In this document: positions 1 to 64,000 of the stretch, piece by piece
Layout of the letters: each line of letters begins with the position of its first letter
Numbering within the stretch: the stretch's first letter is position 1
Assembly: GCA_963704885.1 (NCBI GenBank)
Contig: CAVPIB010000004.1
Coordinates: 128,001-192,000 of the forward strand
Length of the DNA: 64,000 bases
Source of the DNA: an uncultured Actinomycetes bacterium
GTDB taxonomy: Bacteria; Actinomycetota; UBA4738; HRBIN12
Direction of reading: 5' to 3'
The notes under the pieces: model-generated
What the model was told of the DNA's origin: nothing
Databases searched by the model: none
Seen by the model: the letters and a program-made list of their open reading frames with translations, nothing else
Position numbers and translations under genes: made by a program

Positions 1-2
1 GG

Positions 3-197
3 CAGAGCATCTTCAAGATCTGCCGGCGTGACGGGGAGGTGATCGACGCCCTGCGCGAAGGTCAGATGGCGTTCTTCGTTGCGATCGACGACATCGCCTC
101 CAGCGTCCGCACGAACGTGGCGCAGTTCAGCGAGGACCGCGAGCGATTCGTCAGAGCGCTACGCGAGGCGGCGGTTCACACCGCCACCGGCTCCTGA
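3..197 (+). CDS. C-terminal fragment of probable MerR-family regulator (5' truncated by window)
   Basis: Open frame QSIFKICRRDGEVIDALREGQMAFFVAIDD...GS* resembles the C-terminus of actinobacterial Rv1830-like MerR proteins; the HTH lies outside the window. Confidence 0.55.
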   Translation, partial: QSIFKICRRDGEVIDALREGQMAFFVAIDDIASSVRTNVAQFSEDRERFVRALREAAVHTATGS

Positions 198-214
198 CGC
201 CTCAACTCAGCAGC

Positions 215-2497
215 TCAGGAGCGCAGCCGGTACTGCCCGAGTACCCGCTGGCGGAGACTCGCACCCTCGCGAAGGCCGCGCAGCGTCGCCGTCGCCGCCT
301 CGGAGGCTCGGTGCACGTCCTCGACCGCGGGATCCTCCGGCGCGTAGGCTGCGCGCCCGGTGATCGCCGTCAGGCGATCGAGCTGATCCGTCTTCACGGT
401 GCCGGAGCTCCCCAGCCTGTGACGGTACTCCTGGAGAGTCTCCCCAGGCCCACGTGGATGCCCCAGATCGGCGGCGCGCTCGGTGAAGACGTCGTAGGTG
501 ACCAAGATGAGAGCCCGCGGCTCATGACCGGCCTTTCTGATCCGGCGGCGCCGCGCGAGCGCGCGCGCGGGAGGGATGACCAGGGCGATGAGCAGAGCCG
601 CCATCGCCATGACCATGATGACCAGGGAAGCGGGAAGGCGATCGGCGGCCGGGGTGTCCACCTGATCCAGGCCGCCGAGTTCGGGGCCGAACCGACCCCC
701 GCCGACCGTCACCCGGCGGCCGATCAGGTTTCGGAGCTGTTGGGGGAGTCCCCCGTTATCCCCGGCCCCGTCGGCGCCGCCACTGGCCCCACCCGAGGTC
801 CCAGGATCGCAGCCCTGCTCTCCGGAGGGGCAGTCCGCCGCCGGGTGCTGGTAGACGGAGGCCACCGGGTTGGTCCTGCCGGGCGTGGGTTCGAACGATA
901 ACCACCCGTAGGTGGGGAAGAGTACCTCGACCCAGACGTGCAACTCGTGGCTGGTCACGTGCCGGGTGCCGCTTTCGGGGTCCAAGGTTCCCGGCGTGTA
1001 GCCCTCGGCGAGCCGAGCGGGGATCCCCAGGCTCCGCAACATCACCCCCATCGCGCTCGCGAACTGCTGGCAGAACCCCGTCTGGGTTCGGGTGAGGAAG
1101 TCGAGCAGGGTGAAGCTGTCATCGCGCGCGGGCACGTCCTGCGAGTACGTGAACACCGTGGTATCGGAGAGCCGATCCTGGATCGCCAGGATCCGCTCGT
1201 AGTCGTTCGTGGCTCCGGCGGTCCAGTCGAGCGCGATCTCGCGGATCCCAGACGGCAGGTCCTCGGGAAGCGCCGTGTATCTGACGTCGGGCGTGAACGG
1301 GAAGACGACCGCAGCCAGCTGCTCGGGGGTGGGTTGAACGGAGAACGAGGTCGCTCGGTAGACCGTGCCGGCGTCGAGTCCACCGCCCAAGAGCGCCGTG
1401 CCGGTCTCGGCGTCGAAGTTGACCGAGACGCCGGGCACCTCCACCGTCTGCGGTGGATACGCGACCGGGAGCCAAGGCAGATCCAGGTCGCTGGAGACCT
1501 GGAACGTCTGATCGATCGATCGCGACCCGAGGGGCGCGGTCGAGAGGGTCGTTCCGGGTGTGACCGACGTCCCCTCCCTCGTGTAGTCAGGTCTCCAAGT
1601 GACGCCGTCGAAGTCAGGCAGCGCCATCATCCGCCAGTACGACGGCTCAGCGGAGGTCACCTGGAAGACCTCCACGGGATCCTTGCGGTTGAGGCTGGCC
1701 TTGATCGAGACGAGCGGGTCTATGCGGACGCGGTCCGCAGAAGAAGTCGAACTGATGTCGAAGATCGCCTTGGATCCGAACCCCGGGACCAGTAACGGAA
1801 CGAGCGCGGCCGTCGCCAGGGCGGCGACGGCCACCCGGCGAGCGCCACGGCTGGCGGTCGTCGACAGTCGCGCGCGCGATCCCGGACCCACCCAGACCGG
1901 ACCCCACCCTTGGACCCGGCGCAAGGCGTCGGCGAACACCACCAGCAACGCCGCCCCCAAGAAGGCCACGCCGTAGGCTGGCTTGATGAACTCCTCTAGG
2001 ACGGTATCGGCGAACGCGAGCAGCGCGATCGGCGGGAGCAAGGACAGGATGGGACTCCCGGCCCGGAAGGCGAGCGCATGGCAGGAGAACAACGCAGCCC
2101 AGATGGCCACCACGCCGGCCAGGATCAGTGGCTTCAGCGGCACGGTCGGCGCCACCTGGAGCCGGGCCTGTTCGCCAACCAGTCGGGACGCGTCCAGGGT
2201 GTGACGGAGCGTGTCTAGCGTCGGCAGGCTGTGCCAGGTGGTCCGTGGGAACACGATGAGACCGACCGTGACGCCGAGGAAGACACAAGACACCAGCGTC
2301 GCCAGCAATAGGTTCCTACGCTCCAGTGCGCAGGCGATCGCGCCGGAGGCGAGGGCGGCGAACATCAATCGCCACGTCGAGCCGTGGCCGACGTACACGC
2401 GCCCGAAGGCGAGCGCGGTCGCGACCGCGATCCCACCGACCGCCAGCAGCGCGATCAGACGCTGTGTACGAGGAGACGTTCCCTGGGGGCGTTCCAT
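215..2497 (-). CDS. Membrane-anchored transglutaminase-like protein (TgpA/DUF3488 type)
   Basis: N-terminal TM helices, YWR motif, GFCQQFA (Cys), ELHVWVEV (His), WLSFEPT; third gene of a moxR-DUF58 operon; start uncertain. Confidence 0.88.
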   Translation of the reverse strand: MERPQGTSPRTQRLIALLAVGGIAVATALAFGRVYVGHGSTWRLMFAALASGAIACALERRNLLLATLVSCVFLGVTVGLIVFPRTTWHSLPTLDTLRHTLDASRLVGEQARLQVAPTVPLKPLILAGVVAIWAALFSCHALAFRAGSPILSLLPPIALLAFADTVLEEFIKPAYGVAFLGAALLVVFADALRRVQGWGPVWVGPGSRARLSTTASRGARRVAVAALATAALVPLLVPGFGSKAIFDISSTSSADRVRIDPLVSIKASLNRKDPVEVFQVTSAEPSYWRMMALPDFDGVTWRPDYTREGTSVTPGTTLSTAPLGSRSIDQTFQVSSDLDLPWLPVAYPPQTVEVPGVSVNFDAETGTALLGGGLDAGTVYRATSFSVQPTPEQLAAVVFPFTPDVRYTALPEDLPSGIREIALDWTAGATNDYERILAIQDRLSDTTVFTYSQDVPARDDSFTLLDFLTRTQTGFCQQFASAMGVMLRSLGIPARLAEGYTPGTLDPESGTRHVTSHELHVWVEVLFPTYGWLSFEPTPGRTNPVASVYQHPAADCPSGEQGCDPGTSGGASGGADGAGDNGGLPQQLRNLIGRRVTVGGGRFGPELGGLDQVDTPAADRLPASLVIMVMAMAALLIALVIPPARALARRRRIRKAGHEPRALILVTYDVFTERAADLGHPRGPGETLQEYRHRLGSSGTVKTDQLDRLTAITGRAAYAPEDPAVEDVHRASEAATATLRGLREGASLRQRVLGQYRLRS

Positions 2498-3687
2498 CGG
2501 TCCTTCAGGCGCATGGACGGGGCCAAGATGATGCAGTCCCATCCGGCGCGGATCAGGGTGAGACGGGCCTGCGTGGCCCGTCCTTCCAGCTGGGCCTGTC
2601 GTTCAGGTGGCAGGGAGTCGGGGTCCACCGGGTAGATGAGCACGGCGAGCTTGGGTCCGAACGCGCCTCCGCTGCGGACCACGCTGATGAGCTCGGCCGG
2701 CTGCGGAGGCGCGGCGACCATGACGAGGGTCGTGTCCCCCGATGCTCCCGCCCTGAGGTGCGCGAGCGCGGGACCGATGGAACGGACCTGGACGTGCGAG
2801 ACGCTGGTGAGGGCCTCGAGGAATCGCTCCTCGGAAAGTGCGGCGGCCGACGTGTCCGAGGTCGCGAGCTTCAGGCTGAAACCGCCGCGCGAAAGCACCA
2901 CCCCGAGCGTGGCGGCGACCGAGACGGCCCGTTCGAAGGCCGCTCCGTGTGCCTGCCCGAGTGCGCCCTCGCGCGAGTCCAGGAAGACCAACCCGCTCGA
3001 TCGCTGGGACGATTCGTCCTGCCGGATCATCAGCGCCCCCGTCCGCGCGACGCTCGGCCAATGGATCCGCCGGAGGTCATCGCCCTCCTGATACTGGCGC
3101 ATCGTGTAGTACTCCTCACCGGTCCGGAAGAGGTTCCTGGTTCGAGAGGCGCCGGCATTGGCGCCGAAGGACGACTCCGGGGCAGCGGACAAGTCCTCGA
3201 TCTCGGGGGTCACGATCAGCTCTTCTCGCTCATCGAACTCCAGTCGTTGCCGGATCAACGCGAATGGATCGGAGACATCCACCAGGAGCGGTCCGAGCTG
3301 ATAGCGCCCGCGGCTCTGCGGGAGCACCGTGTAGGACGTCTTCTGGCTGCGATGTCCGGGGATCCCCGCCACGACCAGCCGAGCCGAGCGGCCGAGCGCG
3401 GACGGCAGCCGATCCTCGAGCATCAGGAACGAGGTGGAGACCGGGGAGCGGTTCTCGACATCTATGTGCACGGTGACCCGCGTGCCTGGGACCACTCGGA
3501 CATCGGAGAGGTGGCGTCGGATGACGATCCGTTGATGGCCCCATCGTACGAACAGAGCCGCGATCGCCGGGAGCGCCGCCAGCCCGAGGCCGATGACCTC
3601 CAGCCCGGGCGAGCCGATGATCCGCGCGACGAGCCACATGGTCAAACCGGAGAAGAAGACGGCCGCGCCGCGGCCGGACGGTGTCAC
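2455..3687 (-). CDS. DUF58 family protein
   Basis: RQYQEGDDLRRIHWPSVAR motif, RGRY.LGP..V...DPF; follows moxR. Confidence 0.92.
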   Translation of the reverse strand: MTPSGRGAAVFFSGLTMWLVARIIGSPGLEVIGLGLAALPAIAALFVRWGHQRIVIRRHLSDVRVVPGTRVTVHIDVENRSPVSTSFLMLEDRLPSALGRSARLVVAGIPGHRSQKTSYTVLPQSRGRYQLGPLLVDVSDPFALIRQRLEFDEREELIVTPEIEDLSAAPESSFGANAGASRTRNLFRTGEEYYTMRQYQEGDDLRRIHWPSVARTGALMIRQDESSQRSSGLVFLDSREGALGQAHGAAFERAVSVAATLGVVLSRGGFSLKLATSDTSAAALSEERFLEALTSVSHVQVRSIGPALAHLRAGASGDTTLVMVAAPPQPAELISVVRSGGAFGPKLAVLIYPVDPDSLPPERQAQLEGRATQARLTLIRAGWDCIILAPSMRLKDRWNAPRERLLVHSV

Positions 3688-4658
3688 GGCGTCTCCGCGA
3701 TCGGAACCTCTACGTCCGCCAGGATCTCCTGGAGCACCACCTCGGGTGACCGACCGGTCATCACCGCGTCGGCCGTGACGATGATGCGGTGGGCGAGCGA
3801 GGGCGCCGCCAGCGCCTTCACGTCGTCGGGGATCACGTAGTCGCGCTCCTCGGCGGCGGCGAGAGCGCGCGCGGCTCGCAGGATCATGATCGAGGCCCTG
3901 GGGCTGGCTCCCAGGTACATGTCCGAGTGGCGCCGGGTCGCCTCCACGATGGCGACGATGTAGCGGCGGATCGCGGGAGCCACATGCACCTGACGAGCCT
4001 GCTCGATCATGCCTGCTACCGCTGGAGCGTCCGCGACAGGTCCGATCTCACTCAGGGGGGTTCCCGCGCTGTGGCTGGCCAGGATCTCGGCCTCGACGTC
4101 GTTCGTTGGGTAACCGATCGACAGCCGGAGCATGAACCGGTCGAGCTGGGCCTCCGGTAGCGGGTACGTACCTTCGTGCTCGATCGGATTCTGAGTGGCG
4201 ATCACCATGAACGGGGTCCCCAAGGGGTGGGTCTGTGTGTCGACCGTGACCTGGCGCTCCTCCATGCACTCCAACAAGGCCGACTGGGTCTTCGGACTTG
4301 CGCGGTTGATCTCGTCACCCAAGACGATGTTCGCGAAGATCGCGCCGGGGCGGAACTCGAAGTCACCGTGCTCTTGGTTGAACACGTTCACGCCTGTGAC
4401 GTCGCTCGGGAGCAGGTCGGGTGTGAACTGCAGTCGACGGAACGAGCAGTCGATCGATCGAGCGATCGCCTTGGCCAGCATGGTCTTGCCCACGCCGGGA
4501 ACGTCCTCGATCAGCAGGTGCCCTTCGGCCACGAGCGCCACGAGCGCCAGACGGATCTCACGGTGCTTGCCACGCACCACGCGCTCCACGTTGGCCTCGA
4601 TCTCGTGGAACCGCGCGGCGAACCGCTGCCACTCGTCGGGTCGCTGTCGTACCTCCAC
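3684..4658 (-). CDS. moxR: MoxR family AAA+ ATPase
   Basis: EDVPGVGKT, RLQFTPDLLPSDVTG, DEINRASPKTQSALLE, YPLPEAQLDRF. Confidence 0.95.
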   Translation of the reverse strand: MEVRQRPDEWQRFAARFHEIEANVERVVRGKHREIRLALVALVAEGHLLIEDVPGVGKTMLAKAIARSIDCSFRRLQFTPDLLPSDVTGVNVFNQEHGDFEFRPGAIFANIVLGDEINRASPKTQSALLECMEERQVTVDTQTHPLGTPFMVIATQNPIEHEGTYPLPEAQLDRFMLRLSIGYPTNDVEAEILASHSAGTPLSEIGPVADAPAVAGMIEQARQVHVAPAIRRYIVAIVEATRRHSDMYLGASPRASIMILRAARALAAAEERDYVIPDDVKALAAPSLAHRIIVTADAVMTGRSPEVVLQEILADVEVPIAETP

Positions 4659-4827
4659 TCAAGCACCTCCCGGCCGGGGGGGACCATCTTACGGCGGTAC
4701 CCGGTCAAGAAGCTGGGCACGAAGCCACCCGGGATCGTACGGCCGGAAACGGGCGCAAGTTCCCGAAAAGGTGGGTAGGCGCTGCGCCGGCGGGACGGCT
4801 CCCGAGGGAGGAGGGAACCGTCCGGGT

Positions 4828-4918
4828 AGAGAACGACGGGCCGACCCGGCCGGCGGACGCCCCGCGCGGCCCCTGTTCGCAACTCCCAGGCATCTCGCCC
4901 GGGCCGACCCGTCGTGTC
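4828..4918 (-). ncRNA. Candidate small structured RNA (long hairpin)
   Basis: 15-bp stem 4833-4847/4901-4915 fully paired only on the - strand (two G-U pairs); TAATCT -10 at 4925-4930; UUCUCU tail. Confidence 0.35.
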
Positions 4919-4998
4919 CTCGCAAGATTACACCCGTGTGATTCGCGTGAGGGTGAAGCGCCGGCCATCTGCTTGAAGTGGCCCGCTACACTGCCTGG

Positions 4999-5481
4999 AT
5001 GGGTCGTGCGCTGGTCCTGAACGCCTCCGACGCGCCGCTCGCCGTCGTAGCTGCTCGGCGAGCCGTCGTCTTGGTGCTGAAGGACAAGGCGGAGGTCGTT
5101 GCCTCGAACGGCCTGGTGTTCCGCTCGGCGACGATCTCGATCGAGGCCCCCTCCGTGGTTCGGCTGCGCCGCTACGTCCGGGTCCCCTACAGACCACACG
5201 CTCCGCTCACGCGTCGCGCCGTCTTCGCGCGTGACGAGTGGACGTGTCAGTACTGCGACGCGCAGGCGGAGAACCTCGACCACGTGATCCCACGTTCGCG
5301 TGGGGGTACCCACACCTGGGAGAACGTCGTGGCGGCCTGTCGGCGCTGCAACGCCAAGAAGGAGAACCGAACCCCCCAGGAGGCCGGTTTCCATCTGGCG
5401 CGCCGTCCGTTCGCGCCGAGCGACGGCTTCCGCCTCACCCTTGGACGCTTGGAACCCGGCTGGGAGAGCTACCTCTCCTAG
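4999..5481 (+). CDS. HNH endonuclease (McrA/HNH_5 type)
   Basis: CQYC...LDHVIPRSRGG..TWENVVAACRRCN; TACACT -10 box 6 nt before the ATG (leaderless-type). Confidence 0.9.
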   Translation: MGRALVLNASDAPLAVVAARRAVVLVLKDKAEVVASNGLVFRSATISIEAPSVVRLRRYVRVPYRPHAPLTRRAVFARDEWTCQYCDAQAENLDHVIPRSRGGTHTWENVVAACRRCNAKKENRTPQEAGFHLARRPFAPSDGFRLTLGRLEPGWESYLS

Positions 5482-5543
5482 CACGGCGCCAACCTGCGCA
5501 CCACAACTCCTGTCCCTCCTTGCCTTTTATGTGCCCTCCGCTG

Positions 5544-5590
5544 TTGACGCGGTGGAGTGATAGTGGCATAACAGTGGACCAAAGTGGAGG
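5544..5590 (+). promoter_or_regulatory. dcw promoter with MraZ-binding GTGG direct repeats
   Basis: TTGACG (5544)-17 nt-CATAAC; GTGG at 5552, 5563, 5574 and 5584 with 10-11 nt period. Confidence 0.8.
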
Positions 5591-5604
5591 AAAGGGGAGG
5601 GGGC

Positions 5605-6039
5605 GTGACCGAACTGCTCGGCACGCACAGTTATCAGCTCGACCCCAAGGGCAGGGTGTCGTTGCCGGCGCGGTTCCGCGAGGCGTTCGCGGATGGGCTC
5701 TGGCTGACGATCGGCCAGGACGGCTGCCTGTTCTGCTTCCCCAGGGTCGAGTGGGAGCGGCGGTCCGACGAGGTCGCCTCCTCACCCCTTTCCGACGCTG
5801 ACGGACGCGCGTACGCCAGGTTGTTCTTCGGCTCTTCCGACGAGGCGAAGCTCGATGGGCAGGGTCGCGTGACGATCCCGCAGCGTCTGCGTGAGCTCGT
5901 CGGCATCAATAAGGACGTGGTGGTGTTGGGGATCCGCGACCGGATGGAGATCTGGGACCGCGGTGCCTACGACCGCTACACGGATCGGTACGCCTCCGCC
6001 TACCAGGCCGGCGACCTCGACCCCAGGAGGAACGCATGA
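5605..6039 (+). CDS. mraZ: Transcriptional regulator MraZ
   Basis: [14 protein letters not shown] and [10 protein letters not shown] repeats, DRMEIWD; first gene of dcw. Confidence 0.96.
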
Positions 6040-6152
6040 ATCCCAACAAGCTCGGGACCGAGGTCCGCCAGAGCCTGACCTTGATCGCGATGGCCGCCGT
6101 CACGGTGCTCGCCTCGATCGGCCTGGGGCTCCTGGCCGGTCACATCGGCTGA
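6036..6152 (+). CDS. 38-aa predicted membrane peptide (not in ORF track)
   Basis: AGGAGG at 6025-6030, ATGA overlap with the mraZ stop, [38 protein letters not shown], stop 2 nt before rsmH. Confidence 0.7.
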
Positions 6153-6154
6153 CG

Positions 6155-7021
6155 GTGACGGACGCACCGCACGACCCGGTCATGGTGCAAGAGGTGGTCG
6201 GGTTCCTGCGGGGGAGGAGGATGGTGGTTGACATGACCTTGGGGGCCGGCGGCCACGCCGAGGCGCTGCTCGCTGCCGGCGTCGAACGGCTGGTCGGCGT
6301 CGATCGCGATCCGGAGGCGCTCGCGATCGCCGGCGACCGACTGACGGCGTTCGGCCACCGGTTCCGAACGGTCCAGGCGCTGTTCTCCGAGATCGGTGAG
6401 GATGAGGTCGACGGCCCGGTCGACGGCGTGCTCTTCGATCTCGGGGTCTCATCGATGCAGCTGGATCGTGCCGGACGGGGATTCAGCTACCGCGAGGACG
6501 GTCCGCTCGATATGCGGATGGGCGACCATGGTCCAACCGCCGCAGATCTGGTGAACGAGCTCCCTGAGAAGGAGCTGGCGGATCTGATCTTCCGGTTCGG
6601 CCAGGAGCAGAAGTCTCGGCGGATCGCCGCCTCCATCGCTCGAGCGCGCGCGCGCGAGCGGATCGAGACCACGGATCAACTCGCCGGTGTGGTCGTGAGC
6701 GCCGTGGGACGACGTCCGGGGGGCCCCCACCCCGCGCGTCGCACGTTCCAGGCGCTCCGCATCGCGGTCAACCGGGAGCTCGAGGAGCTCGCCGCCTCCC
6801 TGCCTCAGGCGGTCGACCTCCTCGCTCCCGGAGGCCGCGTGGTGGTGATCGCCTATCACTCGTTGGAGGACCGCGTCGTCAAGCAGACCTTCCGCGGGGA
6901 CGATCGTTTGGCGGTTCTGACCAAGAAACCCCTGCAACCCACCGAGGACGAGATCCGGGCGAACCCGCGCGCCAGGAGCGCGAAGCTCCGCGCCGCAGAA
7001 CGCGCTGAGGTGGCCGCGTGA
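6155..7021 (+). CDS. rsmH: 16S rRNA m4C1402 methyltransferase
   Basis: [57 protein letters not shown]. Confidence 0.96.
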
Positions 7022-7452
7022 GCGTCCCGGCACGCAAGGTCGGAACGGCTCCGGGATCCCTGCGCCCGCCGTCACCGACGCAACGACGTCCCGCGTCTCC
7101 CGCGCGGACGGCCGCGGCGCGCCCGCGAACCTCTATCCCTCCCCAGGGTATCCGGCGGGCGCGCCGCGGGCTCCACCCCAGGTTCCTGGTCTTCGCGTCC
7201 GCGGTCATCATCACGCTCGTCGTGGGGGTGGTCGCGTTGAACGCTCTGCTCGCGCAGACGGCGTTCGCTGTGCACTCGATGCAGACGCGGGTGACCGAGC
7301 TCGGCGAGCAGCACGATGTGCTTGCGATGAAGGCTGCTCAGCTGTCGTCGCCGAGCCGCATCTCTGCGTGGGCGGAGCTGTCCCAGATGGTGATGCCCGA
7401 GCACGTCGTGATCCTGCAGGTGCCACGGCTGGGTGGCTCCGCAAGGCCATGA
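7018..7452 (+). CDS. ftsL: Cell division protein FtsL-like
   Basis: Basic N-tail, single TM, coiled coil, LSSPSRI; lies between rsmH and ftsI. Confidence 0.8.
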
Positions 7453-9158
7453 GACGCAGGACGGGAAGGCGGCTCGTGGTGCTCCTGGTCGCCATGCTGT
7501 TGGCACTTGGTGGGATCGCATCCCGCCTGGCCGCGCTTCAGCTCGGCGATCACCAGCTGTCGGCACTCGGGTTCGAGCAGAGGGTTAGAGCGACCGAACT
7601 GCCGGCCGCGCGTGGACGGATCTTGGACCGGACCGGCGTGCCGCTCGCCATCACCCTCGATGCCCGCGACATCTATGCGAACCCGGAGCTAGTGACCGAC
7701 GTTGAGGCGGAGGCCGAACAGATCGCCCTGATCCTCGGCCTCAAGCCGAAGGACGTGCGATCCGCGCTCGCGACCGACGGCACCTTCGCTTACGTCGCGC
7801 GCCAGGTCGACCTTGAGGACGCGCAGCGGGTCGAGGATCTCCACTTGGCGGGCATCAGCTCCATCTCTGCACCGAAGCGCTACTACCCCGCGGGCGTGCT
7901 CGCCTCGCAGGTGTTGGGATTCGTGGGGATCGATGGAACCGGGTTGGCGGGCCTGGAGGAGCAGTTCGAGACCGAGCTCGCGGGGACGCCGGGGGAGCGC
8001 AAGATCGAGGTGGCGCCGAACGGTCAACCCATCGCCCAGGGCATCGACGCCGAGACCGAGCCGGACGACGGCGTCAGCCTGCGGACCACGATCGACCGCG
8101 ACATCCAGTTCCAGACGCAGCAAGCCTTGTCGAGCGCCGTCCGGGACAACGGGGCCAAGGCCGGCATCGTCATCGTGATGGATCCGAGGACCGGAGACAT
8201 CTTGGCGATGGCGAGCTTCCCGTCGTTCGACCCCAACCGATTCGCCGACACCGATCCCGACCGATGGCGCAACCGGGCGGTGACCGATGCCTTCGAGCCG
8301 GGCTCAGTGAACAAGATCATCACCGCCGCCGCAGCGCTTGAGTCCGGCACGGTGTCGCTCACGCAGCGGTTCCAGGTCCCGGACTCGATGCAGGTCGACG
8401 AGTACACCATCCACGATTCCCACCCACATCCGGTCCAGACGATGATGCTCTCGGACATCATCGCGCAGTCGAGCAACATCGGGATCGCGAAGGTCGCCGG
8501 GCTCATAGGCAAGGCTACGCTTGCCTCCTACATGAACCGATTCGGGTTCGGGCGGACGACCGGCCTCGGGTTCCCGGCCGAGTCCGACGGGATCGTTCCA
8601 GCGTTAGAGGATTGGAGCGACGCCAGCCTGGCCACTATCGCCTACGGTCAGGGCATCAGCGTCACGCCACTTCAGATGGCGTCCGTCTACGCGACGATCG
8701 CGAACGGCGGGGTTTGGGTACAACCTCGCCTGGTCGACGGGACCGTGGACGAAGCCGGTAACTTCACGCCCGCGCCGCCGTCGCCCAGCCAACGGGTCAT
8801 CGAGGACCAGACCGCCACGACCCTGACCGAGATGCTCGCCTACGTCGTCGACGGTGGGACGGGGGCCAGCGCGCAGATCCCCCTGTACCAGGTAGCGGGC
8901 AAGACGGGCACCGCTCTGAAGCCCAGCCCCAGCGGCGGCTACTACTCGGATCGCTACGTGGCATCCTTCATCGGCTTCCTGCCGGCAGGCCGCCCCCGGG
9001 TGATCGTGGCGGCCATCCTGGATGAGCCGGCGACCGTTTACGGCGGCATCGCCGCAGGCCCTCTCTTCCAGCAGGTCGCGCGGTACGCGATCCAGAAGCT
9101 CGGGATCCCCACCGCCTCTCAGGTGCCTGCTCCACCCCACGTGTTCCGGACGCCATGA
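7449..9158 (+). CDS. ftsI: Class B penicillin-binding protein FtsI
   Basis: RGRILDR, RYYP, FEPGSVNK (SxxK), SSN, KTGT. Confidence 0.95.
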   Translation: MRRRTGRRLVVLLVAMLLALGGIASRLAALQLGDHQLSALGFEQRVRATELPAARGRILDRTGVPLAITLDARDIYANPELVTDVEAEAEQIALILGLKPKDVRSALATDGTFAYVARQVDLEDAQRVEDLHLAGISSISAPKRYYPAGVLASQVLGFVGIDGTGLAGLEEQFETELAGTPGERKIEVAPNGQPIAQGIDAETEPDDGVSLRTTIDRDIQFQTQQALSSAVRDNGAKAGIVIVMDPRTGDILAMASFPSFDPNRFADTDPDRWRNRAVTDAFEPGSVNKIITAAAALESGTVSLTQRFQVPDSMQVDEYTIHDSHPHPVQTMMLSDIIAQSSNIGIAKVAGLIGKATLASYMNRFGFGRTTGLGFPAESDGIVPALEDWSDASLATIAYGQGISVTPLQMASVYATIANGGVWVQPRLVDGTVDEAGNFTPAPPSPSQRVIEDQTATTLTEMLAYVVDGGTGASAQIPLYQVAGKTGTALKPSPSGGYYSDRYVASFIGFLPAGRPRVIVAAILDEPATVYGGIAAGPLFQQVARYAIQKLGIPTASQVPAPPHVFRTP

Positions 9159-10666
9159 CCGGAGCGGACCCGCGATCGGGGGCGCGGGTAAGCTCGGGGG
9201 AGGTGACACCGGCCTTCCCCCCCGTTGCGCTCGAACACCTGACGGCCACGGTTCCCGGAGCCCGATTCCACGGTGACCCGGGCGTCCTGGTCTCCGACGT
9301 CGCGTACGACTCCCGTGATGTCGCGCCGAGTTCCCTCTTCTTCTGCGTCCCCGGAGCACGTACGGACGGCCATGGTTTCGCGCCGAGCGCGTTGGCGGCA
9401 GGGGCGGTCGCACTCGCGGTAGAGCGATGGCTCGAGCTCGCAGCCCCGCAGGTCCTCGTGGGATCGGTGCGCGAGGCGATGGGCCCGATCTCGTCGGTCG
9501 CATTCGGTGACCCGGCGGCGTCGATGATCACCGTCGGGGTGACTGGGACCAACGGCAAGACCACGGTCACCTATCTCCTAGAGTCGATCTTCGAGGCCGC
9601 GGGTTGGAGGGCGGGCGTGGTAGGAACCACGGGTGCCCGTGTGGCGGGCGAGCCAGTGCCCCTATCGCACACCACGCCGGAAGCCCCCGATCTGCACCGC
9701 CTCCTGGCCGCCATGAGGGATCGCCACGTAGGTGCCACGGCGCTGGAGATCTCCTCTCATGCGCTCGCGCAGCACCGCGTCGATGGCTTGGTCGTCGACG
9801 TCGCCGTCTTCACGAACCTCTCCCAGGATCATCTGGACTTCCATGGAAGCATGGAGGCGTACTTCGAGGCGAAAGCCCGCTTGTTCGCACCCTCCCATGC
9901 CAGACGCGCGGTCGTGAACATGGATGACCCGGCCGCCCGGCATCTGCTCATTCCATCGATCCCGATCACCACGTACGGGATCGATCACGACGCTGATATC
10001 CGCGCGGTCGATGTCGTGGCGAACGCCGACGGGATCGCCTTCGCGGTCGACGGTGTAGAGATCCGTTCGAGCCTCAAGGGACGGTTCAATGCCGAGAACG
10101 CGCTCGCCGCCGTAGCTGCGGCTCGCGCGCTCGGTGTGGGATACGGCGAGATCGCCACCGGGATCGGCGCACTCGACCACGTTCCGGGACGCATGGAGAC
10201 GTTCGACGCCGGACGAGGTTCGCTGGTGGTGGTGGACTACGCGCACACGCCCGATAGCATCCGAAGCGTGCTCCTCGCGGCACGCCCGCTGGCGTCTGGT
10301 CGGCTGATCGTCGTGTTCGGTTGCGGTGGAGACCGTGACCGTCACAAGCGTCCCCTGATGGGAGCCGTTGCCACGTCTACCGCGGATCTGACGATCGTGA
10401 CCTCGGATAACCCACGATCGGAGGACCCCCTCGCGATCATCTCGGAGATCGAGCCGGGCGCGACCGAGGGTGGCGGTGCCTTCCTCATCGAGCCCGACCG
10501 ACGCGCGGCTATCCGCCTGGCTCTGCAGCGGTCCGCGCCCGGCGACGTGGTCGTGATCGCCGGCAAGGGGCACGAGCTCACCCAAGAGTTCGGCGACCGC
10601 ACGATCCCGTTCGACGACCAGGCAGTGGCCCGCGAAGAACTCGCGGCGATCGGACGGGGAGCATGA
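9155..10666 (+). CDS. murE: UDP-MurNAc-tripeptide synthetase (DAP-type)
   Basis: GVTGTNGKTT, DHLDFH, DYAHTPD, SDNPR (DAP-specific DNPR). Confidence 0.96.
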   Translation: MTGADPRSGARVSSGEVTPAFPPVALEHLTATVPGARFHGDPGVLVSDVAYDSRDVAPSSLFFCVPGARTDGHGFAPSALAAGAVALAVERWLELAAPQVLVGSVREAMGPISSVAFGDPAASMITVGVTGTNGKTTVTYLLESIFEAAGWRAGVVGTTGARVAGEPVPLSHTTPEAPDLHRLLAAMRDRHVGATALEISSHALAQHRVDGLVVDVAVFTNLSQDHLDFHGSMEAYFEAKARLFAPSHARRAVVNMDDPAARHLLIPSIPITTYGIDHDADIRAVDVVANADGIAFAVDGVEIRSSLKGRFNAENALAAVAAARALGVGYGEIATGIGALDHVPGRMETFDAGRGSLVVVDYAHTPDSIRSVLLAARPLASGRLIVVFGCGGDRDRHKRPLMGAVATSTADLTIVTSDNPRSEDPLAIISEIEPGATEGGGAFLIEPDRRAAIRLALQRSAPGDVVVIAGKGHELTQEFGDRTIPFDDQAVAREELAAIGRGA

Positions 10667-12024
10667 AGCCACGGCGGATGTCGGACGTCGCCCGAGCCGT
10701 CGAGGGATTGTTCTTGGGCGAGGACGCCGAGGTGAGCTCCGTGGCCACCGACTCGCGTGAGGTGCTACCGGGGGCGCTCTTCGTTGCGCTGCCGGGGGAG
10801 CGCACCGACGGCGGTCGGTTCGTCCCCGAGGCGTTCGCCAACGGTGCTGCCGGCGTACTCGTGCGCGACGGTCTGGACGTGGACGGACCCGCCGTATCCG
10901 TCAGATCAACCGGCGAGGCACTGATGATGCTCGCACGCGACGAGCGCTCCAGGATGGGTGCACGCGTCGTGGCGGTCACCGGTGCCAACGGAAAGACGTC
11001 GACGAAGGACATGACCGCGTCCGTCCTGGGCACGATGTTGCGCACTCACGCGAGTCGCGAGTCGTACAACAACGAGGTAGGGCTGCCGGTCACCCTCCTC
11101 GAAGCAGCACCGGACACGGAGGTCGTCGTGGCGGAGATGGGTGCTCGCCACGTAGGCGACGTCGCCATCCTGTGCGGGATCGCTCGTCCGCAGATGGTGA
11201 TAGTCACCAACGTGGGAGTGGCCCATCTCGAGATCTTCGGATCGTGGGAACGGATCGTAGAGGCGTCCGCTGAGCCGGTCGATGCGCTCGGTGAGGATGG
11301 GATCGCGATGCTGAACGCCGATGACCCAGTCGTGGCGGGGTACGCGGAGCGCTGCGCGGGACGTGTCGTCACGTTCGGGTTGTCGCCGACAGCCGATGTT
11401 CGCGCTGAAGGGGTCACGCTGGCGTCCGATGGGTGCTCGACCTTCACCCTCGTCTCGGCGGGCGAGCGGGTTCCGGTCACGCTCGCCGTCCCCGGAGAGC
11501 ACATGGTGTCCAACGCGCTCGCGGCGGCGGCGGCGGGAGTGACCCTGGGCGTCCCGCTCGAGCGGTGCGCCCTCGCCTTGGCTGAGGCGGCCGTCTCGGC
11601 CTGGCGCATGGAGACCTTCACGACCGGCGATGGCATCCGCGTGGTGAATGACGCCTACAACGCGAACCCCGAGTCCATGGCGGCCGCGCTCCGAGCGGCT
11701 CGCTGGATGGCGGGCGAGGGACATCTGATCGCCGTGTTGGGGACGATGGCTGAGCTTGGGCCGATCGCCGCGCGGGAGCACGAGCGGATCGGCGAGTTGG
11801 CAGCGAGGATCCGCGTGGATCGTCTGATCGCGGTGGGGGAGTCAGCCGGGCCGATCGCCGCGGCCGGGCTGCGGGAAGGCGTCGAACCCGCGAACGTGGC
11901 GTGCTACGACGATCCCCAGGAGGCCCTGGACGACGTGCGCCGGACCGCCCGGCCCGGTGATCTGGTCCTGTTCAAGGGATCCCGCGTGGCTGGGCTCGAG
12001 CGGCTCGCCGAGGCGATGCGGTGA
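10663..12024 (+). CDS. murF: UDP-MurNAc-pentapeptide synthetase
   Basis: VTGANGKTSTKD, SYNNEVGLP, NDAYNANPESM, KGSR. Confidence 0.96.
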   Translation: MKPRRMSDVARAVEGLFLGEDAEVSSVATDSREVLPGALFVALPGERTDGGRFVPEAFANGAAGVLVRDGLDVDGPAVSVRSTGEALMMLARDERSRMGARVVAVTGANGKTSTKDMTASVLGTMLRTHASRESYNNEVGLPVTLLEAAPDTEVVVAEMGARHVGDVAILCGIARPQMVIVTNVGVAHLEIFGSWERIVEASAEPVDALGEDGIAMLNADDPVVAGYAERCAGRVVTFGLSPTADVRAEGVTLASDGCSTFTLVSAGERVPVTLAVPGEHMVSNALAAAAAGVTLGVPLERCALALAEAAVSAWRMETFTTGDGIRVVNDAYNANPESMAAALRAARWMAGEGHLIAVLGTMAELGPIAAREHERIGELAARIRVDRLIAVGESAGPIAAAGLREGVEPANVACYDDPQEALDDVRRTARPGDLVLFKGSRVAGLERLAEAMR

Positions 12025-13079
12025 TATCCATCCTGATCGCCGGCGCGCTCGCGCTCGCCGTCACCCTGCTCGGCACGCCGGTGGCGATCCGCGCCTTCCG
12101 GGTGTGGGGATGGGGCCAGCGGATCCGCGAGGACGGGCCGCACACGCATCTGGAGAAGATGGGCACGCCCACGATGGGGGGGATCGTCATCCTGATCGGG
12201 CTCGTGGCCGGCTTCGTCGCGTCGCGGATCACGTTCCAGCGACTCACACCGGCCGGCCTGGCGCTCATGTTCGCCGCCGTAGGGTTCGGGGTCGTGGGGT
12301 TCCTGGACGACTTCTTGAAGGTCCGCCGCCGACGTTCGCTCGGGCTGTCCAAGGCCCAGAAGTTCTTGGGGACGGCGATCGTCTCAGTGATATTCGCTTT
12401 GATCGTCATGCACTACTCGGCCGATACGGGCACGTCGACCGAGCTCTCGTTCATCCGGTCGACCGGGTTGCATCTCGGGGCCTTCTTCGCGGTGTGGGCG
12501 TTCGTGATCCTGACCTCGTCGTCGAACGCGATGAACCTGACCGACGGACTGGATGGGCTGGCCTCTGGAGCGTCGACGCTCGTCTTGGCGGCATATGTCT
12601 TCATCGCGTTCTGGCAGTACCGGCACACGTGCGCCGGTGGACCACCCCAGGCGTGTTACCCGGTGGACATCGACGCGATGCTCGACACCGCGATCGTGGC
12701 TGCCGCGATGATGGGCGCAGCGACGGGGTTCCTTTGGTGGAACGCCGCCCCCGCACGGATCTTCATGGGCGACACGGGCTCCCTCGCCCTCGGTGGGTTG
12801 CTCGGCGCTCTCGCCATCACGACCAACACCCAGCTGCTGTTGGTGATCCTCGGCGGACTGTTCGTGATCGAGGCCATGTCCGTGATCCTTCAGGTGATCT
12901 CGTTCCGCGGCTTCGGCAGGCGCATCTTCCGGATGTCCCCGATCCACCACCATTTCGAGCTGGCGGGCTGGCCGGAGTTCACCGTGATCGTGCGCTTCTG
13001 GATCGTCTCAGGCCTGTGCGTAGCCGTCGGGCTCGGTCTCTTCTACGTCGACTTCATCAGCCGAGGTGGTCTGGGGTGA
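12021..13079 (+). CDS. mraY: Phospho-MurNAc-pentapeptide transferase
   Basis: GTPTMGG, NLTDGLDGL, IFMGDTGS, PIHHHFEL. Confidence 0.97.
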   Translation: MISILIAGALALAVTLLGTPVAIRAFRVWGWGQRIREDGPHTHLEKMGTPTMGGIVILIGLVAGFVASRITFQRLTPAGLALMFAAVGFGVVGFLDDFLKVRRRRSLGLSKAQKFLGTAIVSVIFALIVMHYSADTGTSTELSFIRSTGLHLGAFFAVWAFVILTSSSNAMNLTDGLDGLASGASTLVLAAYVFIAFWQYRHTCAGGPPQACYPVDIDAMLDTAIVAAAMMGAATGFLWWNAAPARIFMGDTGSLALGGLLGALAITTNTQLLLVILGGLFVIEAMSVILQVISFRGFGRRIFRMSPIHHHFELAGWPEFTVIVRFWIVSGLCVAVGLGLFYVDFISRGGLG

Positions 13080-14425
13080 GCGGGTCGCTCCGAGACCGCC
13101 GGGTTGTGGTGGTGGGGGCCGGTGTAGCCGGTCTGGGAGCCGCGCGGGCATCCGTGGCGCAGGGCGCCGAGGTCATCGTCACCGACTCGCGCGTAGCCGC
13201 TGATCTGGGGCTCTTGGACGACTTCCGAGAGCTGGGGGTCACGGTCCTGGCGGGGGGCCACGAACCGGCACACCTGGATGGCGCATCGCTCGTGGTCACG
13301 AGTCCCGGAGTGCCGCAAGACGCCCCGGTGCTGACCTGGGCCGAGGGTCTCGGGATCCCCGTCTGGGGAGAGCTGGAGCTGGGCGCGCACCTGTGCGAGG
13401 TGCCGTACCTGGCGGTGACGGGCACGAACGGCAAGACCACGACGACGGCCATGATCGCTGCATGTCTGCGCGCGGGTGGGACCGACGCGATCGCCTGCGG
13501 CAACATCGGCCATCCGTTCTCCGTCGCCGCGACCGAGGGACACGATGCGTTGGTGGTCGAGGCCTCCTCGTTCCAGCTCCGGTTCGTTCAGACGTTCCAT
13601 CCGCGGGTATCCGTGCTCCTCAATCTGGCGCCCGATCACCTGGACTGGCACGGGTCCGATCAGGCCTACGTCGATGCGAAGGCGAGCATCTACCGCGCCC
13701 AGGGTCCTGGAGACGTTCATGTGGCCAATCTCGACGACAGCAGGGCGGCTGCGATCTCCCGGGCGGCTCCTTGCACACTAGTCTGGTTCAGACTAGGCAC
13801 GCCCGACGAGGGGGAGGTGGGCTACGAAGGCGACGAGCTGTTCTCGCGCATCGGCGACGGGGGATCGTTGGGTCCCGTCGACGGCGAGCGAGCGGGCTTC
13901 CGGGCGGATGCCGCGGCGGCCGCGGCGGCATCGCTCTCGTTCGGTGCATCGGCCGAGGCAGTGCGGCGAGGTCTGGCTGGTTTCGTCCCCGCCCAGCATC
14001 GCGGCGAGATCGTAGCCATCGTTGACGACGTGCGGTTCCTCGACAACTCCAAGGCGACGAACGTGCACGCCACGTTGGCCGCGCTCGACGGGGTGCACGA
14101 CGCGGTCCTGATCGCCGGCGGACGCACGAAAGGCGTGGATCTGTCGCCGCTGCGTGCCAGGGTGGATCGCCTGGTGGGCGTCGTCGCCATCGGCGAAGCG
14201 GCAGACGAGCTGGAGTCCGTGTTCGACGGCCTGCTCACCGTCCGGCGATCGGGTTCGATCGAAGAGGCCACCAGAGCTGCTCTGCAGCTCGCACCCCGTC
14301 CGGGCACAGTACTGCTGGCTCCGGCGTGCGCGAGCTGGGACATGTTCAGCAGCTATGAGGAGCGCGGCGACCGGTTCGCCGCCGCCGCGCGCGCCTTGAT
14401 GGAGGAGGTTGGGGCCCGTGGGTGA
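13076..14425 (+). CDS. murD: UDP-MurNAc-L-Ala-D-Glu ligase
   Basis: SPGVP, VTGTNGKTTT, EASSFQL, DHLDWH, DNSKATN, PACASWDMF. Confidence 0.96.
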   Translation: MSGSLRDRRVVVVGAGVAGLGAARASVAQGAEVIVTDSRVAADLGLLDDFRELGVTVLAGGHEPAHLDGASLVVTSPGVPQDAPVLTWAEGLGIPVWGELELGAHLCEVPYLAVTGTNGKTTTTAMIAACLRAGGTDAIACGNIGHPFSVAATEGHDALVVEASSFQLRFVQTFHPRVSVLLNLAPDHLDWHGSDQAYVDAKASIYRAQGPGDVHVANLDDSRAAAISRAAPCTLVWFRLGTPDEGEVGYEGDELFSRIGDGGSLGPVDGERAGFRADAAAAAAASLSFGASAEAVRRGLAGFVPAQHRGEIVAIVDDVRFLDNSKATNVHATLAALDGVHDAVLIAGGRTKGVDLSPLRARVDRLVGVVAIGEAADELESVFDGLLTVRRSGSIEEATRAALQLAPRPGTVLLAPACASWDMFSSYEERGDRFAAAARALMEEVGARG

Positions 14426-15725
14426 TGGAGCGCCCGCTTCCCGAGGTCGCCGGAGTCCGTCGACTCCTCGCGACGCCCGACCTCTGACGCAGCGACCCAG
14501 CCGCGGACATCCGACGAGCCTGCGGGTGGTACGAGAGCCCGATCGGCGGTCGCGGAAGGACCCCGCGGCGATGGCTCGGACGAGCCTGCTCCTCCTCCTG
14601 GCGCCCACCGCGGTCCTCACCGCCATCGGGGTCGTCGAGGTCTTCTCCGCGAGTTCGGTGTTCGCGTTCACGACCTACGACAACAGCTTCTGGTTCCTCG
14701 AGCGCCATGCTGTTTACGCAGCGTTCGGCATAGGGTTCTTCTTCCTCACAGCTCACATGCGGTACGCCGCGTGGAGACGGCTGGCCGGCCCCTTCTTGGC
14801 GATCTCGATCGCGCTCCTCTTGCTGGCGCTGCACCCCACGGCGGGCGTGTCGGCGTACGGTGCATCCCGCTGGATCGCGCTCGGCCCACTCACCGTGCAA
14901 CCATCGGAGTTCGCGAAGCTGGCGGTGATCGCGTTCGCGGCGTCCGTGCTGACCCGCAAGGGTCGCAAGTTGGATGACTGGCTGCACATCGCCCTCCCGC
15001 TAGGTCCGATCGTGCTGCTGGTCGCCGGCATAGTGATGATGCAGCGGGACCTAGGGACCACGATCATCATCGTGGGCGGAGTCCTATCGATGCTCTTCAT
15101 CGCAGGGGTCCGGATGCGTTATCTGGTGGTGACCGGGGTCGTCTCGCTGGCGGGGTTGGCCTACCTCATCCTCGGCACGGCCTACCGTCGCGCCAGGTTC
15201 CTGTCGTTCGTCGATCCTTGGGAGGACCCGCGATACACGGGCTACCAGCTCATCCAGGGGTTGATCGCGCTCGGCTCCGGTGGGTGGTTCGGGGTGGGGC
15301 TCGGCGCCAGCCGCCAGAAGTGGGCGTACCTGCCGAACGCACACACCGACTTCATCTTCGCCGTGCTCGGCGAGGAGCTCGGCTTGTTCGGGGAGCTGGT
15401 GGTGTTGCTGCTGTTCGGCTCGGTGGTGTACGCCGGCATCCGGATCGCGGTCAGGGCGCCCGATACCTTCGGTCGACTGCTGGCCGCCGGTATCACCGGG
15501 TGGATCGGGCTCCAGGCGATCGTCAACCTCGGAGCCGTCACGGGCCTCCTCCCGATAACCGGTGTGCCTCTCCCGTTCGTCTCGTTCGGTGGAACGGCCC
15601 TCATCGTGACCCTGGGCGCCGTCGGCGTCCTCGCCTCGATCGCACGAGCGAGCGTCGGCCCGCGGCCCAAGAAGGGGGGCGGCGGCGCCCGGCCACGCGC
15701 GGCCACGAAACAGGTGTCTGCATGA
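14418..15725 (+). CDS. ftsW: SEDS peptidoglycan polymerase FtsW
   Basis: GASRWI, QPSEFAK, PNAHTDFIF, TGVPLPFVSFGG; start uncertain. Confidence 0.95.
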   Translation: MGDGAPASRGRRSPSTPRDARPLTQRPSRGHPTSLRVVREPDRRSRKDPAAMARTSLLLLLAPTAVLTAIGVVEVFSASSVFAFTTYDNSFWFLERHAVYAAFGIGFFFLTAHMRYAAWRRLAGPFLAISIALLLLALHPTAGVSAYGASRWIALGPLTVQPSEFAKLAVIAFAASVLTRKGRKLDDWLHIALPLGPIVLLVAGIVMMQRDLGTTIIIVGGVLSMLFIAGVRMRYLVVTGVVSLAGLAYLILGTAYRRARFLSFVDPWEDPRYTGYQLIQGLIALGSGGWFGVGLGASRQKWAYLPNAHTDFIFAVLGEELGLFGELVVLLLFGSVVYAGIRIAVRAPDTFGRLLAAGITGWIGLQAIVNLGAVTGLLPITGVPLPFVSFGGTALIVTLGAVGVLASIARASVGPRPKKGGGGARPRAATKQVSA

Positions 15726-16828
15726 GGGTCGTGATCGCAGCTGGTGGAACGGGCGGACATATCTTCGCGGCGTTGGCCCTGGCCGATTCGCTCGCGCGCG
15801 ATCACGGTGCGGACGTTCGGTTCATCGGCACGCCCGACGGCCAGGAGGCGGCGCGCGTGCCGGCGGCGGGGTACCGGTTCGACGCCGTCGCCTCGACGCC
15901 CCTCCTCCGGGAAGTGTCGCTGCGAGCCGCTAAGGCGCCCGTCGTAGCCCTGCGTTCCGCGTTGGCGTGCGCGCCGCTGGTTGAGGGCGCCGACGTCGCG
16001 GTAGGCACCGGTGGATACGCGAGCGTGCCGGCGATCCTCGCGGCTCGCCGCGCTCATGTGCCGATCGTTCTTCACGAGCCGAACGCCAGACCCGGCCTCG
16101 CGAACCGCATCCTGGCTCGGTTCGCCGACGCGATCGGAGTGGCGTTCGAGGGAGTGGGGCAACGGCTGCGGGGTCCCGCGCGCATCGAGGTGACCGGCTA
16201 TCCGGTTAGGGAGGCCATTCTCCGCGTCGCGGATCACCGGAAGGAGCTCGCGGACGAGGCACGCGAGGATCTCGATCTGGACCCGGACCGCAGGACGGTG
16301 CTTGTGTGGGGTGGGAGCCAGGGTGCGTTGCACCTCGACGAGGTAGTCGCGGCGGCGCTGCCGCTCCTGGGATCGGATGACGATCTCCAGCTCATCGTGT
16401 TGACAGGAGCAGCGAACCTGGCCGTCGTGGCTGCCGCGGCCGAGCGAGCGACCGGGATCCGTGTCCGAGCGCTGCCTTTCCTGGACCGGATGGAGTTGGC
16501 GCTCGCGGTAGCCGACCTGGCGGTCTCGCGGGCGGGCGCCACCACGATCGCCGAACAGACCGTCTGCGGCCTGCCGGCGCTCCTTGTCCCGTACCCGCAC
16601 GCGACCCAGAACCACCAGGAGGCGAACGCTCGCGAGCTCGAGCGCGCTGGCGCCGCCGGCGTTGTGCTGGACGTCGATCTTACGGCCCAGGTGCTCGTCG
16701 ATCGCGTGCACTCCATGTTCGGCGATCCCGCCGGGCTCGCCTCCATGGCCGAGCGGTCCCTCTCGTGGGCCAAACCCGACGCCGTCGATCGATTCGCGCG
16801 CCTGGTGGTCGAGGTGGCGAAACGATGA
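15722..16828 (+). CDS. murG: Lipid I GlcNAc transferase
   Basis: GGTGGHI, GTGGYAS, HEPN, GGSQGA, SRAGATT, HQEANA. Confidence 0.96.
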   Translation: MRVVIAAGGTGGHIFAALALADSLARDHGADVRFIGTPDGQEAARVPAAGYRFDAVASTPLLREVSLRAAKAPVVALRSALACAPLVEGADVAVGTGGYASVPAILAARRAHVPIVLHEPNARPGLANRILARFADAIGVAFEGVGQRLRGPARIEVTGYPVREAILRVADHRKELADEAREDLDLDPDRRTVLVWGGSQGALHLDEVVAAALPLLGSDDDLQLIVLTGAANLAVVAAAAERATGIRVRALPFLDRMELALAVADLAVSRAGATTIAEQTVCGLPALLVPYPHATQNHQEANARELERAGAAGVVLDVDLTAQVLVDRVHSMFGDPAGLASMAERSLSWAKPDAVDRFARLVVEVAKR

Positions 16829-18270
16829 GCATCCGTTCCGATCGCTACTCGCCGCCGGCCGGCAGCATCCCGACCTTGGCCGTGCCGTCGCTCGCCGGGG
16901 TCGGCTGTGTACACATGATCGGGATCGGGGGGGCGGGCATGAGGAACCTGGCTCGCCTGCTCATGGCGCGAGGGGTCTCAGTCAGCGGGTCGGATCTGAA
17001 GGACTCGAAGGGCCTCGGCGAACTGCGTGACCTAGGCGCACGGATCACCGTCGGTCACGACGCAGGAGCGATAGGCGATCCGGACGCGGTGATCGTCTCG
17101 AGCGCGATCGGCGAGCGGAACGTGGAGCTGGGCGAGGCCGATCGTCGCGCCGTCCCGATATGGGCGCGCGCACAGGCGATCGCAGCGCTCGCGGCGGATC
17201 GGAAGGCGGTGGCGGTCGGTGGTACCCACGGCAAGACAACCACGACGTCCATGCTCGCCGTCGTGCTTGAACGCGCCGGGCTGGATCCGACGTTCCTGGT
17301 GGGGGGCGACCTGAACGAGAGCGGCAGTGGTGCGCGATCGGGCGACGGCGACGTCTTCGTCTTCGAAGCCGACGAGAGCGACGGCTCGTTCCTGCTGGCC
17401 CATGCGTCGATCGGGATCGTCACGAACGTGGAGGTCGATCACGTCGATTTCTACCCGGGCGGGCGCGCCGAGATCGAAGCGGCGTTCGCCGCATTCATGG
17501 CGCGGTGCGATCGGGTCGTCGCCTGCACGGACGACCCCGGCGTGCGGGCATCGATCGCTTCCGCGGGGGGCTCACAGCCCGTCGTGTCGTATGGGTGCGG
17601 CGAGGGGAGCGACTGGCGGTTGGTGGTCGAGGGCGTTGGACCCGGCGGCGCCGTTGGGTCCGTCACGGATCCCTCGGGATCCGTGACGGCTTTGCGCCTG
17701 CGCGTGGACGGCGCGCACAATCTGTTGAACGCCACGGCCGCCATCGCGGCGGCCGCGCTCCTCGGCGTCGACGTGTCGGATGCGGCGGACACGCTTGCCG
17801 GCTTCACGGGCGTCCACCGGCGTTTCGAGCTCCGGGGCCGAGCGCGCGGCGCGGACTTCTATGACGACTACGGGCATGTCCCCACCGAGCTTTCCGTGAC
17901 CCTCGACGTTGCTCGGCGCACGGGACCCGGCCGTCTCGTTGCTGTCTTCCAGCCGCACCGGTACTCCAGGACGCTGGCGCTCTGGCGGGAGCTGGGCGCG
18001 AGCCTCACGGGGGCGGACATCGTGGTCGTGACCGACGTGTTCGGCGCCGATCAGGATCCGATCCCGGGCGTGACAGGCAAGCTGGTGGTCAATGGAGTCG
18101 CGGAGGCGGCGCCCGGCACGCGGGTGGTGTACCTGCCGCATCGTCGCGATGTTGTCTCATTCCTGGACAGCGAGGTGAGAGACGGAGACCTGGTGATCAC
18201 GATGGGATGCGGAGACGTCTGGATGCTCGCGGATGCCGCGCTCGAACTGATCGGGGGAGCCGCCCGATGA
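16825..18270 (+). CDS. murC: UDP-MurNAc-L-Ala ligase
   Basis: GIGGAGM, GTHGKTTT, EADESDGSF, DDYGH, FQPHRYSRT. Confidence 0.96.
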   Translation: MSIRSDRYSPPAGSIPTLAVPSLAGVGCVHMIGIGGAGMRNLARLLMARGVSVSGSDLKDSKGLGELRDLGARITVGHDAGAIGDPDAVIVSSAIGERNVELGEADRRAVPIWARAQAIAALAADRKAVAVGGTHGKTTTTSMLAVVLERAGLDPTFLVGGDLNESGSGARSGDGDVFVFEADESDGSFLLAHASIGIVTNVEVDHVDFYPGGRAEIEAAFAAFMARCDRVVACTDDPGVRASIASAGGSQPVVSYGCGEGSDWRLVVEGVGPGGAVGSVTDPSGSVTALRLRVDGAHNLLNATAAIAAAALLGVDVSDAADTLAGFTGVHRRFELRGRARGADFYDDYGHVPTELSVTLDVARRTGPGRLVAVFQPHRYSRTLALWRELGASLTGADIVVVTDVFGADQDPIPGVTGKLVVNGVAEAAPGTRVVYLPHRRDVVSFLDSEVRDGDLVITMGCGDVWMLADAALELIGGAAR

Positions 18271-19199
18271 ACACCTCGATCTCACGGGCGGAGGCGATCT
18301 TGAGAACGGCGTGCGGCGATCGGGTGAAGACCGGCTTCCCATTGGCGGCGCTCACGTCCTTCCGGATCGGCGGGCCCGCGGCTCTCTACCTGGAGCCGGA
18401 GTCGGAAACGGATCTCGCGGCCGCCGGTGAGGCCGCCATGGTTGGGGGGATCCAGGTCGTCGTGCTCGGGAAGGGGTCGAACGTGCTCGTGTCCGACGAG
18501 GGGTTCCCGGGCCTCGTGTTGCGTCTTGGTCGGAGTTTCCGATGGGCGGCGCGTGACGGTGAGCGCCTGACTGCGGGCGGCGCCATGCCGTTGCCCGCAC
18601 TCGCGGGGGTGGCGCTCCGACATGGGCTCTCGGGGATCGAGTTCGGGGTCGCGATCCCCGCCTCCGTGGGCGGCGCGATCCGCATGAACGCCGGAGCGCA
18701 CGGTGGCGATATGGCCGACGTCCTGGAGGGGGTTCACATCTACCGCCTGGAGAGAGGCGGGTCCGAGACCCTCACTCCAGAGGCCGTCGGATTCGCCTAT
18801 CGACGGACGGCGCTGCCGGACGACGCCGTCGTCACCGGAGGGGTCTTGCGGCTGGCCGACAACGACCCACGGGCGATCCGCGATCGCATGGACGAGGCGC
18901 GCGAGTGGCGGCGCAGGACCCAGCCGGTCTCAGAGCCGAACTGCGGGAGCGTGTTCACGAACCCACCCGAGGACCACGCGGCCCGTCTGATCGAGGCTGC
19001 CGGAGGGAAGGGTGTTCGCGTCGGAGGGGCTGTTGTCTCCTCGAAGCACGCCAACTTCATCGTGGCGGAACCAGGCGCCTCGGCAGCCGACGTGGCGGCG
19101 CTGATCCGTCAGATCCAGACGCTGATCGAGCAGGTAGCGGGTGTCCACCTGGAGCCAGAAGTGAAGTTGATCGGAGCGTTCGACGATGCCAGACGCTGA
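18267..19199 (+). CDS. murB: UDP-N-acetylmuramate dehydrogenase
   Basis: FRIGGPA, GKGSNVL, IPASVGGAIRMNAGA, CGSVFTNP, KHANF. Confidence 0.95.
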   Translation: MNTSISRAEAILRTACGDRVKTGFPLAALTSFRIGGPAALYLEPESETDLAAAGEAAMVGGIQVVVLGKGSNVLVSDEGFPGLVLRLGRSFRWAARDGERLTAGGAMPLPALAGVALRHGLSGIEFGVAIPASVGGAIRMNAGAHGGDMADVLEGVHIYRLERGGSETLTPEAVGFAYRRTALPDDAVVTGGVLRLADNDPRAIRDRMDEAREWRRRTQPVSEPNCGSVFTNPPEDHAARLIEAAGGKGVRVGGAVVSSKHANFIVAEPGASAADVAALIRQIQTLIEQVAGVHLEPEVKLIGAFDDARR

Positions 19200-20034
19200 A
19201 GCGACCGGACCCGAGGCCGCAGCGATCACCCGCGTGGCCGAGCCGGTGCCCCCGGATCCGGTGACCGCCGCTCCGGCTACCCCTATCTCGGAGACCGCTG
19301 CGGTGGATCGGAAGCCATGGATCCGGGGAACACCGCACCGGGGGCGCAAGCGTTGGGCCGCCATCGCCGCCATCGCAGTGGTCCTCGTTTCGGCGACCGG
19401 TGTCGGGCTCACGCGCAGCTCGTTCGTTCACGCACGAACGATCCGCGTGCACGGTGCATCGCACCTGACTCGGTCGGACGTGTTGCGGCTGGCCCAGATC
19501 GCCGTCGGGGTCAACGTCTTCATGTTGGATGCGGGTGAGGCCGAACGTCGACTGGAGGCCAATATCTGGGTGGCAGAAGCGACCATCTCCAAGCACCTTC
19601 CCGCCACGCTGGTAGTGGACATCCGGGAGCGCCATCCGGTAGCGGTCATCGAGTCGATCGGGCTCTTGCGTTTGGTCGCCGACGACGGGACCTTGCTCGA
19701 TGCTGCTGGACCCGGGGTCTCGCTACCGCTCATCGCCTCGGCCGAGGAAGCGAGGTCCGATCCGGCTCCGACCGCGATCCACGACGCTGCGCGCGTGGTC
19801 GCGGCGATGGCACCCATCCTTCGTCGTGAGGTGGCTCAGGTGTTGATCCTCGCGGACGGCACGCTGCGCGTGGATCTGCAAGGCGGCGCCGCGGTTAGCT
19901 ACGGGCGGGCGGTGGATCTGGTGGCCAAGGGCGACGCATTGCGAGCGCTCCTGCGCTGGGCTTCTGCCCAAGGGGCGGCCATCGCATCGGCGGATGTCCG
20001 GGTCCCGTCAGCCCCCACGGTCCGACTGGGGTAG
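19186..20034 (+). CDS. ftsQ: Cell division protein FtsQ/DivIB
   Basis: TM followed by a POTRA-like segment (LPATLVVDIRERHP); directly upstream of ftsZ. Confidence 0.85.
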   Translation: MPDAEATGPEAAAITRVAEPVPPDPVTAAPATPISETAAVDRKPWIRGTPHRGRKRWAAIAAIAVVLVSATGVGLTRSSFVHARTIRVHGASHLTRSDVLRLAQIAVGVNVFMLDAGEAERRLEANIWVAEATISKHLPATLVVDIRERHPVAVIESIGLLRLVADDGTLLDAAGPGVSLPLIASAEEARSDPAPTAIHDAARVVAAMAPILRREVAQVLILADGTLRVDLQGGAAVSYGRAVDLVAKGDALRALLRWASAQGAAIASADVRVPSAPTVRLG

Positions 20035-20094
20035 TAGGGCGCGGGGGACCATCCGGCGTGTCATCCGAGCGCATAACGAAACCCCGTCTCCTGC

Positions 20095-20175
20095 TTGACG
20101 GACCTGCGCTTTCTTAGTAGCGTTGCGCTCTCTACGTCAGGTAGATATAACAATAACGGTAAACTTTATGGTTAT
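20095..20175 (+). promoter_or_regulatory. ftsZ promoter and downstream palindromic operator(s)
   Basis: TTGACG (20095)-17 nt-TAGCGT (20118); palindromes TCTAC-N5-GTAGA (20131-20145) and ATAACggTAAA-C-TTTAtgGTTAT (20153-20175). Confidence 0.7.
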
Positions 20176-20247
20176 GGTTGTCGAGGCATGGACGGCGTTT
20201 CCCCAGGTGACGAGCGGGTCGGAAGGCCCGCCGTTCGGAGGACAGCG

Positions 20248-21405
20248 ATGATGGATGCTCCCCAGAACTACCTCGCCGTTATCAAGGTGGTCGGGATCGG
20301 CGGCGGCGGCGTGAACGCGGTGAACCGGATGATCGAGGCAGGCCTCCGGGGCGTCGAGTTCATCGCCGTCAACACGGATGCCCAGACCCTGTTGATGTCG
20401 GACGCGGAGGTGAAGCTCGACATCGGTCGTGAAACCACCCGAGGACTCGGTGCCGGATCGGATCCTGAGGTGGGGCGCTCGGCGGCGCATGAGCATGGCG
20501 ACGAGATCGAGGAGATCTTGAAGGGGGCCGACATGGTCTTCATCACCGCCGGTGAGGGCGGTGGCACCGGGACCGGCGGCGCACCCGTTGTCGCCGAGGC
20601 TGCACGCGGCCTCGGCGCGCTGACGATCGGGGTTGTGACGCGCCCGTTCGGGTTCGAGGGGCGCAAGCGCGCGACGCAGGCTGACGTCGGCATCACCGAG
20701 CTGAAGAAGGCGGTCGACACGCTGATCGTGGTGCCGAACGATCGCCTGCTGCAGGTCTCGGACCCCACCACGCCCATGATCGAGGCGTTCCGCATGGCAG
20801 ACCAGGTCCTATATCAAGGCGTGGACGGGATCACGTCGCTGATCACGACGCCGGGGTTGATCAACCTGGACTTCGCGGATGTGAAGTCGGTCATGACGGG
20901 TGCAGGTTCGGCCCTCATGGGGATCGGGCACGGCACGGGCGAGAACCGTGCCGTCGAAGCGGCGAAGTCGGCGATCTCCTCTCCGCTGCTTGAGTCCTCG
21001 ATCGACGGCGCGAAGGGTGTGCTTCTGTCCATCGCGGGTCCCACGGACCTATCGCTGCATGAGGTGAACGCGGCCGCCGACCACATCACCCGGGTGGCAC
21101 ACCCCGACGCCAACATCATCTTCGGCGCGGTGGTGGACGACGCCCTCGGCGAGGAGGTCCGGGTCACGGTCGTCGCGGCCGGATTCGACAAGTTGGCCTC
21201 GTCGCTTGAGACGAGCAGGTTCGAAAGTCGGCTCTCCCGGCTGCTCGAGGAGCCCGATCGTGGCGATGACGCCCTCCCATCGATCCTGTCCGAAGAGATC
21301 GACGAGGACGTCGACGTCTTCACGAGCGCGGGCGACTCGGAGCCGGCATCGGTGGGGTTCGACGCCGAGGAGGATCTGGACATCCCGGATTTCTTGAAGA
21401 ACTGA
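20248..21405 (+). CDS. ftsZ: Cell division protein FtsZ
   Basis: GGGTGTG signature, INLDFADV, C-terminal DLDIPDFLK. Confidence 0.98.
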
Positions 21406-21419
21406 GCGGACGATCCCGT

Positions 21420-21515
21420 CCGTCCCGCGCGGCCTCGCGCAGGGGACGGGGAGGTTCCGAGCTAGGAGGCGCCCTTCCCCCGCCTCTTGGCCGAGAGACC
21501 TCCCCGTCCCCTTTC
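21420..21515 (+). terminator. Two-state hairpin/terminator-like element with CCCUUCCCC loop
   Basis: 15-bp perfect stem 21441-21455/21498-21512, inner 11-bp stem with G-U pairs, short T-run after; competing hairpin 21420-21449. Confidence 0.65.
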
Positions 21516-21542
21516 CATGTTTCTGCCACTCTTGGTACCCGC

Positions 21543-22235
21543 ATGGTCGCCACCCGTGAGGAGACGCTCGAGAACCTCCGCGCACTGCGGGAGGGGATCG
21601 CGAGCGGTTGCGATAAGGCCGAGCGGGATCCGTCGACCGTCAGACTTGTGGCTGCAAGCAAGACGGTGCCCCTGGAGAACATGCGCTGGGTGCACGACGC
21701 AGGAGTCGAGGACTTCGGCGAGAACTACGTGAATGAGATGCGTGCGAAGCGGCCGGACCTTCCCTCTGTGCGCTGGCACTACATCGGCACCCTGCAGTCC
21801 GGTAGCGCCCATCACGTGGCGGTGCTCGCGGACGTCGTGCAGACGGTCGCCGAGGGCCGGGCCACCGATCGGCTCGCGCGCCGGGTCGTCCAAGCGGGGC
21901 GGGTTGTCGAAGTCTTGATCGAGGTCGACTTCACCGGTGAGCGCACCGGCGTCCCGCCGGAGCGGACGCAAGAGCTCGCGGACCGTATCGCCTCGCTCGA
22001 CGGTCTCCGGTTGGTTGGTCTGATGACCCTGCCGCCCGTGCCAGTTCGACCGGAGGACGCGCGACCGTTCTTCATCCGGCTTCGAGATCTGCGTGATCGC
22101 ATCCGCGAACGACACCCTGAGGTGCTGGAATTGTCCATGGGGATGTCGTTGGATTACCAGGTCGCTGTGGAAGAAGGCGCTACGATGGTCCGCGTCGGGA
22201 CGGCGCTGTTCGGTCCCCGGGTGCCGCTGACGTAG
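21543..22235 (+). CDS. yggS: PLP homeostasis protein YggS/YlmE
   Basis: LVAASKT, FGENYV, WHYIGTLQ, LSMGMS.D, ATMVRVGTALFG. Confidence 0.95.
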   Translation: MVATREETLENLRALREGIASGCDKAERDPSTVRLVAASKTVPLENMRWVHDAGVEDFGENYVNEMRAKRPDLPSVRWHYIGTLQSGSAHHVAVLADVVQTVAEGRATDRLARRVVQAGRVVEVLIEVDFTGERTGVPPERTQELADRIASLDGLRLVGLMTLPPVPVRPEDARPFFIRLRDLRDRIRERHPEVLELSMGMSLDYQVAVEEGATMVRVGTALFGPRVPLT

Positions 22236-22245
22236 GGAGGAAGTG

Positions 22246-22713
22246 ATGGCCGGCGTGTGGAAGAAGACGCTCAACTACCTCGGACTCGTGGAAGACGATG
22301 AGGAATTCGTGGATGACATCCCCGACGCCGAGCCGGCGCCGGTCCGACGGATGAAGCCGCAGGCGGTTCGCGAGGTCTCCTCCGAGACCGAGGGTGTCGT
22401 CCGCACCATCGCGTCGCCGCGAGCGGTCGCAGCGTCATCGGCCATCTACAAGTCCGAGCCCAAGCGGTTCAACGAGGCGCGCGAGGTTGCCGACCGCTAC
22501 AAGGAAGGCACCGCGGTCATCATGAACCTGCAGAGCACCGACGACACCATCGCGCGGCGGCTTGTGGATTTCGCATCCGGACTGGTCTACGGGCTCGACG
22601 GCAAGATCGAGCTCGTCGCCAACCGCGTATACCTGCTGACTCCTGCCAACGTGGAGGTCTCGGCCGAGGAACGCGAGCGGATCGCTGGCGGGGCGTTCTA
22701 CAACCAGTTCTGA
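22246..22713 (+). CDS. sepF: Cell division protein SepF
   Basis: YLGL N-terminal helix; VIMNL, RRLVDFASGLVYGLDG, LLTPANV. Confidence 0.95.
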   Translation: MAGVWKKTLNYLGLVEDDEEFVDDIPDAEPAPVRRMKPQAVREVSSETEGVVRTIASPRAVAASSAIYKSEPKRFNEAREVADRYKEGTAVIMNLQSTDDTIARRLVDFASGLVYGLDGKIELVANRVYLLTPANVEVSAEERERIAGGAFYNQF

Positions 22714-22783
22714 TCGGGCGCCGGAGGCGCGCGACCCTGGTCGCTCCCGCCGCGGGTAGCCCGGCTGCTAGCCTTCTCAACCG

Positions 22784-23065
22784 ATGATCTGTGCGGCGAA
22801 CCCCTTCCTTCGGCTGGTCTGTATCGCGCTGCCGGTCTACTCGTTCATCCTGCTAGCGCGGGTCATCGTGAGCTGGATAGAGCTGGCGGGGGTCCGGCCT
22901 CCGCCGACCGGCCCACTGCGGACCCTCTTCGAGCTACTCTTCGACGTCACGGAGCCGGTGCTTCGGCTGCTCCGACGGGTCATCCCTCCCGCGGGGCCGC
23001 TCGACCTGTCGGTCATCGTGGCGTTCGTGATCATCTTCGTGCTGCAGAACGCGATCTGCCGATGA
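22784..23065 (+). CDS. YggT/YlmG membrane protein
   Basis: RVIVSW, VTEPVL..LRRVIP, LDLS. Confidence 0.9.
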   Translation: MICAANPFLRLVCIALPVYSFILLARVIVSWIELAGVRPPPTGPLRTLFELLFDVTEPVLRLLRRVIPPAGPLDLSVIVAFVIIFVLQNAICR

Positions 23066-23084
23066 GGGGAGCGAGGGAGGTTCC

Positions 23085-23798
23085 ATGAAGAAGAAGGAAA
23101 AGGACGCCGCAGACGACTCGCAGGACTTCTCCGGCATGCCGGCGTCCGCTCCCATAACGGCCGCGGACATCCAGCAGAAGGAGTTCCGGGTGTCGCGCTT
23201 CGGCGGATACCGGATGCGCGACGTCGACGAGTTCCTGGATCAGGTCACGGAAGCCATGACCAAACTCGCCGATGAGAACCAACGGGTGCGGTCGGCCGGC
23301 GGACTCCCGGTAGCGCCGTCGCCCCCACCGATCGGCGCGCCGGACCTGGCCGATACGTCGCGACAGGCCGACGAGATCATCGCTCGAGCGCGAGCGGAGG
23401 CTGCCACGATCTTGCAGGAGGCTCGCGAGCAGGCAGTAACGGCAGCCGGGGGACCCACGACCGATGCCGGGCGGGCTGCGGTGGCGGCGTTCCTGGCACA
23501 GGAGCGCGACTTCCTCCAGCAGCTCGCGTCGCTGGTGCAAGGCCATGCAGAGTCCGTCAAGGGTATGGCGAAGGCCAGCAGGGGCCCGAAGCCGGGGTCC
23601 GCCGCTCCGGCCGCCGGATCCGCGAAGGCGGTCGAGCGGTCGGGGCCCGTAGAGGCTGCGGGCGCGCCGAAGCAGACAGAGCCGATCCGAGTCGAGGAAC
23701 CGGCCACGGCATCGGTCGCGGCCGCCGAGTCTGACGACGAGGCGACGAGCGAGGGAGGAGATCCATCGCTCAGGGAGCTCTTCTGGGGCGAGGAGTGA
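23085..23798 (+). CDS. divIVA: DivIVA domain protein
   Basis: ITAADIQQKEF...GGYRMRDVDEFLDQV plus coiled coil; canonical position after yggT. Confidence 0.88.
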   Translation: MKKKEKDAADDSQDFSGMPASAPITAADIQQKEFRVSRFGGYRMRDVDEFLDQVTEAMTKLADENQRVRSAGGLPVAPSPPPIGAPDLADTSRQADEIIARARAEAATILQEAREQAVTAAGGPTTDAGRAAVAAFLAQERDFLQQLASLVQGHAESVKGMAKASRGPKPGSAAPAAGSAKAVERSGPVEAAGAPKQTEPIRVEEPATASVAAAESDDEATSEGGDPSLRELFWGEE

Positions 23799-23972
23799 CC
23801 GCCGGCGACCGCCCCGCGGCGGTCGCCCTGCTCTACGCGAGCGCGTTCGCGATGATCCTCGCCGCAGCCTTGGCCCTGGGCGTGGGGCTCCTGTCCGAGC
23901 GAGGGACCGGTCCTGTTCTGGTGGCGCTTGTGGCGAGCCTTGGTGGGTTGCTGTTGCTCGCCCTGGGGATCG

Positions 23973-27143
<3,171 letters not shown>

Positions 27144-27174
27144 CCTCTCGTCGCCTCCTTCCGCGCCCCGACAT

Positions 27175-27448
27175 GCGAAACGCCTCGTCCCTTGCAGGGA
27201 CGAGGCGTTGGCCCCGCGGTACCACCCCGCTTGTCAGGCGCCTCTCGGCGCCCGACCGCTCACGACCGCCATCACGGCCTCCCGCTGTCACGGGCGGGGC
27301 CCGGCTGCGCCTACTGCGCTGCAGGAGAAGACCCGCACCGGTTCGGGCAGCGGCTCGGGGAGGATGTTCACGGGGGGTTCGCGCCGGGCTCGCACCATCC
27401 CCGGCTCGCTCTGGCTGGACGACCCCGCTACTCGTTCCCGTCGTCGCC
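27175..27448 (-). promoter_or_regulatory. T-box riboswitch, Ile specifier
   Basis: T-box GGGTGGTACCGCG (27215-27227 rc), stem I AG/GNTG motifs, specifier ATC (27363-27365 rc), hairpin 27179-27209, TAGCAT -10 at 27459-27464. Confidence 0.92.
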
Positions 27449-27472
27449 TGTCCGGGTCATGCTACACCCGCT

Positions 27473-27733
27473 ATGGCCACCATCACGGTTCGAGTCGTCC
27501 CGCGTTCGGGCCGAACGAGGGTCGAGGTAGGCCCCGACGGTGTAGTCGTCCGTGTGCGGTCGGCTCCCGAGCGGGGCAGAGCCACGGACGAGGCCGCAAG
27601 AGCGCTGGCCGATTCGCTTGGGGTCGCCCCAGGCCGCGTGAGCCTGCGGGCCGGAGTCCGTTCACGCACGAAGGTCTTCGATGTGGAAGGACTCACCTCC
27701 GAGGAGCTCGAGCTCCGGATCGGCCGGGCATGA
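27473..27733 (+). CDS. DUF167/YggU family protein
   Basis: VRVVPRS...VRVRSAPERGRAT...GVRSRTK. Confidence 0.85.
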   Translation: MATITVRVVPRSGRTRVEVGPDGVVVRVRSAPERGRATDEAARALADSLGVAPGRVSLRAGVRSRTKVFDVEGLTSEELELRIGRA

Positions 27734-27781
27734 GGGGTCTTCCGGGACCCCAGAAGACCCCTGTGCTACCCTCCCTCGACC

Positions 27782-28168
27782 ATGGCCGGGACCAGCAAAC
27801 TCACGAAGCAAGAGCTAGGTGACCTGCGCGTTCGCCTGGAGGAGGAGGGCGCCCAGCTGGAGACGCAGCTGGCCACCATCCTCGAGGACTCCTTCGCCGC
27901 GTCGCAGTCCGAGATGTCTGGCGACGTCGGCCTCGACGACGAATCCGCCGACGCGGGAACCGCCACGTTCGAGCGGGAGAAGGATCTTTCGATAGAGAAC
28001 AACGTCCGCGATCTTCTGCAGAAGATCGAGCGCGCGCTGCGCCGTATGGACGAAGGGAGCTACGGCATCTGCGACATCTGCGGGAAGCCCATCGAGAAGG
28101 CACGAGTGAAGGCCCTCCCGTACGTCGACCTCTGCATCAAGGACGCCCAGGCTCAGTCCCGGCGGTAG
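27782..28168 (+). CDS. TraR/DksA family transcription factor
   Basis: Coiled coil, ADAGTATFERE, ALRRMDEGSYGICDICGKPI..ARVKALP. Confidence 0.92.
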   Translation: MAGTSKLTKQELGDLRVRLEEEGAQLETQLATILEDSFAASQSEMSGDVGLDDESADAGTATFEREKDLSIENNVRDLLQKIERALRRMDEGSYGICDICGKPIEKARVKALPYVDLCIKDAQAQSRR

Positions 28169-28173
28169 TCCTC

Positions 28174-28668
28174 GTGACCGTCCGGGGACGCTCCGCGGCG
28201 CTGCTCTTCACGGTCGCGGGTCTGACGTGGGCGCTGGACCAGCTCACGAAGGTGTGGGTCGATCGCTCGCTGGCGGGCCGCCCGCCGATCACCGTGATCC
28301 CCGGCGTGCTCGATCTGCGGTTCACGACGAACTCCGGCGGTGCATTCAGCCTTGGACGAAGCGCCCCTTGGATCTTCGTGGGGGCGTCCATCCTGGTAAC
28401 CGTCGCGATCGTCGCGACCGCGTTCCGGCATACCGACATCCTCAAGTCGATCTCCTTGGGGCTGATCCTCGGTGGAGCGCTGGGAAACCTGACCGATCGT
28501 GTGCTCCGGGGTCCGCGGTTCACGGGACACGTGATCGACTTCGTCGACTTCCACATCTGGCCGGTGTTCAATCTGGCGGACAGCGCGATCGTGATCGGTG
28601 CCATCATGCTGGCGCTCTCCTCGTTCGGGGCCGATCGGGACTCGTCTCCCTCCTCCGATGACGGTTGA
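28174..28668 (+). CDS. lspA: Lipoprotein signal peptidase
   Basis: DQLTK, NSGGAFS, GGALGNLTDR, VIDF, FNLAD. Confidence 0.96.
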   Translation: MTVRGRSAALLFTVAGLTWALDQLTKVWVDRSLAGRPPITVIPGVLDLRFTTNSGGAFSLGRSAPWIFVGASILVTVAIVATAFRHTDILKSISLGLILGGALGNLTDRVLRGPRFTGHVIDFVDFHIWPVFNLADSAIVIGAIMLALSSFGADRDSSPSSDDG

Positions 28669-29560
28669 CCGGATCCTCGCGGAGCCCGGGCGGCTGGACG
28701 CGGTTGTCGCCCGGATGACCGGCGTCACCCGCGCCGACGTGCAGCGGTCGATCGCGGCCGGGCGTGTGCGAGTGAACGGCACGGCCAGACCGAAGTCCTT
28801 CCTGCTCGCCGGGGGCGAGCGGATCGACGTGGAGCTGGACCCAACGAGGGCGCTCGCGCCCGAAGGCCCGCCCGTCCCGGTGCTCTACGAGGATGCAAAC
28901 CTTCTGGTGGTGGCCAAGCCCGCCGGCATCGTGACCCACCCGACCGACCGACGGCGCACAGGCACGCTGGTGAACCGTCTCCTCGGGATGCGGATGCCGC
29001 TGTCCACGATCGGCGGTTCGCTTCGTCCGGGCATCGTTCATCGGCTGGACGCCGGAACATCGGGTCTGATGATCGTGGCTAAGACGGACGAGGCGCACGT
29101 GGCGCTCGCCGCGATGTTCAAGGGCCACGAGGTCACGAGGCGATACCTGACGCTCGTGCGCGGCACCGTGGATCACGACGCGTTCGCCGTCGACGCGGCA
29201 CTCGGCCGGCAGGCCGCGCGCATCGTGGTCGACCAGACGGGTGGGCGACCTGCGGAAACCGGCTTCGAGGTCAGGGAGCGGTTCGACCGTGCCACGTTGT
29301 TGGAGGCTGCTCCCCGGACCGGCAGGACCCATCAGATCCGGGTGCATCTGTCGGCGATCGGGCACCCGATCCTGGGGGATCGGACGTATGGGGGCGTCGG
29401 CGATCTATCCCGCGATCTCGGGCTGGATCGACCTTTCCTGCACTCCTGGCGCATCTCGTTCAGGCATCCGCTGACCGGGGAACTCCTCGAGCGAGACGAG
29501 GGCTTGCCCGAGGACCTAGAGCGAGCGCTGGTGCGTCTGCGGACCAGGGACGCTCACTGA
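28658..29560 (+). CDS. RluA/RluD family pseudouridine synthase
   Basis: S4 domain, KPAG, HRLDAGTSG, TGRTHQIRVH. Confidence 0.95.
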   Translation: MTVDRILAEPGRLDAVVARMTGVTRADVQRSIAAGRVRVNGTARPKSFLLAGGERIDVELDPTRALAPEGPPVPVLYEDANLLVVAKPAGIVTHPTDRRRTGTLVNRLLGMRMPLSTIGGSLRPGIVHRLDAGTSGLMIVAKTDEAHVALAAMFKGHEVTRRYLTLVRGTVDHDAFAVDAALGRQAARIVVDQTGGRPAETGFEVRERFDRATLLEAAPRTGRTHQIRVHLSAIGHPILGDRTYGGVGDLSRDLGLDRPFLHSWRISFRHPLTGELLERDEGLPEDLERALVRLRTRDAH

Positions 29561-29592
29561 GGCGCCGCCGAGTACCGCCCCGACCTGCGGCC

Positions 29593-29670
29593 TTGACGCC
29601 CCTCGGGGCCGGGCGTACGGTGTGGCTCCCCGGAATCACACCGGTGTAGTTATCCCCCGGTGTGGATAAC
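29593..29670 (+). promoter_or_regulatory. dnaE promoter with paired DnaA boxes
   Basis: TTGACG (29593)-17 nt-TACGGT (29616); perfect TGTGGATAA (29661-29669) facing degenerate TTATCCCCC (29650-29658). Confidence 0.75.
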
Positions 29671-29715
29671 TGGATATATGCGCGAGATGTGGGAAGAGGG
29701 GACGTCGCCGGACCG

Positions 29716-32700
29716 ATGACCGATCAGGGATTCGTACACCTCCACGTCCACTCCGAGTACTCCCTGCTCGACGGGGCGGCGCGTATCGAGGCCCCCAAGT
29801 TCCACCCGGACGCCCCCACCATCTTCACGGAGGCCGAGCGCCACGGCATGACGGCGGTCGCCGTCACCGATCACGGCGCCATGTTCGGTGCGCTACGGTT
29901 CTTCGAAGAAGGCAGGCGCGCCGGGATCAAACCCATCATCGGGGTCGAGGCGTATGTGGCCCCCAGCTCGCGCTTCGAGCGCGACCCCGGGCAGAACGAG
30001 GAGAAGTACCACCACCTCACGCTGCTCGCCCAGAACGAGGCTGGCTACCGCAACCTGCTGAAGCTCGTGTCCGCTGCATACCTGGAGGGCTTCTACCACC
30101 GCCCGCGCATGGACAAGGAGCTGCTCGCCGAACACGCCGAAGGCGTGATCTGCCTGTCGGGTTGCCTCTCGAGCGAGATAGCCACCCTGCTTCTCGCGGG
30201 TCAGGATCGAAAGGCTGAGGAGGCTGCCGCGCGATACCGGGACATCTTCGGACCCGATCGGTACTTCATCGAACTGCAGGACCACGGCATCGCCGATCAG
30301 CGGCGAGTGCTGCCCAAGCAGATCGAGCTGGCGCGTTCTCTCGACATCCCGCTCGTGGCCACCAACGACTTGCACTACACGGTGCGCGAGGACGCGAAGC
30401 CGCACGACGTCTTGCTCTGTATCCAACAGCAGAAGCTGCAGAGCGACCCCAAGCGGCTGCGGTTCGACTCCGACCAGTTCTACCTCAAGAGCGCCGAGGA
30501 GATGCGGCGCGTCTTCCGGGAGCTCCCCGAGGCGTGCGACAACACGCTGCGGATCGCCGAGGGCGTGGACCTGGATCTGGTCTTCGGCGATCGCGCGCCG
30601 GCCGATCAGCGCTTCCACCTGCCCAAGTTCGAGGTCCCGCCTGGCAAGGAGCTCGACAGCTATCTGGGCGAGCTCACCCGCGAGGGGGCGAGGGGTCGCT
30701 ACGGAGAGATCACCGACGAGATCGCGGGGCGGATCGACGACGAGCTTGCCGTCATCACCCAGATGGGGTTCGCCGGCTACTTCCTGATCGTGTGGGACCT
30801 GATCCGGTTCGCCCGCGAGAGCGGGATCCGCGTAGGGCCCGGTCGAGGATCGGCTGCGGGCTCCGTGGTCTCGTACTGCCTGCGGATCACCGACCTGGAT
30901 CCGCTGCGCTACGGTTTGATCTTCGAGCGGTTCCTGAACCCCGAGCGGCGACAGATGCCGGACATCGACATGGACTTCGACGAGCGCCGTCGCGACGAGG
31001 TGATCCGCTACGCCACCGAGCGGTACGGCTCGGATCACGTCGCCCAGATAATCACGTTCCAGACGATCAAGGGGAAGCAGGGGATACGCGACGCCGCGCG
31101 CGTGTTGGGGTTCCCCGCGGCGACAGGCGACCGGCTCTGCAAGATGTATCCGCCCGCCATCATGGGACGCGACGAGCCCATCGAGCGGGCGCTCGAGATC
31201 TCACCGGAGCTGCGCGAGGCCTACGAGAAGGAACCGGAGGCCAAAGAGATCGTCGATACCGCGCGAGCACTGGAGGGTCTGCGTCGCGAGGACTCTGTCC
31301 ACGCGGCCGGCGTGGTGATCGGCGACGCGCCACTGGTGAACTACCTTCCGCTCAAGCTCTCCAAGGACTCGCGCGACGATTCGAAACGCGTCGTCACGCA
31401 GTTCGACATGCACGGGGTGGAGGAGCTCGGCCTGCTGAAGATGGACTTCCTGGGGCTGCGCAACCTGTCGGTTATCGACGACACGGTGCGGCACCTGAAG
31501 GCCCGCGGCGTGGAGCTCGACATCGACCACGTTCCGCTCGACGACGCTGAGACGTACGCCATGCTCTGCCGTGCCGACACCACGGGCGTCTTCCAGATGG
31601 AATCGCCGGGCGTGCGCAGTCTCATCAAGCTGCTCGAGCCCGACCGGTTCGAGGATCTGATGGCGCTCGTGGCGCTCTATCGCCCAGGCCTGCTCTCGAT
31701 GGGCCAACACACGGAGTACGCGGAGCGCAAGCACGGACGCAAGCCGGTGACCTATCCGCATCCGGACCTCGAGCCGGTCCTGAAGGACACGTACGGGATC
31801 ATCGTCTATCAGGAACAGGTGATGCAGGCGGCGGTCGTGATGGCCGGCTATTCCATGGGTCAGGCCGACACCCTGCGGAAGGTCATGGGCAAGAAGATCC
31901 GCGAGCTGCTGCCTCCGCACCGCGACGCGTTCGTGAAGGGGTGTGTAGAGCGCGGGCATCCGACGCGGATGGCCGAAGATCTGTTCGAGCTGATCGTGCC
32001 GTTCGCCGACTACGGATTCAACGCGTCCCACGCGTGCGCCTACGGCTACGTCGCCTATCAGACGGCGTATCTGAAGGCGCATCATCCGGTCGAGTACATG
32101 TCGGCCATGCTCACGAGCGTCAAGGACGACAAGGACCGCAAGCCGTTCTACCTGTACGCGTGTCGCGGCATGGCGATCCAGGTGTTGCCGCCGGACGTGA
32201 ACGGCTCGGAGACGGACTTCGCCCCGGCGCCGGGAGACGACCCGGCGATCAGATACGGGCTTTCGGCGATCCGTAACGTTGGGGAGGGCGCCGTCTCGCA
32301 CATCATCGCGGCGCGCCTGACCAAGGGCGCGTTCACCTCGTTCGCCGACTTCTGCCGCAAGGTGGAACCGTCGGTGCTGACCAAGCGTGTGTTGGAGAGC
32401 CTGATCTTCGCGGGTGCGTTCGACTCGATGGGGTACTCGCGCCGCGCGCTCATCGAGAACCACGACAAGGTCTCGGGCCCGATCGTGGCGGAGCGCAAGG
32501 CCGAGGCGGCCGGGCAGTTCTCGCTCTTCGGCGGGGATTCCGGCGTGAACGAGGTCGACGAATCGGTGCTCGATGGTGAGGAGTTCGACAAGCGGACGCT
32601 GCTCCGCGAGGAGAAGGAGATGCTCGGGCAGTTCGTGACGGATCATCCGCTGCTCGGCGTCGAGGATGCGCTGTCGGCCCAGACCACGCATGAGATCGCA

Positions 32701-33240
32701 GACCTTGCCGCGCTCGGCGACGGCGACCTGGTAACCATCGGCGGAATCGTGGGCGCCGTTCAGCGGAGGTTCACCAAACGCGGGGAGCCCTACGCGCAGT
32801 TCCGGTTGGAGGGCCTGGCGGGCGGGGCACAAGTGATCGCGTTCCCGTCGGTGTATGAGGCGGTGCCCGGACTGATCGAGGTGGATCGGATCGTCTTGGT
32901 CACGGGACGCATCGACCTGCGTGGACGTGAGCTGCAGATCCGAGCGAACGAGATCCGCGAGCCTGATCTGGGCGAGGCCGCTCTGGAGTTCGTTCCTCGC
33001 CGGGTGGAGGTCGACCTCCCCGCCGCAGCTTGCACACCTGCGGTGCTCGCCCGAGTGAAGGAGCTCTTGGAGTCCCACCCGGGGAGCGCACCGGTACAGG
33101 TCCGGTTTCAGTCGTCTCAGGGCGTCACCCCCCTCGAGGTCGGGAGCGTTCGGGTAGACCCGTCGGCGTCGCTGCTGGGCGAGCTGCGTTCTCTCCTCGG
33201 CGCCGGGGCGGCCCGCGTCGGTCCGGACGACGTCGCGTAG
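29716..33240 (+). CDS. dnaE: DNA polymerase III alpha subunit
   Basis: HLHVHSEYSLLDG PHP, GPGRGSAAGS, MPDIDMDF, KMDFLGL, C-terminal OB fold. Confidence 0.98.
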   Translation: MTDQGFVHLHVHSEYSLLDGAARIEAPKFHPDAPTIFTEAERHGMTAVAVTDHGAMFGALRFFEEGRRAGIKPIIGVEAYVAPSSRFERDPGQNEEKYHHLTLLAQNEAGYRNLLKLVSAAYLEGFYHRPRMDKELLAEHAEGVICLSGCLSSEIATLLLAGQDRKAEEAAARYRDIFGPDRYFIELQDHGIADQRRVLPKQIELARSLDIPLVATNDLHYTVREDAKPHDVLLCIQQQKLQSDPKRLRFDSDQFYLKSAEEMRRVFRELPEACDNTLRIAEGVDLDLVFGDRAPADQRFHLPKFEVPPGKELDSYLGELTREGARGRYGEITDEIAGRIDDELAVITQMGFAGYFLIVWDLIRFARESGIRVGPGRGSAAGSVVSYCLRITDLDPLRYGLIFERFLNPERRQMPDIDMDFDERRRDEVIRYATERYGSDHVAQIITFQTIKGKQGIRDAARVLGFPAATGDRLCKMYPPAIMGRDEPIERALEISPELREAYEKEPEAKEIVDTARALEGLRREDSVHAAGVVIGDAPLVNYLPLKLSKDSRDDSKRVVTQFDMHGVEELGLLKMDFLGLRNLSVIDDTVRHLKARGVELDIDHVPLDDAETYAMLCRADTTGVFQMESPGVRSLIKLLEPDRFEDLMALVALYRPGLLSMGQHTEYAERKHGRKPVTYPHPDLEPVLKDTYGIIVYQEQVMQAAVVMAGYSMGQADTLRKVMGKKIRELLPPHRDAFVKGCVERGHPTRMAEDLFELIVPFADYGFNASHACAYGYVAYQTAYLKAHHPVEYMSAMLTSVKDDKDRKPFYLYACRGMAIQVLPPDVNGSETDFAPAPGDDPAIRYGLSAIRNVGEGAVSHIIAARLTKGAFTSFADFCRKVEPSVLTKRVLESLIFAGAFDSMGYSRRALIENHDKVSGPIVAERKAEAAGQFSLFGGDSGVNEVDESVLDGEEFDKRTLLREEKEMLGQFVTDHPLLGVEDALSAQTTHEIADLAALGDGDLVTIGGIVGAVQRRFTKRGEPYAQFRLEGLAGGAQVIAFPSVYEAVPGLIEVDRIVLVTGRIDLRGRELQIRANEIREPDLGEAALEFVPRRVEVDLPAAACTPAVLARVKELLESHPGSAPVQVRFQSSQGVTPLEVGSVRVDPSASLLGELRSLLGAGAARVGPDDVA

Positions 33241-33250
33241 GCCGGGCCCG

Positions 33251-33962
33251 ATGGGGTTCGCGCTCATCCCCGCGATCGACGTGCAGGATGGGTCGCTGGT
33301 TCGATACACCCCGGAAGGACCAGCGCCGATGGCGGCGTTCGGGGGCGACCCGGTGCTGGCCGCACGCACGTGCCTGGCGGCCGGCGTCACATGGGTCCAC
33401 GTCGTCGACATGGACCGGGCCTTCACCGGCGTAGCCCGCAACCTCGGCGTCGTGACCGCGGTGGCCGAGCTGGGTCTGAGGGTGCAGGCGGCCGGTGGCG
33501 TGATGTCCGCCATGGATGTCGACCTGGCCCTCTCGGCCGGGGCAGAGAGGGTGGTCTTGGGCTCCGGGGCCCTCCTCGACCTGGAGGAGGCCGCGAGCCT
33601 GATCGGCGAGGTCGGCGATCGACTCGTCGTCGGGATCGAGGTGGAAGGCGGACGGATCCGCGCGCGAGGCCGCAGCGCGACCGACCTTCCGCTCGAAGCG
33701 ACACTGGGCGCGCTCACGACCGCCGGGGCGGCGAGATTCCTGGTGACGTCGATCCCGCGCGTGGGGTCGCTGGGTGGTCCCGACATGGACGTGGTCCGTC
33801 AGGTCGTCGGCACCGGCCGCCCCGTGCTGGCGGCCGGTGGTATCGCGAGCGTCGAGCACTTGGCCGAGACTGCGTCGGTCGGGGGCCGAGGGAGCAGTGG
33901 TGGGACGTGCCGCCCTCGAGGGCGAACTCGACCTCGCGTCCGCGATCGCTTCTCTCGAGTGA
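33251..33962 (+). CDS. HisA/PriA-family isomerase, frame-broken near 33868
   Basis: LIPAIDV, HVVDMDRA, ERVVLGS, LAAGGI; C-terminus GAEGAVVGRAALEG is in the next frame. Confidence 0.8.
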
Positions 33963-34004
33963 GCGCCGGAGGGTCAGAACCCGCCCGCTAGACTCGTCGG
34001 CCCG

Positions 34005-34784
34005 ATGGGTTTCCTCTCCGACATCACCGCCGAGCGAAGGCGAACCCTGGAGCGTCGGCCTCTCGACGCGTCCATCCTGCTGGGTCGCGCCCTGGCGCTG
34101 CCGCTCACCCGCGGATTCACGGCCGCGCTCAGGGCGCGGACGCCCGCGGTGATCGCGGAGGTCAAACGGGCCTCGCCGTCCGCGGGCGAGATCGCCGATC
34201 GAGACCCCGGCGAACAGGCCGCCGCGTACGCCGCGGCCGGTGCGGCCGCCATCTCGGTACTGACGGAGCCGGTTCATTTCAACGGCTCCCTGGCCGATAT
34301 GCGTTGCGCGAGGGTGGTGTGTGAGCTTCCCATCATGCGGAAGGACTTCCTGGTCCATCCGGACGAGATCATCCAGTCTCGAGCCGCAGGAGCCGACGCG
34401 GTGCTGCTGATCGCGGCGTGCCTGTCGAAGGACGAGCTCGTGGCCATGCTGGCCACGGCGCAGGATCTTGGCCTAGACGCTCTGGTCGAGACGCACTCCG
34501 ACGAGGACCTGCAGAAGGCGCTCGACGCGGGAGCCGAAGTCATCGGGGTGAACGCCCGCGACCTGGAGACGCTCGAGGTAGACGTCGAGCGAGCGCTGGA
34601 GCAACTAAGGCGGATCCCTGCCGACCGGATCGCGGTCATGGAGAGCGGGATCGCCTCGCGGGCTCAGGTGGAGGCCGCCGTCGCTGCCGGGGCGTCTGCC
34701 ATCCTTGTGGGAGAAGCGCTGATGCGCTCCGACGATCCCGGGGCGAAGATCCGAGATCTGCTGGGAGAGGAGTCCTCGAGATGA
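34005..34784 (+). CDS. trpC: Indole-3-glycerol phosphate synthase
   Basis: [31 protein letters not shown]. Confidence 0.96.
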
Positions 34785-35989
34785 GCACCGTCGCCGAGCT
34801 GCCACCCGCGGTGCCGGATGATCGTGGCCGGTTCGGGTCCTACGGGGGCCGCTACGTACCCGAGGTGCTGATCCCGGCCCTCGACGAGCTAGCTGCGGCC
34901 TGGGCCGAGCTCAGAGACGATCCAGGGTTCCGCGGCGAGCTGGACGCGCTGCTCCGTGACTACGTGGGTAGGCCCACGCCTGTCACCCACGCCGGGCGGC
35001 TCTCAGATGAGCTCGGGTACGACATCTGGTTGAAGCGTGAGGATCTCGCCCACACGGGTGCGCACAAGATCAACAACGGCCTGGGCCAGGCGTTGCTTGC
35101 CAAACGCCTGGGCAAGCGAAGGATCATCGCGGAGACGGGTGCCGGGCAACACGGCGTGGCCGCCGCCACGGCGTGCGCGCTTCTGGGGCTGCCTTGCGTG
35201 GTGTACATGGGCGAGGAGGACACGCACCGCCAGGCGCCGAACGTCGCGCGCATGAAGCTGCTCGGCGCCGAGGTCGTGCCCGTGACGGCCGGGAGCCGCA
35301 CCTTGAAGGAGGCGGTCAACGAGGCGCTCCGCGATTGGGCGACGTCCGTGCGCGACACCCACTACATCATCGGCTCGGTCGTCGGACCGCATCCGTTCCC
35401 CTTGCTGGTCCGCGATCTCCAGCGCGTGATCGGTGACGAGGCACGCGCGCAGTTCGCCGATATCCATGGCGTCGACCCGCAGGTGGTGGTGGCTTGCGTC
35501 GGAGGTGGGAGCAACGCGATAGGGATGTTCACGGCGTTCGTGGGCGCCCCCGGGGTGCGGCTGATCGGTGTGGAGGCGGGTGGGCGCGGGTCGCAGCTGG
35601 GGGAGCATTGCTCGTCCATCACGCAGGGACAGCCGGGTATCTTGCACGGCGCGCTCTCATACCTCCTCCAAGATGCGAACGGCCAGGTCGCCGACACGCA
35701 CTCCATCTCGGCCGGCCTGGATTATCCGGGGGTCGGGCCGGAGCATGCATACCTGCAGGACGCCGGCCTTGCGTCTTACGTGTCGGCCAGCGACCGTGAG
35801 GCGCTCGCGGGGTTCCAGGCGCTCGCCCGCACCGAAGGGATCCTGCCCGCCCTCGAGCCGTCGCATGTGATCGGATGGCTCCTCTCGCGGCCTCTACCTG
35901 AGGGGTCGACCATCCTGGTCTGCCTCTCCGGGCGGGGAGACAAGGACCTGGACACGATCCGGGCAGCGCTCGAAGGTTCGGATGCCTGA
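34781..35989 (+). CDS. trpB: Tryptophan synthase beta
   Basis: [49 protein letters not shown]. Confidence 0.98.
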
Positions 35990-36755
35990 CCTGGAGGCGG
36001 CGCTTCGCGGGAGACGTGACGAGGGGGGGCGCGCGTTCGTTCCCTATGTAACGGGTGGTCTCCCCGGCATAGACGCCGCTCTCATGCGGGGCCTGCAAGA
36101 GGCTGGGGCCGACGCCCTGGAGGTCGGCATCCCGTTCTCAGACCCCGTGATGGACGGAGGTGTTATCCAGGAGTCCTCCCGACTGGCGCTTCAGGCAGGC
36201 GCGACGCCGGACTCGATACTCCGCACGATCGAGGAGGCGGACCTCGACCTCCCCGTGGTGGTCATGACATACGTGAACCCGGTCTTCCGAGCGGGGTTCG
36301 ATGAATTCCTCACAGCGGCCGAGGGCGTCGGTGTGGCAGGAGCCATCGTGCCCGACCTTCCGGTCGACGAGGCCGGTGAGTGGATGGATGCCTGCGGCGC
36401 ACACGGGCTGGCCGCGGTTCAGCTGGCCGCCCCGGACACGTCGGGAGACCGCCTGGCCCGCATCGCCACCGTCTCGCGGGGCTTCGTTTACTGCGTGGCG
36501 ACCTATGGCGTCACGGGAGCCCGCGAGTCCGTCGCCGCCTCGGCCCGCGAGCTGGTGGATCGTCTCCGGCCCCTGACGGACCTGCCGCTCCTGGTGGGGG
36601 TGGGTGTGGGGACCCCGGTGCAGGCCACGCAGGTGTCGTCCTTCGCCGATGGGGCGATCGTGGGTAGCGCCCTCATGCAACGGTTCCTGGAGTCCGGGGG
36701 AGAGGGGCTGCTAGGGTCCGCTCGAGCCTTCAGGGCCGCGCTGCCCCTGAACTAG
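35982..36755 (+). CDS. trpA: Tryptophan synthase alpha
   Basis: [27 protein letters not shown]. Confidence 0.96.
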
Positions 36756-36895
36756 GCCATCCCGAAGGGCCAGCGCCTGCGTATCCGAGTGTGACCGGTA
36801 CGGGTGCGTGTGCACCGAACGGATGGCTGGTCTTGTACCGCGTTATGTGGTACCAACCACCATCCAAAGTAAGAGAAGGAACGGAGGGAGGGTCT

Positions 36896-38238
36896 ATGAA
36901 GCGTAGTGTCGTATTGAGGCTATTCGCGCTCGTCGCGGTGCTTTCGCTCGTCGGAGCCGCGTGCGCGAGTGACGACGAGGAGCCGACACCCGGCGGGGAC
37001 ACCGGTGGCGACGGCGGAGGAGCCACCGTCGACTGTGCCACGGTCGAGTTCGGCTGCGTCGAGGTGGCCGCTGGGGCGCCGATCCAGCTCGCCTCGTTGT
37101 TGGCGATCTCGGGAGACGCGTCGTTCCTCGGCATCGACAGCAACCACGGTGTCCAGCTGGCGATCGACAACCTGGACGGAGCCTGGATGCCACGGACGGG
37201 CAGCTGCTGGGCCACGACGTCACGCTCCAGCAGGAAGACGACCTCTGCTCGGCTGAGGGAGGTTCGGCTGGTGCCACGGCGCTTGCCGCTAACCCGGACA
37301 TCGTCGCGGTCTTCGGGACTTCGTGCTCGAGCGCAGCGCTCGGAGTCGCGGACCAGATCCTGAGTGACAAGGGCATCCTGCTGTTCTCGCCGTCGAACAC
37401 GAACCCGGGACTGACGTCGGAAGAGGCGCACCAGCCCTTCTACGGACGCACCGCGCACAACGACCGGATCCAGGGTGCGATCGTCGCGCAGTACGTGTAC
37501 ACCGAGCTCGGCCTCACGACGGCCGCGACGATCAACGACGAGAGCCCATATGCCGATGGATTGGCTGCCGCGTTCCGCAACAACTTCGAGGCGCTCGGCG
37601 GCACGATCACCGACATCGAGCAGGTCAACAGCGGCGACACTGACCTCGGTCCCGTTCTGACCAGCATCGCCGCCGGCAAGCCGGATGTCGTGTACGGTCC
37701 GAACTTCAACCCCGTCTGCGCCTTGAGCTACACGCAGGGAGCGAAGATCCTGCCCCAGGGCACGATCCAGATCGGGTCGGACGGCTGCCTGGAGAGCTCG
37801 TTCATCGACACGGTCGGTAAGCCGGTCGCGGGGGCGCAGTACATCGCCTCGTCGCCGGACGTCACCGTGTTCCAGGGCGGCGCGTTCTACAACGACACGT
37901 ACCTCCCGGCCTACACGGAGCAGTTCGGAGAGCCCACGTCGGTCTTCAACGCTCACGCCTTCGACGCGGTGAACGTTGTGTTCGACGCGATCGAGGCCGT
38001 GGCTATCGACGATGGGAGCGGCAATCTCTCCATCCCCCGAGTTGCTCTGCGCGACGCGGTCTTCGCGACGAGCGGCTACGAGGGTCTCACGGGGATCATC
38101 ACCTGCACCCCGCTGGGGGACTGCGCGACCGACGTTACGATCGGTATCTTCGAGTACGACTTCTGGCCGGTTGCAGGCGGATCCACGCCTGCCGACCCGG
38201 TCTTCTCGAAGACGTTGACGCTGGCTGACGTCGCCTAG
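36896..38238 (+). CDS. Liv-type ABC substrate-binding lipoprotein, frame-broken near 37183
   Basis: Lipobox GAAC; after the shift it reads GQLLGHDVTLQQEDDLCSAEGG...GTSCSSAA...SPSNT, continuous with ORF 37495-38238. Confidence 0.85.
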
Positions 38239-38258
38239 CACGAACGGACGCGGCAAGA

Positions 38259-38286
38259 TGCGGGTGGGCCTTCTGGCCCACCCGCA
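38259..38286 (+). terminator. Stem-loop after SBP gene
   Basis: TGCGGGTGGGCC-TTCT-GGCCCACCCGCA, 12-bp perfect stem, no U-tract. Confidence 0.6.
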
Positions 38287-38314
38287 GCCGCGCCTGAGGA
38301 TGTAGGCTCCTCCG

Positions 38315-39423
38315 ATGGCTACCGGGTCCCACGAGCCAGGCCACAGCCGCAACGCGCGCGGTTGGGGCGATTCGAGCGCCTGCCATGGCGAGGGATCATC
38401 CTGGTCGTGTTGTCGGTGCTGATCGTCTCGATCGTCTCGATCGGTGCTTACAAGACGCTCACATTGCCGGCCGAGGACCGCTATTCCTTCGACTCGTGGC
38501 GGAACTTCATCGTCCTGGGCATCGCCCAGGGCGCGATCATCGCCCTCATCGCGCTCGGGTACACGCTCGTGTACGGGATCCTGCAGATGATCAACTTCGC
38601 CCACGGCGAGGTCTTCATGTTCGGGGCCTTCGCCGCGTACTTCTTCTCCTCCGCCTACGAGCGAAGTGGCTTCCTCAACTCGAACCCGGTGGTCTCGATC
38701 GCGATCATGCTCATGGTGGCGATGCTCACGTCGATGGGCGTCGCCGTCTTGCTCGAGCGGGTCGCCTATAGACCGCTCCGGAACGCCCCTAGGCTGGTCC
38801 CGCTCATCACGGCGATCGGAGCCTCGCTGTTCCTCCAGAACACCGCGCGAGGGTTCTTCGGGGCAAAGAACCGCGGGTTCGGCGTCCCGGACGTCCTCGA
38901 GGGTACGTGGACGATCCTGGGTCTGGAAGTCAGGAGGGTCCAGGTCATGGTCGTCCTGACCGTGATCGTGGCGGTCGTTGTCCTGTCGTTGTTCATCGCC
39001 CGGACGCGGACCGGGAAATCGATGCGCGCCGTCGCGGCCGATAGCGAGATCGCGAGCCTCATGGGGATCCCGGTCGATCGAGTGATCGTTATCACCTTCG
39101 CGATCGGCGGTCTGCTCGCCGGCATCGCGGCCGTGTTGTTCTCCATAACGTTCGAATCGGTCAACTTCTCGATGGGGGTCCGGTTAGGGATCACCGCGTT
39201 CACGGCGGCCGTCCTCGGCGGGATCGGCAGCGTCGCCGGGGCCGCGCTGGGGGGCTTGACCTTGGGACTCTTGCAGTCCCTGGGCCCAGCGCTCATCCTG
39301 ACCGGCTACGGCATCCCCTCACCGTTCCAGCTGAAGGACGCATTCACCTTCCTGGTTCTCGTCTTGGTCCTCGTCTTCAGGCCCGGCGGGATCCTGGGCT
39401 CCGGGGAATCGGAGAAGGTCTGA
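38315..39423 (+). CDS. Branched-chain amino acid ABC permease LivH-like (probable missing G near 38365)
   Basis: ALGYTLVYG..INFAHGE, AAVLGGIG; leaderless-type ATG 38315 is out of frame by one base. Confidence 0.88.
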
Positions 39424-41220
39424 ATGGGCGGCGTCTCGAGGCGCTCGATCGTGCGAGGGGGTCTGATCGGGGGCGTGGCCGCGATCTATCTCGCGCTCGT
39501 TGGCCTCTACACCAAGTTCGCCACCCTCGAGTTGGTCGGCGAGCAGGTCACCCTGGGCCGGGTGCTGCTCGTCGCACCGGCCCTCGTCACCGCATACGCG
39601 GTGACACGACCTCGCGTCGAGGCGGGCGAACGTCGTCCGGTCGCCTTCCCCGCCGGGGTAGGTGTAGGGGGATGGGCAGGGCTCGCGACGGGTGTGGTCT
39701 TCGCGGGCGCCGTCGCCTTCGCCGAGTGGTTCGGTGTCGACCGGATCAGGGAGATCTTCGTTTCGGTCACCGAGGCCTTGATCGACTTCCTGACGCTTGG
39801 GAGGGGGGTGCCCGGCGGGCTCCTGCTGCTGGTTGGCGTTTGCGGGGTCGGAGGGGCTATCGGCGGTTTCGCCCGGACCGCACCGGCGAGGATCCGCCAT
39901 CCGGTGACCACCGGACTCCTCGCGGTCCTGCTGCTGGGGATGCTCCAGCGCATCGTCCCGATCGTCTTCGTCGAGCTCGGCTTCGAGGTGGACTGGCTCT
40001 ACCGGCGTGGCCGTGGACTCACCTTCTTGGGGGCTGCGATCGTCTTCCTCTTGGGGGCTGGCGCGAGCGTGTTCTGGAACCGGAACGAGGGAAGCGCGCG
40101 GGAGCAGCTCCGTCAGAAGGTACGGGCCGAGCCGGCGGCGCGCCTAGGCTTGCTCGTCGTCATCATCGCCGTCCTGTTCTCCCTGCCGCTGCTGCTGGGG
40201 TCGGTGATCTCAGAGGTCCTGTCCCAGGTGATGGTCTACGTGCTGCTCGGGATCGGGTTGAACATCGTGGTCGGGTACGCGGGGTTGCTCGACCTTGGAT
40301 ACGTGGCCTTCTTCGCGTTCGGGGCATACAGCACGGCGGTGTTGACCGGGGCGTTCCTCAACACCACTGAAGGTGCGGCGGAACCGGCGCTCTCGGCGCA
40401 CTTCAACTTCTACGTGGCCGTGTTGATCGTCGCTGCTCTCGCCGCCGGCGTCGGACTACTCATCGGCGCGCCTGTGCTTCGCCTGCGCGGCGACTACCTG
40501 GCGATCGTCACGCTCGGGTTGGGCGAGATCGTCACCGTCATCACGGCGTCGAAATGGGCGCAGCCGCTGATCGGTGGGCCTCAGGGCATGCGTGGCGTCA
40601 CCAAGGCCCAGGTCCTGGGATTCAATCCCCAGGACCATCCGCAGCAGTTCTACTACCTGGCGTTGGCCTTCGTAGTGCTGGCTTTATTCGTCTCCTGGAG
40701 GCTCGAGTCGTCTCGCGTCGGCAGAGCGTGGAACGCCATGCGGGAAGACGAACAGGTCGCGGACGCGATGGGCATCAGCACGACCCGGTTCAAGCTGCTT
40801 GCCTTCGCGATGGGCGGCGCGATCGGCTCGCTCGGCGGTGCGCTCTTCGCCGTCAACCTGGGCTCCCTGTCACCTGCGAGCTTCGAGATCTTCGTTTCGA
40901 TCACCGCGCTCTCCGTGGTGGTCCTGGGTGGCATGGGCAGCCTCCCTGGGGTCGTGGTCGGCGCGCTCGTACTGATCGGCCTGCCTGGACTGCTCCGCGA
41001 GTTCGAGGAGTACCGCCTGCTGATCTACGGTGGGGCGATCATCGCCATCATGATCCTGCGCCCGGAAGGTCTGATCCCCAACGTTCGCCGCAGCCGCGAG
41101 TTGGAGGCGTCTGAGAGCGCGCAGGATGCTTGGGCGAAGGGCGCGGTTGGCGAGGCCGAGGCGGTCGCCGGCGTCCTACCTGGAGGGGCGCTGGGTGGCG
41201 ACGTGGAGGACTTGGAATGA
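39424..41220 (+). CDS. LivM-like permease with long N-terminal membrane extension
   Basis: GLNIVVGYAGLLDLGYVAFF, LRLRGDYLAIVTLG, VVLGGMG. Confidence 0.92.
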   Translation: MGGVSRRSIVRGGLIGGVAAIYLALVGLYTKFATLELVGEQVTLGRVLLVAPALVTAYAVTRPRVEAGERRPVAFPAGVGVGGWAGLATGVVFAGAVAFAEWFGVDRIREIFVSVTEALIDFLTLGRGVPGGLLLLVGVCGVGGAIGGFARTAPARIRHPVTTGLLAVLLLGMLQRIVPIVFVELGFEVDWLYRRGRGLTFLGAAIVFLLGAGASVFWNRNEGSAREQLRQKVRAEPAARLGLLVVIIAVLFSLPLLLGSVISEVLSQVMVYVLLGIGLNIVVGYAGLLDLGYVAFFAFGAYSTAVLTGAFLNTTEGAAEPALSAHFNFYVAVLIVAALAAGVGLLIGAPVLRLRGDYLAIVTLGLGEIVTVITASKWAQPLIGGPQGMRGVTKAQVLGFNPQDHPQQFYYLALAFVVLALFVSWRLESSRVGRAWNAMREDEQVADAMGISTTRFKLLAFAMGGAIGSLGGALFAVNLGSLSPASFEIFVSITALSVVVLGGMGSLPGVVVGALVLIGLPGLLREFEEYRLLIYGGAIIAIMILRPEGLIPNVRRSRELEASESAQDAWAKGAVGEAEAVAGVLPGGALGGDVEDLE

Positions 41221-42008
41221 GCGACCGGTCCCATCAATTAGAGCTGATCGGTGTCCAGAAGCACTTCGGCGGCCTGTACGCGCTGTCCGGGTTGGACATG
41301 CACGTCGACGCCGGAGAGATCGTCTCGGTGATCGGGCCCAACGGCGCCGGCAAGAGCACGATGTTCAACGTGATCACCGGTCTGTACGGGCCAGACGAGG
41401 GAGACGTCCGGTTCCGCGGTGACAGCGTCGTGGGTCTATCGCCGAACCGGATCACTCGGCTGGGCATCTCCAGGACGTTCCAGACCGTGCATCTGTTCCC
41501 CAACATGACCGTGCTAGAGAACGCCATGGTCGGCCAGCACTGCCGGTCCCGGGCGGGAGTGTTCGGCTCGATCGCGCGGTTGCCGCGCACCCGCCGCGAA
41601 GAGGAGCGGATCCGTCAGCGCGCGAAGGAGAGCCTCGCCTTCTTCGGCTCTCGCCTCGCGGGATACCGGGAGGAGCAGCCTGCGTTCGCGTTGTCCTACG
41701 CCAACCGACGCCGGCTCGAGATGGCCCGTGCGTTAGCTACCGACCCCGTGCTCGTCATGCTCGACGAGCCGACCGCCGGGATGAACCCCACCGAGACGAT
41801 CGAGCTCAAGGACCACATCGTTCGGATGCGCGACGAGCTCGGCCTCACGGTTCTCGTGATCGAGCACGACATGCGCGTGGTAAAGGGTGTGTCGGACCGC
41901 GTGATCGCGCTCGACTACGGACGCAAGATCGCCGAGGGGACCTACGCGGAGGTCGCGAACGACCCTCAGGTGATCGAGGCCTACCTCGGCACGAAGGCTG
42001 TCGGATGA
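41217..42008 (+). CDS. LivG-like ABC ATPase
   Basis: GPNGAGKS, LSYANRRRLE, DEPTAG, IEHDM. Confidence 0.93.
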   Translation: MSDRSHQLELIGVQKHFGGLYALSGLDMHVDAGEIVSVIGPNGAGKSTMFNVITGLYGPDEGDVRFRGDSVVGLSPNRITRLGISRTFQTVHLFPNMTVLENAMVGQHCRSRAGVFGSIARLPRTRREEERIRQRAKESLAFFGSRLAGYREEQPAFALSYANRRRLEMARALATDPVLVMLDEPTAGMNPTETIELKDHIVRMRDELGLTVLVIEHDMRVVKGVSDRVIALDYGRKIAEGTYAEVANDPQVIEAYLGTKAVG

Positions 42009-42733
42009 CCGAAGAGCGTCAACCGATCCTCGAGCTGCGAGACGTGTCGACCCACTATGGGCTGGTCGCGGTGCTCCGGCACGTGAACGTACAGATCTAC
42101 CCCGGCGAGATGGTGTGCCTGCTGGGCGGCAACGCGAGTGGCAAGACCACCACCCTCAAGACGATCCTCGGCTTCGTGAAGCCGAGCGAGGGGGACGTGG
42201 TCCTCTCAGGCGAAGTGGTGAGTGGCATGCCGATCACCGAGGTCGTGCGGCGCGGAGTCTCCATGGTTCCGGAGAATCGCCGGTTGTTCGCCAACATGAC
42301 GGTGTCTGAGAACCTCGATCTGGGCGCCTATCAACGCACCGACCGCCCCGGGATCGCCGAGGACCGGGAGCGCTTGATGGACGTGTTCCCACGCGTCCGC
42401 GAGCGGCTGAAGCAGAAGGCGGGCACCCTCTCCGGCGGCGAGCAGCAGATGGTGGCCATGTGCCGCGCGTTGATGGCCAAACCGAAGGTGCTGCTGATGG
42501 ACGAGCCATCCATGGGGCTCGCCCCGGTCCTGGTCGATCAGGTTTTCGAGATCATCAAACAGATCCGATCCCTGGGGACGACCATCTTCGTCGTGGAACA
42601 GAACGCGAACATGGCACTGTCGATCGCCGATCGCGGGTACGTGATCCAGACCGGCGAGGTGGTCCTGTCCGATACCGCTGCGAACCTACTGGTCAACCCA
42701 CTGATGCGAGAGGCGTACCTGGGGGAGCTCTGA
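42005..42733 (+). CDS. LivF-like ABC ATPase
   Basis: GGNASGKTT, LSGGEQQM, DEPSMGLAP, VEQNA. Confidence 0.93.
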   Translation: MTEERQPILELRDVSTHYGLVAVLRHVNVQIYPGEMVCLLGGNASGKTTTLKTILGFVKPSEGDVVLSGEVVSGMPITEVVRRGVSMVPENRRLFANMTVSENLDLGAYQRTDRPGIAEDRERLMDVFPRVRERLKQKAGTLSGGEQQMVAMCRALMAKPKVLLMDEPSMGLAPVLVDQVFEIIKQIRSLGTTIFVVEQNANMALSIADRGYVIQTGEVVLSDTAANLLVNPLMREAYLGEL

Positions 42734-43647
42734 TGGAGATCATCGGCGCCGAGGAGCTCGGTCGCCGGCTCTCCATGAGGGCGGCGATCGACGCGTTGGA
42801 GATCGCGTTCCGCGAACGAGACCCAACCGCAGGACCGCTTCGTTCCACCGTCGAGACTCCTGCCGGATCGTTGCTGCTGATGCCGGCGAGCGGCGCGGCC
42901 GGGGTAGGGGTGAAGCTCGTAACCCTTTCGCCGGACAATCCCGATCGCGGGCTGCCCCTGATCAACGCGGTATACGTCCTGTTCGACGCGGTCACTCAGG
43001 AACCGGAGGCGGTGATCGACGGGGCCGCCTTGACAGCTCTGCGCACCGGCGCCGTGTCGGGACTGTCCACCCGCTGGCTGGCGAACGACGACGCCACAAG
43101 CTCGGTGATCTTCGGCAGCGGTGTCCAGGCGGCGTCGCACCTGGAGGCTATGCTCGCCGTTCGTCCGATCGAGCACGTCACGATCGTGTCGCGAACCCCG
43201 GAGCGAGCCGAGGCGCTGGCCGCAGACGCCCGGGGTAAGGGCTTGGAGAGCGTTGTCGGCTCGCCGCGAGCCGTTTCAGATGCCGACATCATCTGCACGT
43301 GCACGACCGCCACCTCGCCGCTGTTCGACGGCCGCTGGCTGAAGGCAGGAGCGCATGTCGTTGCGGTCGGCACCCACCTGGCCACGGCGCGCGAGCTGGA
43401 CTCAGCGACGATCGTCCGGGCCAAGGTCGTGGTGGAAACGCGCGAGGCTGCGCTGGAGGAAGCGGGCGAGCTGCTGCTGGCGATCCAGGAGGGTGTCATC
43501 GGCGCCGACCATGTTCGAGCCGACCTGAAGGAGCTCGTGTCCGGCGCGGTCGTACGAACGTCGCGCGACGACGTGACCGTGTTCAAGTCGGTGGGCATGG
43601 GGTTCGAGGATCTGGCCGTGGCTCGCGCGGCCCTTGACGCCGCATGA
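42733..43647 (+). CDS. Ornithine cyclodeaminase/mu-crystallin family protein
   Basis: GVKLVT, LTALRTGA, GSGVQA, FKSVG..EDLAVA. Confidence 0.92.
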   Translation: MEIIGAEELGRRLSMRAAIDALEIAFRERDPTAGPLRSTVETPAGSLLLMPASGAAGVGVKLVTLSPDNPDRGLPLINAVYVLFDAVTQEPEAVIDGAALTALRTGAVSGLSTRWLANDDATSSVIFGSGVQAASHLEAMLAVRPIEHVTIVSRTPERAEALAADARGKGLESVVGSPRAVSDADIICTCTTATSPLFDGRWLKAGAHVVAVGTHLATARELDSATIVRAKVVVETREAALEEAGELLLAIQEGVIGADHVRADLKELVSGAVVRTSRDDVTVFKSVGMGFEDLAVARAALDAA

Positions 43648-44795
43648 GCTCGGTCGCCGATGTGGTGATAGTCGGGGGCGGAGCCGTGGGCACGAGCGCC
43701 GCCTACCACCTGGCTGCGGCGGGGGCGGGGCGAGTGGTGCTGGTCGAGCGCGCCGACGCGGTGGGGACGGGATCGACCGGCGCCTGCGCGGGTGGATTCC
43801 GCCACCAGTTCTCCAGCCGGATCAACATCGAGCTCTCGCTCGCGAGCGTCCCCATGATCTTGGGGTTCACGAAGGAACACGGACTGCCGCTCGACGTCGT
43901 CCAAGACGGTTACCTATTCCTGATCAGGAAGCAGGCCGATCTTCACGCGTACCGGGCAGCCGCTGAGCTGCAGCGCTCGATGGGGGTCGATGCTCGCCTG
44001 CTCTCGGCCAAGGAGGCTGCGGAGCTGGTGCCCGGGATCTCGTTGGAGGACGTCCTCGGCGCCGCGTTCTGCCCCGACGACGGCATCGCCGATCCGTCGG
44101 GGCTCACGCAGGGCTACGCTGCCGCGGCGCGGAGAGCGGGCGCGGAGATCCGGCTGGGTTCGGAGTTGGTCGGGATCGACACCGCGGGTGACGGCGTGAC
44201 CGGCGTTCGGACCGCCAACGAGGTGATCGCGACGCGCACCGTGGTGAACGCCGCGGGCCCATGGGCGGGCGCGGTCGCGGCCGCGGCGGGGGTGTCGCTG
44301 CCCCTCGAGCCGATCCCACGGATGGTGGTGACCACGGGGTCGTTCCCCGGCGTCCCACGGCGCCGGACGCTGGTGATCGACGCGGCCACGTCGTACTACT
44401 TCCACCGCGAGGGCGACGGTGTTCTGACGGGGATGGGCGGTCGCGACGAGAAGCCGTCGTTCGATCTGTCCGTCGACCATCGCTTCATCGAGGACGAGCT
44501 ACTGCCGACGGCCGTACGGATCTTCCCGCCGATCGAGAACGCCGGGATCGCAAGGACGTGGGCCGGGCTCTACGAGATGACTCCAGACCGCCATCCGATA
44601 CTGGGGGAGACGCCCGTGGCGGGCTTGTATCTGGCCAATGGCTTCAGCGGCCACGGCTTCCAGCACGCCCCGGTCGTGGGCAAGCTGCTGGCCGAGATGA
44701 TCTTGGAGGGGCGTGCCCACTCCGTGGACGTCTCTTCGCTCGCGCTCGAACGGTTCACGTCGGGAGACCTCGTGGCCGAGGGCCATGTCGTCTGA
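43644..44795 (+). CDS. FAD-dependent amine oxidoreductase (sarcosine oxidase beta/DadA-like)
   Basis: IVGGGAVG, VNAAGPWA, WAGLYEMTPD.HPILG, GFSGHGF. Confidence 0.9.
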   Translation: MSSVADVVIVGGGAVGTSAAYHLAAAGAGRVVLVERADAVGTGSTGACAGGFRHQFSSRINIELSLASVPMILGFTKEHGLPLDVVQDGYLFLIRKQADLHAYRAAAELQRSMGVDARLLSAKEAAELVPGISLEDVLGAAFCPDDGIADPSGLTQGYAAAARRAGAEIRLGSELVGIDTAGDGVTGVRTANEVIATRTVVNAAGPWAGAVAAAAGVSLPLEPIPRMVVTTGSFPGVPRRRTLVIDAATSYYFHREGDGVLTGMGGRDEKPSFDLSVDHRFIEDELLPTAVRIFPPIENAGIARTWAGLYEMTPDRHPILGETPVAGLYLANGFSGHGFQHAPVVGKLLAEMILEGRAHSVDVSSLALERFTSGDLVAEGHVV

Positions 44796-44796
44796 G

Positions 44797-44880
44797 TGCC
44801 GGGAGAGGGGGTCGAACCCTCACGGGCCGAAGCCCACGGGATTTTGAGTCCCGCGCGTCTGCCAGTTCCGCCATCCCGGC
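44797..44880 (-). tRNA. tRNA-Leu(CAA)
   Basis: rc GCCGGGATGGCGGAACTGGCAGACGCG-CGGGA-CT-CAA-AA-TCCCG, long variable arm, GGTTCGA T-loop, TCCCGGCA; CCA not encoded. Confidence 0.97.
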
Positions 44881-44941
44881 GCCGCCTTAGACTACCCATC
44901 CCGTCCGCGCGCCCGAAGCGTGCCGGGCGACCCCGACCGAC

Positions 44942-46822
44942 GTGAGCCGACGATCATCTACCGCCGCGGCCCTGGTCGCCCTGGCGGCGACCCTCGCCGT
45001 CGCGTGCACCGGCGGCGGCTCTCCACCGAACGCAACCCCCGCACCCATCCCGGTGAAGGTGGCGTTCTTACAGGATCTGACCGTCCCCGGCGCCTCACAG
45101 CTGGTGACGCCCTCCCTCTTGGCCATAGGGCTCGCGCTCGAGCAAGCGACCGAGCGCGGCGAGCTTCCCGTCGTCCCAGAGATCGAGGCCATGGACACGG
45201 AGGGAGATCCCGGTCTCCTAGGCGAGTTCGCCAGGCAGATCGCCGATGACCCAGCCTTCGTCGCCGTGGTGCAGGGACCGTTCATGCGCCTCACCGACGT
45301 GTCCGAGGCTGTTCTCGGCGAGGCCGCGATCCCAACGGTCAGTCTCTCGTCGTGGGGCGAGACGTCCCCGAGCGGTACGCCGTGGTGGCGCGCCGTTCCG
45401 CCGCTCCAGCGCTCGGCCTCCTCGCTCGTCGCGGCGGTCCATGGTTCGGCGGCTCCGGCGTCAGGGGTGTGCCTGCTAAGTGATGCGTCTGCGTACGGTG
45501 ACGCGCTCGCCTCGCTGGTGCGACGCAGGGTCGGGTCCGACCGCATCGCGCTCGACGATGAACTGCCGGAGGCCGCACCGGTGACGGCCGTCGTGGAGCG
45601 CATCCGCCGATCGGCGTGCGGGAGCATCGCCTGGAGCGGCTCCGCAGCCTCGGCAGCCTCGCTCCGGGTGGCACTCGTCCATGCTGATCTCGCATCGATC
45701 GACGTGGTTGGGGCGGATGCGATGAAGGCTGATGCCTACCTGAGCGAGACCGATGGAGCCGCCGACGGCACGATCGTCGTCTGCGCATGCGCGGACCTGT
45801 CCTCCTCGACCCGCCCGGAGGCCGGTCGATTCATCCACGACTACCAATCACGCTACGGCTCGCCGCCGGGAGCGTTCGCCGCGGAGGGGTGGGACGTCGC
45901 GGGGATGCTGATCGCCGCGTTCGAGACCGGTGCGACGGATCGCGGGGCGGTGGCGGAAGCTCTCGCAGGCGTCTCGCCCTACGGTGGGTTGGCGAACACG
46001 TATCGCTTCTCGGACGAAGGCGAGCTGGAGTCCGGGTCCGTCCGCATGCACTCGTACCGAGCTGAGGGGCTGAGGTGGGTACCGCTCGGGGGATCCGGAG
46101 ACGAGGGGTCCGTGCCGGTCGGCACGCCCGGTTACCTTTCGGTCGCGTCTTGCCGTTCGGGTCCGCCGTTCGCCTATCCGGCCGGGGACCGCCTGTTGGG
46201 GTTCGACGTCGAGCTCGCGGCGGTGATCGCTCGCAGGCTGGGGCTCACCGAGTCGTGGAGCGAGTTGCCGTGCGGTCGAGCCCTGGCGGCGGTCTCCGCG
46301 GGAACGCTCGATGCGGTGCTGGCGCCGTCGGCCTCGGTCGCGCAGGGCACTCCGACGAGCGGTGTGGCGCTCAGCCTGCGGGTCGCCCTCGTGGCCGAGC
46401 GAACATCGGCCAGTGGGGACCGCCCACTCCTAGACCGATTGGGACCCGGAGACCTCGTGGCCGTGATCCGGACCCCGGAAACCGCGGCTTGGGCGAAGGA
46501 CGTCCTGCGCGCGACAGGCGCCCAGGTGCGGATCGTGCCTCGCCGCGCGGACGCCTACGGGGGTTTGGGGTCTGGCCGATACACGGTGGTCGCCGACCTG
46601 GAGCCATGGGCGTGGGCGGCCATCGAGCGACGTCCCGGACTTGCGGTCGCCCAGAGCTTGGACACGGGCGCCCACGACGTCTTCGTAACGGGGGGTCCGG
46701 ACGCGATCCTGGTGGCGACACTCGACCGTGAGCTCCGCCGGTTGCTGCTGAACGGCCGGTATGCGCTGCTGTTCGCGAAGTACTTCCCCGGGACCCCCAT
46801 CCCCGCCGAGACCGGCTCGTAA
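44942..46822 (+). CDS. Lipoprotein fusing a Liv-type (class I) and a polar amino-acid (class II) solute-binding domain
   Basis: Lipobox AVAC; FIHDYQSRYG..P..FAAEGWD..YRFSDEGE, then PPF..GFDVELA..IARRLGL..GRYALLFAKYF. Confidence 0.8.
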   Translation: MSRRSSTAAALVALAATLAVACTGGGSPPNATPAPIPVKVAFLQDLTVPGASQLVTPSLLAIGLALEQATERGELPVVPEIEAMDTEGDPGLLGEFARQIADDPAFVAVVQGPFMRLTDVSEAVLGEAAIPTVSLSSWGETSPSGTPWWRAVPPLQRSASSLVAAVHGSAAPASGVCLLSDASAYGDALASLVRRRVGSDRIALDDELPEAAPVTAVVERIRRSACGSIAWSGSAASAASLRVALVHADLASIDVVGADAMKADAYLSETDGAADGTIVVCACADLSSSTRPEAGRFIHDYQSRYGSPPGAFAAEGWDVAGMLIAAFETGATDRGAVAEALAGVSPYGGLANTYRFSDEGELESGSVRMHSYRAEGLRWVPLGGSGDEGSVPVGTPGYLSVASCRSGPPFAYPAGDRLLGFDVELAAVIARRLGLTESWSELPCGRALAAVSAGTLDAVLAPSASVAQGTPTSGVALSLRVALVAERTSASGDRPLLDRLGPGDLVAVIRTPETAAWAKDVLRATGAQVRIVPRRADAYGGLGSGRYTVVADLEPWAWAAIERRPGLAVAQSLDTGAHDVFVTGGPDAILVATLDRELRRLLLNGRYALLFAKYFPGTPIPAETGS

Positions 46823-46927
46823 GCAGGCGCCCCACGGTCGCGTTGGATTGCCCCCTGGGAGCCACCCCCATATAGTTCCCTGCGATGGGAGGGGGCGCCT
46901 CTCTGGCTTCCCCGGAAGGAGGAGGGC

Positions 46928-47836
46928 ATGCGCAACTCCAAGCTGCGGCTATTCGCATTGACGCTTGCGGTGTTCGCCATGGTGGCGGCCGCCTGCAGCG
47001 ACGAGCCCGAACAAGAACCAGCCGCGCCGTCGGATGCGGGTTCGGAGACCACTAGTCCGGCCGGCGAGCCGGACCTGCTCGCGCGGATCCAGGCCGACGG
47101 CGTCATCCGGGTCGCCACCGACCAGAAGTACAAGCCCCAGTCGTGGTACGACACCAAGAACAGCGAGTGGAAGGGTTTCGACGTAGAGGTCGCTCAGGAG
47201 ATCGCGTCCCGTCTCGGGGTCGAGGCCGAGATCGCTCACCAGGAATGGGATCTGGTCACCGCGGGATCTTGGAACGACCGGTGGGATATGAACGTCGGCT
47301 CGATGACCGTCACGCTGGAGCGCAGTTCGATCTTCTCCTTCTCGCCGGCGTACTACTACACACCGGCATCGATCGCGGTGAACGCCGAGAACACCTCCAT
47401 CCAGGACCTCACGACCGACCTGGACGGCAAGAAGGTGTGCGTCGGGTCGTCGACGACGTACGAGACGTACCTACTGGGGAAGCTGAACATCCCGGGATAC
47501 TCGTTCGACGTCGTGATCGACGACCCTCAGATCATCACGTACGCCACGGACACCGACGCGCTGGACAACCTGGCTCTGGGCGACGGGGTGCGCTGCGACG
47601 CCGCGATGACGGCCACGCCGACGATCGACCAGTTCATCGCCGACGGTGGAACAGTGAAGAACGTGGGTGACCCGCTGTACGGGGAACCACTCGCGGTCGC
47701 CTTCGACAGTTCATCGCCGATCGACAACGCAAGTCTGGTCGCGGCCGTGAGCGCGATCATCGAGGAGATGCACGCGGACGGCACGCTCACCGAGCTGTCC
47801 ATGAAGTGGTACGGCGAAGACATCACGCAGGTCTGA
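46928..47836 (+). CDS. Polar amino acid ABC substrate-binding lipoprotein
   Basis: Lipobox AAAC, GFDVEVA, GSMTVT.ER, DGTL..LSMKWYG. Confidence 0.93.
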   Translation: MRNSKLRLFALTLAVFAMVAAACSDEPEQEPAAPSDAGSETTSPAGEPDLLARIQADGVIRVATDQKYKPQSWYDTKNSEWKGFDVEVAQEIASRLGVEAEIAHQEWDLVTAGSWNDRWDMNVGSMTVTLERSSIFSFSPAYYYTPASIAVNAENTSIQDLTTDLDGKKVCVGSSTTYETYLLGKLNIPGYSFDVVIDDPQIITYATDTDALDNLALGDGVRCDAAMTATPTIDQFIADGGTVKNVGDPLYGEPLAVAFDSSSPIDNASLVAAVSAIIEEMHADGTLTELSMKWYGEDITQV

Positions 47837-47861
47837 TCATCCGAAAGCGGTCGGGGGACCC

Positions 47862-49241
47862 GTGAGCACGGCGACATCGCAGCAGGGAGCCGGGGAGGCT
47901 CGGCTCCCTGCTGCTTACGTCGCGGAGATCCCCCGAGGCTCCATCTTCCAGCTCATCGCGGCGTGGCTCCTGCTCACCGAGGGAGGACTCGCCCTGCTCT
48001 TCCTCCCGATCCTGTCGTTGACGCCCGATTTCGACGTCCCCGTGGGCGACATCGCCACGTTCGGGACCCTCGCGGTCGCCTGTATGGTCGCGGGCGGTCT
48101 CCTGTACTCCAGGCTTCGGTGGAGCGTGTGGTTCGCCGCGATCGTGTCGCTCGCAACCGCCGGGTGGCTGGTCTCCGACAAGGGCCTGACCTCGTGGACC
48201 GATGCCTACTTGGGGGTTGGATTCGCGGTCCTCGAGGTGGTGTTCCTGATGCTCGGCCGTCACGCGGCGGGCAAGCCGGAGGCCATGGCGCTCTCGAGCG
48301 CGCATGTTCCCTTCCGCCTCAAGCTCACAGGTGTCTGGATCGGGATCTTCTTCGTGCTGGCGCTCTTCTTTTCGCAGATCGGGCTCGATTGGCGATGGAT
48401 GGCCGACAACTTCAGCATCATCGCGAAGGGGGCGATCTACACGCTCGCGCTGGCGGTCGGCGCCATCATCATCGCGGTGGTGCTGGCGCTGCTCGGGGCG
48501 CTCGGCCGGCTCTCCAAGAACCCCGTCGCGTTCGGCATCTCCGGCTTCTACACGTCCTTCTTCCGAGGCACCCCGTTGATCGTTCAGCTGTTCTTGATCT
48601 ACTTGGCGCTCCCGCAGATCGGGGCGAGCTTGGGGAGCCGAGCGCTGCTGAACGTCCTTGCGCTGACGGCGTTCCAGGCCGGCGTCATCGGCCTGGGTCT
48701 GAACTACGGGGCCTATATCACCGAGATCTTCCGGGCGGGGATCCAATCCGTGGGGCACGGGCAGGCGGAGGCCGCGGACGCCTTGGGCATGTCGTACGCG
48801 CAACGGATGCGCCGGGTGGTCCTGCCCCAGGCCACGAGGGTCATCATCCCGCCGACCGGCAACGACTTCATCGCCTTGATGAAGGACACGTCCTTGGTGG
48901 CGTTCCTGGGAGTGGTTCTGGAGCAGGCGGATCTGTTCCGCAGGGCACAGTTGATCGGGAACCAGGACCTCAAGCGCCTGGAGTCTCTGATCATCGCCGC
49001 GGGGATGTACTGGGCTCTGACGGCGATCTTCACCTTCTTCCAGATGCGGTTGGAGCGGCGGATGTCGGCGGGCTATGTCCGAGGCGAGGCGCAAACGGCT
49101 ATGGGTCGGAAGCGGACCCAGTTCCTCCCCGCTGGGCCCCCAGGGACGGTTCGGCCCGCGTTCACCGAGCCCACCAGCAGCCTCGATCCCGGGGCGCCCC
49201 ACGCACCGGGTCCGGATCAAGGAGGCGGAGACTCAGGATGA
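47862..49241 (+). CDS. Polar amino acid ABC permease with N-terminal extension
   Basis: [41 protein letters not shown]. Confidence 0.92.
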
Positions 49242-50005
49242 GCCCTCCCAACGGTGAAGCCGTCGTCAAGGTCGAGAACCTGCACAAGCGGTTCGGCGAG
49301 CTCGAGGTGCTCCGGGGGATCAACATGGAGGTCGACAAGGGCGAGGTCGTGGTCATCTTCGGCCGCTCCGGATCCGGCAAGTCGACGCTCCTGCGATGCA
49401 TCAACTTCCTGGAGGACCCCACGGAGGGGACCGTCGAGGTCTCCGGGATCCGGCTGGAGGGCGGTCACCGGACCCGCGGCAAGCGGGAGCAGATCCGCCT
49501 CGTTCGCCTTCACGCCGGGATGGTGTTCCAGCAGTTCAACCTGTTCCCGCACCTGACGGTGATCAACAACGTCATCGAGGGACCCGTGACGGTGAAGGGG
49601 CTGCCCAAGGACCAGGCCCGAGCGACCGGGATGGAGATCCTCGGGAAGGTCGGTCTCGCAGAGAAGGCCGACGTGTATCCGATCCGGCTTTCCGGTGGTC
49701 AGCAGCAACGTGTCGCGATCGCGCGCGCCCTCGCCATGGAGCCCGATGTGATGCTCTTCGACGAGCCGACCTCCGCGCTCGACCCGGAGCTGATCGGCGA
49801 GGTCCTGACGGTTATGAAGTCGCTCGCTATGGATCTGCACATGACCATGATGGTCGTGACGCATGAGATGGGGTTCGCACGAGAGGTCGCTAACAGGATG
49901 ATGTTCTTCCACGAGGGCGTCATCCTGGAAGAGGGCTCACCGGATCAACTCTTCGATCACACGCAGAACCCCGAGACCAAGAAGTTCCTCGAAGCGGTGC
50001 TGTAG
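49238..50005 (+). CDS. Polar amino acid ABC ATPase (GlnQ-like)
   Basis: [40 protein letters not shown]. Confidence 0.95.
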
Positions 50006-50040
50006 GCGGCGCGAGCGCCGAGCGAGAGCCGTTCCCACAC

Positions 50041-50190
50041 AAAGAGAGACGGGCCGCGCCTCCTTGCGAACCACTCGCGCCTTCCCCATACGCGAGTGCC
50101 TCGACACGAGCGACGCGGCCCGTCACGCTTCGGTCCCGAAGTGACCGCGCTCGTCCCGTTCCCGGTCCGAGCCCGCCCTCCGCGGGACCG
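50041..50190 (-). ncRNA. Candidate two-domain small RNA
   Basis: Own promoter, nested stems, GNRA hairpin valid only on the - strand, pyrimidine-rich 3' tail, no convincing ORF. Confidence 0.6.
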
Positions 50191-50196
50191 CAGCGA

Positions 50197-50225
50197 AAGA
50201 TAGACTGGAGGTTGAGGGCTGTCAA
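50197..50225 (-). promoter_or_regulatory. Sigma70-type promoter for candidate sRNA
   Basis: TTGACA (50220-50225 rc)-17 nt-TATCTT (50197-50202 rc). Confidence 0.8.
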
Positions 50226-50313
50226 CTCGCCCAGAACGCCTGCGAACGAGGCGATCTCAACGAGAGGTGCAGGTGGGCGTCGTGCGAGCCTGTCGGAAGA
50301 AAGAGTGACACGA

Positions 50314-50739
50314 TCATTCGACCGAGAACCCCGCGTGCATCCCAGCTTCGTAATGCTCCGGTAGGTTGCAGATGATCGCATAGGAACCGGGCTCGAGCGT
50401 GAGCTTGAGCTTTGCGCTCGTCCCGGAGACGATGTCCTCGACTTCGTCGATCAACACCAGACCTGCGGCTGCGAAATCGGCCACGTCGTCCACGATCTCG
50501 ATCTGCTCCAGATCTACCCCATCCGGGAGCGAGAACACCTCGAACTCGTGGGTCGTCGGCCCCGCGTTCTCCGCGACGAGGGTCACGTCGCCGGCCGCGA
50601 GTGAATCGGTCGAGAGTTCCACCGAGAAATCGGCCAGGTCGATCAGCATGTCTGCCTCGCTCGAATCGCCCCCGCTGCAAGCAGCGACACCGAGAACCAA
50701 CAGGCCCACGAGCGTGAGCGAGACGTTCCTTCGAACCAT
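50314..50739 (-). CDS. Cupredoxin lipoprotein
   Basis: Lipobox VAAC; THEF...PGSYAIICNLPEHYEAGM type-1 Cu ligands; GGAGG RBS. Confidence 0.85.
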   Translation of the reverse strand: MVRRNVSLTLVGLLVLGVAACSGGDSSEADMLIDLADFSVELSTDSLAAGDVTLVAENAGPTTHEFEVFSLPDGVDLEQIEIVDDVADFAAAGLVLIDEVEDIVSGTSAKLKLTLEPGSYAIICNLPEHYEAGMHAGFSVE

Positions 50740-50759
50740 CCTGTATCCCTCCTGGTGGG

Positions 50760-51602
50760 TCAGGCAGCTTGCGAAGCCGGGGCGGTCGCAGTTGCCAGGC
50801 GGCCGCGCTGCGGCCACAGAACGTAGGCAGCCATGGGGATCGCGTATGCGAGCCAGACCAAGACCTCCGCGGTTGTGGGTACGGGCTGAAGACCGAGCAT
50901 GCCGGTGAGGAGCGATGCCCGGACGGTCCCGGGAGCCACGAGCCACGACAGGTTGAAGGCCGACCCCTGCAGAGCGGTCACGACGCCGGCCTCGGCGAAC
51001 GCGTGGACGGCGTTCGCGAGGAGGCCCGCCGCCACCAGGACCAGGACGAAGCCCGTGACCTTGAAGAACCGGGCCAGGTTGATCCGGATGCCGCCGCGGT
51101 AGATCGCGTACCCGAGACCGACCGCGATGACGACGCCGATGACTGCGCCGCTCCCGGTCGCGGCGGGGTCAGATGAGCTCTGGAACGCGGCGAGCATGAA
51201 GATCGCGGTCTCCAGTCCCTCGCGCAGAACGGCGAAGAAGGCCAGGGCCACGAGCCCCACGACGGAGCCCGCGACCAACGCCTGGGCTGCGTTCTCCTCG
51301 AGTGTTCCCTTCAGCTCCTTCGCATGGCGACGCATCCACACGATCATGTAGGTCACGCCGGTCACTGCCACCAGGGCTAGGCCGCCCTCCATCGTCTCCC
51401 GCTGGCGGAGCGGGAGGGACCGTCCGATCGCGCTCAAGATGATGGCGGCGCCGGCACACAGGACCACGGCCAGTCCCACTCCGAACCACATCGGCCGTAG
51501 GGCATGGCGCTGACCTCGTTGGATCAGGAACGCCGCGATGATGCCCACGATCAGTGCCGCCTCCATCCCCTCTCGGAGTCCTATGACGAACGTCGGCAGC
51601 AT
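50760..51602 (-). CDS. efeU: FTR1/EfeU iron permease
   Basis: Two RExxE motifs (LREGMEA, LREGLET), about 7 TM. Confidence 0.92.
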   Translation of the reverse strand: MLPTFVIGLREGMEAALIVGIIAAFLIQRGQRHALRPMWFGVGLAVVLCAGAAIILSAIGRSLPLRQRETMEGGLALVAVTGVTYMIVWMRRHAKELKGTLEENAAQALVAGSVVGLVALAFFAVLREGLETAIFMLAAFQSSSDPAATGSGAVIGVVIAVGLGYAIYRGGIRINLARFFKVTGFVLVLVAAGLLANAVHAFAEAGVVTALQGSAFNLSWLVAPGTVRASLLTGMLGLQPVPTTAEVLVWLAYAIPMAAYVLWPQRGRLATATAPASQAA

Positions 51603-51746
51603 CCTCGGTCCTTTCGGTCGACCTAACGGCCGGCTGAATCCTATCTAAGAGGTCGGATATGAGGCAACCTCGTTCGGCCCCGGATCATCTGTCCTGGACG
51701 AACCGGCCACGGAGGGGCGTCGGATGAGCGGGCTAGAATCCGCCGC

Positions 51747-54395
51747 GTGGCCCCCTCGCACGGACCCGACGGTCCGAAACGCATCTTCCTGCTGGACGGA
51801 CACTCGCTCGCGTACCGGGCCTTCTTCGCCTTGCCGGTGACACTCGCCACGAGCACCGGCCAGGTCACGAACGCCGTCTACGGCTTCACATCCATGTTGA
51901 TCAAACTGCTGGCCGACGAGCGCCCCGACTACCTCGCCGTCGCGTTCGACCTGGGCGCGCCAACGGTCCGGCTGGAGAAGTATCCCGAGTACAAGGCCGG
52001 TCGCGCCGAGACGCCGAGCGAGTTCAAGCCGCAGCTGGGGTTGATCGACGAGGTGTTGAACGCACTTCACGTGCCGATGGTTCGCGTCGAGGATCACGAG
52101 GCGGACGACGCCATCGGCACGCTCGCGGTCCGAGCCGCCGAACGAGGGATCGAGGCGGTGATCGTCACCGCCGATCGGGACTTCTTCCAGTTGGTGAGGC
52201 CTGGGATCCGCGTGATGTTCAACCGGCGCGGGATCTCCGACATCGTTCTGTTCGATGAGACGGCCGTCGAGGAGCGCTACGGGGTGAAGCCGGAGCAGTA
52301 CCTGGAGTACGTGGCCCTCAAGGGTGACCCTTCGGACAACATCCCGGGTGTGCCGGGAGTGGGGGAGAAGACCGCGGCCAAGCTCGTGCAGCAGTACGGG
52401 TCCGTTGAGGAGATCGTCGCCAACGTGGACGAGCTTCGCGGCAAGCTCAGGGACAACGTCAAGGCGTCGGTCGAACAGCTCTCCCTGAACCGAGAGCTGG
52501 CGCGGATCGTGACGGACCTCCCGCTAGACGTTGAGCCGGAGGACTGCGTCCTGGGCGATTGGGATCCCGACGAGGTACGGCGGCTGTTCACGTCGCTCGA
52601 GTTCCGATCGCTGCTCGACCGGCTGCAGGAGGCGGGGGTCTCCAAGGCCAAGGTCGAGGTGATAGAGCTGGATCTGCGAGAGGTGCCGGTCGCGGAGCTC
52701 GTGGGCGTGCTGGAGACCTCGGGGCCGAAGGCGGTGCGGTTGGACGCGACCGCCAGCGAGATCCGGGGCGCCGCCGCGTCGGCGGGGGGCGCACAGGCCG
52801 CGTATGCGTCGCTCACTTCTCTCGAGCCCCTCGCGATGGTGCTCGGTTCGCCGGCCGCGCCGAAATGGACGCACGATGCCAAGTCGCTGGAGCGTGGAGC
52901 TATCGCGGGTGGCGTCGCCATCGATGGGGTGGTGTTCGACTCGCTGCTGGCGGGGTACCTGCTGGATCCCGCGGCCGCCGACTACCCGCTCGGGGCCCTT
53001 GGCGAGAAGTATCTGGGCGCCGATGTTCTGGGATCGATCGACGACGAGGAAGAGGGTCAGCTCTTCAGCGAGGCCGGCTGGCGCAGGGTCGCTGCGGAGG
53101 CGGCAGCGGTGGCGCTCCTGGCCCCCGTGATGTACGAGGAGGTCGACAAGCAGGGTCTCCGTGAGCTGCTCGAGACGGTGGAGCTACCGCTCGCATCGGT
53201 GCTCGCCCGCATGGAGGCGCGAGGGGTCGCGCTCGACGTGGGCTACCTGGATGAGATGGGGACGTCGGTCCGCGAGCGTATGGACGAGCTGCAGGCGGAC
53301 GTGTTCCGCGCCGCCGGCGAGGAGTTCAACCTGAACTCGCCGCCTCAGCTGCGCGTGGTCCTGTACGAGAAGCTTGGCCTCTCGCCCGGCAAGCGCACGC
53401 CCAAGGGCCAGCTCTCCACAGACGCGAGCGTGCTGGAGAAGCTCCGCGAGCACCCGGTCGTGGACGCGCTGCTCGACTGGCGCGAGCTGGACAAGCTGAA
53501 CTCGACTTACCTGGAGGCGCTGCCCCGGCTGGTCGACCCTGGCGATGGACGCATCCACACCTCGTTCAATCAGGCCGTGGCGGCCACGGGGCGGTTGTCC
53601 TCGTCCAATCCGAACCTGCAGAACATCCCGGTGCGGACGGAGCTCGGACGCCAGATCCGCCGCGCCTTCGTCCCGGGCGACGCTGGTCAGGTCCTGCTGG
53701 CGGCGGACTACTCGCAGATCGAGCTGCGGATCCTGGCGCACCTGTCCGGCGACGAAGGGTTGCGCGAGGCGTTCGCGTCGGGACACGACATCCACACGGC
53801 GACCGCGGCGCGTGTCTTCGGATTGCCAGAGGACAAGGTGGACCCCGCCCTTCGTTCGCGGGCCAAGATGGTGAACTACGGCCTGGCCTACGGCATGAAC
53901 GCATGGGGCCTGGCGACGCGACTGGACATCGCGCCGGACGAGGCGCAGGAGATCATGGATGCCTACTTCGCGAGCTTCCCCGGCATCCGTGAGTATCTGG
54001 ACCGTCAGGTGGATCGCGCGACCGTCGACGGATTCACCGAGACCTTACTGGGCAGACGTCGCTATATCCCCGAGCTTCATGCGTCGAACCCGCGCGTGCG
54101 CGACCTTGGCCGGCGGCAGGCGTTGAACGCCCCGATCCAGGGGAGCGCGAGCGATGTGTTCAAGGTGGCGATGATCCACGTGGACCGTGCGCTGAGGGAA
54201 CATCCGGAGCTCGACTGCCATATGTTGATGACCGTCCACGACGAGTTGGTGTTCGAGGTGAGCGAAGCCACGGTCGATGAGGCCGCGGCGCTGGTGAAGG
54301 AACGGATGGAGGCCGCCGTCCAGTTGGAGGTCGCTCTGCGCGCCGACATCGGTTGGGGCTCCAACTGGTCTGAAGCAGCTCCCGAAGGCCACTGA
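51747..54395 (+). CDS. polA: DNA polymerase I
   Basis: LLDGHSLAYRAF, EADD, GDPSDNIPGV, DYSQIELR, VHDELV; TAGAAT 7 nt upstream. Confidence 0.98.
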   Translation: MAPSHGPDGPKRIFLLDGHSLAYRAFFALPVTLATSTGQVTNAVYGFTSMLIKLLADERPDYLAVAFDLGAPTVRLEKYPEYKAGRAETPSEFKPQLGLIDEVLNALHVPMVRVEDHEADDAIGTLAVRAAERGIEAVIVTADRDFFQLVRPGIRVMFNRRGISDIVLFDETAVEERYGVKPEQYLEYVALKGDPSDNIPGVPGVGEKTAAKLVQQYGSVEEIVANVDELRGKLRDNVKASVEQLSLNRELARIVTDLPLDVEPEDCVLGDWDPDEVRRLFTSLEFRSLLDRLQEAGVSKAKVEVIELDLREVPVAELVGVLETSGPKAVRLDATASEIRGAAASAGGAQAAYASLTSLEPLAMVLGSPAAPKWTHDAKSLERGAIAGGVAIDGVVFDSLLAGYLLDPAAADYPLGALGEKYLGADVLGSIDDEEEGQLFSEAGWRRVAAEAAAVALLAPVMYEEVDKQGLRELLETVELPLASVLARMEARGVALDVGYLDEMGTSVRERMDELQADVFRAAGEEFNLNSPPQLRVVLYEKLGLSPGKRTPKGQLSTDASVLEKLREHPVVDALLDWRELDKLNSTYLEALPRLVDPGDGRIHTSFNQAVAATGRLSSSNPNLQNIPVRTELGRQIRRAFVPGDAGQVLLAADYSQIELRILAHLSGDEGLREAFASGHDIHTATAARVFGLPEDKVDPALRSRAKMVNYGLAYGMNAWGLATRLDIAPDEAQEIMDAYFASFPGIREYLDRQVDRATVDGFTETLLGRRRYIPELHASNPRVRDLGRRQALNAPIQGSASDVFKVAMIHVDRALREHPELDCHMLMTVHDELVFEVSEATVDEAAALVKERMEAAVQLEVALRADIGWGSNWSEAAPEGH

Positions 54396-54407
54396 CCCCT
54401 CGCGGCG

Positions 54408-54437
54408 TTGACGGCGTTTGGGCTGGTCACCTACCAT
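54408..54437 (+). promoter_or_regulatory. rpsA promoter
   Basis: TTGACG-18 nt-TACCAT. Confidence 0.6.
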
Positions 54438-54523
54438 CCCTCTTGGCCGCAGGGCTCCTGCGCCGCTCGCAAATCCCAAACCGCGAGTCGGTGAGCCCGG
54501 CGCGCCAGGAGGAGAACCACCGC

Positions 54524-56221
54524 ATGAGTGAGAACGAGACGAAGGTCGCCGACGCGACCGAGAGCACCGACACCACCGAGGCACCCGGGGCGATCGCCGT
54601 GGCTGAAGCCACCGAGACGGCGCCGACCGTCGAGTCGGCGGCGCCCGCCGAGCCTGAGCGGGACTTGACGCCTGAAGAGCTCATCATCGCCATGGAGGAG
54701 TCCCTGCGGGACTTCAACGACGGCGACATCGTCGACGGAGAGGTCGTGAAGATCGACCGCGACGAGGTCCTACTGGATATCGGTTACAAGTCGGAGGGCG
54801 TGATCCCGAGCAAGGAGCTATCGATCCGCCACGACGTCGACCCGAACGAGGTAGTGAAGGTCGGCGACAAGATCGAGGCCTTGGTCCTGCAGAAAGAGGA
54901 CAAGGAAGGCCGGCTGATCCTCTCGAAGAAGCGCGCGCAGTATGAGCGGGCGTGGGGCAACATCGAAGAGGTCATGCGGTCAGGAGAGACGATCACGGGG
55001 CCGGTGATCGAGGTCGTGAAGGGCGGGTTGATACTGGACATCGGCCTGCGCGGGTTCCTCCCAGCGTCGTTGGTGGATCTTCGCCGAGTACGTGATCTGC
55101 ATCCGTTCGTGGGCACCGACCTCGAGTGCAAGATCATCGAGCTCGACCGAAACAGGAACAACGTGGTGCTCAGCCGCCGCGCGTTCCTGGAGGAGTCGCA
55201 GTCCGAGGGCCGCAAGTCGTTCCTGGAGGGCCTGACCAAGGGCGAGCGTCGCAAGGGTGCGGTCAGCTCGATCGTGAACTTCGGGGCCTTCGTCGACCTG
55301 GGCGGTGTGGACGGCCTGGTGCACGTCTCCGAGCTCTCGTGGAAGCACGTCGATCACCCCGGTGAGGTCGTCACGGTCGGCGAAGAGGTCGAGGTCGAGG
55401 TGCTCGACGTCGACCTAGAACGTGAGCGCGTGTCGCTCTCGCTCAAGGCGACGCAGGAAGACCCCTGGAAAGAGTTCGAGCGTCGCTACCAGGCCGGCGA
55501 GATCATCGACGGACAAGTCACGAAGCTCGTGCCGTTCGGGGCATTCGTCCGCGTGGCGCCGGGGATCGAGGGTCTGGTGCATATCTCGGAGTTGTCCCAC
55601 GAGCACGTCGACACACCGGAGTCCGTCCTCTCGGTGGGCGACGAGGTCCGCGCGAAGGTCATCGACGTCGACGTGTCGCGCAGACGCGTGAGCCTTTCCA
55701 TGCGTGCGGTGATGGACAAGCCGCGCGCGACCGAGATCGTTGCCGAGGTCGAACCCGAAGCGGCAGCCGAGCCGGAGATGGCGCCCGCGACGCTGGAGGT
55801 GCCGCAGGCGATCCTTGATGCGGTGGCGGAGGCCGAGGCCGATGCCCCGGCCGAGGAGGCCGAGGCCGATGCCCCGGCCGAGGCTGAGAGCTCGGTAGCG
55901 GAAGCCGCGATGGACGAGCTCGCCGAGGTGTCCGCTTCGGCCGACCCCATACAGGCGCTTGCAGAGGAGCCCGTCATCGAGGTCGAGGAGGCGGCTCCCG
56001 TGGAGGTCACGGTCGCCGAGCCCGTCGCCGCCGAACCGGAGTCTGAACCAGCGCCAGAGCCCGTGGTCGAGGCGGAAGCAGTTGAGGCCCCCTCCGAACC
56101 CGCTGCCGCCGAGCCCGAGATCGTCGAGCCCGAGACCGCCGAGCCGGCGGCGTCCGACGAGGAGGTCTCGCTCGAGGCCATCCTCGAGGATCTTCGCCGG
56201 CGCGAAGGTCGCAAAGAGTAG
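54524..56221 (+). CDS. rpsA: 30S ribosomal protein S1 (4 S1 domains plus acidic tail)
   Basis: LLDIGYKSEG, FGAFVDLGGVDGLVHVSELSW, EGLVHISEL. Confidence 0.96.
   Translation: MSENETKVADATESTDTTEAPGAIAVAEATETAPTVESAAPAEPERDLTPEELIIAMEESLRDFNDGDIVDGEVVKIDRDEVLLDIGYKSEGVIPSKELSIRHDVDPNEVVKVGDKIEALVLQKEDKEGRLILSKKRAQYERAWGNIEEVMRSGETITGPVIEVVKGGLILDIGLRGFLPASLVDLRRVRDLHPFVGTDLECKIIELDRNRNNVVLSRRAFLEESQSEGRKSFLEGLTKGERRKGAVSSIVNFGAFVDLGGVDGLVHVSELSWKHVDHPGEVVTVGEEVEVEVLDVDLERERVSLSLKATQEDPWKEFERRYQAGEIIDGQVTKLVPFGAFVRVAPGIEGLVHISELSHEHVDTPESVLSVGDEVRAKVIDVDVSRRRVSLSMRAVMDKPRATEIVAEVEPEAAAEPEMAPATLEVPQAILDAVAEAEADAPAEEAEADAPAEAESSVAEAAMDELAEVSASADPIQALAEEPVIEVEEAAPVEVTVAEPVAAEPESEPAPEPVVEAEAVEAPSEPAAAEPEIVEPETAEPAASDEEVSLEAILEDLRRREGRKE
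55829..55882 (+). repeat. 27-bp exact tandem duplication in rpsA tail
   Basis: GAGGCCGAGGCCGATGCCCCGGCCGAG x2 (EAEADAPAE). Confidence 0.9.
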
Positions 56222-56253
56222 GGACGCCGGGCCGCGGATCGGCCCGTCTCGAC

Positions 56254-56862
56254 ATGTTGCTCGTCGGACTCACCGGCGGTATCGGGTCTGGCAAGTCGAC
56301 GGTTGCCCGGCTACTGGCCGCCCGTGGCGCCGTCGTCATCGATGCCGACGATCTGGCTCGACGGGCGGTCGGTCCCGGCACGGACGCCTTCGACCGTGTG
56401 GTCAAGGTGTTCGGTAGCGACATCCTCTCCGGCAACGGCGATCTGGACCGTCGTCGGCTGGGCGAGGTCGTATTCGCCGACGCGGCCCTGCGTCAGGAGC
56501 TGGAGGGGATCGTTCATCCCGAGGTCGCCCGCCTATTCGCGGAGGCGCTGAACCAGCATCGAGAGACCGACGACGTGGTCGTCTATTCGGTCCCCCTCTT
56601 GGTAGAGCTGGGCATGGCCGACGCGTTCGATGTGGTCGTGGTCGTGGTGGCGGATGCGCGAACCCGCGTGGAACGCGTCGCGCGAGATCGGGGCTTGGAC
56701 CCCCGCGAGGTGCGTGCCAGGATCGCCGCTCAGGTGTCCGACGACGATCGTTCTCGTGTGGCCGGGGTGCTGCTGGACAACGACGGCGAGCCCGAAGAGC
56801 TTGAGCGGCAGGTCGACCGTCTCTGGAGCGACCTGGCGGAGCAAGCGGTCGCCGACCCGTGA
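56254..56862 (+). CDS. coaE: Dephospho-CoA kinase
   Basis: GLTGGIGSGKSTV, IDAD, LDR..LG, IVHP. Confidence 0.96.
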   Translation: MLLVGLTGGIGSGKSTVARLLAARGAVVIDADDLARRAVGPGTDAFDRVVKVFGSDILSGNGDLDRRRLGEVVFADAALRQELEGIVHPEVARLFAEALNQHRETDDVVVYSVPLLVELGMADAFDVVVVVVADARTRVERVARDRGLDPREVRARIAAQVSDDDRSRVAGVLLDNDGEPEELERQVDRLWSDLAEQAVADP

Positions 56863-56887
56863 GCTCGCCGTCGGTATCATCGCGCCC

Positions 56888-57586
56888 GTGACGCTCCGCG
56901 CCGTCTTCTTCGATGCCGGTGAGACGCTCGTGCACCCTGCGCCTTCGTTCCCGGAGCTCTTCGCCGCCATCGTGACGCGCGAGGGGCATCCGCGCGACAT
57001 CCCACAGATCATGGAAGGCCTCTCCATGGTGTCCGACGAGTTCTCCCGCGCCGCTAGGGAGAACGAGCTCTGGACGACGAGCCCCGGTCGCTCGCGGCGG
57101 TTCTGGCTGGGCGTATACGACCTGTTCCTGGAGGCGCTCGACATCCCGCAGGCGAACGGACTTCCCGATACGCTCTTCCGGGAGTTCACAGCCCTTCACA
57201 ACTACACGGCCTTCGACGATGTTCGACCTACGCTCGAATCACTTACAGAGCAAGGGTATCTGCTGGGCGTGATCTCCAACTTCGAGCCTTGGCTGGAGGA
57301 CCTGTTGGTGCACCTGTCGCTCGTTGATCTGCTACCGGTGCGCGTGATCTCCGGGATCGAGGGAGTGGAGAAGCCCGACCCGTCGATCTTCCTGCTGGCC
57401 CTGCAGCGCAGTGGTCTGTTGGCTCACGAGGTCGCGTACGTCGGCGACATGCCGGACTTCGACGTCGTTCCGGCCGCGGCGCTCGGTATGTTCCCCATCC
57501 TCATCGATCGCCGAGGGCGCCATCCCGACCACGACGGGGTGCGCGTGAGCGACCTCGCCCACATCCCGGGGCTGCTGCGTGGTTGA
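56888..57586 (+). CDS. HAD-IA family hydrolase
   Basis: FFDAGETL, ISN, EKPDP.IF, YVGD...D. Confidence 0.9.
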   Translation: MTLRAVFFDAGETLVHPAPSFPELFAAIVTREGHPRDIPQIMEGLSMVSDEFSRAARENELWTTSPGRSRRFWLGVYDLFLEALDIPQANGLPDTLFREFTALHNYTAFDDVRPTLESLTEQGYLLGVISNFEPWLEDLLVHLSLVDLLPVRVISGIEGVEKPDPSIFLLALQRSGLLAHEVAYVGDMPDFDVVPAAALGMFPILIDRRGRHPDHDGVRVSDLAHIPGLLRG

Positions 57587-57953
57587 GCCGGAGCGTCTCT
57601 TCACCCGCGACGAGGCCCAGGCCGAGCTGGAAGAGCTGCGCGAGCGCCTACCCCGCATCCGGGAGGCTCGGCACGCCTTGATCAAGGCGAGCGCGCGCAT
57701 CACCGAGGCGGTCGCCGTGGATGGAGGTGGCGTGGCAGGCACCGACTGGTTCGGCGCGCAGCAGACGCTGAAGGCAGATGTCGAGTACTTGGCCGAACGA
57801 GGGATCCTGCTCCGCGACCCCGAGACGGGGCTGGTGGACTTCCCCGGGGTGGTCGAAGGGCGTCGCGTGTTCCTCTGTTGGCGCCTGGGCGAGGACGACG
57901 TGGCCTGGTACCACGAGGAGCGCTCCGGGTTCTCAGGACGCAAGTCGCTGTGA
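57579..57953 (+). CDS. DUF2203 family protein
   Basis: FT..EA, LRD..GLVDFP..V.LCWRLGE..WYH..GF.GRK. Confidence 0.9.
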   Translation: MVEPERLFTRDEAQAELEELRERLPRIREARHALIKASARITEAVAVDGGGVAGTDWFGAQQTLKADVEYLAERGILLRDPETGLVDFPGVVEGRRVFLCWRLGEDDVAWYHEERSGFSGRKSL

Positions 57954-58045
57954 GTCCTGACAGGCCAGTCGTCCTGGCCATGGGCGCGAAGACGGACTGC
58001 GATCTGCGCCAGGACCTCGGATCCATGCCGGGTTAGGGTGATTCC

Positions 58046-58954
58046 GTGACCGAGCGCGTGATCGAGATCCGAGGCCTGCGGAAGTCCTACGGCGACGTCG
58101 AGGCCGTGAAGGGGATCGACCTGCACGTGGAGCGCGGTGAGGTCTTCGCCCTCCTCGGACCCAACGGCGCCGGCAAGACGACGACCGCGGAGATCCTGGA
58201 AGGGTTCCGGTCGAAGACGGACGGCGAGGTGAGCGTCCTGGGACACGACCCCGCGCGGCGAGAGGTCTCGCTCAAACAGCGGATCGGGATCGTGCTCCAG
58301 TCAACCGGCATCGACCCCTTCCTCACCGTGCGCGAGACGGTCGAGCTGTACAGCGGCTACTTCCCGCATCCGCGCGACGTCGACGAGGTGATCGACCTCG
58401 TCGGGTTGGCCGAGAAGCGCACCACGCGGGTGAACAAGCTCTCCGGCGGGCAGCAGCGGCGCCTGGACGTCGCGATCGCGCTCGCGGGGGATCCCGAGTT
58501 GCTCTTCCTGGACGAACCGACGACCGGGTTCGACCCGAACGCCAGGCGGAACGCGTGGGAGATCGTGAAGAACCTGGTGGGGATCGGGAAGACCGTGTTC
58601 CTCACGACGCACTTCATGGACGAGGCGCAGTACCTCGCGAACCGCGTCGCGGTGATTTCCCACGGCCAGATCGTAGCCGAGGGGCCACCGGACACGCTGT
58701 CGGGCCGGGACACGATGCTCGCGCGGATCCGGTTTCGCGTGGCGGGTGACGGCGCGACTCCGCCCGATCTCGGACAAGTGCGCCTGGACGACGGCTCCTT
58801 CGAGATCAGAGCCGAAGATCCGAGGAAGCCAGTTCACGAGCTGACCGGCTGGGCGCTCGTCGGTGGGGTCGAGTTCGAAGTGCTCGAGGTGACCCGCCCG
58901 AGCTTGGAGGACGTCTACCTGGACATCACCGGCGGAGAGGAGGGTTCGGAGTGA
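58046..58954 (+). CDS. ABC-2 exporter ATPase
   Basis: GPNGAGKTT, LSGGQQRR, DEPTTG.DP, TTH.MDEA, PSLEDVYL. Confidence 0.93.
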   Translation: MTERVIEIRGLRKSYGDVEAVKGIDLHVERGEVFALLGPNGAGKTTTAEILEGFRSKTDGEVSVLGHDPARREVSLKQRIGIVLQSTGIDPFLTVRETVELYSGYFPHPRDVDEVIDLVGLAEKRTTRVNKLSGGQQRRLDVAIALAGDPELLFLDEPTTGFDPNARRNAWEIVKNLVGIGKTVFLTTHFMDEAQYLANRVAVISHGQIVAEGPPDTLSGRDTMLARIRFRVAGDGATPPDLGQVRLDDGSFEIRAEDPRKPVHELTGWALVGGVEFEVLEVTRPSLEDVYLDITGGEEGSE

Positions 58955-59727
58955 GCACCGTCGGGTTGACGCTTCGGCAGGTCCGCTTCACGAACAAGGC
59001 CTTCTGGCGCAACCCGGCCTCGGCGTTCTTCACGTTCGCCTTCCCGCTGATGTTCCTCGTGATCTTCACTTCACTCCTGGGGAGCGGCACGATAGAGGTC
59101 GCACCGGGGATCGTGATCGACCAATCGACCTACTACGTCGCGTCGATGGCTGCCTTCTCGGTCATCTCGGCTTGTTACACCAACATCGCGATCAGCGTGT
59201 GCTTCAACCGCGACGCCGGCATCCTCAAGCGGACGCGAGGTACACCCTTGCCCGGTTCGGCGTATCTCGCCGCGCGAATCGTTCATTCGCTGGGGGTCGC
59301 GATCATCCTCGTGGTGATCACCGAGGCCTTCGGCGCCGCCTTCTACGGGGCGGACGTACCTACGGGCGTGCAGATCGTGGAATCGCTATTCGTCATCGTG
59401 GTGGGGGCCATGAGTCTGGCTGCGCTCGCTCTCGCGCTGACCTCGGTGATCCCTAACGCCGACGCGGCGCCGCCGATCGTGAACGCGTCGATCCTGCCGT
59501 TGTTGTTCCTGTCCGGGGTGTTCATCCCGCTGGGAGTAGACGCGCCGGCGTGGGTCACGTTCATTGGGCGCGTGTTTCCGATCAAACCATTCTTCGACGC
59601 CATCATGGCGAGCCTCTATGGATCGCCATTCGAGTTCGACTGGTCGGACATCCTCGTGGTGGCGGCGTGGGGGCTCGTCGGCTTGATCCTGGCGGCTCGA
59701 TTCTTCAGCTGGGAGCCTCGGAAGTAG
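58951..59727 (+). CDS. ABC-2 type permease
   Basis: FWRNP..FFTFAFPL, RDAGILKR..GTP, FLSGVF, six TM. Confidence 0.9.
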   Translation: MSTVGLTLRQVRFTNKAFWRNPASAFFTFAFPLMFLVIFTSLLGSGTIEVAPGIVIDQSTYYVASMAAFSVISACYTNIAISVCFNRDAGILKRTRGTPLPGSAYLAARIVHSLGVAIILVVITEAFGAAFYGADVPTGVQIVESLFVIVVGAMSLAALALALTSVIPNADAAPPIVNASILPLLFLSGVFIPLGVDAPAWVTFIGRVFPIKPFFDAIMASLYGSPFEFDWSDILVVAAWGLVGLILAARFFSWEPRK

Positions 59728-59806
59728 GTCGCTGTGCTAGGCTCGCCGCCTCGGATCGGGGAGTCTTCGGTCCGCCATCTTGGCAGGTGAACGAGGGGGT
59801 TCCGTG

Positions 59807-60751
59807 ATGCGCAAGCTCTTGGTCGGTCTGGTCGCGTTGACGTTCGTCGCGGCTGCGTGCGCCAATGAAGACAACTCCGGCGCGGGTTCGACGCCCAGCG
59901 TTAGCGAGACTTCCTCTGAGTCACCGTCCGTGGTCGCCACGGCTGCGACCTGTGCCGCGGACGCCACCTTCATCACGGCCGGGACCTTCACCGTGGGTAC
60001 GGACAACCCCGCGTACCCGCCGTACTTCCAGGGAGGGAGCGAGAAGGCTTCGGACTGGGAGTTCAACGACCCCAACAACGGCGAGGGCTTCGAGAGCGCG
60101 GTCGCGTACGCGGTGGCCGAGAGGCTCGGGTTCAGTGCCGAACAGGTGTCGTGGACCATGGTGCCGTTCGTGCAGTCTTACGCACCCGGCGCCAAGGCGT
60201 TCGATGTCGACATCAACCAGATCTCCTATAAGCCGGCGCGCGCGCAGGCCGTGGACTTCAGCGAGAGCTACTACGACGTGAACCAAGCGCTCATCGGGAT
60301 CAAGGGCACGCCGATCACCGGCGCGACCTCGATCGCCGATCTCAAGGACTACGCGTTGGCAACACAGCTCGGGACCACCAGCTTTGACTACATCCAGAAC
60401 GTGATCCAACCGACTCAGGATGCCGGCGTCTACCAGAAGCTCTCCGACGCCGTGGCGGCTATCAACGCCGGCCAGGTTGACGGGCTGGTGGTCGACTATC
60501 CGACCGCGCTCTACATGGCGGACCCGTTCGTCCAGCAGGTGAAGAAGTCGGTCGTCGTGGGTCAGTTCGCGAACCCTGAGGGCTCCACGCCCGAGTATTT
60601 CGGCATGGTCCTGGCCAAGGGGAGTCCGCTCACGGCATGCGTGAACATGGCCATCGACGAGCTGAAGGCCGATGGGACGCTCGACGCGATCACCAAGGAG
60701 TGGCTGTCCGACAAGACCAACGTCGGCACGGTTCCTGAGTTCACCACTTAG
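59807..60751 (+). CDS. Polar amino acid ABC substrate-binding lipoprotein
   Basis: Lipobox AAAC, TDNPAYPP, GEGFESAVAYAVA, DGTLDAIT..WL. Confidence 0.92.
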   Translation: MRKLLVGLVALTFVAAACANEDNSGAGSTPSVSETSSESPSVVATAATCAADATFITAGTFTVGTDNPAYPPYFQGGSEKASDWEFNDPNNGEGFESAVAYAVAERLGFSAEQVSWTMVPFVQSYAPGAKAFDVDINQISYKPARAQAVDFSESYYDVNQALIGIKGTPITGATSIADLKDYALATQLGTTSFDYIQNVIQPTQDAGVYQKLSDAVAAINAGQVDGLVVDYPTALYMADPFVQQVKKSVVVGQFANPEGSTPEYFGMVLAKGSPLTACVNMAIDELKADGTLDAITKEWLSDKTNVGTVPEFTT

Positions 60752-60759
60752 CGAGGAAC

Positions 60760-61659
60760 GTGTCGTACGGCGGGCCGGGTCTCGCAGACGTCCAGCCGGG
60801 TGACCCCCGGCATGAACCGGGTGATCGATCGTCCAAGATCCTCGGCCCCCTCCGGGCGGAGGGTGGGCGCGGTGTCCTGGTCGCCACCATCAGCACCGTC
60901 GTCGTCATCGGCCTGATCGTCTTCGTGGTGCTGCATTCGGCGCACTGGCTGGAGTTCAAGCAGGCCTTCTTCAACGCGCAGGTGCTGGGAGATACCTTCC
61001 CCGACATCCTCAGCGCGTTCCGGAGGAACATCCTCTACTTCTTGATCGCCGAGCCGATCATCCTGGCGCTCGCCCTGCTGCTCGCGGTCATGAGGTCGCT
61101 TCCCGGACCGGTCTTCTTCCCGTTGCGACTGGTAGCCACCATCTACGTGGACGTGTTCCGCGGGATCCCCACGATCCTGGTGATCTACCTCCTGGGGTTC
61201 GGGGTGCCGGCCCTGCAGATCCCGGGGCTGCCGACCTCGGCGATCCCCTGGGCGCTCCTCGGCCTGATCCTCAGCTACTCGGCCTACGTGGCCGAGGTCT
61301 ACCGCGCGGGGATCGAGTCCGTTCATCCGAGCCAGGCGGCGGCGGCTCGCTCGCTCGGACTGGGACGCTGGCAGACCCTCAGGTTCGTGATCGTGCCGCA
61401 AGCGGTTCGACGTGTCATCCCGCCTTTGCTGAACGACTTCATCGCCCTTCAGAAGGACACGGCGCTCGTCGCCGTGGTGGCGGGTTTTCCCTATGAGGCG
61501 TTCCTCCAATCTCAGATCTTCCAGGCGGCCACGTTCAACTTCACGCCCGTCCTGGGCGCAGCGATCTGCTTCCTGGTGATCACGCTACCCCTGACGCGGT
61601 TCACCGACTGGCTCGTCGGTCGTCAGCGGAAGAAGCGACAGGCAGGGGGTGCGCTGTGA
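60760..61659 (+). CDS. Polar amino acid ABC permease
   Basis: [38 protein letters not shown]. Confidence 0.93.
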
Positions 61660-62402
61660 CCGAGGCGATCCGCGTATCCGGGCTCAAGAAGCGATTCGGG
61701 ACACTCGAAGTGTTACGCGGGTTGGACCTCACGGTCGAGGACCACGAGGTGATCTGCTTGATCGGTGCGTCGGGCTCGGGTAAGTCGACCCTGTTGCGGT
61801 GCCTCAACCTGGTCGAGCCCATCGACTCGGGCTCGATCGTGATCCATGGACGGGAGATCACGGCGCCAGGGGTCGACGTCAACGCGATCAGACGCCAGAT
61901 CGGGATCGTCTTCCAATCCTTCAACCTTTTCCCGCATATGACCGCGCGTCGGAACATCACGCTGGCGCCGACGCGGGTACTGAAGATGCCGCGCGCCCAA
62001 GCGGACGAGGAGGCGCGCCAGCTGCTGGATCGGTTTGGGCTGCTGGACAAGGCCGACGAGTACCCCGACCGATTGTCGGGCGGTCAGCAACAGCGCGTGG
62101 CCATCATGCGAGCTCTCGCGATGCAGCCCGACATCATGTTGCTCGACGAGGTCACCAGCGCGCTCGACCCGGAACTGGTGGCGGAGGTCCTTGACGTGAT
62201 CCGCGAGCTGGCGACCGGTGGCATGACCATGCTGATCGCGACCCACGAGATGGGCTTCGCGCGCGACATCGCGAGCCGGGTGTGCTTCCTAGATGAAGGC
62301 GTCATCCTGGAGCAGGGTCCTCCAGAGCAGATCTTCACGGACCCGAAGCAGGAGCGCACGAAGCAGTTCCTGCAGCGGATCATCGCGGCAGGCCGGATGT
62401 GA
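61656..62402 (+). CDS. Polar amino acid ABC ATPase
   Basis: [34 protein letters not shown]. Confidence 0.95.
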
Positions 62403-62437
62403 GCGGGAGGGCGGATGGAGTTGCGCGGCTCGTCGAC

Positions 62438-62983
62438 CTACGCGATCCTCGTCATCGTGACGAGAGCGCCGTTGGCCGTGACGTAGCGCAACGCCTTGAT
62501 CTCCGGGGGCGGTGCTGGGCTCTCAACCGGCGGAACCGTCCGATCGACGGCCCAAGCCAACTCCCCGGTGCTGCAGATCTGCACCTGCTCGTCCTGCGTG
62601 AACTGGACAACGGCCAACGAGAGGGTTCCACCACCGTGAACGGCCTGGATCGTTCCATGTAGGTGAAGGGCCTGGTTGCCGCCCACGTCGTCCAGGTCGA
62701 CAGAGTGCGACGGGAGCTCCGGAAGCTGTCCTCCCCAGCCGTATCCAACGACCCACTCCTGCACCGACCCATCGACATCGCACGTCAGCGTCACCCCGAA
62801 ACTGACCGAGCTCATGCCGAGCGGGTGCCCGTCCCTCTTGATCAGCTCGAACTGGATAGAGCCGCCCGCTCCGCCCAAGGGTCCCTCGTAGATGCGCAGC
62901 TTGCCCGACCTGGCGGCGGCACTCCCGCCGATCGTGCATACCGCGAGCACCGCAACCGTGACAAGCGTCATCGACCGTCTCAT
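62438..62983 (-). CDS. Secreted hypothetical protein
   Basis: Purine-rich RBS, signal peptide [15 protein letters not shown]...AAA, beta-rich body. Confidence 0.65.
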
Positions 62984-63070
62984 CGTCTCCCCTTCCATCG
63001 GGGGATGAGTATCCGTCCGCTGCGATCACGCCGCCAGGTCCGTGTCGGCGCCGGGACCTACAATCGCTCC

Positions 63071-64000
63071 GTGCCGCCCTTCCGGATCGCCGCCGACTTC
63101 AAGCCCTCTGGGGACCAGCCCGAGGCGATCGCCCAACTCACGGAGAGCGTCAACGCGGGCGATCCCTACGTGACGCTCCTGGGTGCCACCGGGACCGGAA
63201 AGACCTTCACGGTCGCACACGTGGTGGAGGCCGTCCAGCGTCCCACCCTGGTCATCGCGCCCAACAAGTCTCTCGGCGCGCAGCTCGCCAACGAGTTCCG
63301 CGAGGTCTTCCCCGACAACGCCGTTGAGTACTTCGTGAGCTACTACGACTACTACCAACCCGAGGCATACATCCCGACCACCGACACATACATCGAGAAG
63401 GACTCGTCGGTGAACGACGAGATCGAGCGCCTGCGCCACGCCGCCACAGCCGCCCTCCTGTCCCGGCGCGACGTGCTCATCGTAGCCAGCGTCTCGTGCA
63501 TCTACGGCCTGGGCTCGCCCGAGGAGTATGAGGGCCAGATCCTCCGTCCGTTCAAGGGCACCGAGATCCCGCTCGAGTTCGCCATGCAGCGGCTGGTCGA
63601 CATCCAGTACCAGCGGAACCAGGTCAGCCGGGCACGCGGCACGTTCCGCGTCACCGGCGACACCCTCGAGGTGTTCCCGCCGTACGAGCAGATCGGCACG
63701 CGGATCGAGTGGTGGGGCGACGCGGTCGAGCGGGTCAGCCAGTTCGACCCGCTCACGGGCGAGATCGTTGGCGACCTGACCGAGATAACCATCTACCCCG
63801 CGTCGCACTACGTGGCGAGCGACGACCGCATGAAGCGCGCGCTCGTGACCATCGAACAGGAGCTACACGACCGGCTCGCTGAGCTGAACGAACAGGGCAA
63901 GCTGCTGGAGGCCGAACGCCTGCGTATGCGCACGTCCTACGACCTGGAGATGATGCGCGAGGTCGGGTTCTGCAGCGGCATCGAGAACTACTCGCGCCAC
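63071..64000 (+). CDS. uvrB: Excinuclease ABC subunit B (3' truncated by window)
   Basis: [46 protein letters not shown]; TACAAT 6 nt before GTG. Confidence 0.97.

What the first reader, a model, noticed from the sequence alone, without database searches (positions are those of the whole stretch)
50041..50225. Orphan strong promoter driving a ~150-nt structured RNA
Seen: TTGACA-17-TATCTT on - with no protein gene downstream; it faces the end of the ABC operon. The 5' domain is closed by CGGUCCCG/CGGGACCG (50183-50190/50131-50138). The 3' domain is a multiway junction with an 11-bp outer stem (50048-50058/50114-50124) enclosing CUCG/CGAG, an 8-bp stem CACUCGCG/CGCGAGUG with loop UAUGGGGAAGG, and a UUC-GCAA-GGA GNRA hairpin, followed by UCUCUUUG. 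I do not recognise it as SRP, 6S, tmRNA, RNase P, 6C or Ms1. Inference: an undescribed sRNA.
Basis: partly seen in the sequence, partly recalled or inferred. Interest (0 to 1): 0.78.

Follow-up and report, generated by a model that had tools for sequence, protein, structure and literature searches.

The report
Conserved new actinobacterial small RNA
A strongly folded RNA gene of about 150 bases, with its own promoter, lies between the DNA polymerase I gene and an amino-acid transporter operon; it is kept in almost every genome of an uncultured actinobacterial class and matches no described RNA family, so it looks like a new housekeeping-type regulator whose task is unknown.

Summary
On the minus strand, TTGACA-17-TATCTT (50225-50197) precedes a ~150-nt RNA (about 50191 to 50040) that folds far better than shuffles (z -6.56). 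It ends in a long hairpin followed by a U/C-rich tail.

It is a gene family, not a chance hairpin. A covariance model of the 3' hairpin finds it in 143 of 151 genomes sampled from the same class and in 33 of 151 sampled across the phylum. Of 125 distinct copies, 124 carry a TTGACN-N16-19-TAnnnY promoter on the sense strand; none does on the antisense strand. Covariation supports the helices.

The invariant core is an apical loop ending in GGGGAAGG. The 5' domain varies from absent to about 200 nt. Gene order (polA, RNA, convergent ABC operon) persists into families whose polA is only 45-50% identical.

No Rfam 15 family matches. It is not 6S, because both occur in the same genomes at different loci. 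It is not 6C, SRP RNA, tmRNA or RNase P RNA.

The function is inferred only: a trans-acting RNA that uses the exposed G-rich loop to bind a conserved partner. I obtained no transcript data because the sequencing-run tool did not complete.

The parts
50197..50225 (-). Promoter: -35 TTGACA (50225-50220), 17-nt spacer, -10 TATCTT (50202-50197)
   Evidence: 10 of 12 consensus positions, and the only such site in 2.5 kb; an equivalent promoter lies upstream of 124 of 125 distinct family copies on the sense strand, 0 of 125 on the antisense strand, and in 25 of 420 distant control windows.
50211..50226 (-). Inverted repeat GTTGA-N6-TCAAC overlapping the -35 and the spacer; a possible operator (inference only)
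   Evidence: The block TTGACAGCCCTCAACC, or a near variant, is kept in the short and mini forms. It is absent from the long forms, whose spacers vary.
50040..50191 (-). Predicted sRNA of about 150 nt. The start (about 50191 +/- 2) is inferred from the -10; the end (about 50044-50038) is inferred from the hairpin and tail.
   Evidence: MFE -100.1 kcal/mol for 50191-50040. There is a single full-length copy in the genome. The R1 model scores 99.4 bits, E 4e-20.
50131..50190 (-). 5' domain: an imperfect hairpin closed by GGUCCCG/CGGGACC and capped by a GNRA-type tetraloop (CCG-GGAA-CGG at about 50165-50156)
   Evidence: in helix 2, 4 of 7 pairs show changes on both sides. The inner helices are weaker (61-88% paired). 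The tetraloop reads GAAA, GCGA, GCAA or GUGA in relatives. Across the family this domain is absent, short or much longer.
50048..50124 (-). 3' core hairpin: 13-bp outer stem, interrupted middle, 8-9-bp apical stem
   Evidence: 21 consensus pairs, 14 with compensatory changes, in 124 sequences; helices 6 and 7 are 96.1% and 92.3% paired.
50080..50090 (-). Apical loop UAUGGGGAAGG. GGGGAAGG (50087-50080) is the family-wide invariant.
   Evidence: These columns are invariant in A1. They are also kept in 20 of 21 distant copies from other families, where the three bases before them vary. Seven of the eleven loop bases are predicted unpaired with probability 0.88-1.0, and two more with 0.51 and 0.65.
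50036..50047 (-). U/C-rich tail after the hairpin; with the hairpin it makes an intrinsic-terminator-like end
   Evidence: One search lists a terminator-like site at 50063-50045. In 123 copies the 12 nt after the hairpin are 39% T, against 16% T in the genome, and 99 of 123 have at least 4 T.

Best explanation
Shown, or strongly supported: this is a separate gene for a structured non-coding RNA of about 150 nt.
- It is transcribed from a primary-sigma-type promoter.
- It ends at its own hairpin plus a U/C-rich tail.
- It belongs to an RNA family that is in no Rfam model. The family is nearly universal in the window's class of uncultured Actinomycetota and occurs in several other families of the phylum.
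- The conserved functional unit is the 3' hairpin, which presents the invariant loop GGGGAAGG. In most lineages outside the own genus it also has an internal loop, GAGUAGA.AAC opposite CCAAAGG.
- The 5' domain is an accessory that varies from nothing to about 200 nt.

Inferred: the RNA acts in trans. The exposed G-rich loop is the contact surface for a partner conserved across the phylum. My favoured reading is base pairing with C/U-rich single-stranded RNA, the mirror image of how the C-rich loops of 6C RNA are thought to work (recalled). The hairpin doubles as the terminator and as protection of the 3' end.

I put the existence of the gene at about 0.85-0.9. The loop-pairing mechanism is much less certain.
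For: Gene reality:
- The promoter is kept in 124 of 125 distinct copies at fixed distances, with 0 of 125 on the antisense strand.
- The fold has z -6.56.
- In the core hairpin 14 of 21 pairs are compensatory.
- In the whole short form 24 of 48 pairs are compensatory and 88.8% of cells are paired, against 34-46% when the partners are slid.
- The tail is T-rich.
- Stop codons occur in all three sense frames, in 74, 92 and 44 of 123 copies.
- It is single copy in the genome.

Independent, trans-acting RNA:
- The downstream gene converges in 109 of 129 loci, so the RNA is not a leader.
- The RNA persists where polA is the immediate divergent neighbour and no same-strand gene lies upstream, so it is not a 3' UTR.
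- Minimal forms are one ~95-nt hairpin directly behind the promoter.

Loop as the business end:
- GGGGAAGG is invariant while the stems covary.
- It is predicted unpaired.
Against: - I obtained no transcript evidence.
- I found no conserved target. The perfect 11-nt complement occurs once, apparently the gene itself, in 25 of the 36 relatives that have any match. I checked none of these coordinates individually against the gene's position.
- The 8-mer complement is not enriched in the genome: 162 sites, against a median of 112 and a range of 29-389 for its 28 permutations.
- A tempting site, CUUCCCC just upstream of the ribosome-binding site of the neighbouring ABC operon, is not kept. The complement motif appears in 1 of 55 relatives' upstream regions.
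- The conserved non-Watson-Crick internal loop fits a protein or ribosome contact at least as well as a pairing seed.
- Hfq is not found in the genome. That is usual for this phylum (recalled), but it means no known chaperone is at hand.
Confidence: 0.45

Rival explanations
1. The RNA is a protein- or ribosome-binding RNA: an RNP subunit, decoy or sponge. The hairpin, with its conserved internal loop and invariant apical loop, would be a three-dimensional recognition site for a conserved protein or for the ribosome, rather than a pairing seed.
For: - Two separate non-helical elements are conserved across families whose polA is only 45-50% identical: GGGGAAGG, and GAGUAGA.AAC opposite CCAAAGG.
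- No conserved RNA target was found.
- Near-universal presence within the class resembles housekeeping RNAs.
- GGGAAGG can pair with the last 7 nt of the 16S rRNA of relatives (…CCUUUCU, read), with two G-U pairs. This is weak, because purine-rich and pyrimidine-rich strands pair easily by chance.
Against: - No partner is identified.
- CsrA is not found in the genome.
- In the window's own genus the internal-loop motif is replaced by other sequence, so it is dispensable there.
- Complementarity to 5S rRNA is no better than shuffles: 93 of 300 shuffles do as well.
- 7-mer matches to rRNA operons are at chance level by my rough estimate; no control was run.
Confidence: 0.3
2. The element is a local cis-antisense element or shared bidirectional terminator for the convergent amino-acid ABC operon. 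The hairpin would stop both transcripts, or the sRNA would pair with read-through ABC mRNA and so control its stability.
For: - The ABC ATPase gene converges on the RNA's 3' end in 109 of 129 loci and in 7 of 15 distant loci.
- The hairpin is nearly palindromic, and the model also scores its reverse strand (E 1.3e-5).
- The tail is terminator-like.
Against: - A terminator needs neither a consensus promoter kept in 124 of 125 copies nor an invariant loop sequence. Antisense pairing would be perfect whatever the sequence.
- The RNA is kept without a convergent ABC gene at the polA-adjacent copy of one family (L189), and in another orientation in L194.
- The ABC gene has a small hairpin of its own directly after its stop codon (read).
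Confidence: 0.08
3. The RNA is a 6S- or Ms1-like RNA that binds RNA polymerase. It would fill the gap left by the lack of a detectable 6S RNA in this genome and order.
For: - No Rfam 6S hit in the own genome, nor in 0 of 10 sampled genomes of the own order.
- The promoter is strong and conserved, and there is one copy per genome, as for 6S and Ms1.
Against: - In family f14, 10 of 10 genomes have this RNA and 8 of 10 also have an Rfam 6S at another contig. The same holds for G063 and G122.
- Family f18 has minimal forms and no 6S hit, so there is no complementary pattern.
- The architecture is two tandem domains, or a single hairpin. It is not a rod closed by the 5' and 3' ends with a large central bubble.
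- The neighbours are polA and an ABC operon. For Ms1 they are a HAD-IB hydrolase and an oxidoreductase (PMC9130861, passages read).
Confidence: 0.05
4. The element is a cis-regulatory leader or riboswitch, a 3' UTR of the upstream FTR1/cupredoxin genes, or a small protein-coding gene.
For: FTR1 lies upstream on the same strand in 71 of 129 loci. Mechanical ORFs overlap the region.
Against: - There is no same-strand downstream gene.
- The RNA has its own promoter, and it persists where polA is the direct divergent neighbour.
- Stops occur in every sense frame in many copies.
- Substitutions follow base pairing.
Confidence: 0.02

Closest known systems
6C RNA (Rfam RF01066) of Actinomycetota
   Same: A small, independently transcribed actinobacterial RNA whose conserved feature is a hairpin loop of fixed, strongly biased composition. 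The loop-mediated pairing mechanism is my recollection, not a call.
   Different: - The loops are C-rich in 6C and G-rich here.
- 6C has two conserved hairpins; this RNA has one plus a variable 5' domain.
- The RF01066 model does not match.
- In the phylum sample 6C was found in 7 of 151 genomes, none in the families that carry this RNA, against 33 of 151 for this RNA.
6S RNA (RF00013) and Ms1 RNA
   Same: A single-copy, highly conserved, promoter-driven structured RNA with no coding neighbour that it regulates in cis.
   Different: - It is not a rod with a central bubble.
- It co-occurs with Rfam 6S in three families.
- Its synteny differs from that of Ms1 (PMC9130861 and PMC4191392, passages only).
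- The conserved element here is an apical loop, whereas in Ms1 the bubble and its flanking helices are the conserved part (PMC4191392, passage read).
- I could not compare it with Ms1 sequences, because supplements are closed.
SRP RNA domain IV-type hairpins (analogy only; recalled)
   Same: A hairpin in which conserved internal loops and a conserved apical loop, rather than the helices, carry the information. This is typical of a protein-binding RNA.
   Different: The genome's SRP RNA is elsewhere (C1:333612-333711). There is no sequence or model similarity.
Spot 42 (spf) next to polA in E. coli (recalled from memory, not tested)
   Same: A small RNA gene that neighbours polA.
   Different: It is an unrelated lineage with no Rfam similarity. 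The shared neighbour is most likely a coincidence.

Membership tests
Any Rfam 15 family (4227 models) | Score at or above the family's gathering threshold | tested here: not met
   - Window: only a tRNA at 44797-44880.
- Locus with E up to 10: best hit is 20.3 bits against a gathering score of 97.
- 20 relatives' loci: only a tRNA.
- 20 distant copies with E up to 5: one unrelated snoRNA hit away from the RNA.
6S RNA (RF00013) | Match to the covariance model | tested here: not met
   No hit in the own genome at E up to 1. RF00013 is not among the locus hits.
6S RNA (RF00013) | One long rod closed by the 5' and 3' ends, with a large central bubble | tested here: not met
   The MFE and consensus structures give two tandem domains. 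Long forms have a multi-helix 5' domain plus the 3' hairpin. Minimal forms are a ~95-nt hairpin.
6S RNA (RF00013) | It is the genome's 6S, so no second 6S RNA of the Rfam type should sit at another locus | tested here: not met
   Both RNAs occur in 8 of 10 genomes of family f14, and in G063 and G122, on different contigs.
6S RNA / Ms1 | Binds RNA polymerase (holoenzyme or core) | not testable with these tools
   This needs co-immunoprecipitation or gel shifts.
Ms1 RNA | About 300 nt; a long hairpin with a central bubble and two short hairpins near the ends | tested here: not met
   The feature is taken from PMC4191392 (passages). Here the RNA is about 150 nt with a different architecture.
Ms1 RNA | Flanked by HAD-IB hydrolase/phosphoserine phosphatase and oxidoreductase genes | tested here: not met
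   The feature is taken from PMC9130861 (passages). Here the neighbours are polA, FTR1/cupredoxin and an amino-acid ABC operon.
Ms1 RNA | Sequence similarity to known Ms1 RNAs | not tested
   No tool supplied an Ms1 sequence. The lists of predicted Ms1 RNAs are in supplements, which are closed.
6C RNA (RF01066) | Model match and C-rich hairpin loops | tested here: not met
   No hit in the own genome or at the locus. The loop is G-rich.
CsrB/RsmZ-type protein sponge | A CsrA gene in the genome and many repeated binding loops | tested here: not met
   No CsrA (PF02599) in the own genome, which is 97% complete. There is only one conserved loop.
Cis-regulatory leader / riboswitch | [quoted passage not shown] | tested here: not met
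   The downstream gene converges in the window and in 109 of 129 loci.
Independent sRNA gene (promoter + structured body + intrinsic terminator) | Conserved promoter, covarying structure, terminator-like end, no ORF | tested here: met
Independent sRNA gene | A discrete transcript of the predicted size | not testable with these tools

The most novel reading that the evidence does not exclude
The RNA is a housekeeping RNA of uncultured Actinomycetota, on a par with 6S or SRP RNA. It would be a dedicated RNA ligand or subunit of a core machine, recognised through the invariant GGGGAAGG loop and the conserved internal loop. Candidates for that machine are the small ribosomal subunit, through the 3' tail of 16S rRNA, or an unknown conserved RNA-binding protein. 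The variable 5' domains would be lineage-specific add-ons. It has gone unseen because its carriers have few or no cultured members.
Probability: 0.2. Interest if true: 0.85.

Novelty: new member of a known kind. Interest (0 to 1): 0.64.

Why it matters
Most known actinobacterial small RNAs come from a few cultured genera. This RNA shows four properties together:
- near-universal presence in a whole class known mainly from soil, sediment and groundwater assemblies;
- presence in other families of the phylum, and in more of the phylum sample than 6C RNA (33 against 7 of 151);
- a promoter kept almost letter for letter;
- an invariant 8-nt loop.

That combination is the signature of an RNA with a central cellular task. 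It offers a ready covariance model for annotating these genomes. The conserved promoter and terminator pair could serve as expression parts for high-G+C hosts. The loop gives a precise handle for finding the partner and so learning something about regulation in lineages that cannot yet be grown.

Tried and rejected
1. Known RNA families. Four Rfam scans gave nothing.

2. 6S. Rejected on architecture and on co-occurrence with Rfam 6S.

3. 6C. Rejected.

4. SRP RNA, tmRNA and RNase P RNA are present elsewhere in the genome.

5. CsrA sponge or Hfq-dependent RNA. Neither protein was found in the genome.

6. A conserved perfect target.
- The 11-mer complement search in 41 genomes found mostly one site per genome, apparently the gene itself.
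- The 8-mer complement is not enriched.
- A start-codon-proximal scan of the own genome gave 52 candidates with no obvious theme, and its energies were inflated because I included stem bases. I did not follow it up.

7. Pairing with the 5' UTR of the neighbouring ABC operon. It is present in the window, but the motif occurs in 1 of 55 relatives. Rejected as a conserved mechanism.

8. Pairing with rRNA.
- 5S rRNA: no better than shuffles.
- rRNA operons: 7-mer hits at roughly chance level by my estimate, with no control run.
- 16S 3' tail: seven pairs are possible. I count this as a lead only.

9. Small ORF. Rejected.

11. Taxon name. The protein atlas gave only the phylum. The own genome holds no 16S rRNA. 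I did not try to identify the source of the genome.

12. Literature.
- A search for the loop strings found 54 papers. I saw the listing of 15 and none looked relevant.
- 'GGGGAAGG' + actinobacteria + small RNA gave 1 unrelated paper.
- polA + structured noncoding RNA + Actinobacteria + covariation gave 134 papers, of which 15 were listed.
- I read only passages around 'polA' and 'Actinobacteria' in PMC5737381 and PMC2864571, and passages of PMC9130861, PMC4191392 and PMC11077062.
- Supplements are closed. Lists of predicted Ms1 RNAs or motif alignments there could bear on the novelty claim.

13. An all-against-all neighbour clustering script timed out. I replaced it with targeted tblastn.

Full report
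WHAT IS THERE

Read on the minus strand, the 308-nt gap between the stop of a cupredoxin-like gene (50314) and the stop of a convergent ABC ATPase gene (50005) holds four things in order:
- a near-consensus promoter, TTGACA (50225-50220), 17 nt, TATCTT (50202-50197);
- a 60-nt imperfect hairpin (50190-50131);
- a 77-nt hairpin (50124-50048) with the loop UAUGGGGAAGG (50090-50080);
- a U/C-rich tail.

The promoter scan finds this one site in 2.5 kb, where 0.1 is expected, and a terminator-like site at 50063-50045. The RNA folds at -106.7 kcal/mol against -79.9 +/- 4.1 for 200 dinucleotide shuffles (z -6.56, none as good). Pfam assigns the neighbours as follows:
- an amino-acid ABC transporter operon on the plus strand (binding protein, permease, ATPase);
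- FTR1 iron permease and a weak cupredoxin match on the minus strand;
- polA on the plus strand from 51747.

IT IS A CONSERVED GENE

A BLAST of the 221-nt stretch hit 55 of 61 related genomes. The 3' hairpin is about 80% identical across eight families, and the own genome has a single full-length copy.

An exact-pattern scan for the loop and its stem ends returned at least 119 genome contigs and at least 120 metagenome contigs. Nearly all genome records shown are titled as uncultured Actinomycetota or Actinomycetes assemblies. Two hits (L097, L131) are chance matches without the structure.

From 124 non-identical copies I made alignment A1. RNAalifold gives 21 pairs, 14 of them with compensatory changes.

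The covariance model R1 finds the RNA as follows:
- in 143 of 151 genomes sampled from the class, and in 99 of 101 high-quality ones;
- in 33 of 151 sampled across the phylum. These comprise all 11 genomes of the own order, the window's own genome included, plus 10 of 10 in family f14, 8 of 10 in f18 (often two copies), 1 of 1 in f11, 1 of 1 in f40 and 2 of 10 in f9. Many other families have none.

Some of these tallies include unpublished genomes. The counts without them are given under Tried and rejected.

PROMOTER AND ENDS

In 124 of 125 distinct copies with at least 300 nt of upstream sequence, a TTGACN-N16-19-TAnnnY site lies on the sense strand. It is found in 0 of 125 on the antisense strand of the same stretch, and in 25 of 420 control windows about 1 kb away.

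The distance from the promoter to the loop falls into classes:
- 60-120 nt: minimal forms, some of them a bare hairpin;
- about 130 nt: the window's form;
- 200-280 nt: long forms.

So the family spans roughly 95 to 330 nt, and the differences lie in the 5' domain.

Twenty of 21 distant copies from other families that I fetched also have the promoter.

The 12 nt after the hairpin are 39% T, against 16% T in the genome. No sense reading frame is kept open.

STRUCTURE

For 49 short forms (A2) I counted pairs on the RNAalifold consensus:
- 88.8% of cells are paired, against 34-46% with slid partners;
- 24 of 48 pairs show changes on both sides;
- 0 of 500 column shuffles reach the observed covariation score.

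MFE and consensus structures agree on one interrupted hairpin.

In long forms a 14-bp helix closes a multi-helix 5' domain. For 50 sequences I found 64 pairs, 43 with at least two pair types.

Family-wide invariants are GGGGAAGG in the apical loop and, outside the own genus, an internal loop GAGUAGA.AAC opposite CCAAAGG. Seven of the eleven loop bases are predicted unpaired with probability 0.88-1.0, and two more with 0.51 and 0.65.

CONTEXT

In 129 distinct loci:
- polA lies upstream and divergent in 81;
- FTR1 lies between polA and the RNA, on the RNA's strand, in 71;
- the ABC ATPase gene converges on the RNA's end in 109.

Many loci are too short to show all the neighbours.

Of 15 distant loci where I located the RNA, 10 have polA upstream and 7 have the convergent ABC operon, with polA only 45-50% identical to the window's. 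In several lineages the -35 is about 60 nt from the polA start. The RNA is therefore neither a leader nor a 3' UTR, and its position is ancient.

WHAT IT IS NOT

- No Rfam 15 family matches.
- The genome has its SRP RNA, tmRNA and RNase P RNA elsewhere.
- It has no Rfam 6S hit, which made a 6S-like role worth testing. However, 8 of 10 genomes of family f14, and also G063 and G122, carry both this RNA and an Rfam 6S on different contigs, and the architecture is wrong.
- What I read about Ms1 (passages of PMC4191392 and PMC9130861) describes a ~300-nt rod with a central bubble, between HAD-IB hydrolase and oxidoreductase genes. Neither feature applies here. I could not compare sequences.
- 6C RNA was found in 7 of 151 phylum genomes, none of them in the families with this RNA.
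- CsrA and Hfq were not found.

MECHANISM

The loop is invariant and exposed while all the helices drift. That points to the loop as the contact with a conserved partner. I favour RNA pairing with C/U-rich sites (0.45) over a protein or ribosome contact (0.30), but my tests for a target were negative:
- the full 11-nt complement occurs essentially only in the gene itself;
- the 8-mer complement is not enriched;
- the complementary CUUCCCC next to the ribosome-binding site of the neighbouring ABC operon is not conserved, appearing in 1 of 55 relatives;
- 5S rRNA and the rRNA operons give chance-level matches.

The last seven bases of the relatives' 16S rRNA can pair with GGGAAGG. This is a lead, not evidence.

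A purely local antisense or terminator role cannot explain the promoter or the fixed loop (0.08).

NOVELTY AND LIMITS

The claim that the RNA is undescribed rests on Rfam 15 and on limited literature searches (and passages). I could not see supplements. The taxon is known only as Actinomycetota.

I rate it as a new family of a known kind, the independently transcribed bacterial small RNA. Its conservation is unusually deep.

Noticed in passing
window 46835-46931 (+): The ABC operon has a conserved promoter and leader. Relatives keep GCGTTGCC...CCTATAGTC followed by a 55-65-nt leader. In the leader, a G-rich arm pairs with a C/U-rich arm directly before the ribosome-binding site GGAAGGAGG. The arms covary between relatives, which suggests a small cis-regulatory hairpin that controls translation of the binding-protein gene.
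   Followed up: partly
window 51730-51749 (+): polA appears to be leaderless. A TAGAAT -10-like hexamer ends 7 nt before the GTG start at 51747.
   Followed up: no
window 50211-50226 (-): The inverted repeat GTTGA-N6-TCAAC overlaps the -35 and the spacer of the sRNA promoter. It is kept in short and minimal forms and absent from long forms. It may be an operator. An iron regulator is one guess, given the FTR1 neighbour, but I did not test this.
   Followed up: no
window 44797-44880 (-); L023 2722-2805: A tRNA with a long variable arm (54.1 bits) lies about 5 kb downstream of the RNA. In L023 a near-identical tRNA lies only about 1.2 kb downstream on the same strand, so part of the wider gene order is also old.
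   Followed up: no
G000 C9:8265-8654 and C11:10815-11204: The own assembly has two RNase P RNA hits above the cut-off, on two contigs. This fits its stated 4.5% contamination, or strain heterogeneity.
   Followed up: no
L189 and L194 (G126, G192); family f18: Family f18 often has two copies of the minimal RNA. One is directly divergent from polA. The other lies just after an ABC ATPase gene on the same strand.
   Followed up: partly
L088 (record titled Planctomycetaceae MAG): This contig carries a typical copy of the RNA with the promoter, and a polA 72.9% identical to the window's. It is probably a mis-binned actinobacterial contig.
   Followed up: no
L182 (G159:C39): This is a weak model hit (E 3.8e-6) in a long RNA-like region. 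It keeps the GGUUGCUUGGGAC strand of the closing helix, but it lacks the GGGGAAGG loop and I found no TTGAC promoter. It may be a diverged relative.
   Followed up: no
long forms, e.g. L025, L024, L026: Just after the start, GGUCCC can pair either with GGGACC about 15 nt downstream or with the distant UGGGGCC strand that closes the 5' domain. This could be a conformational alternative.
   Followed up: no
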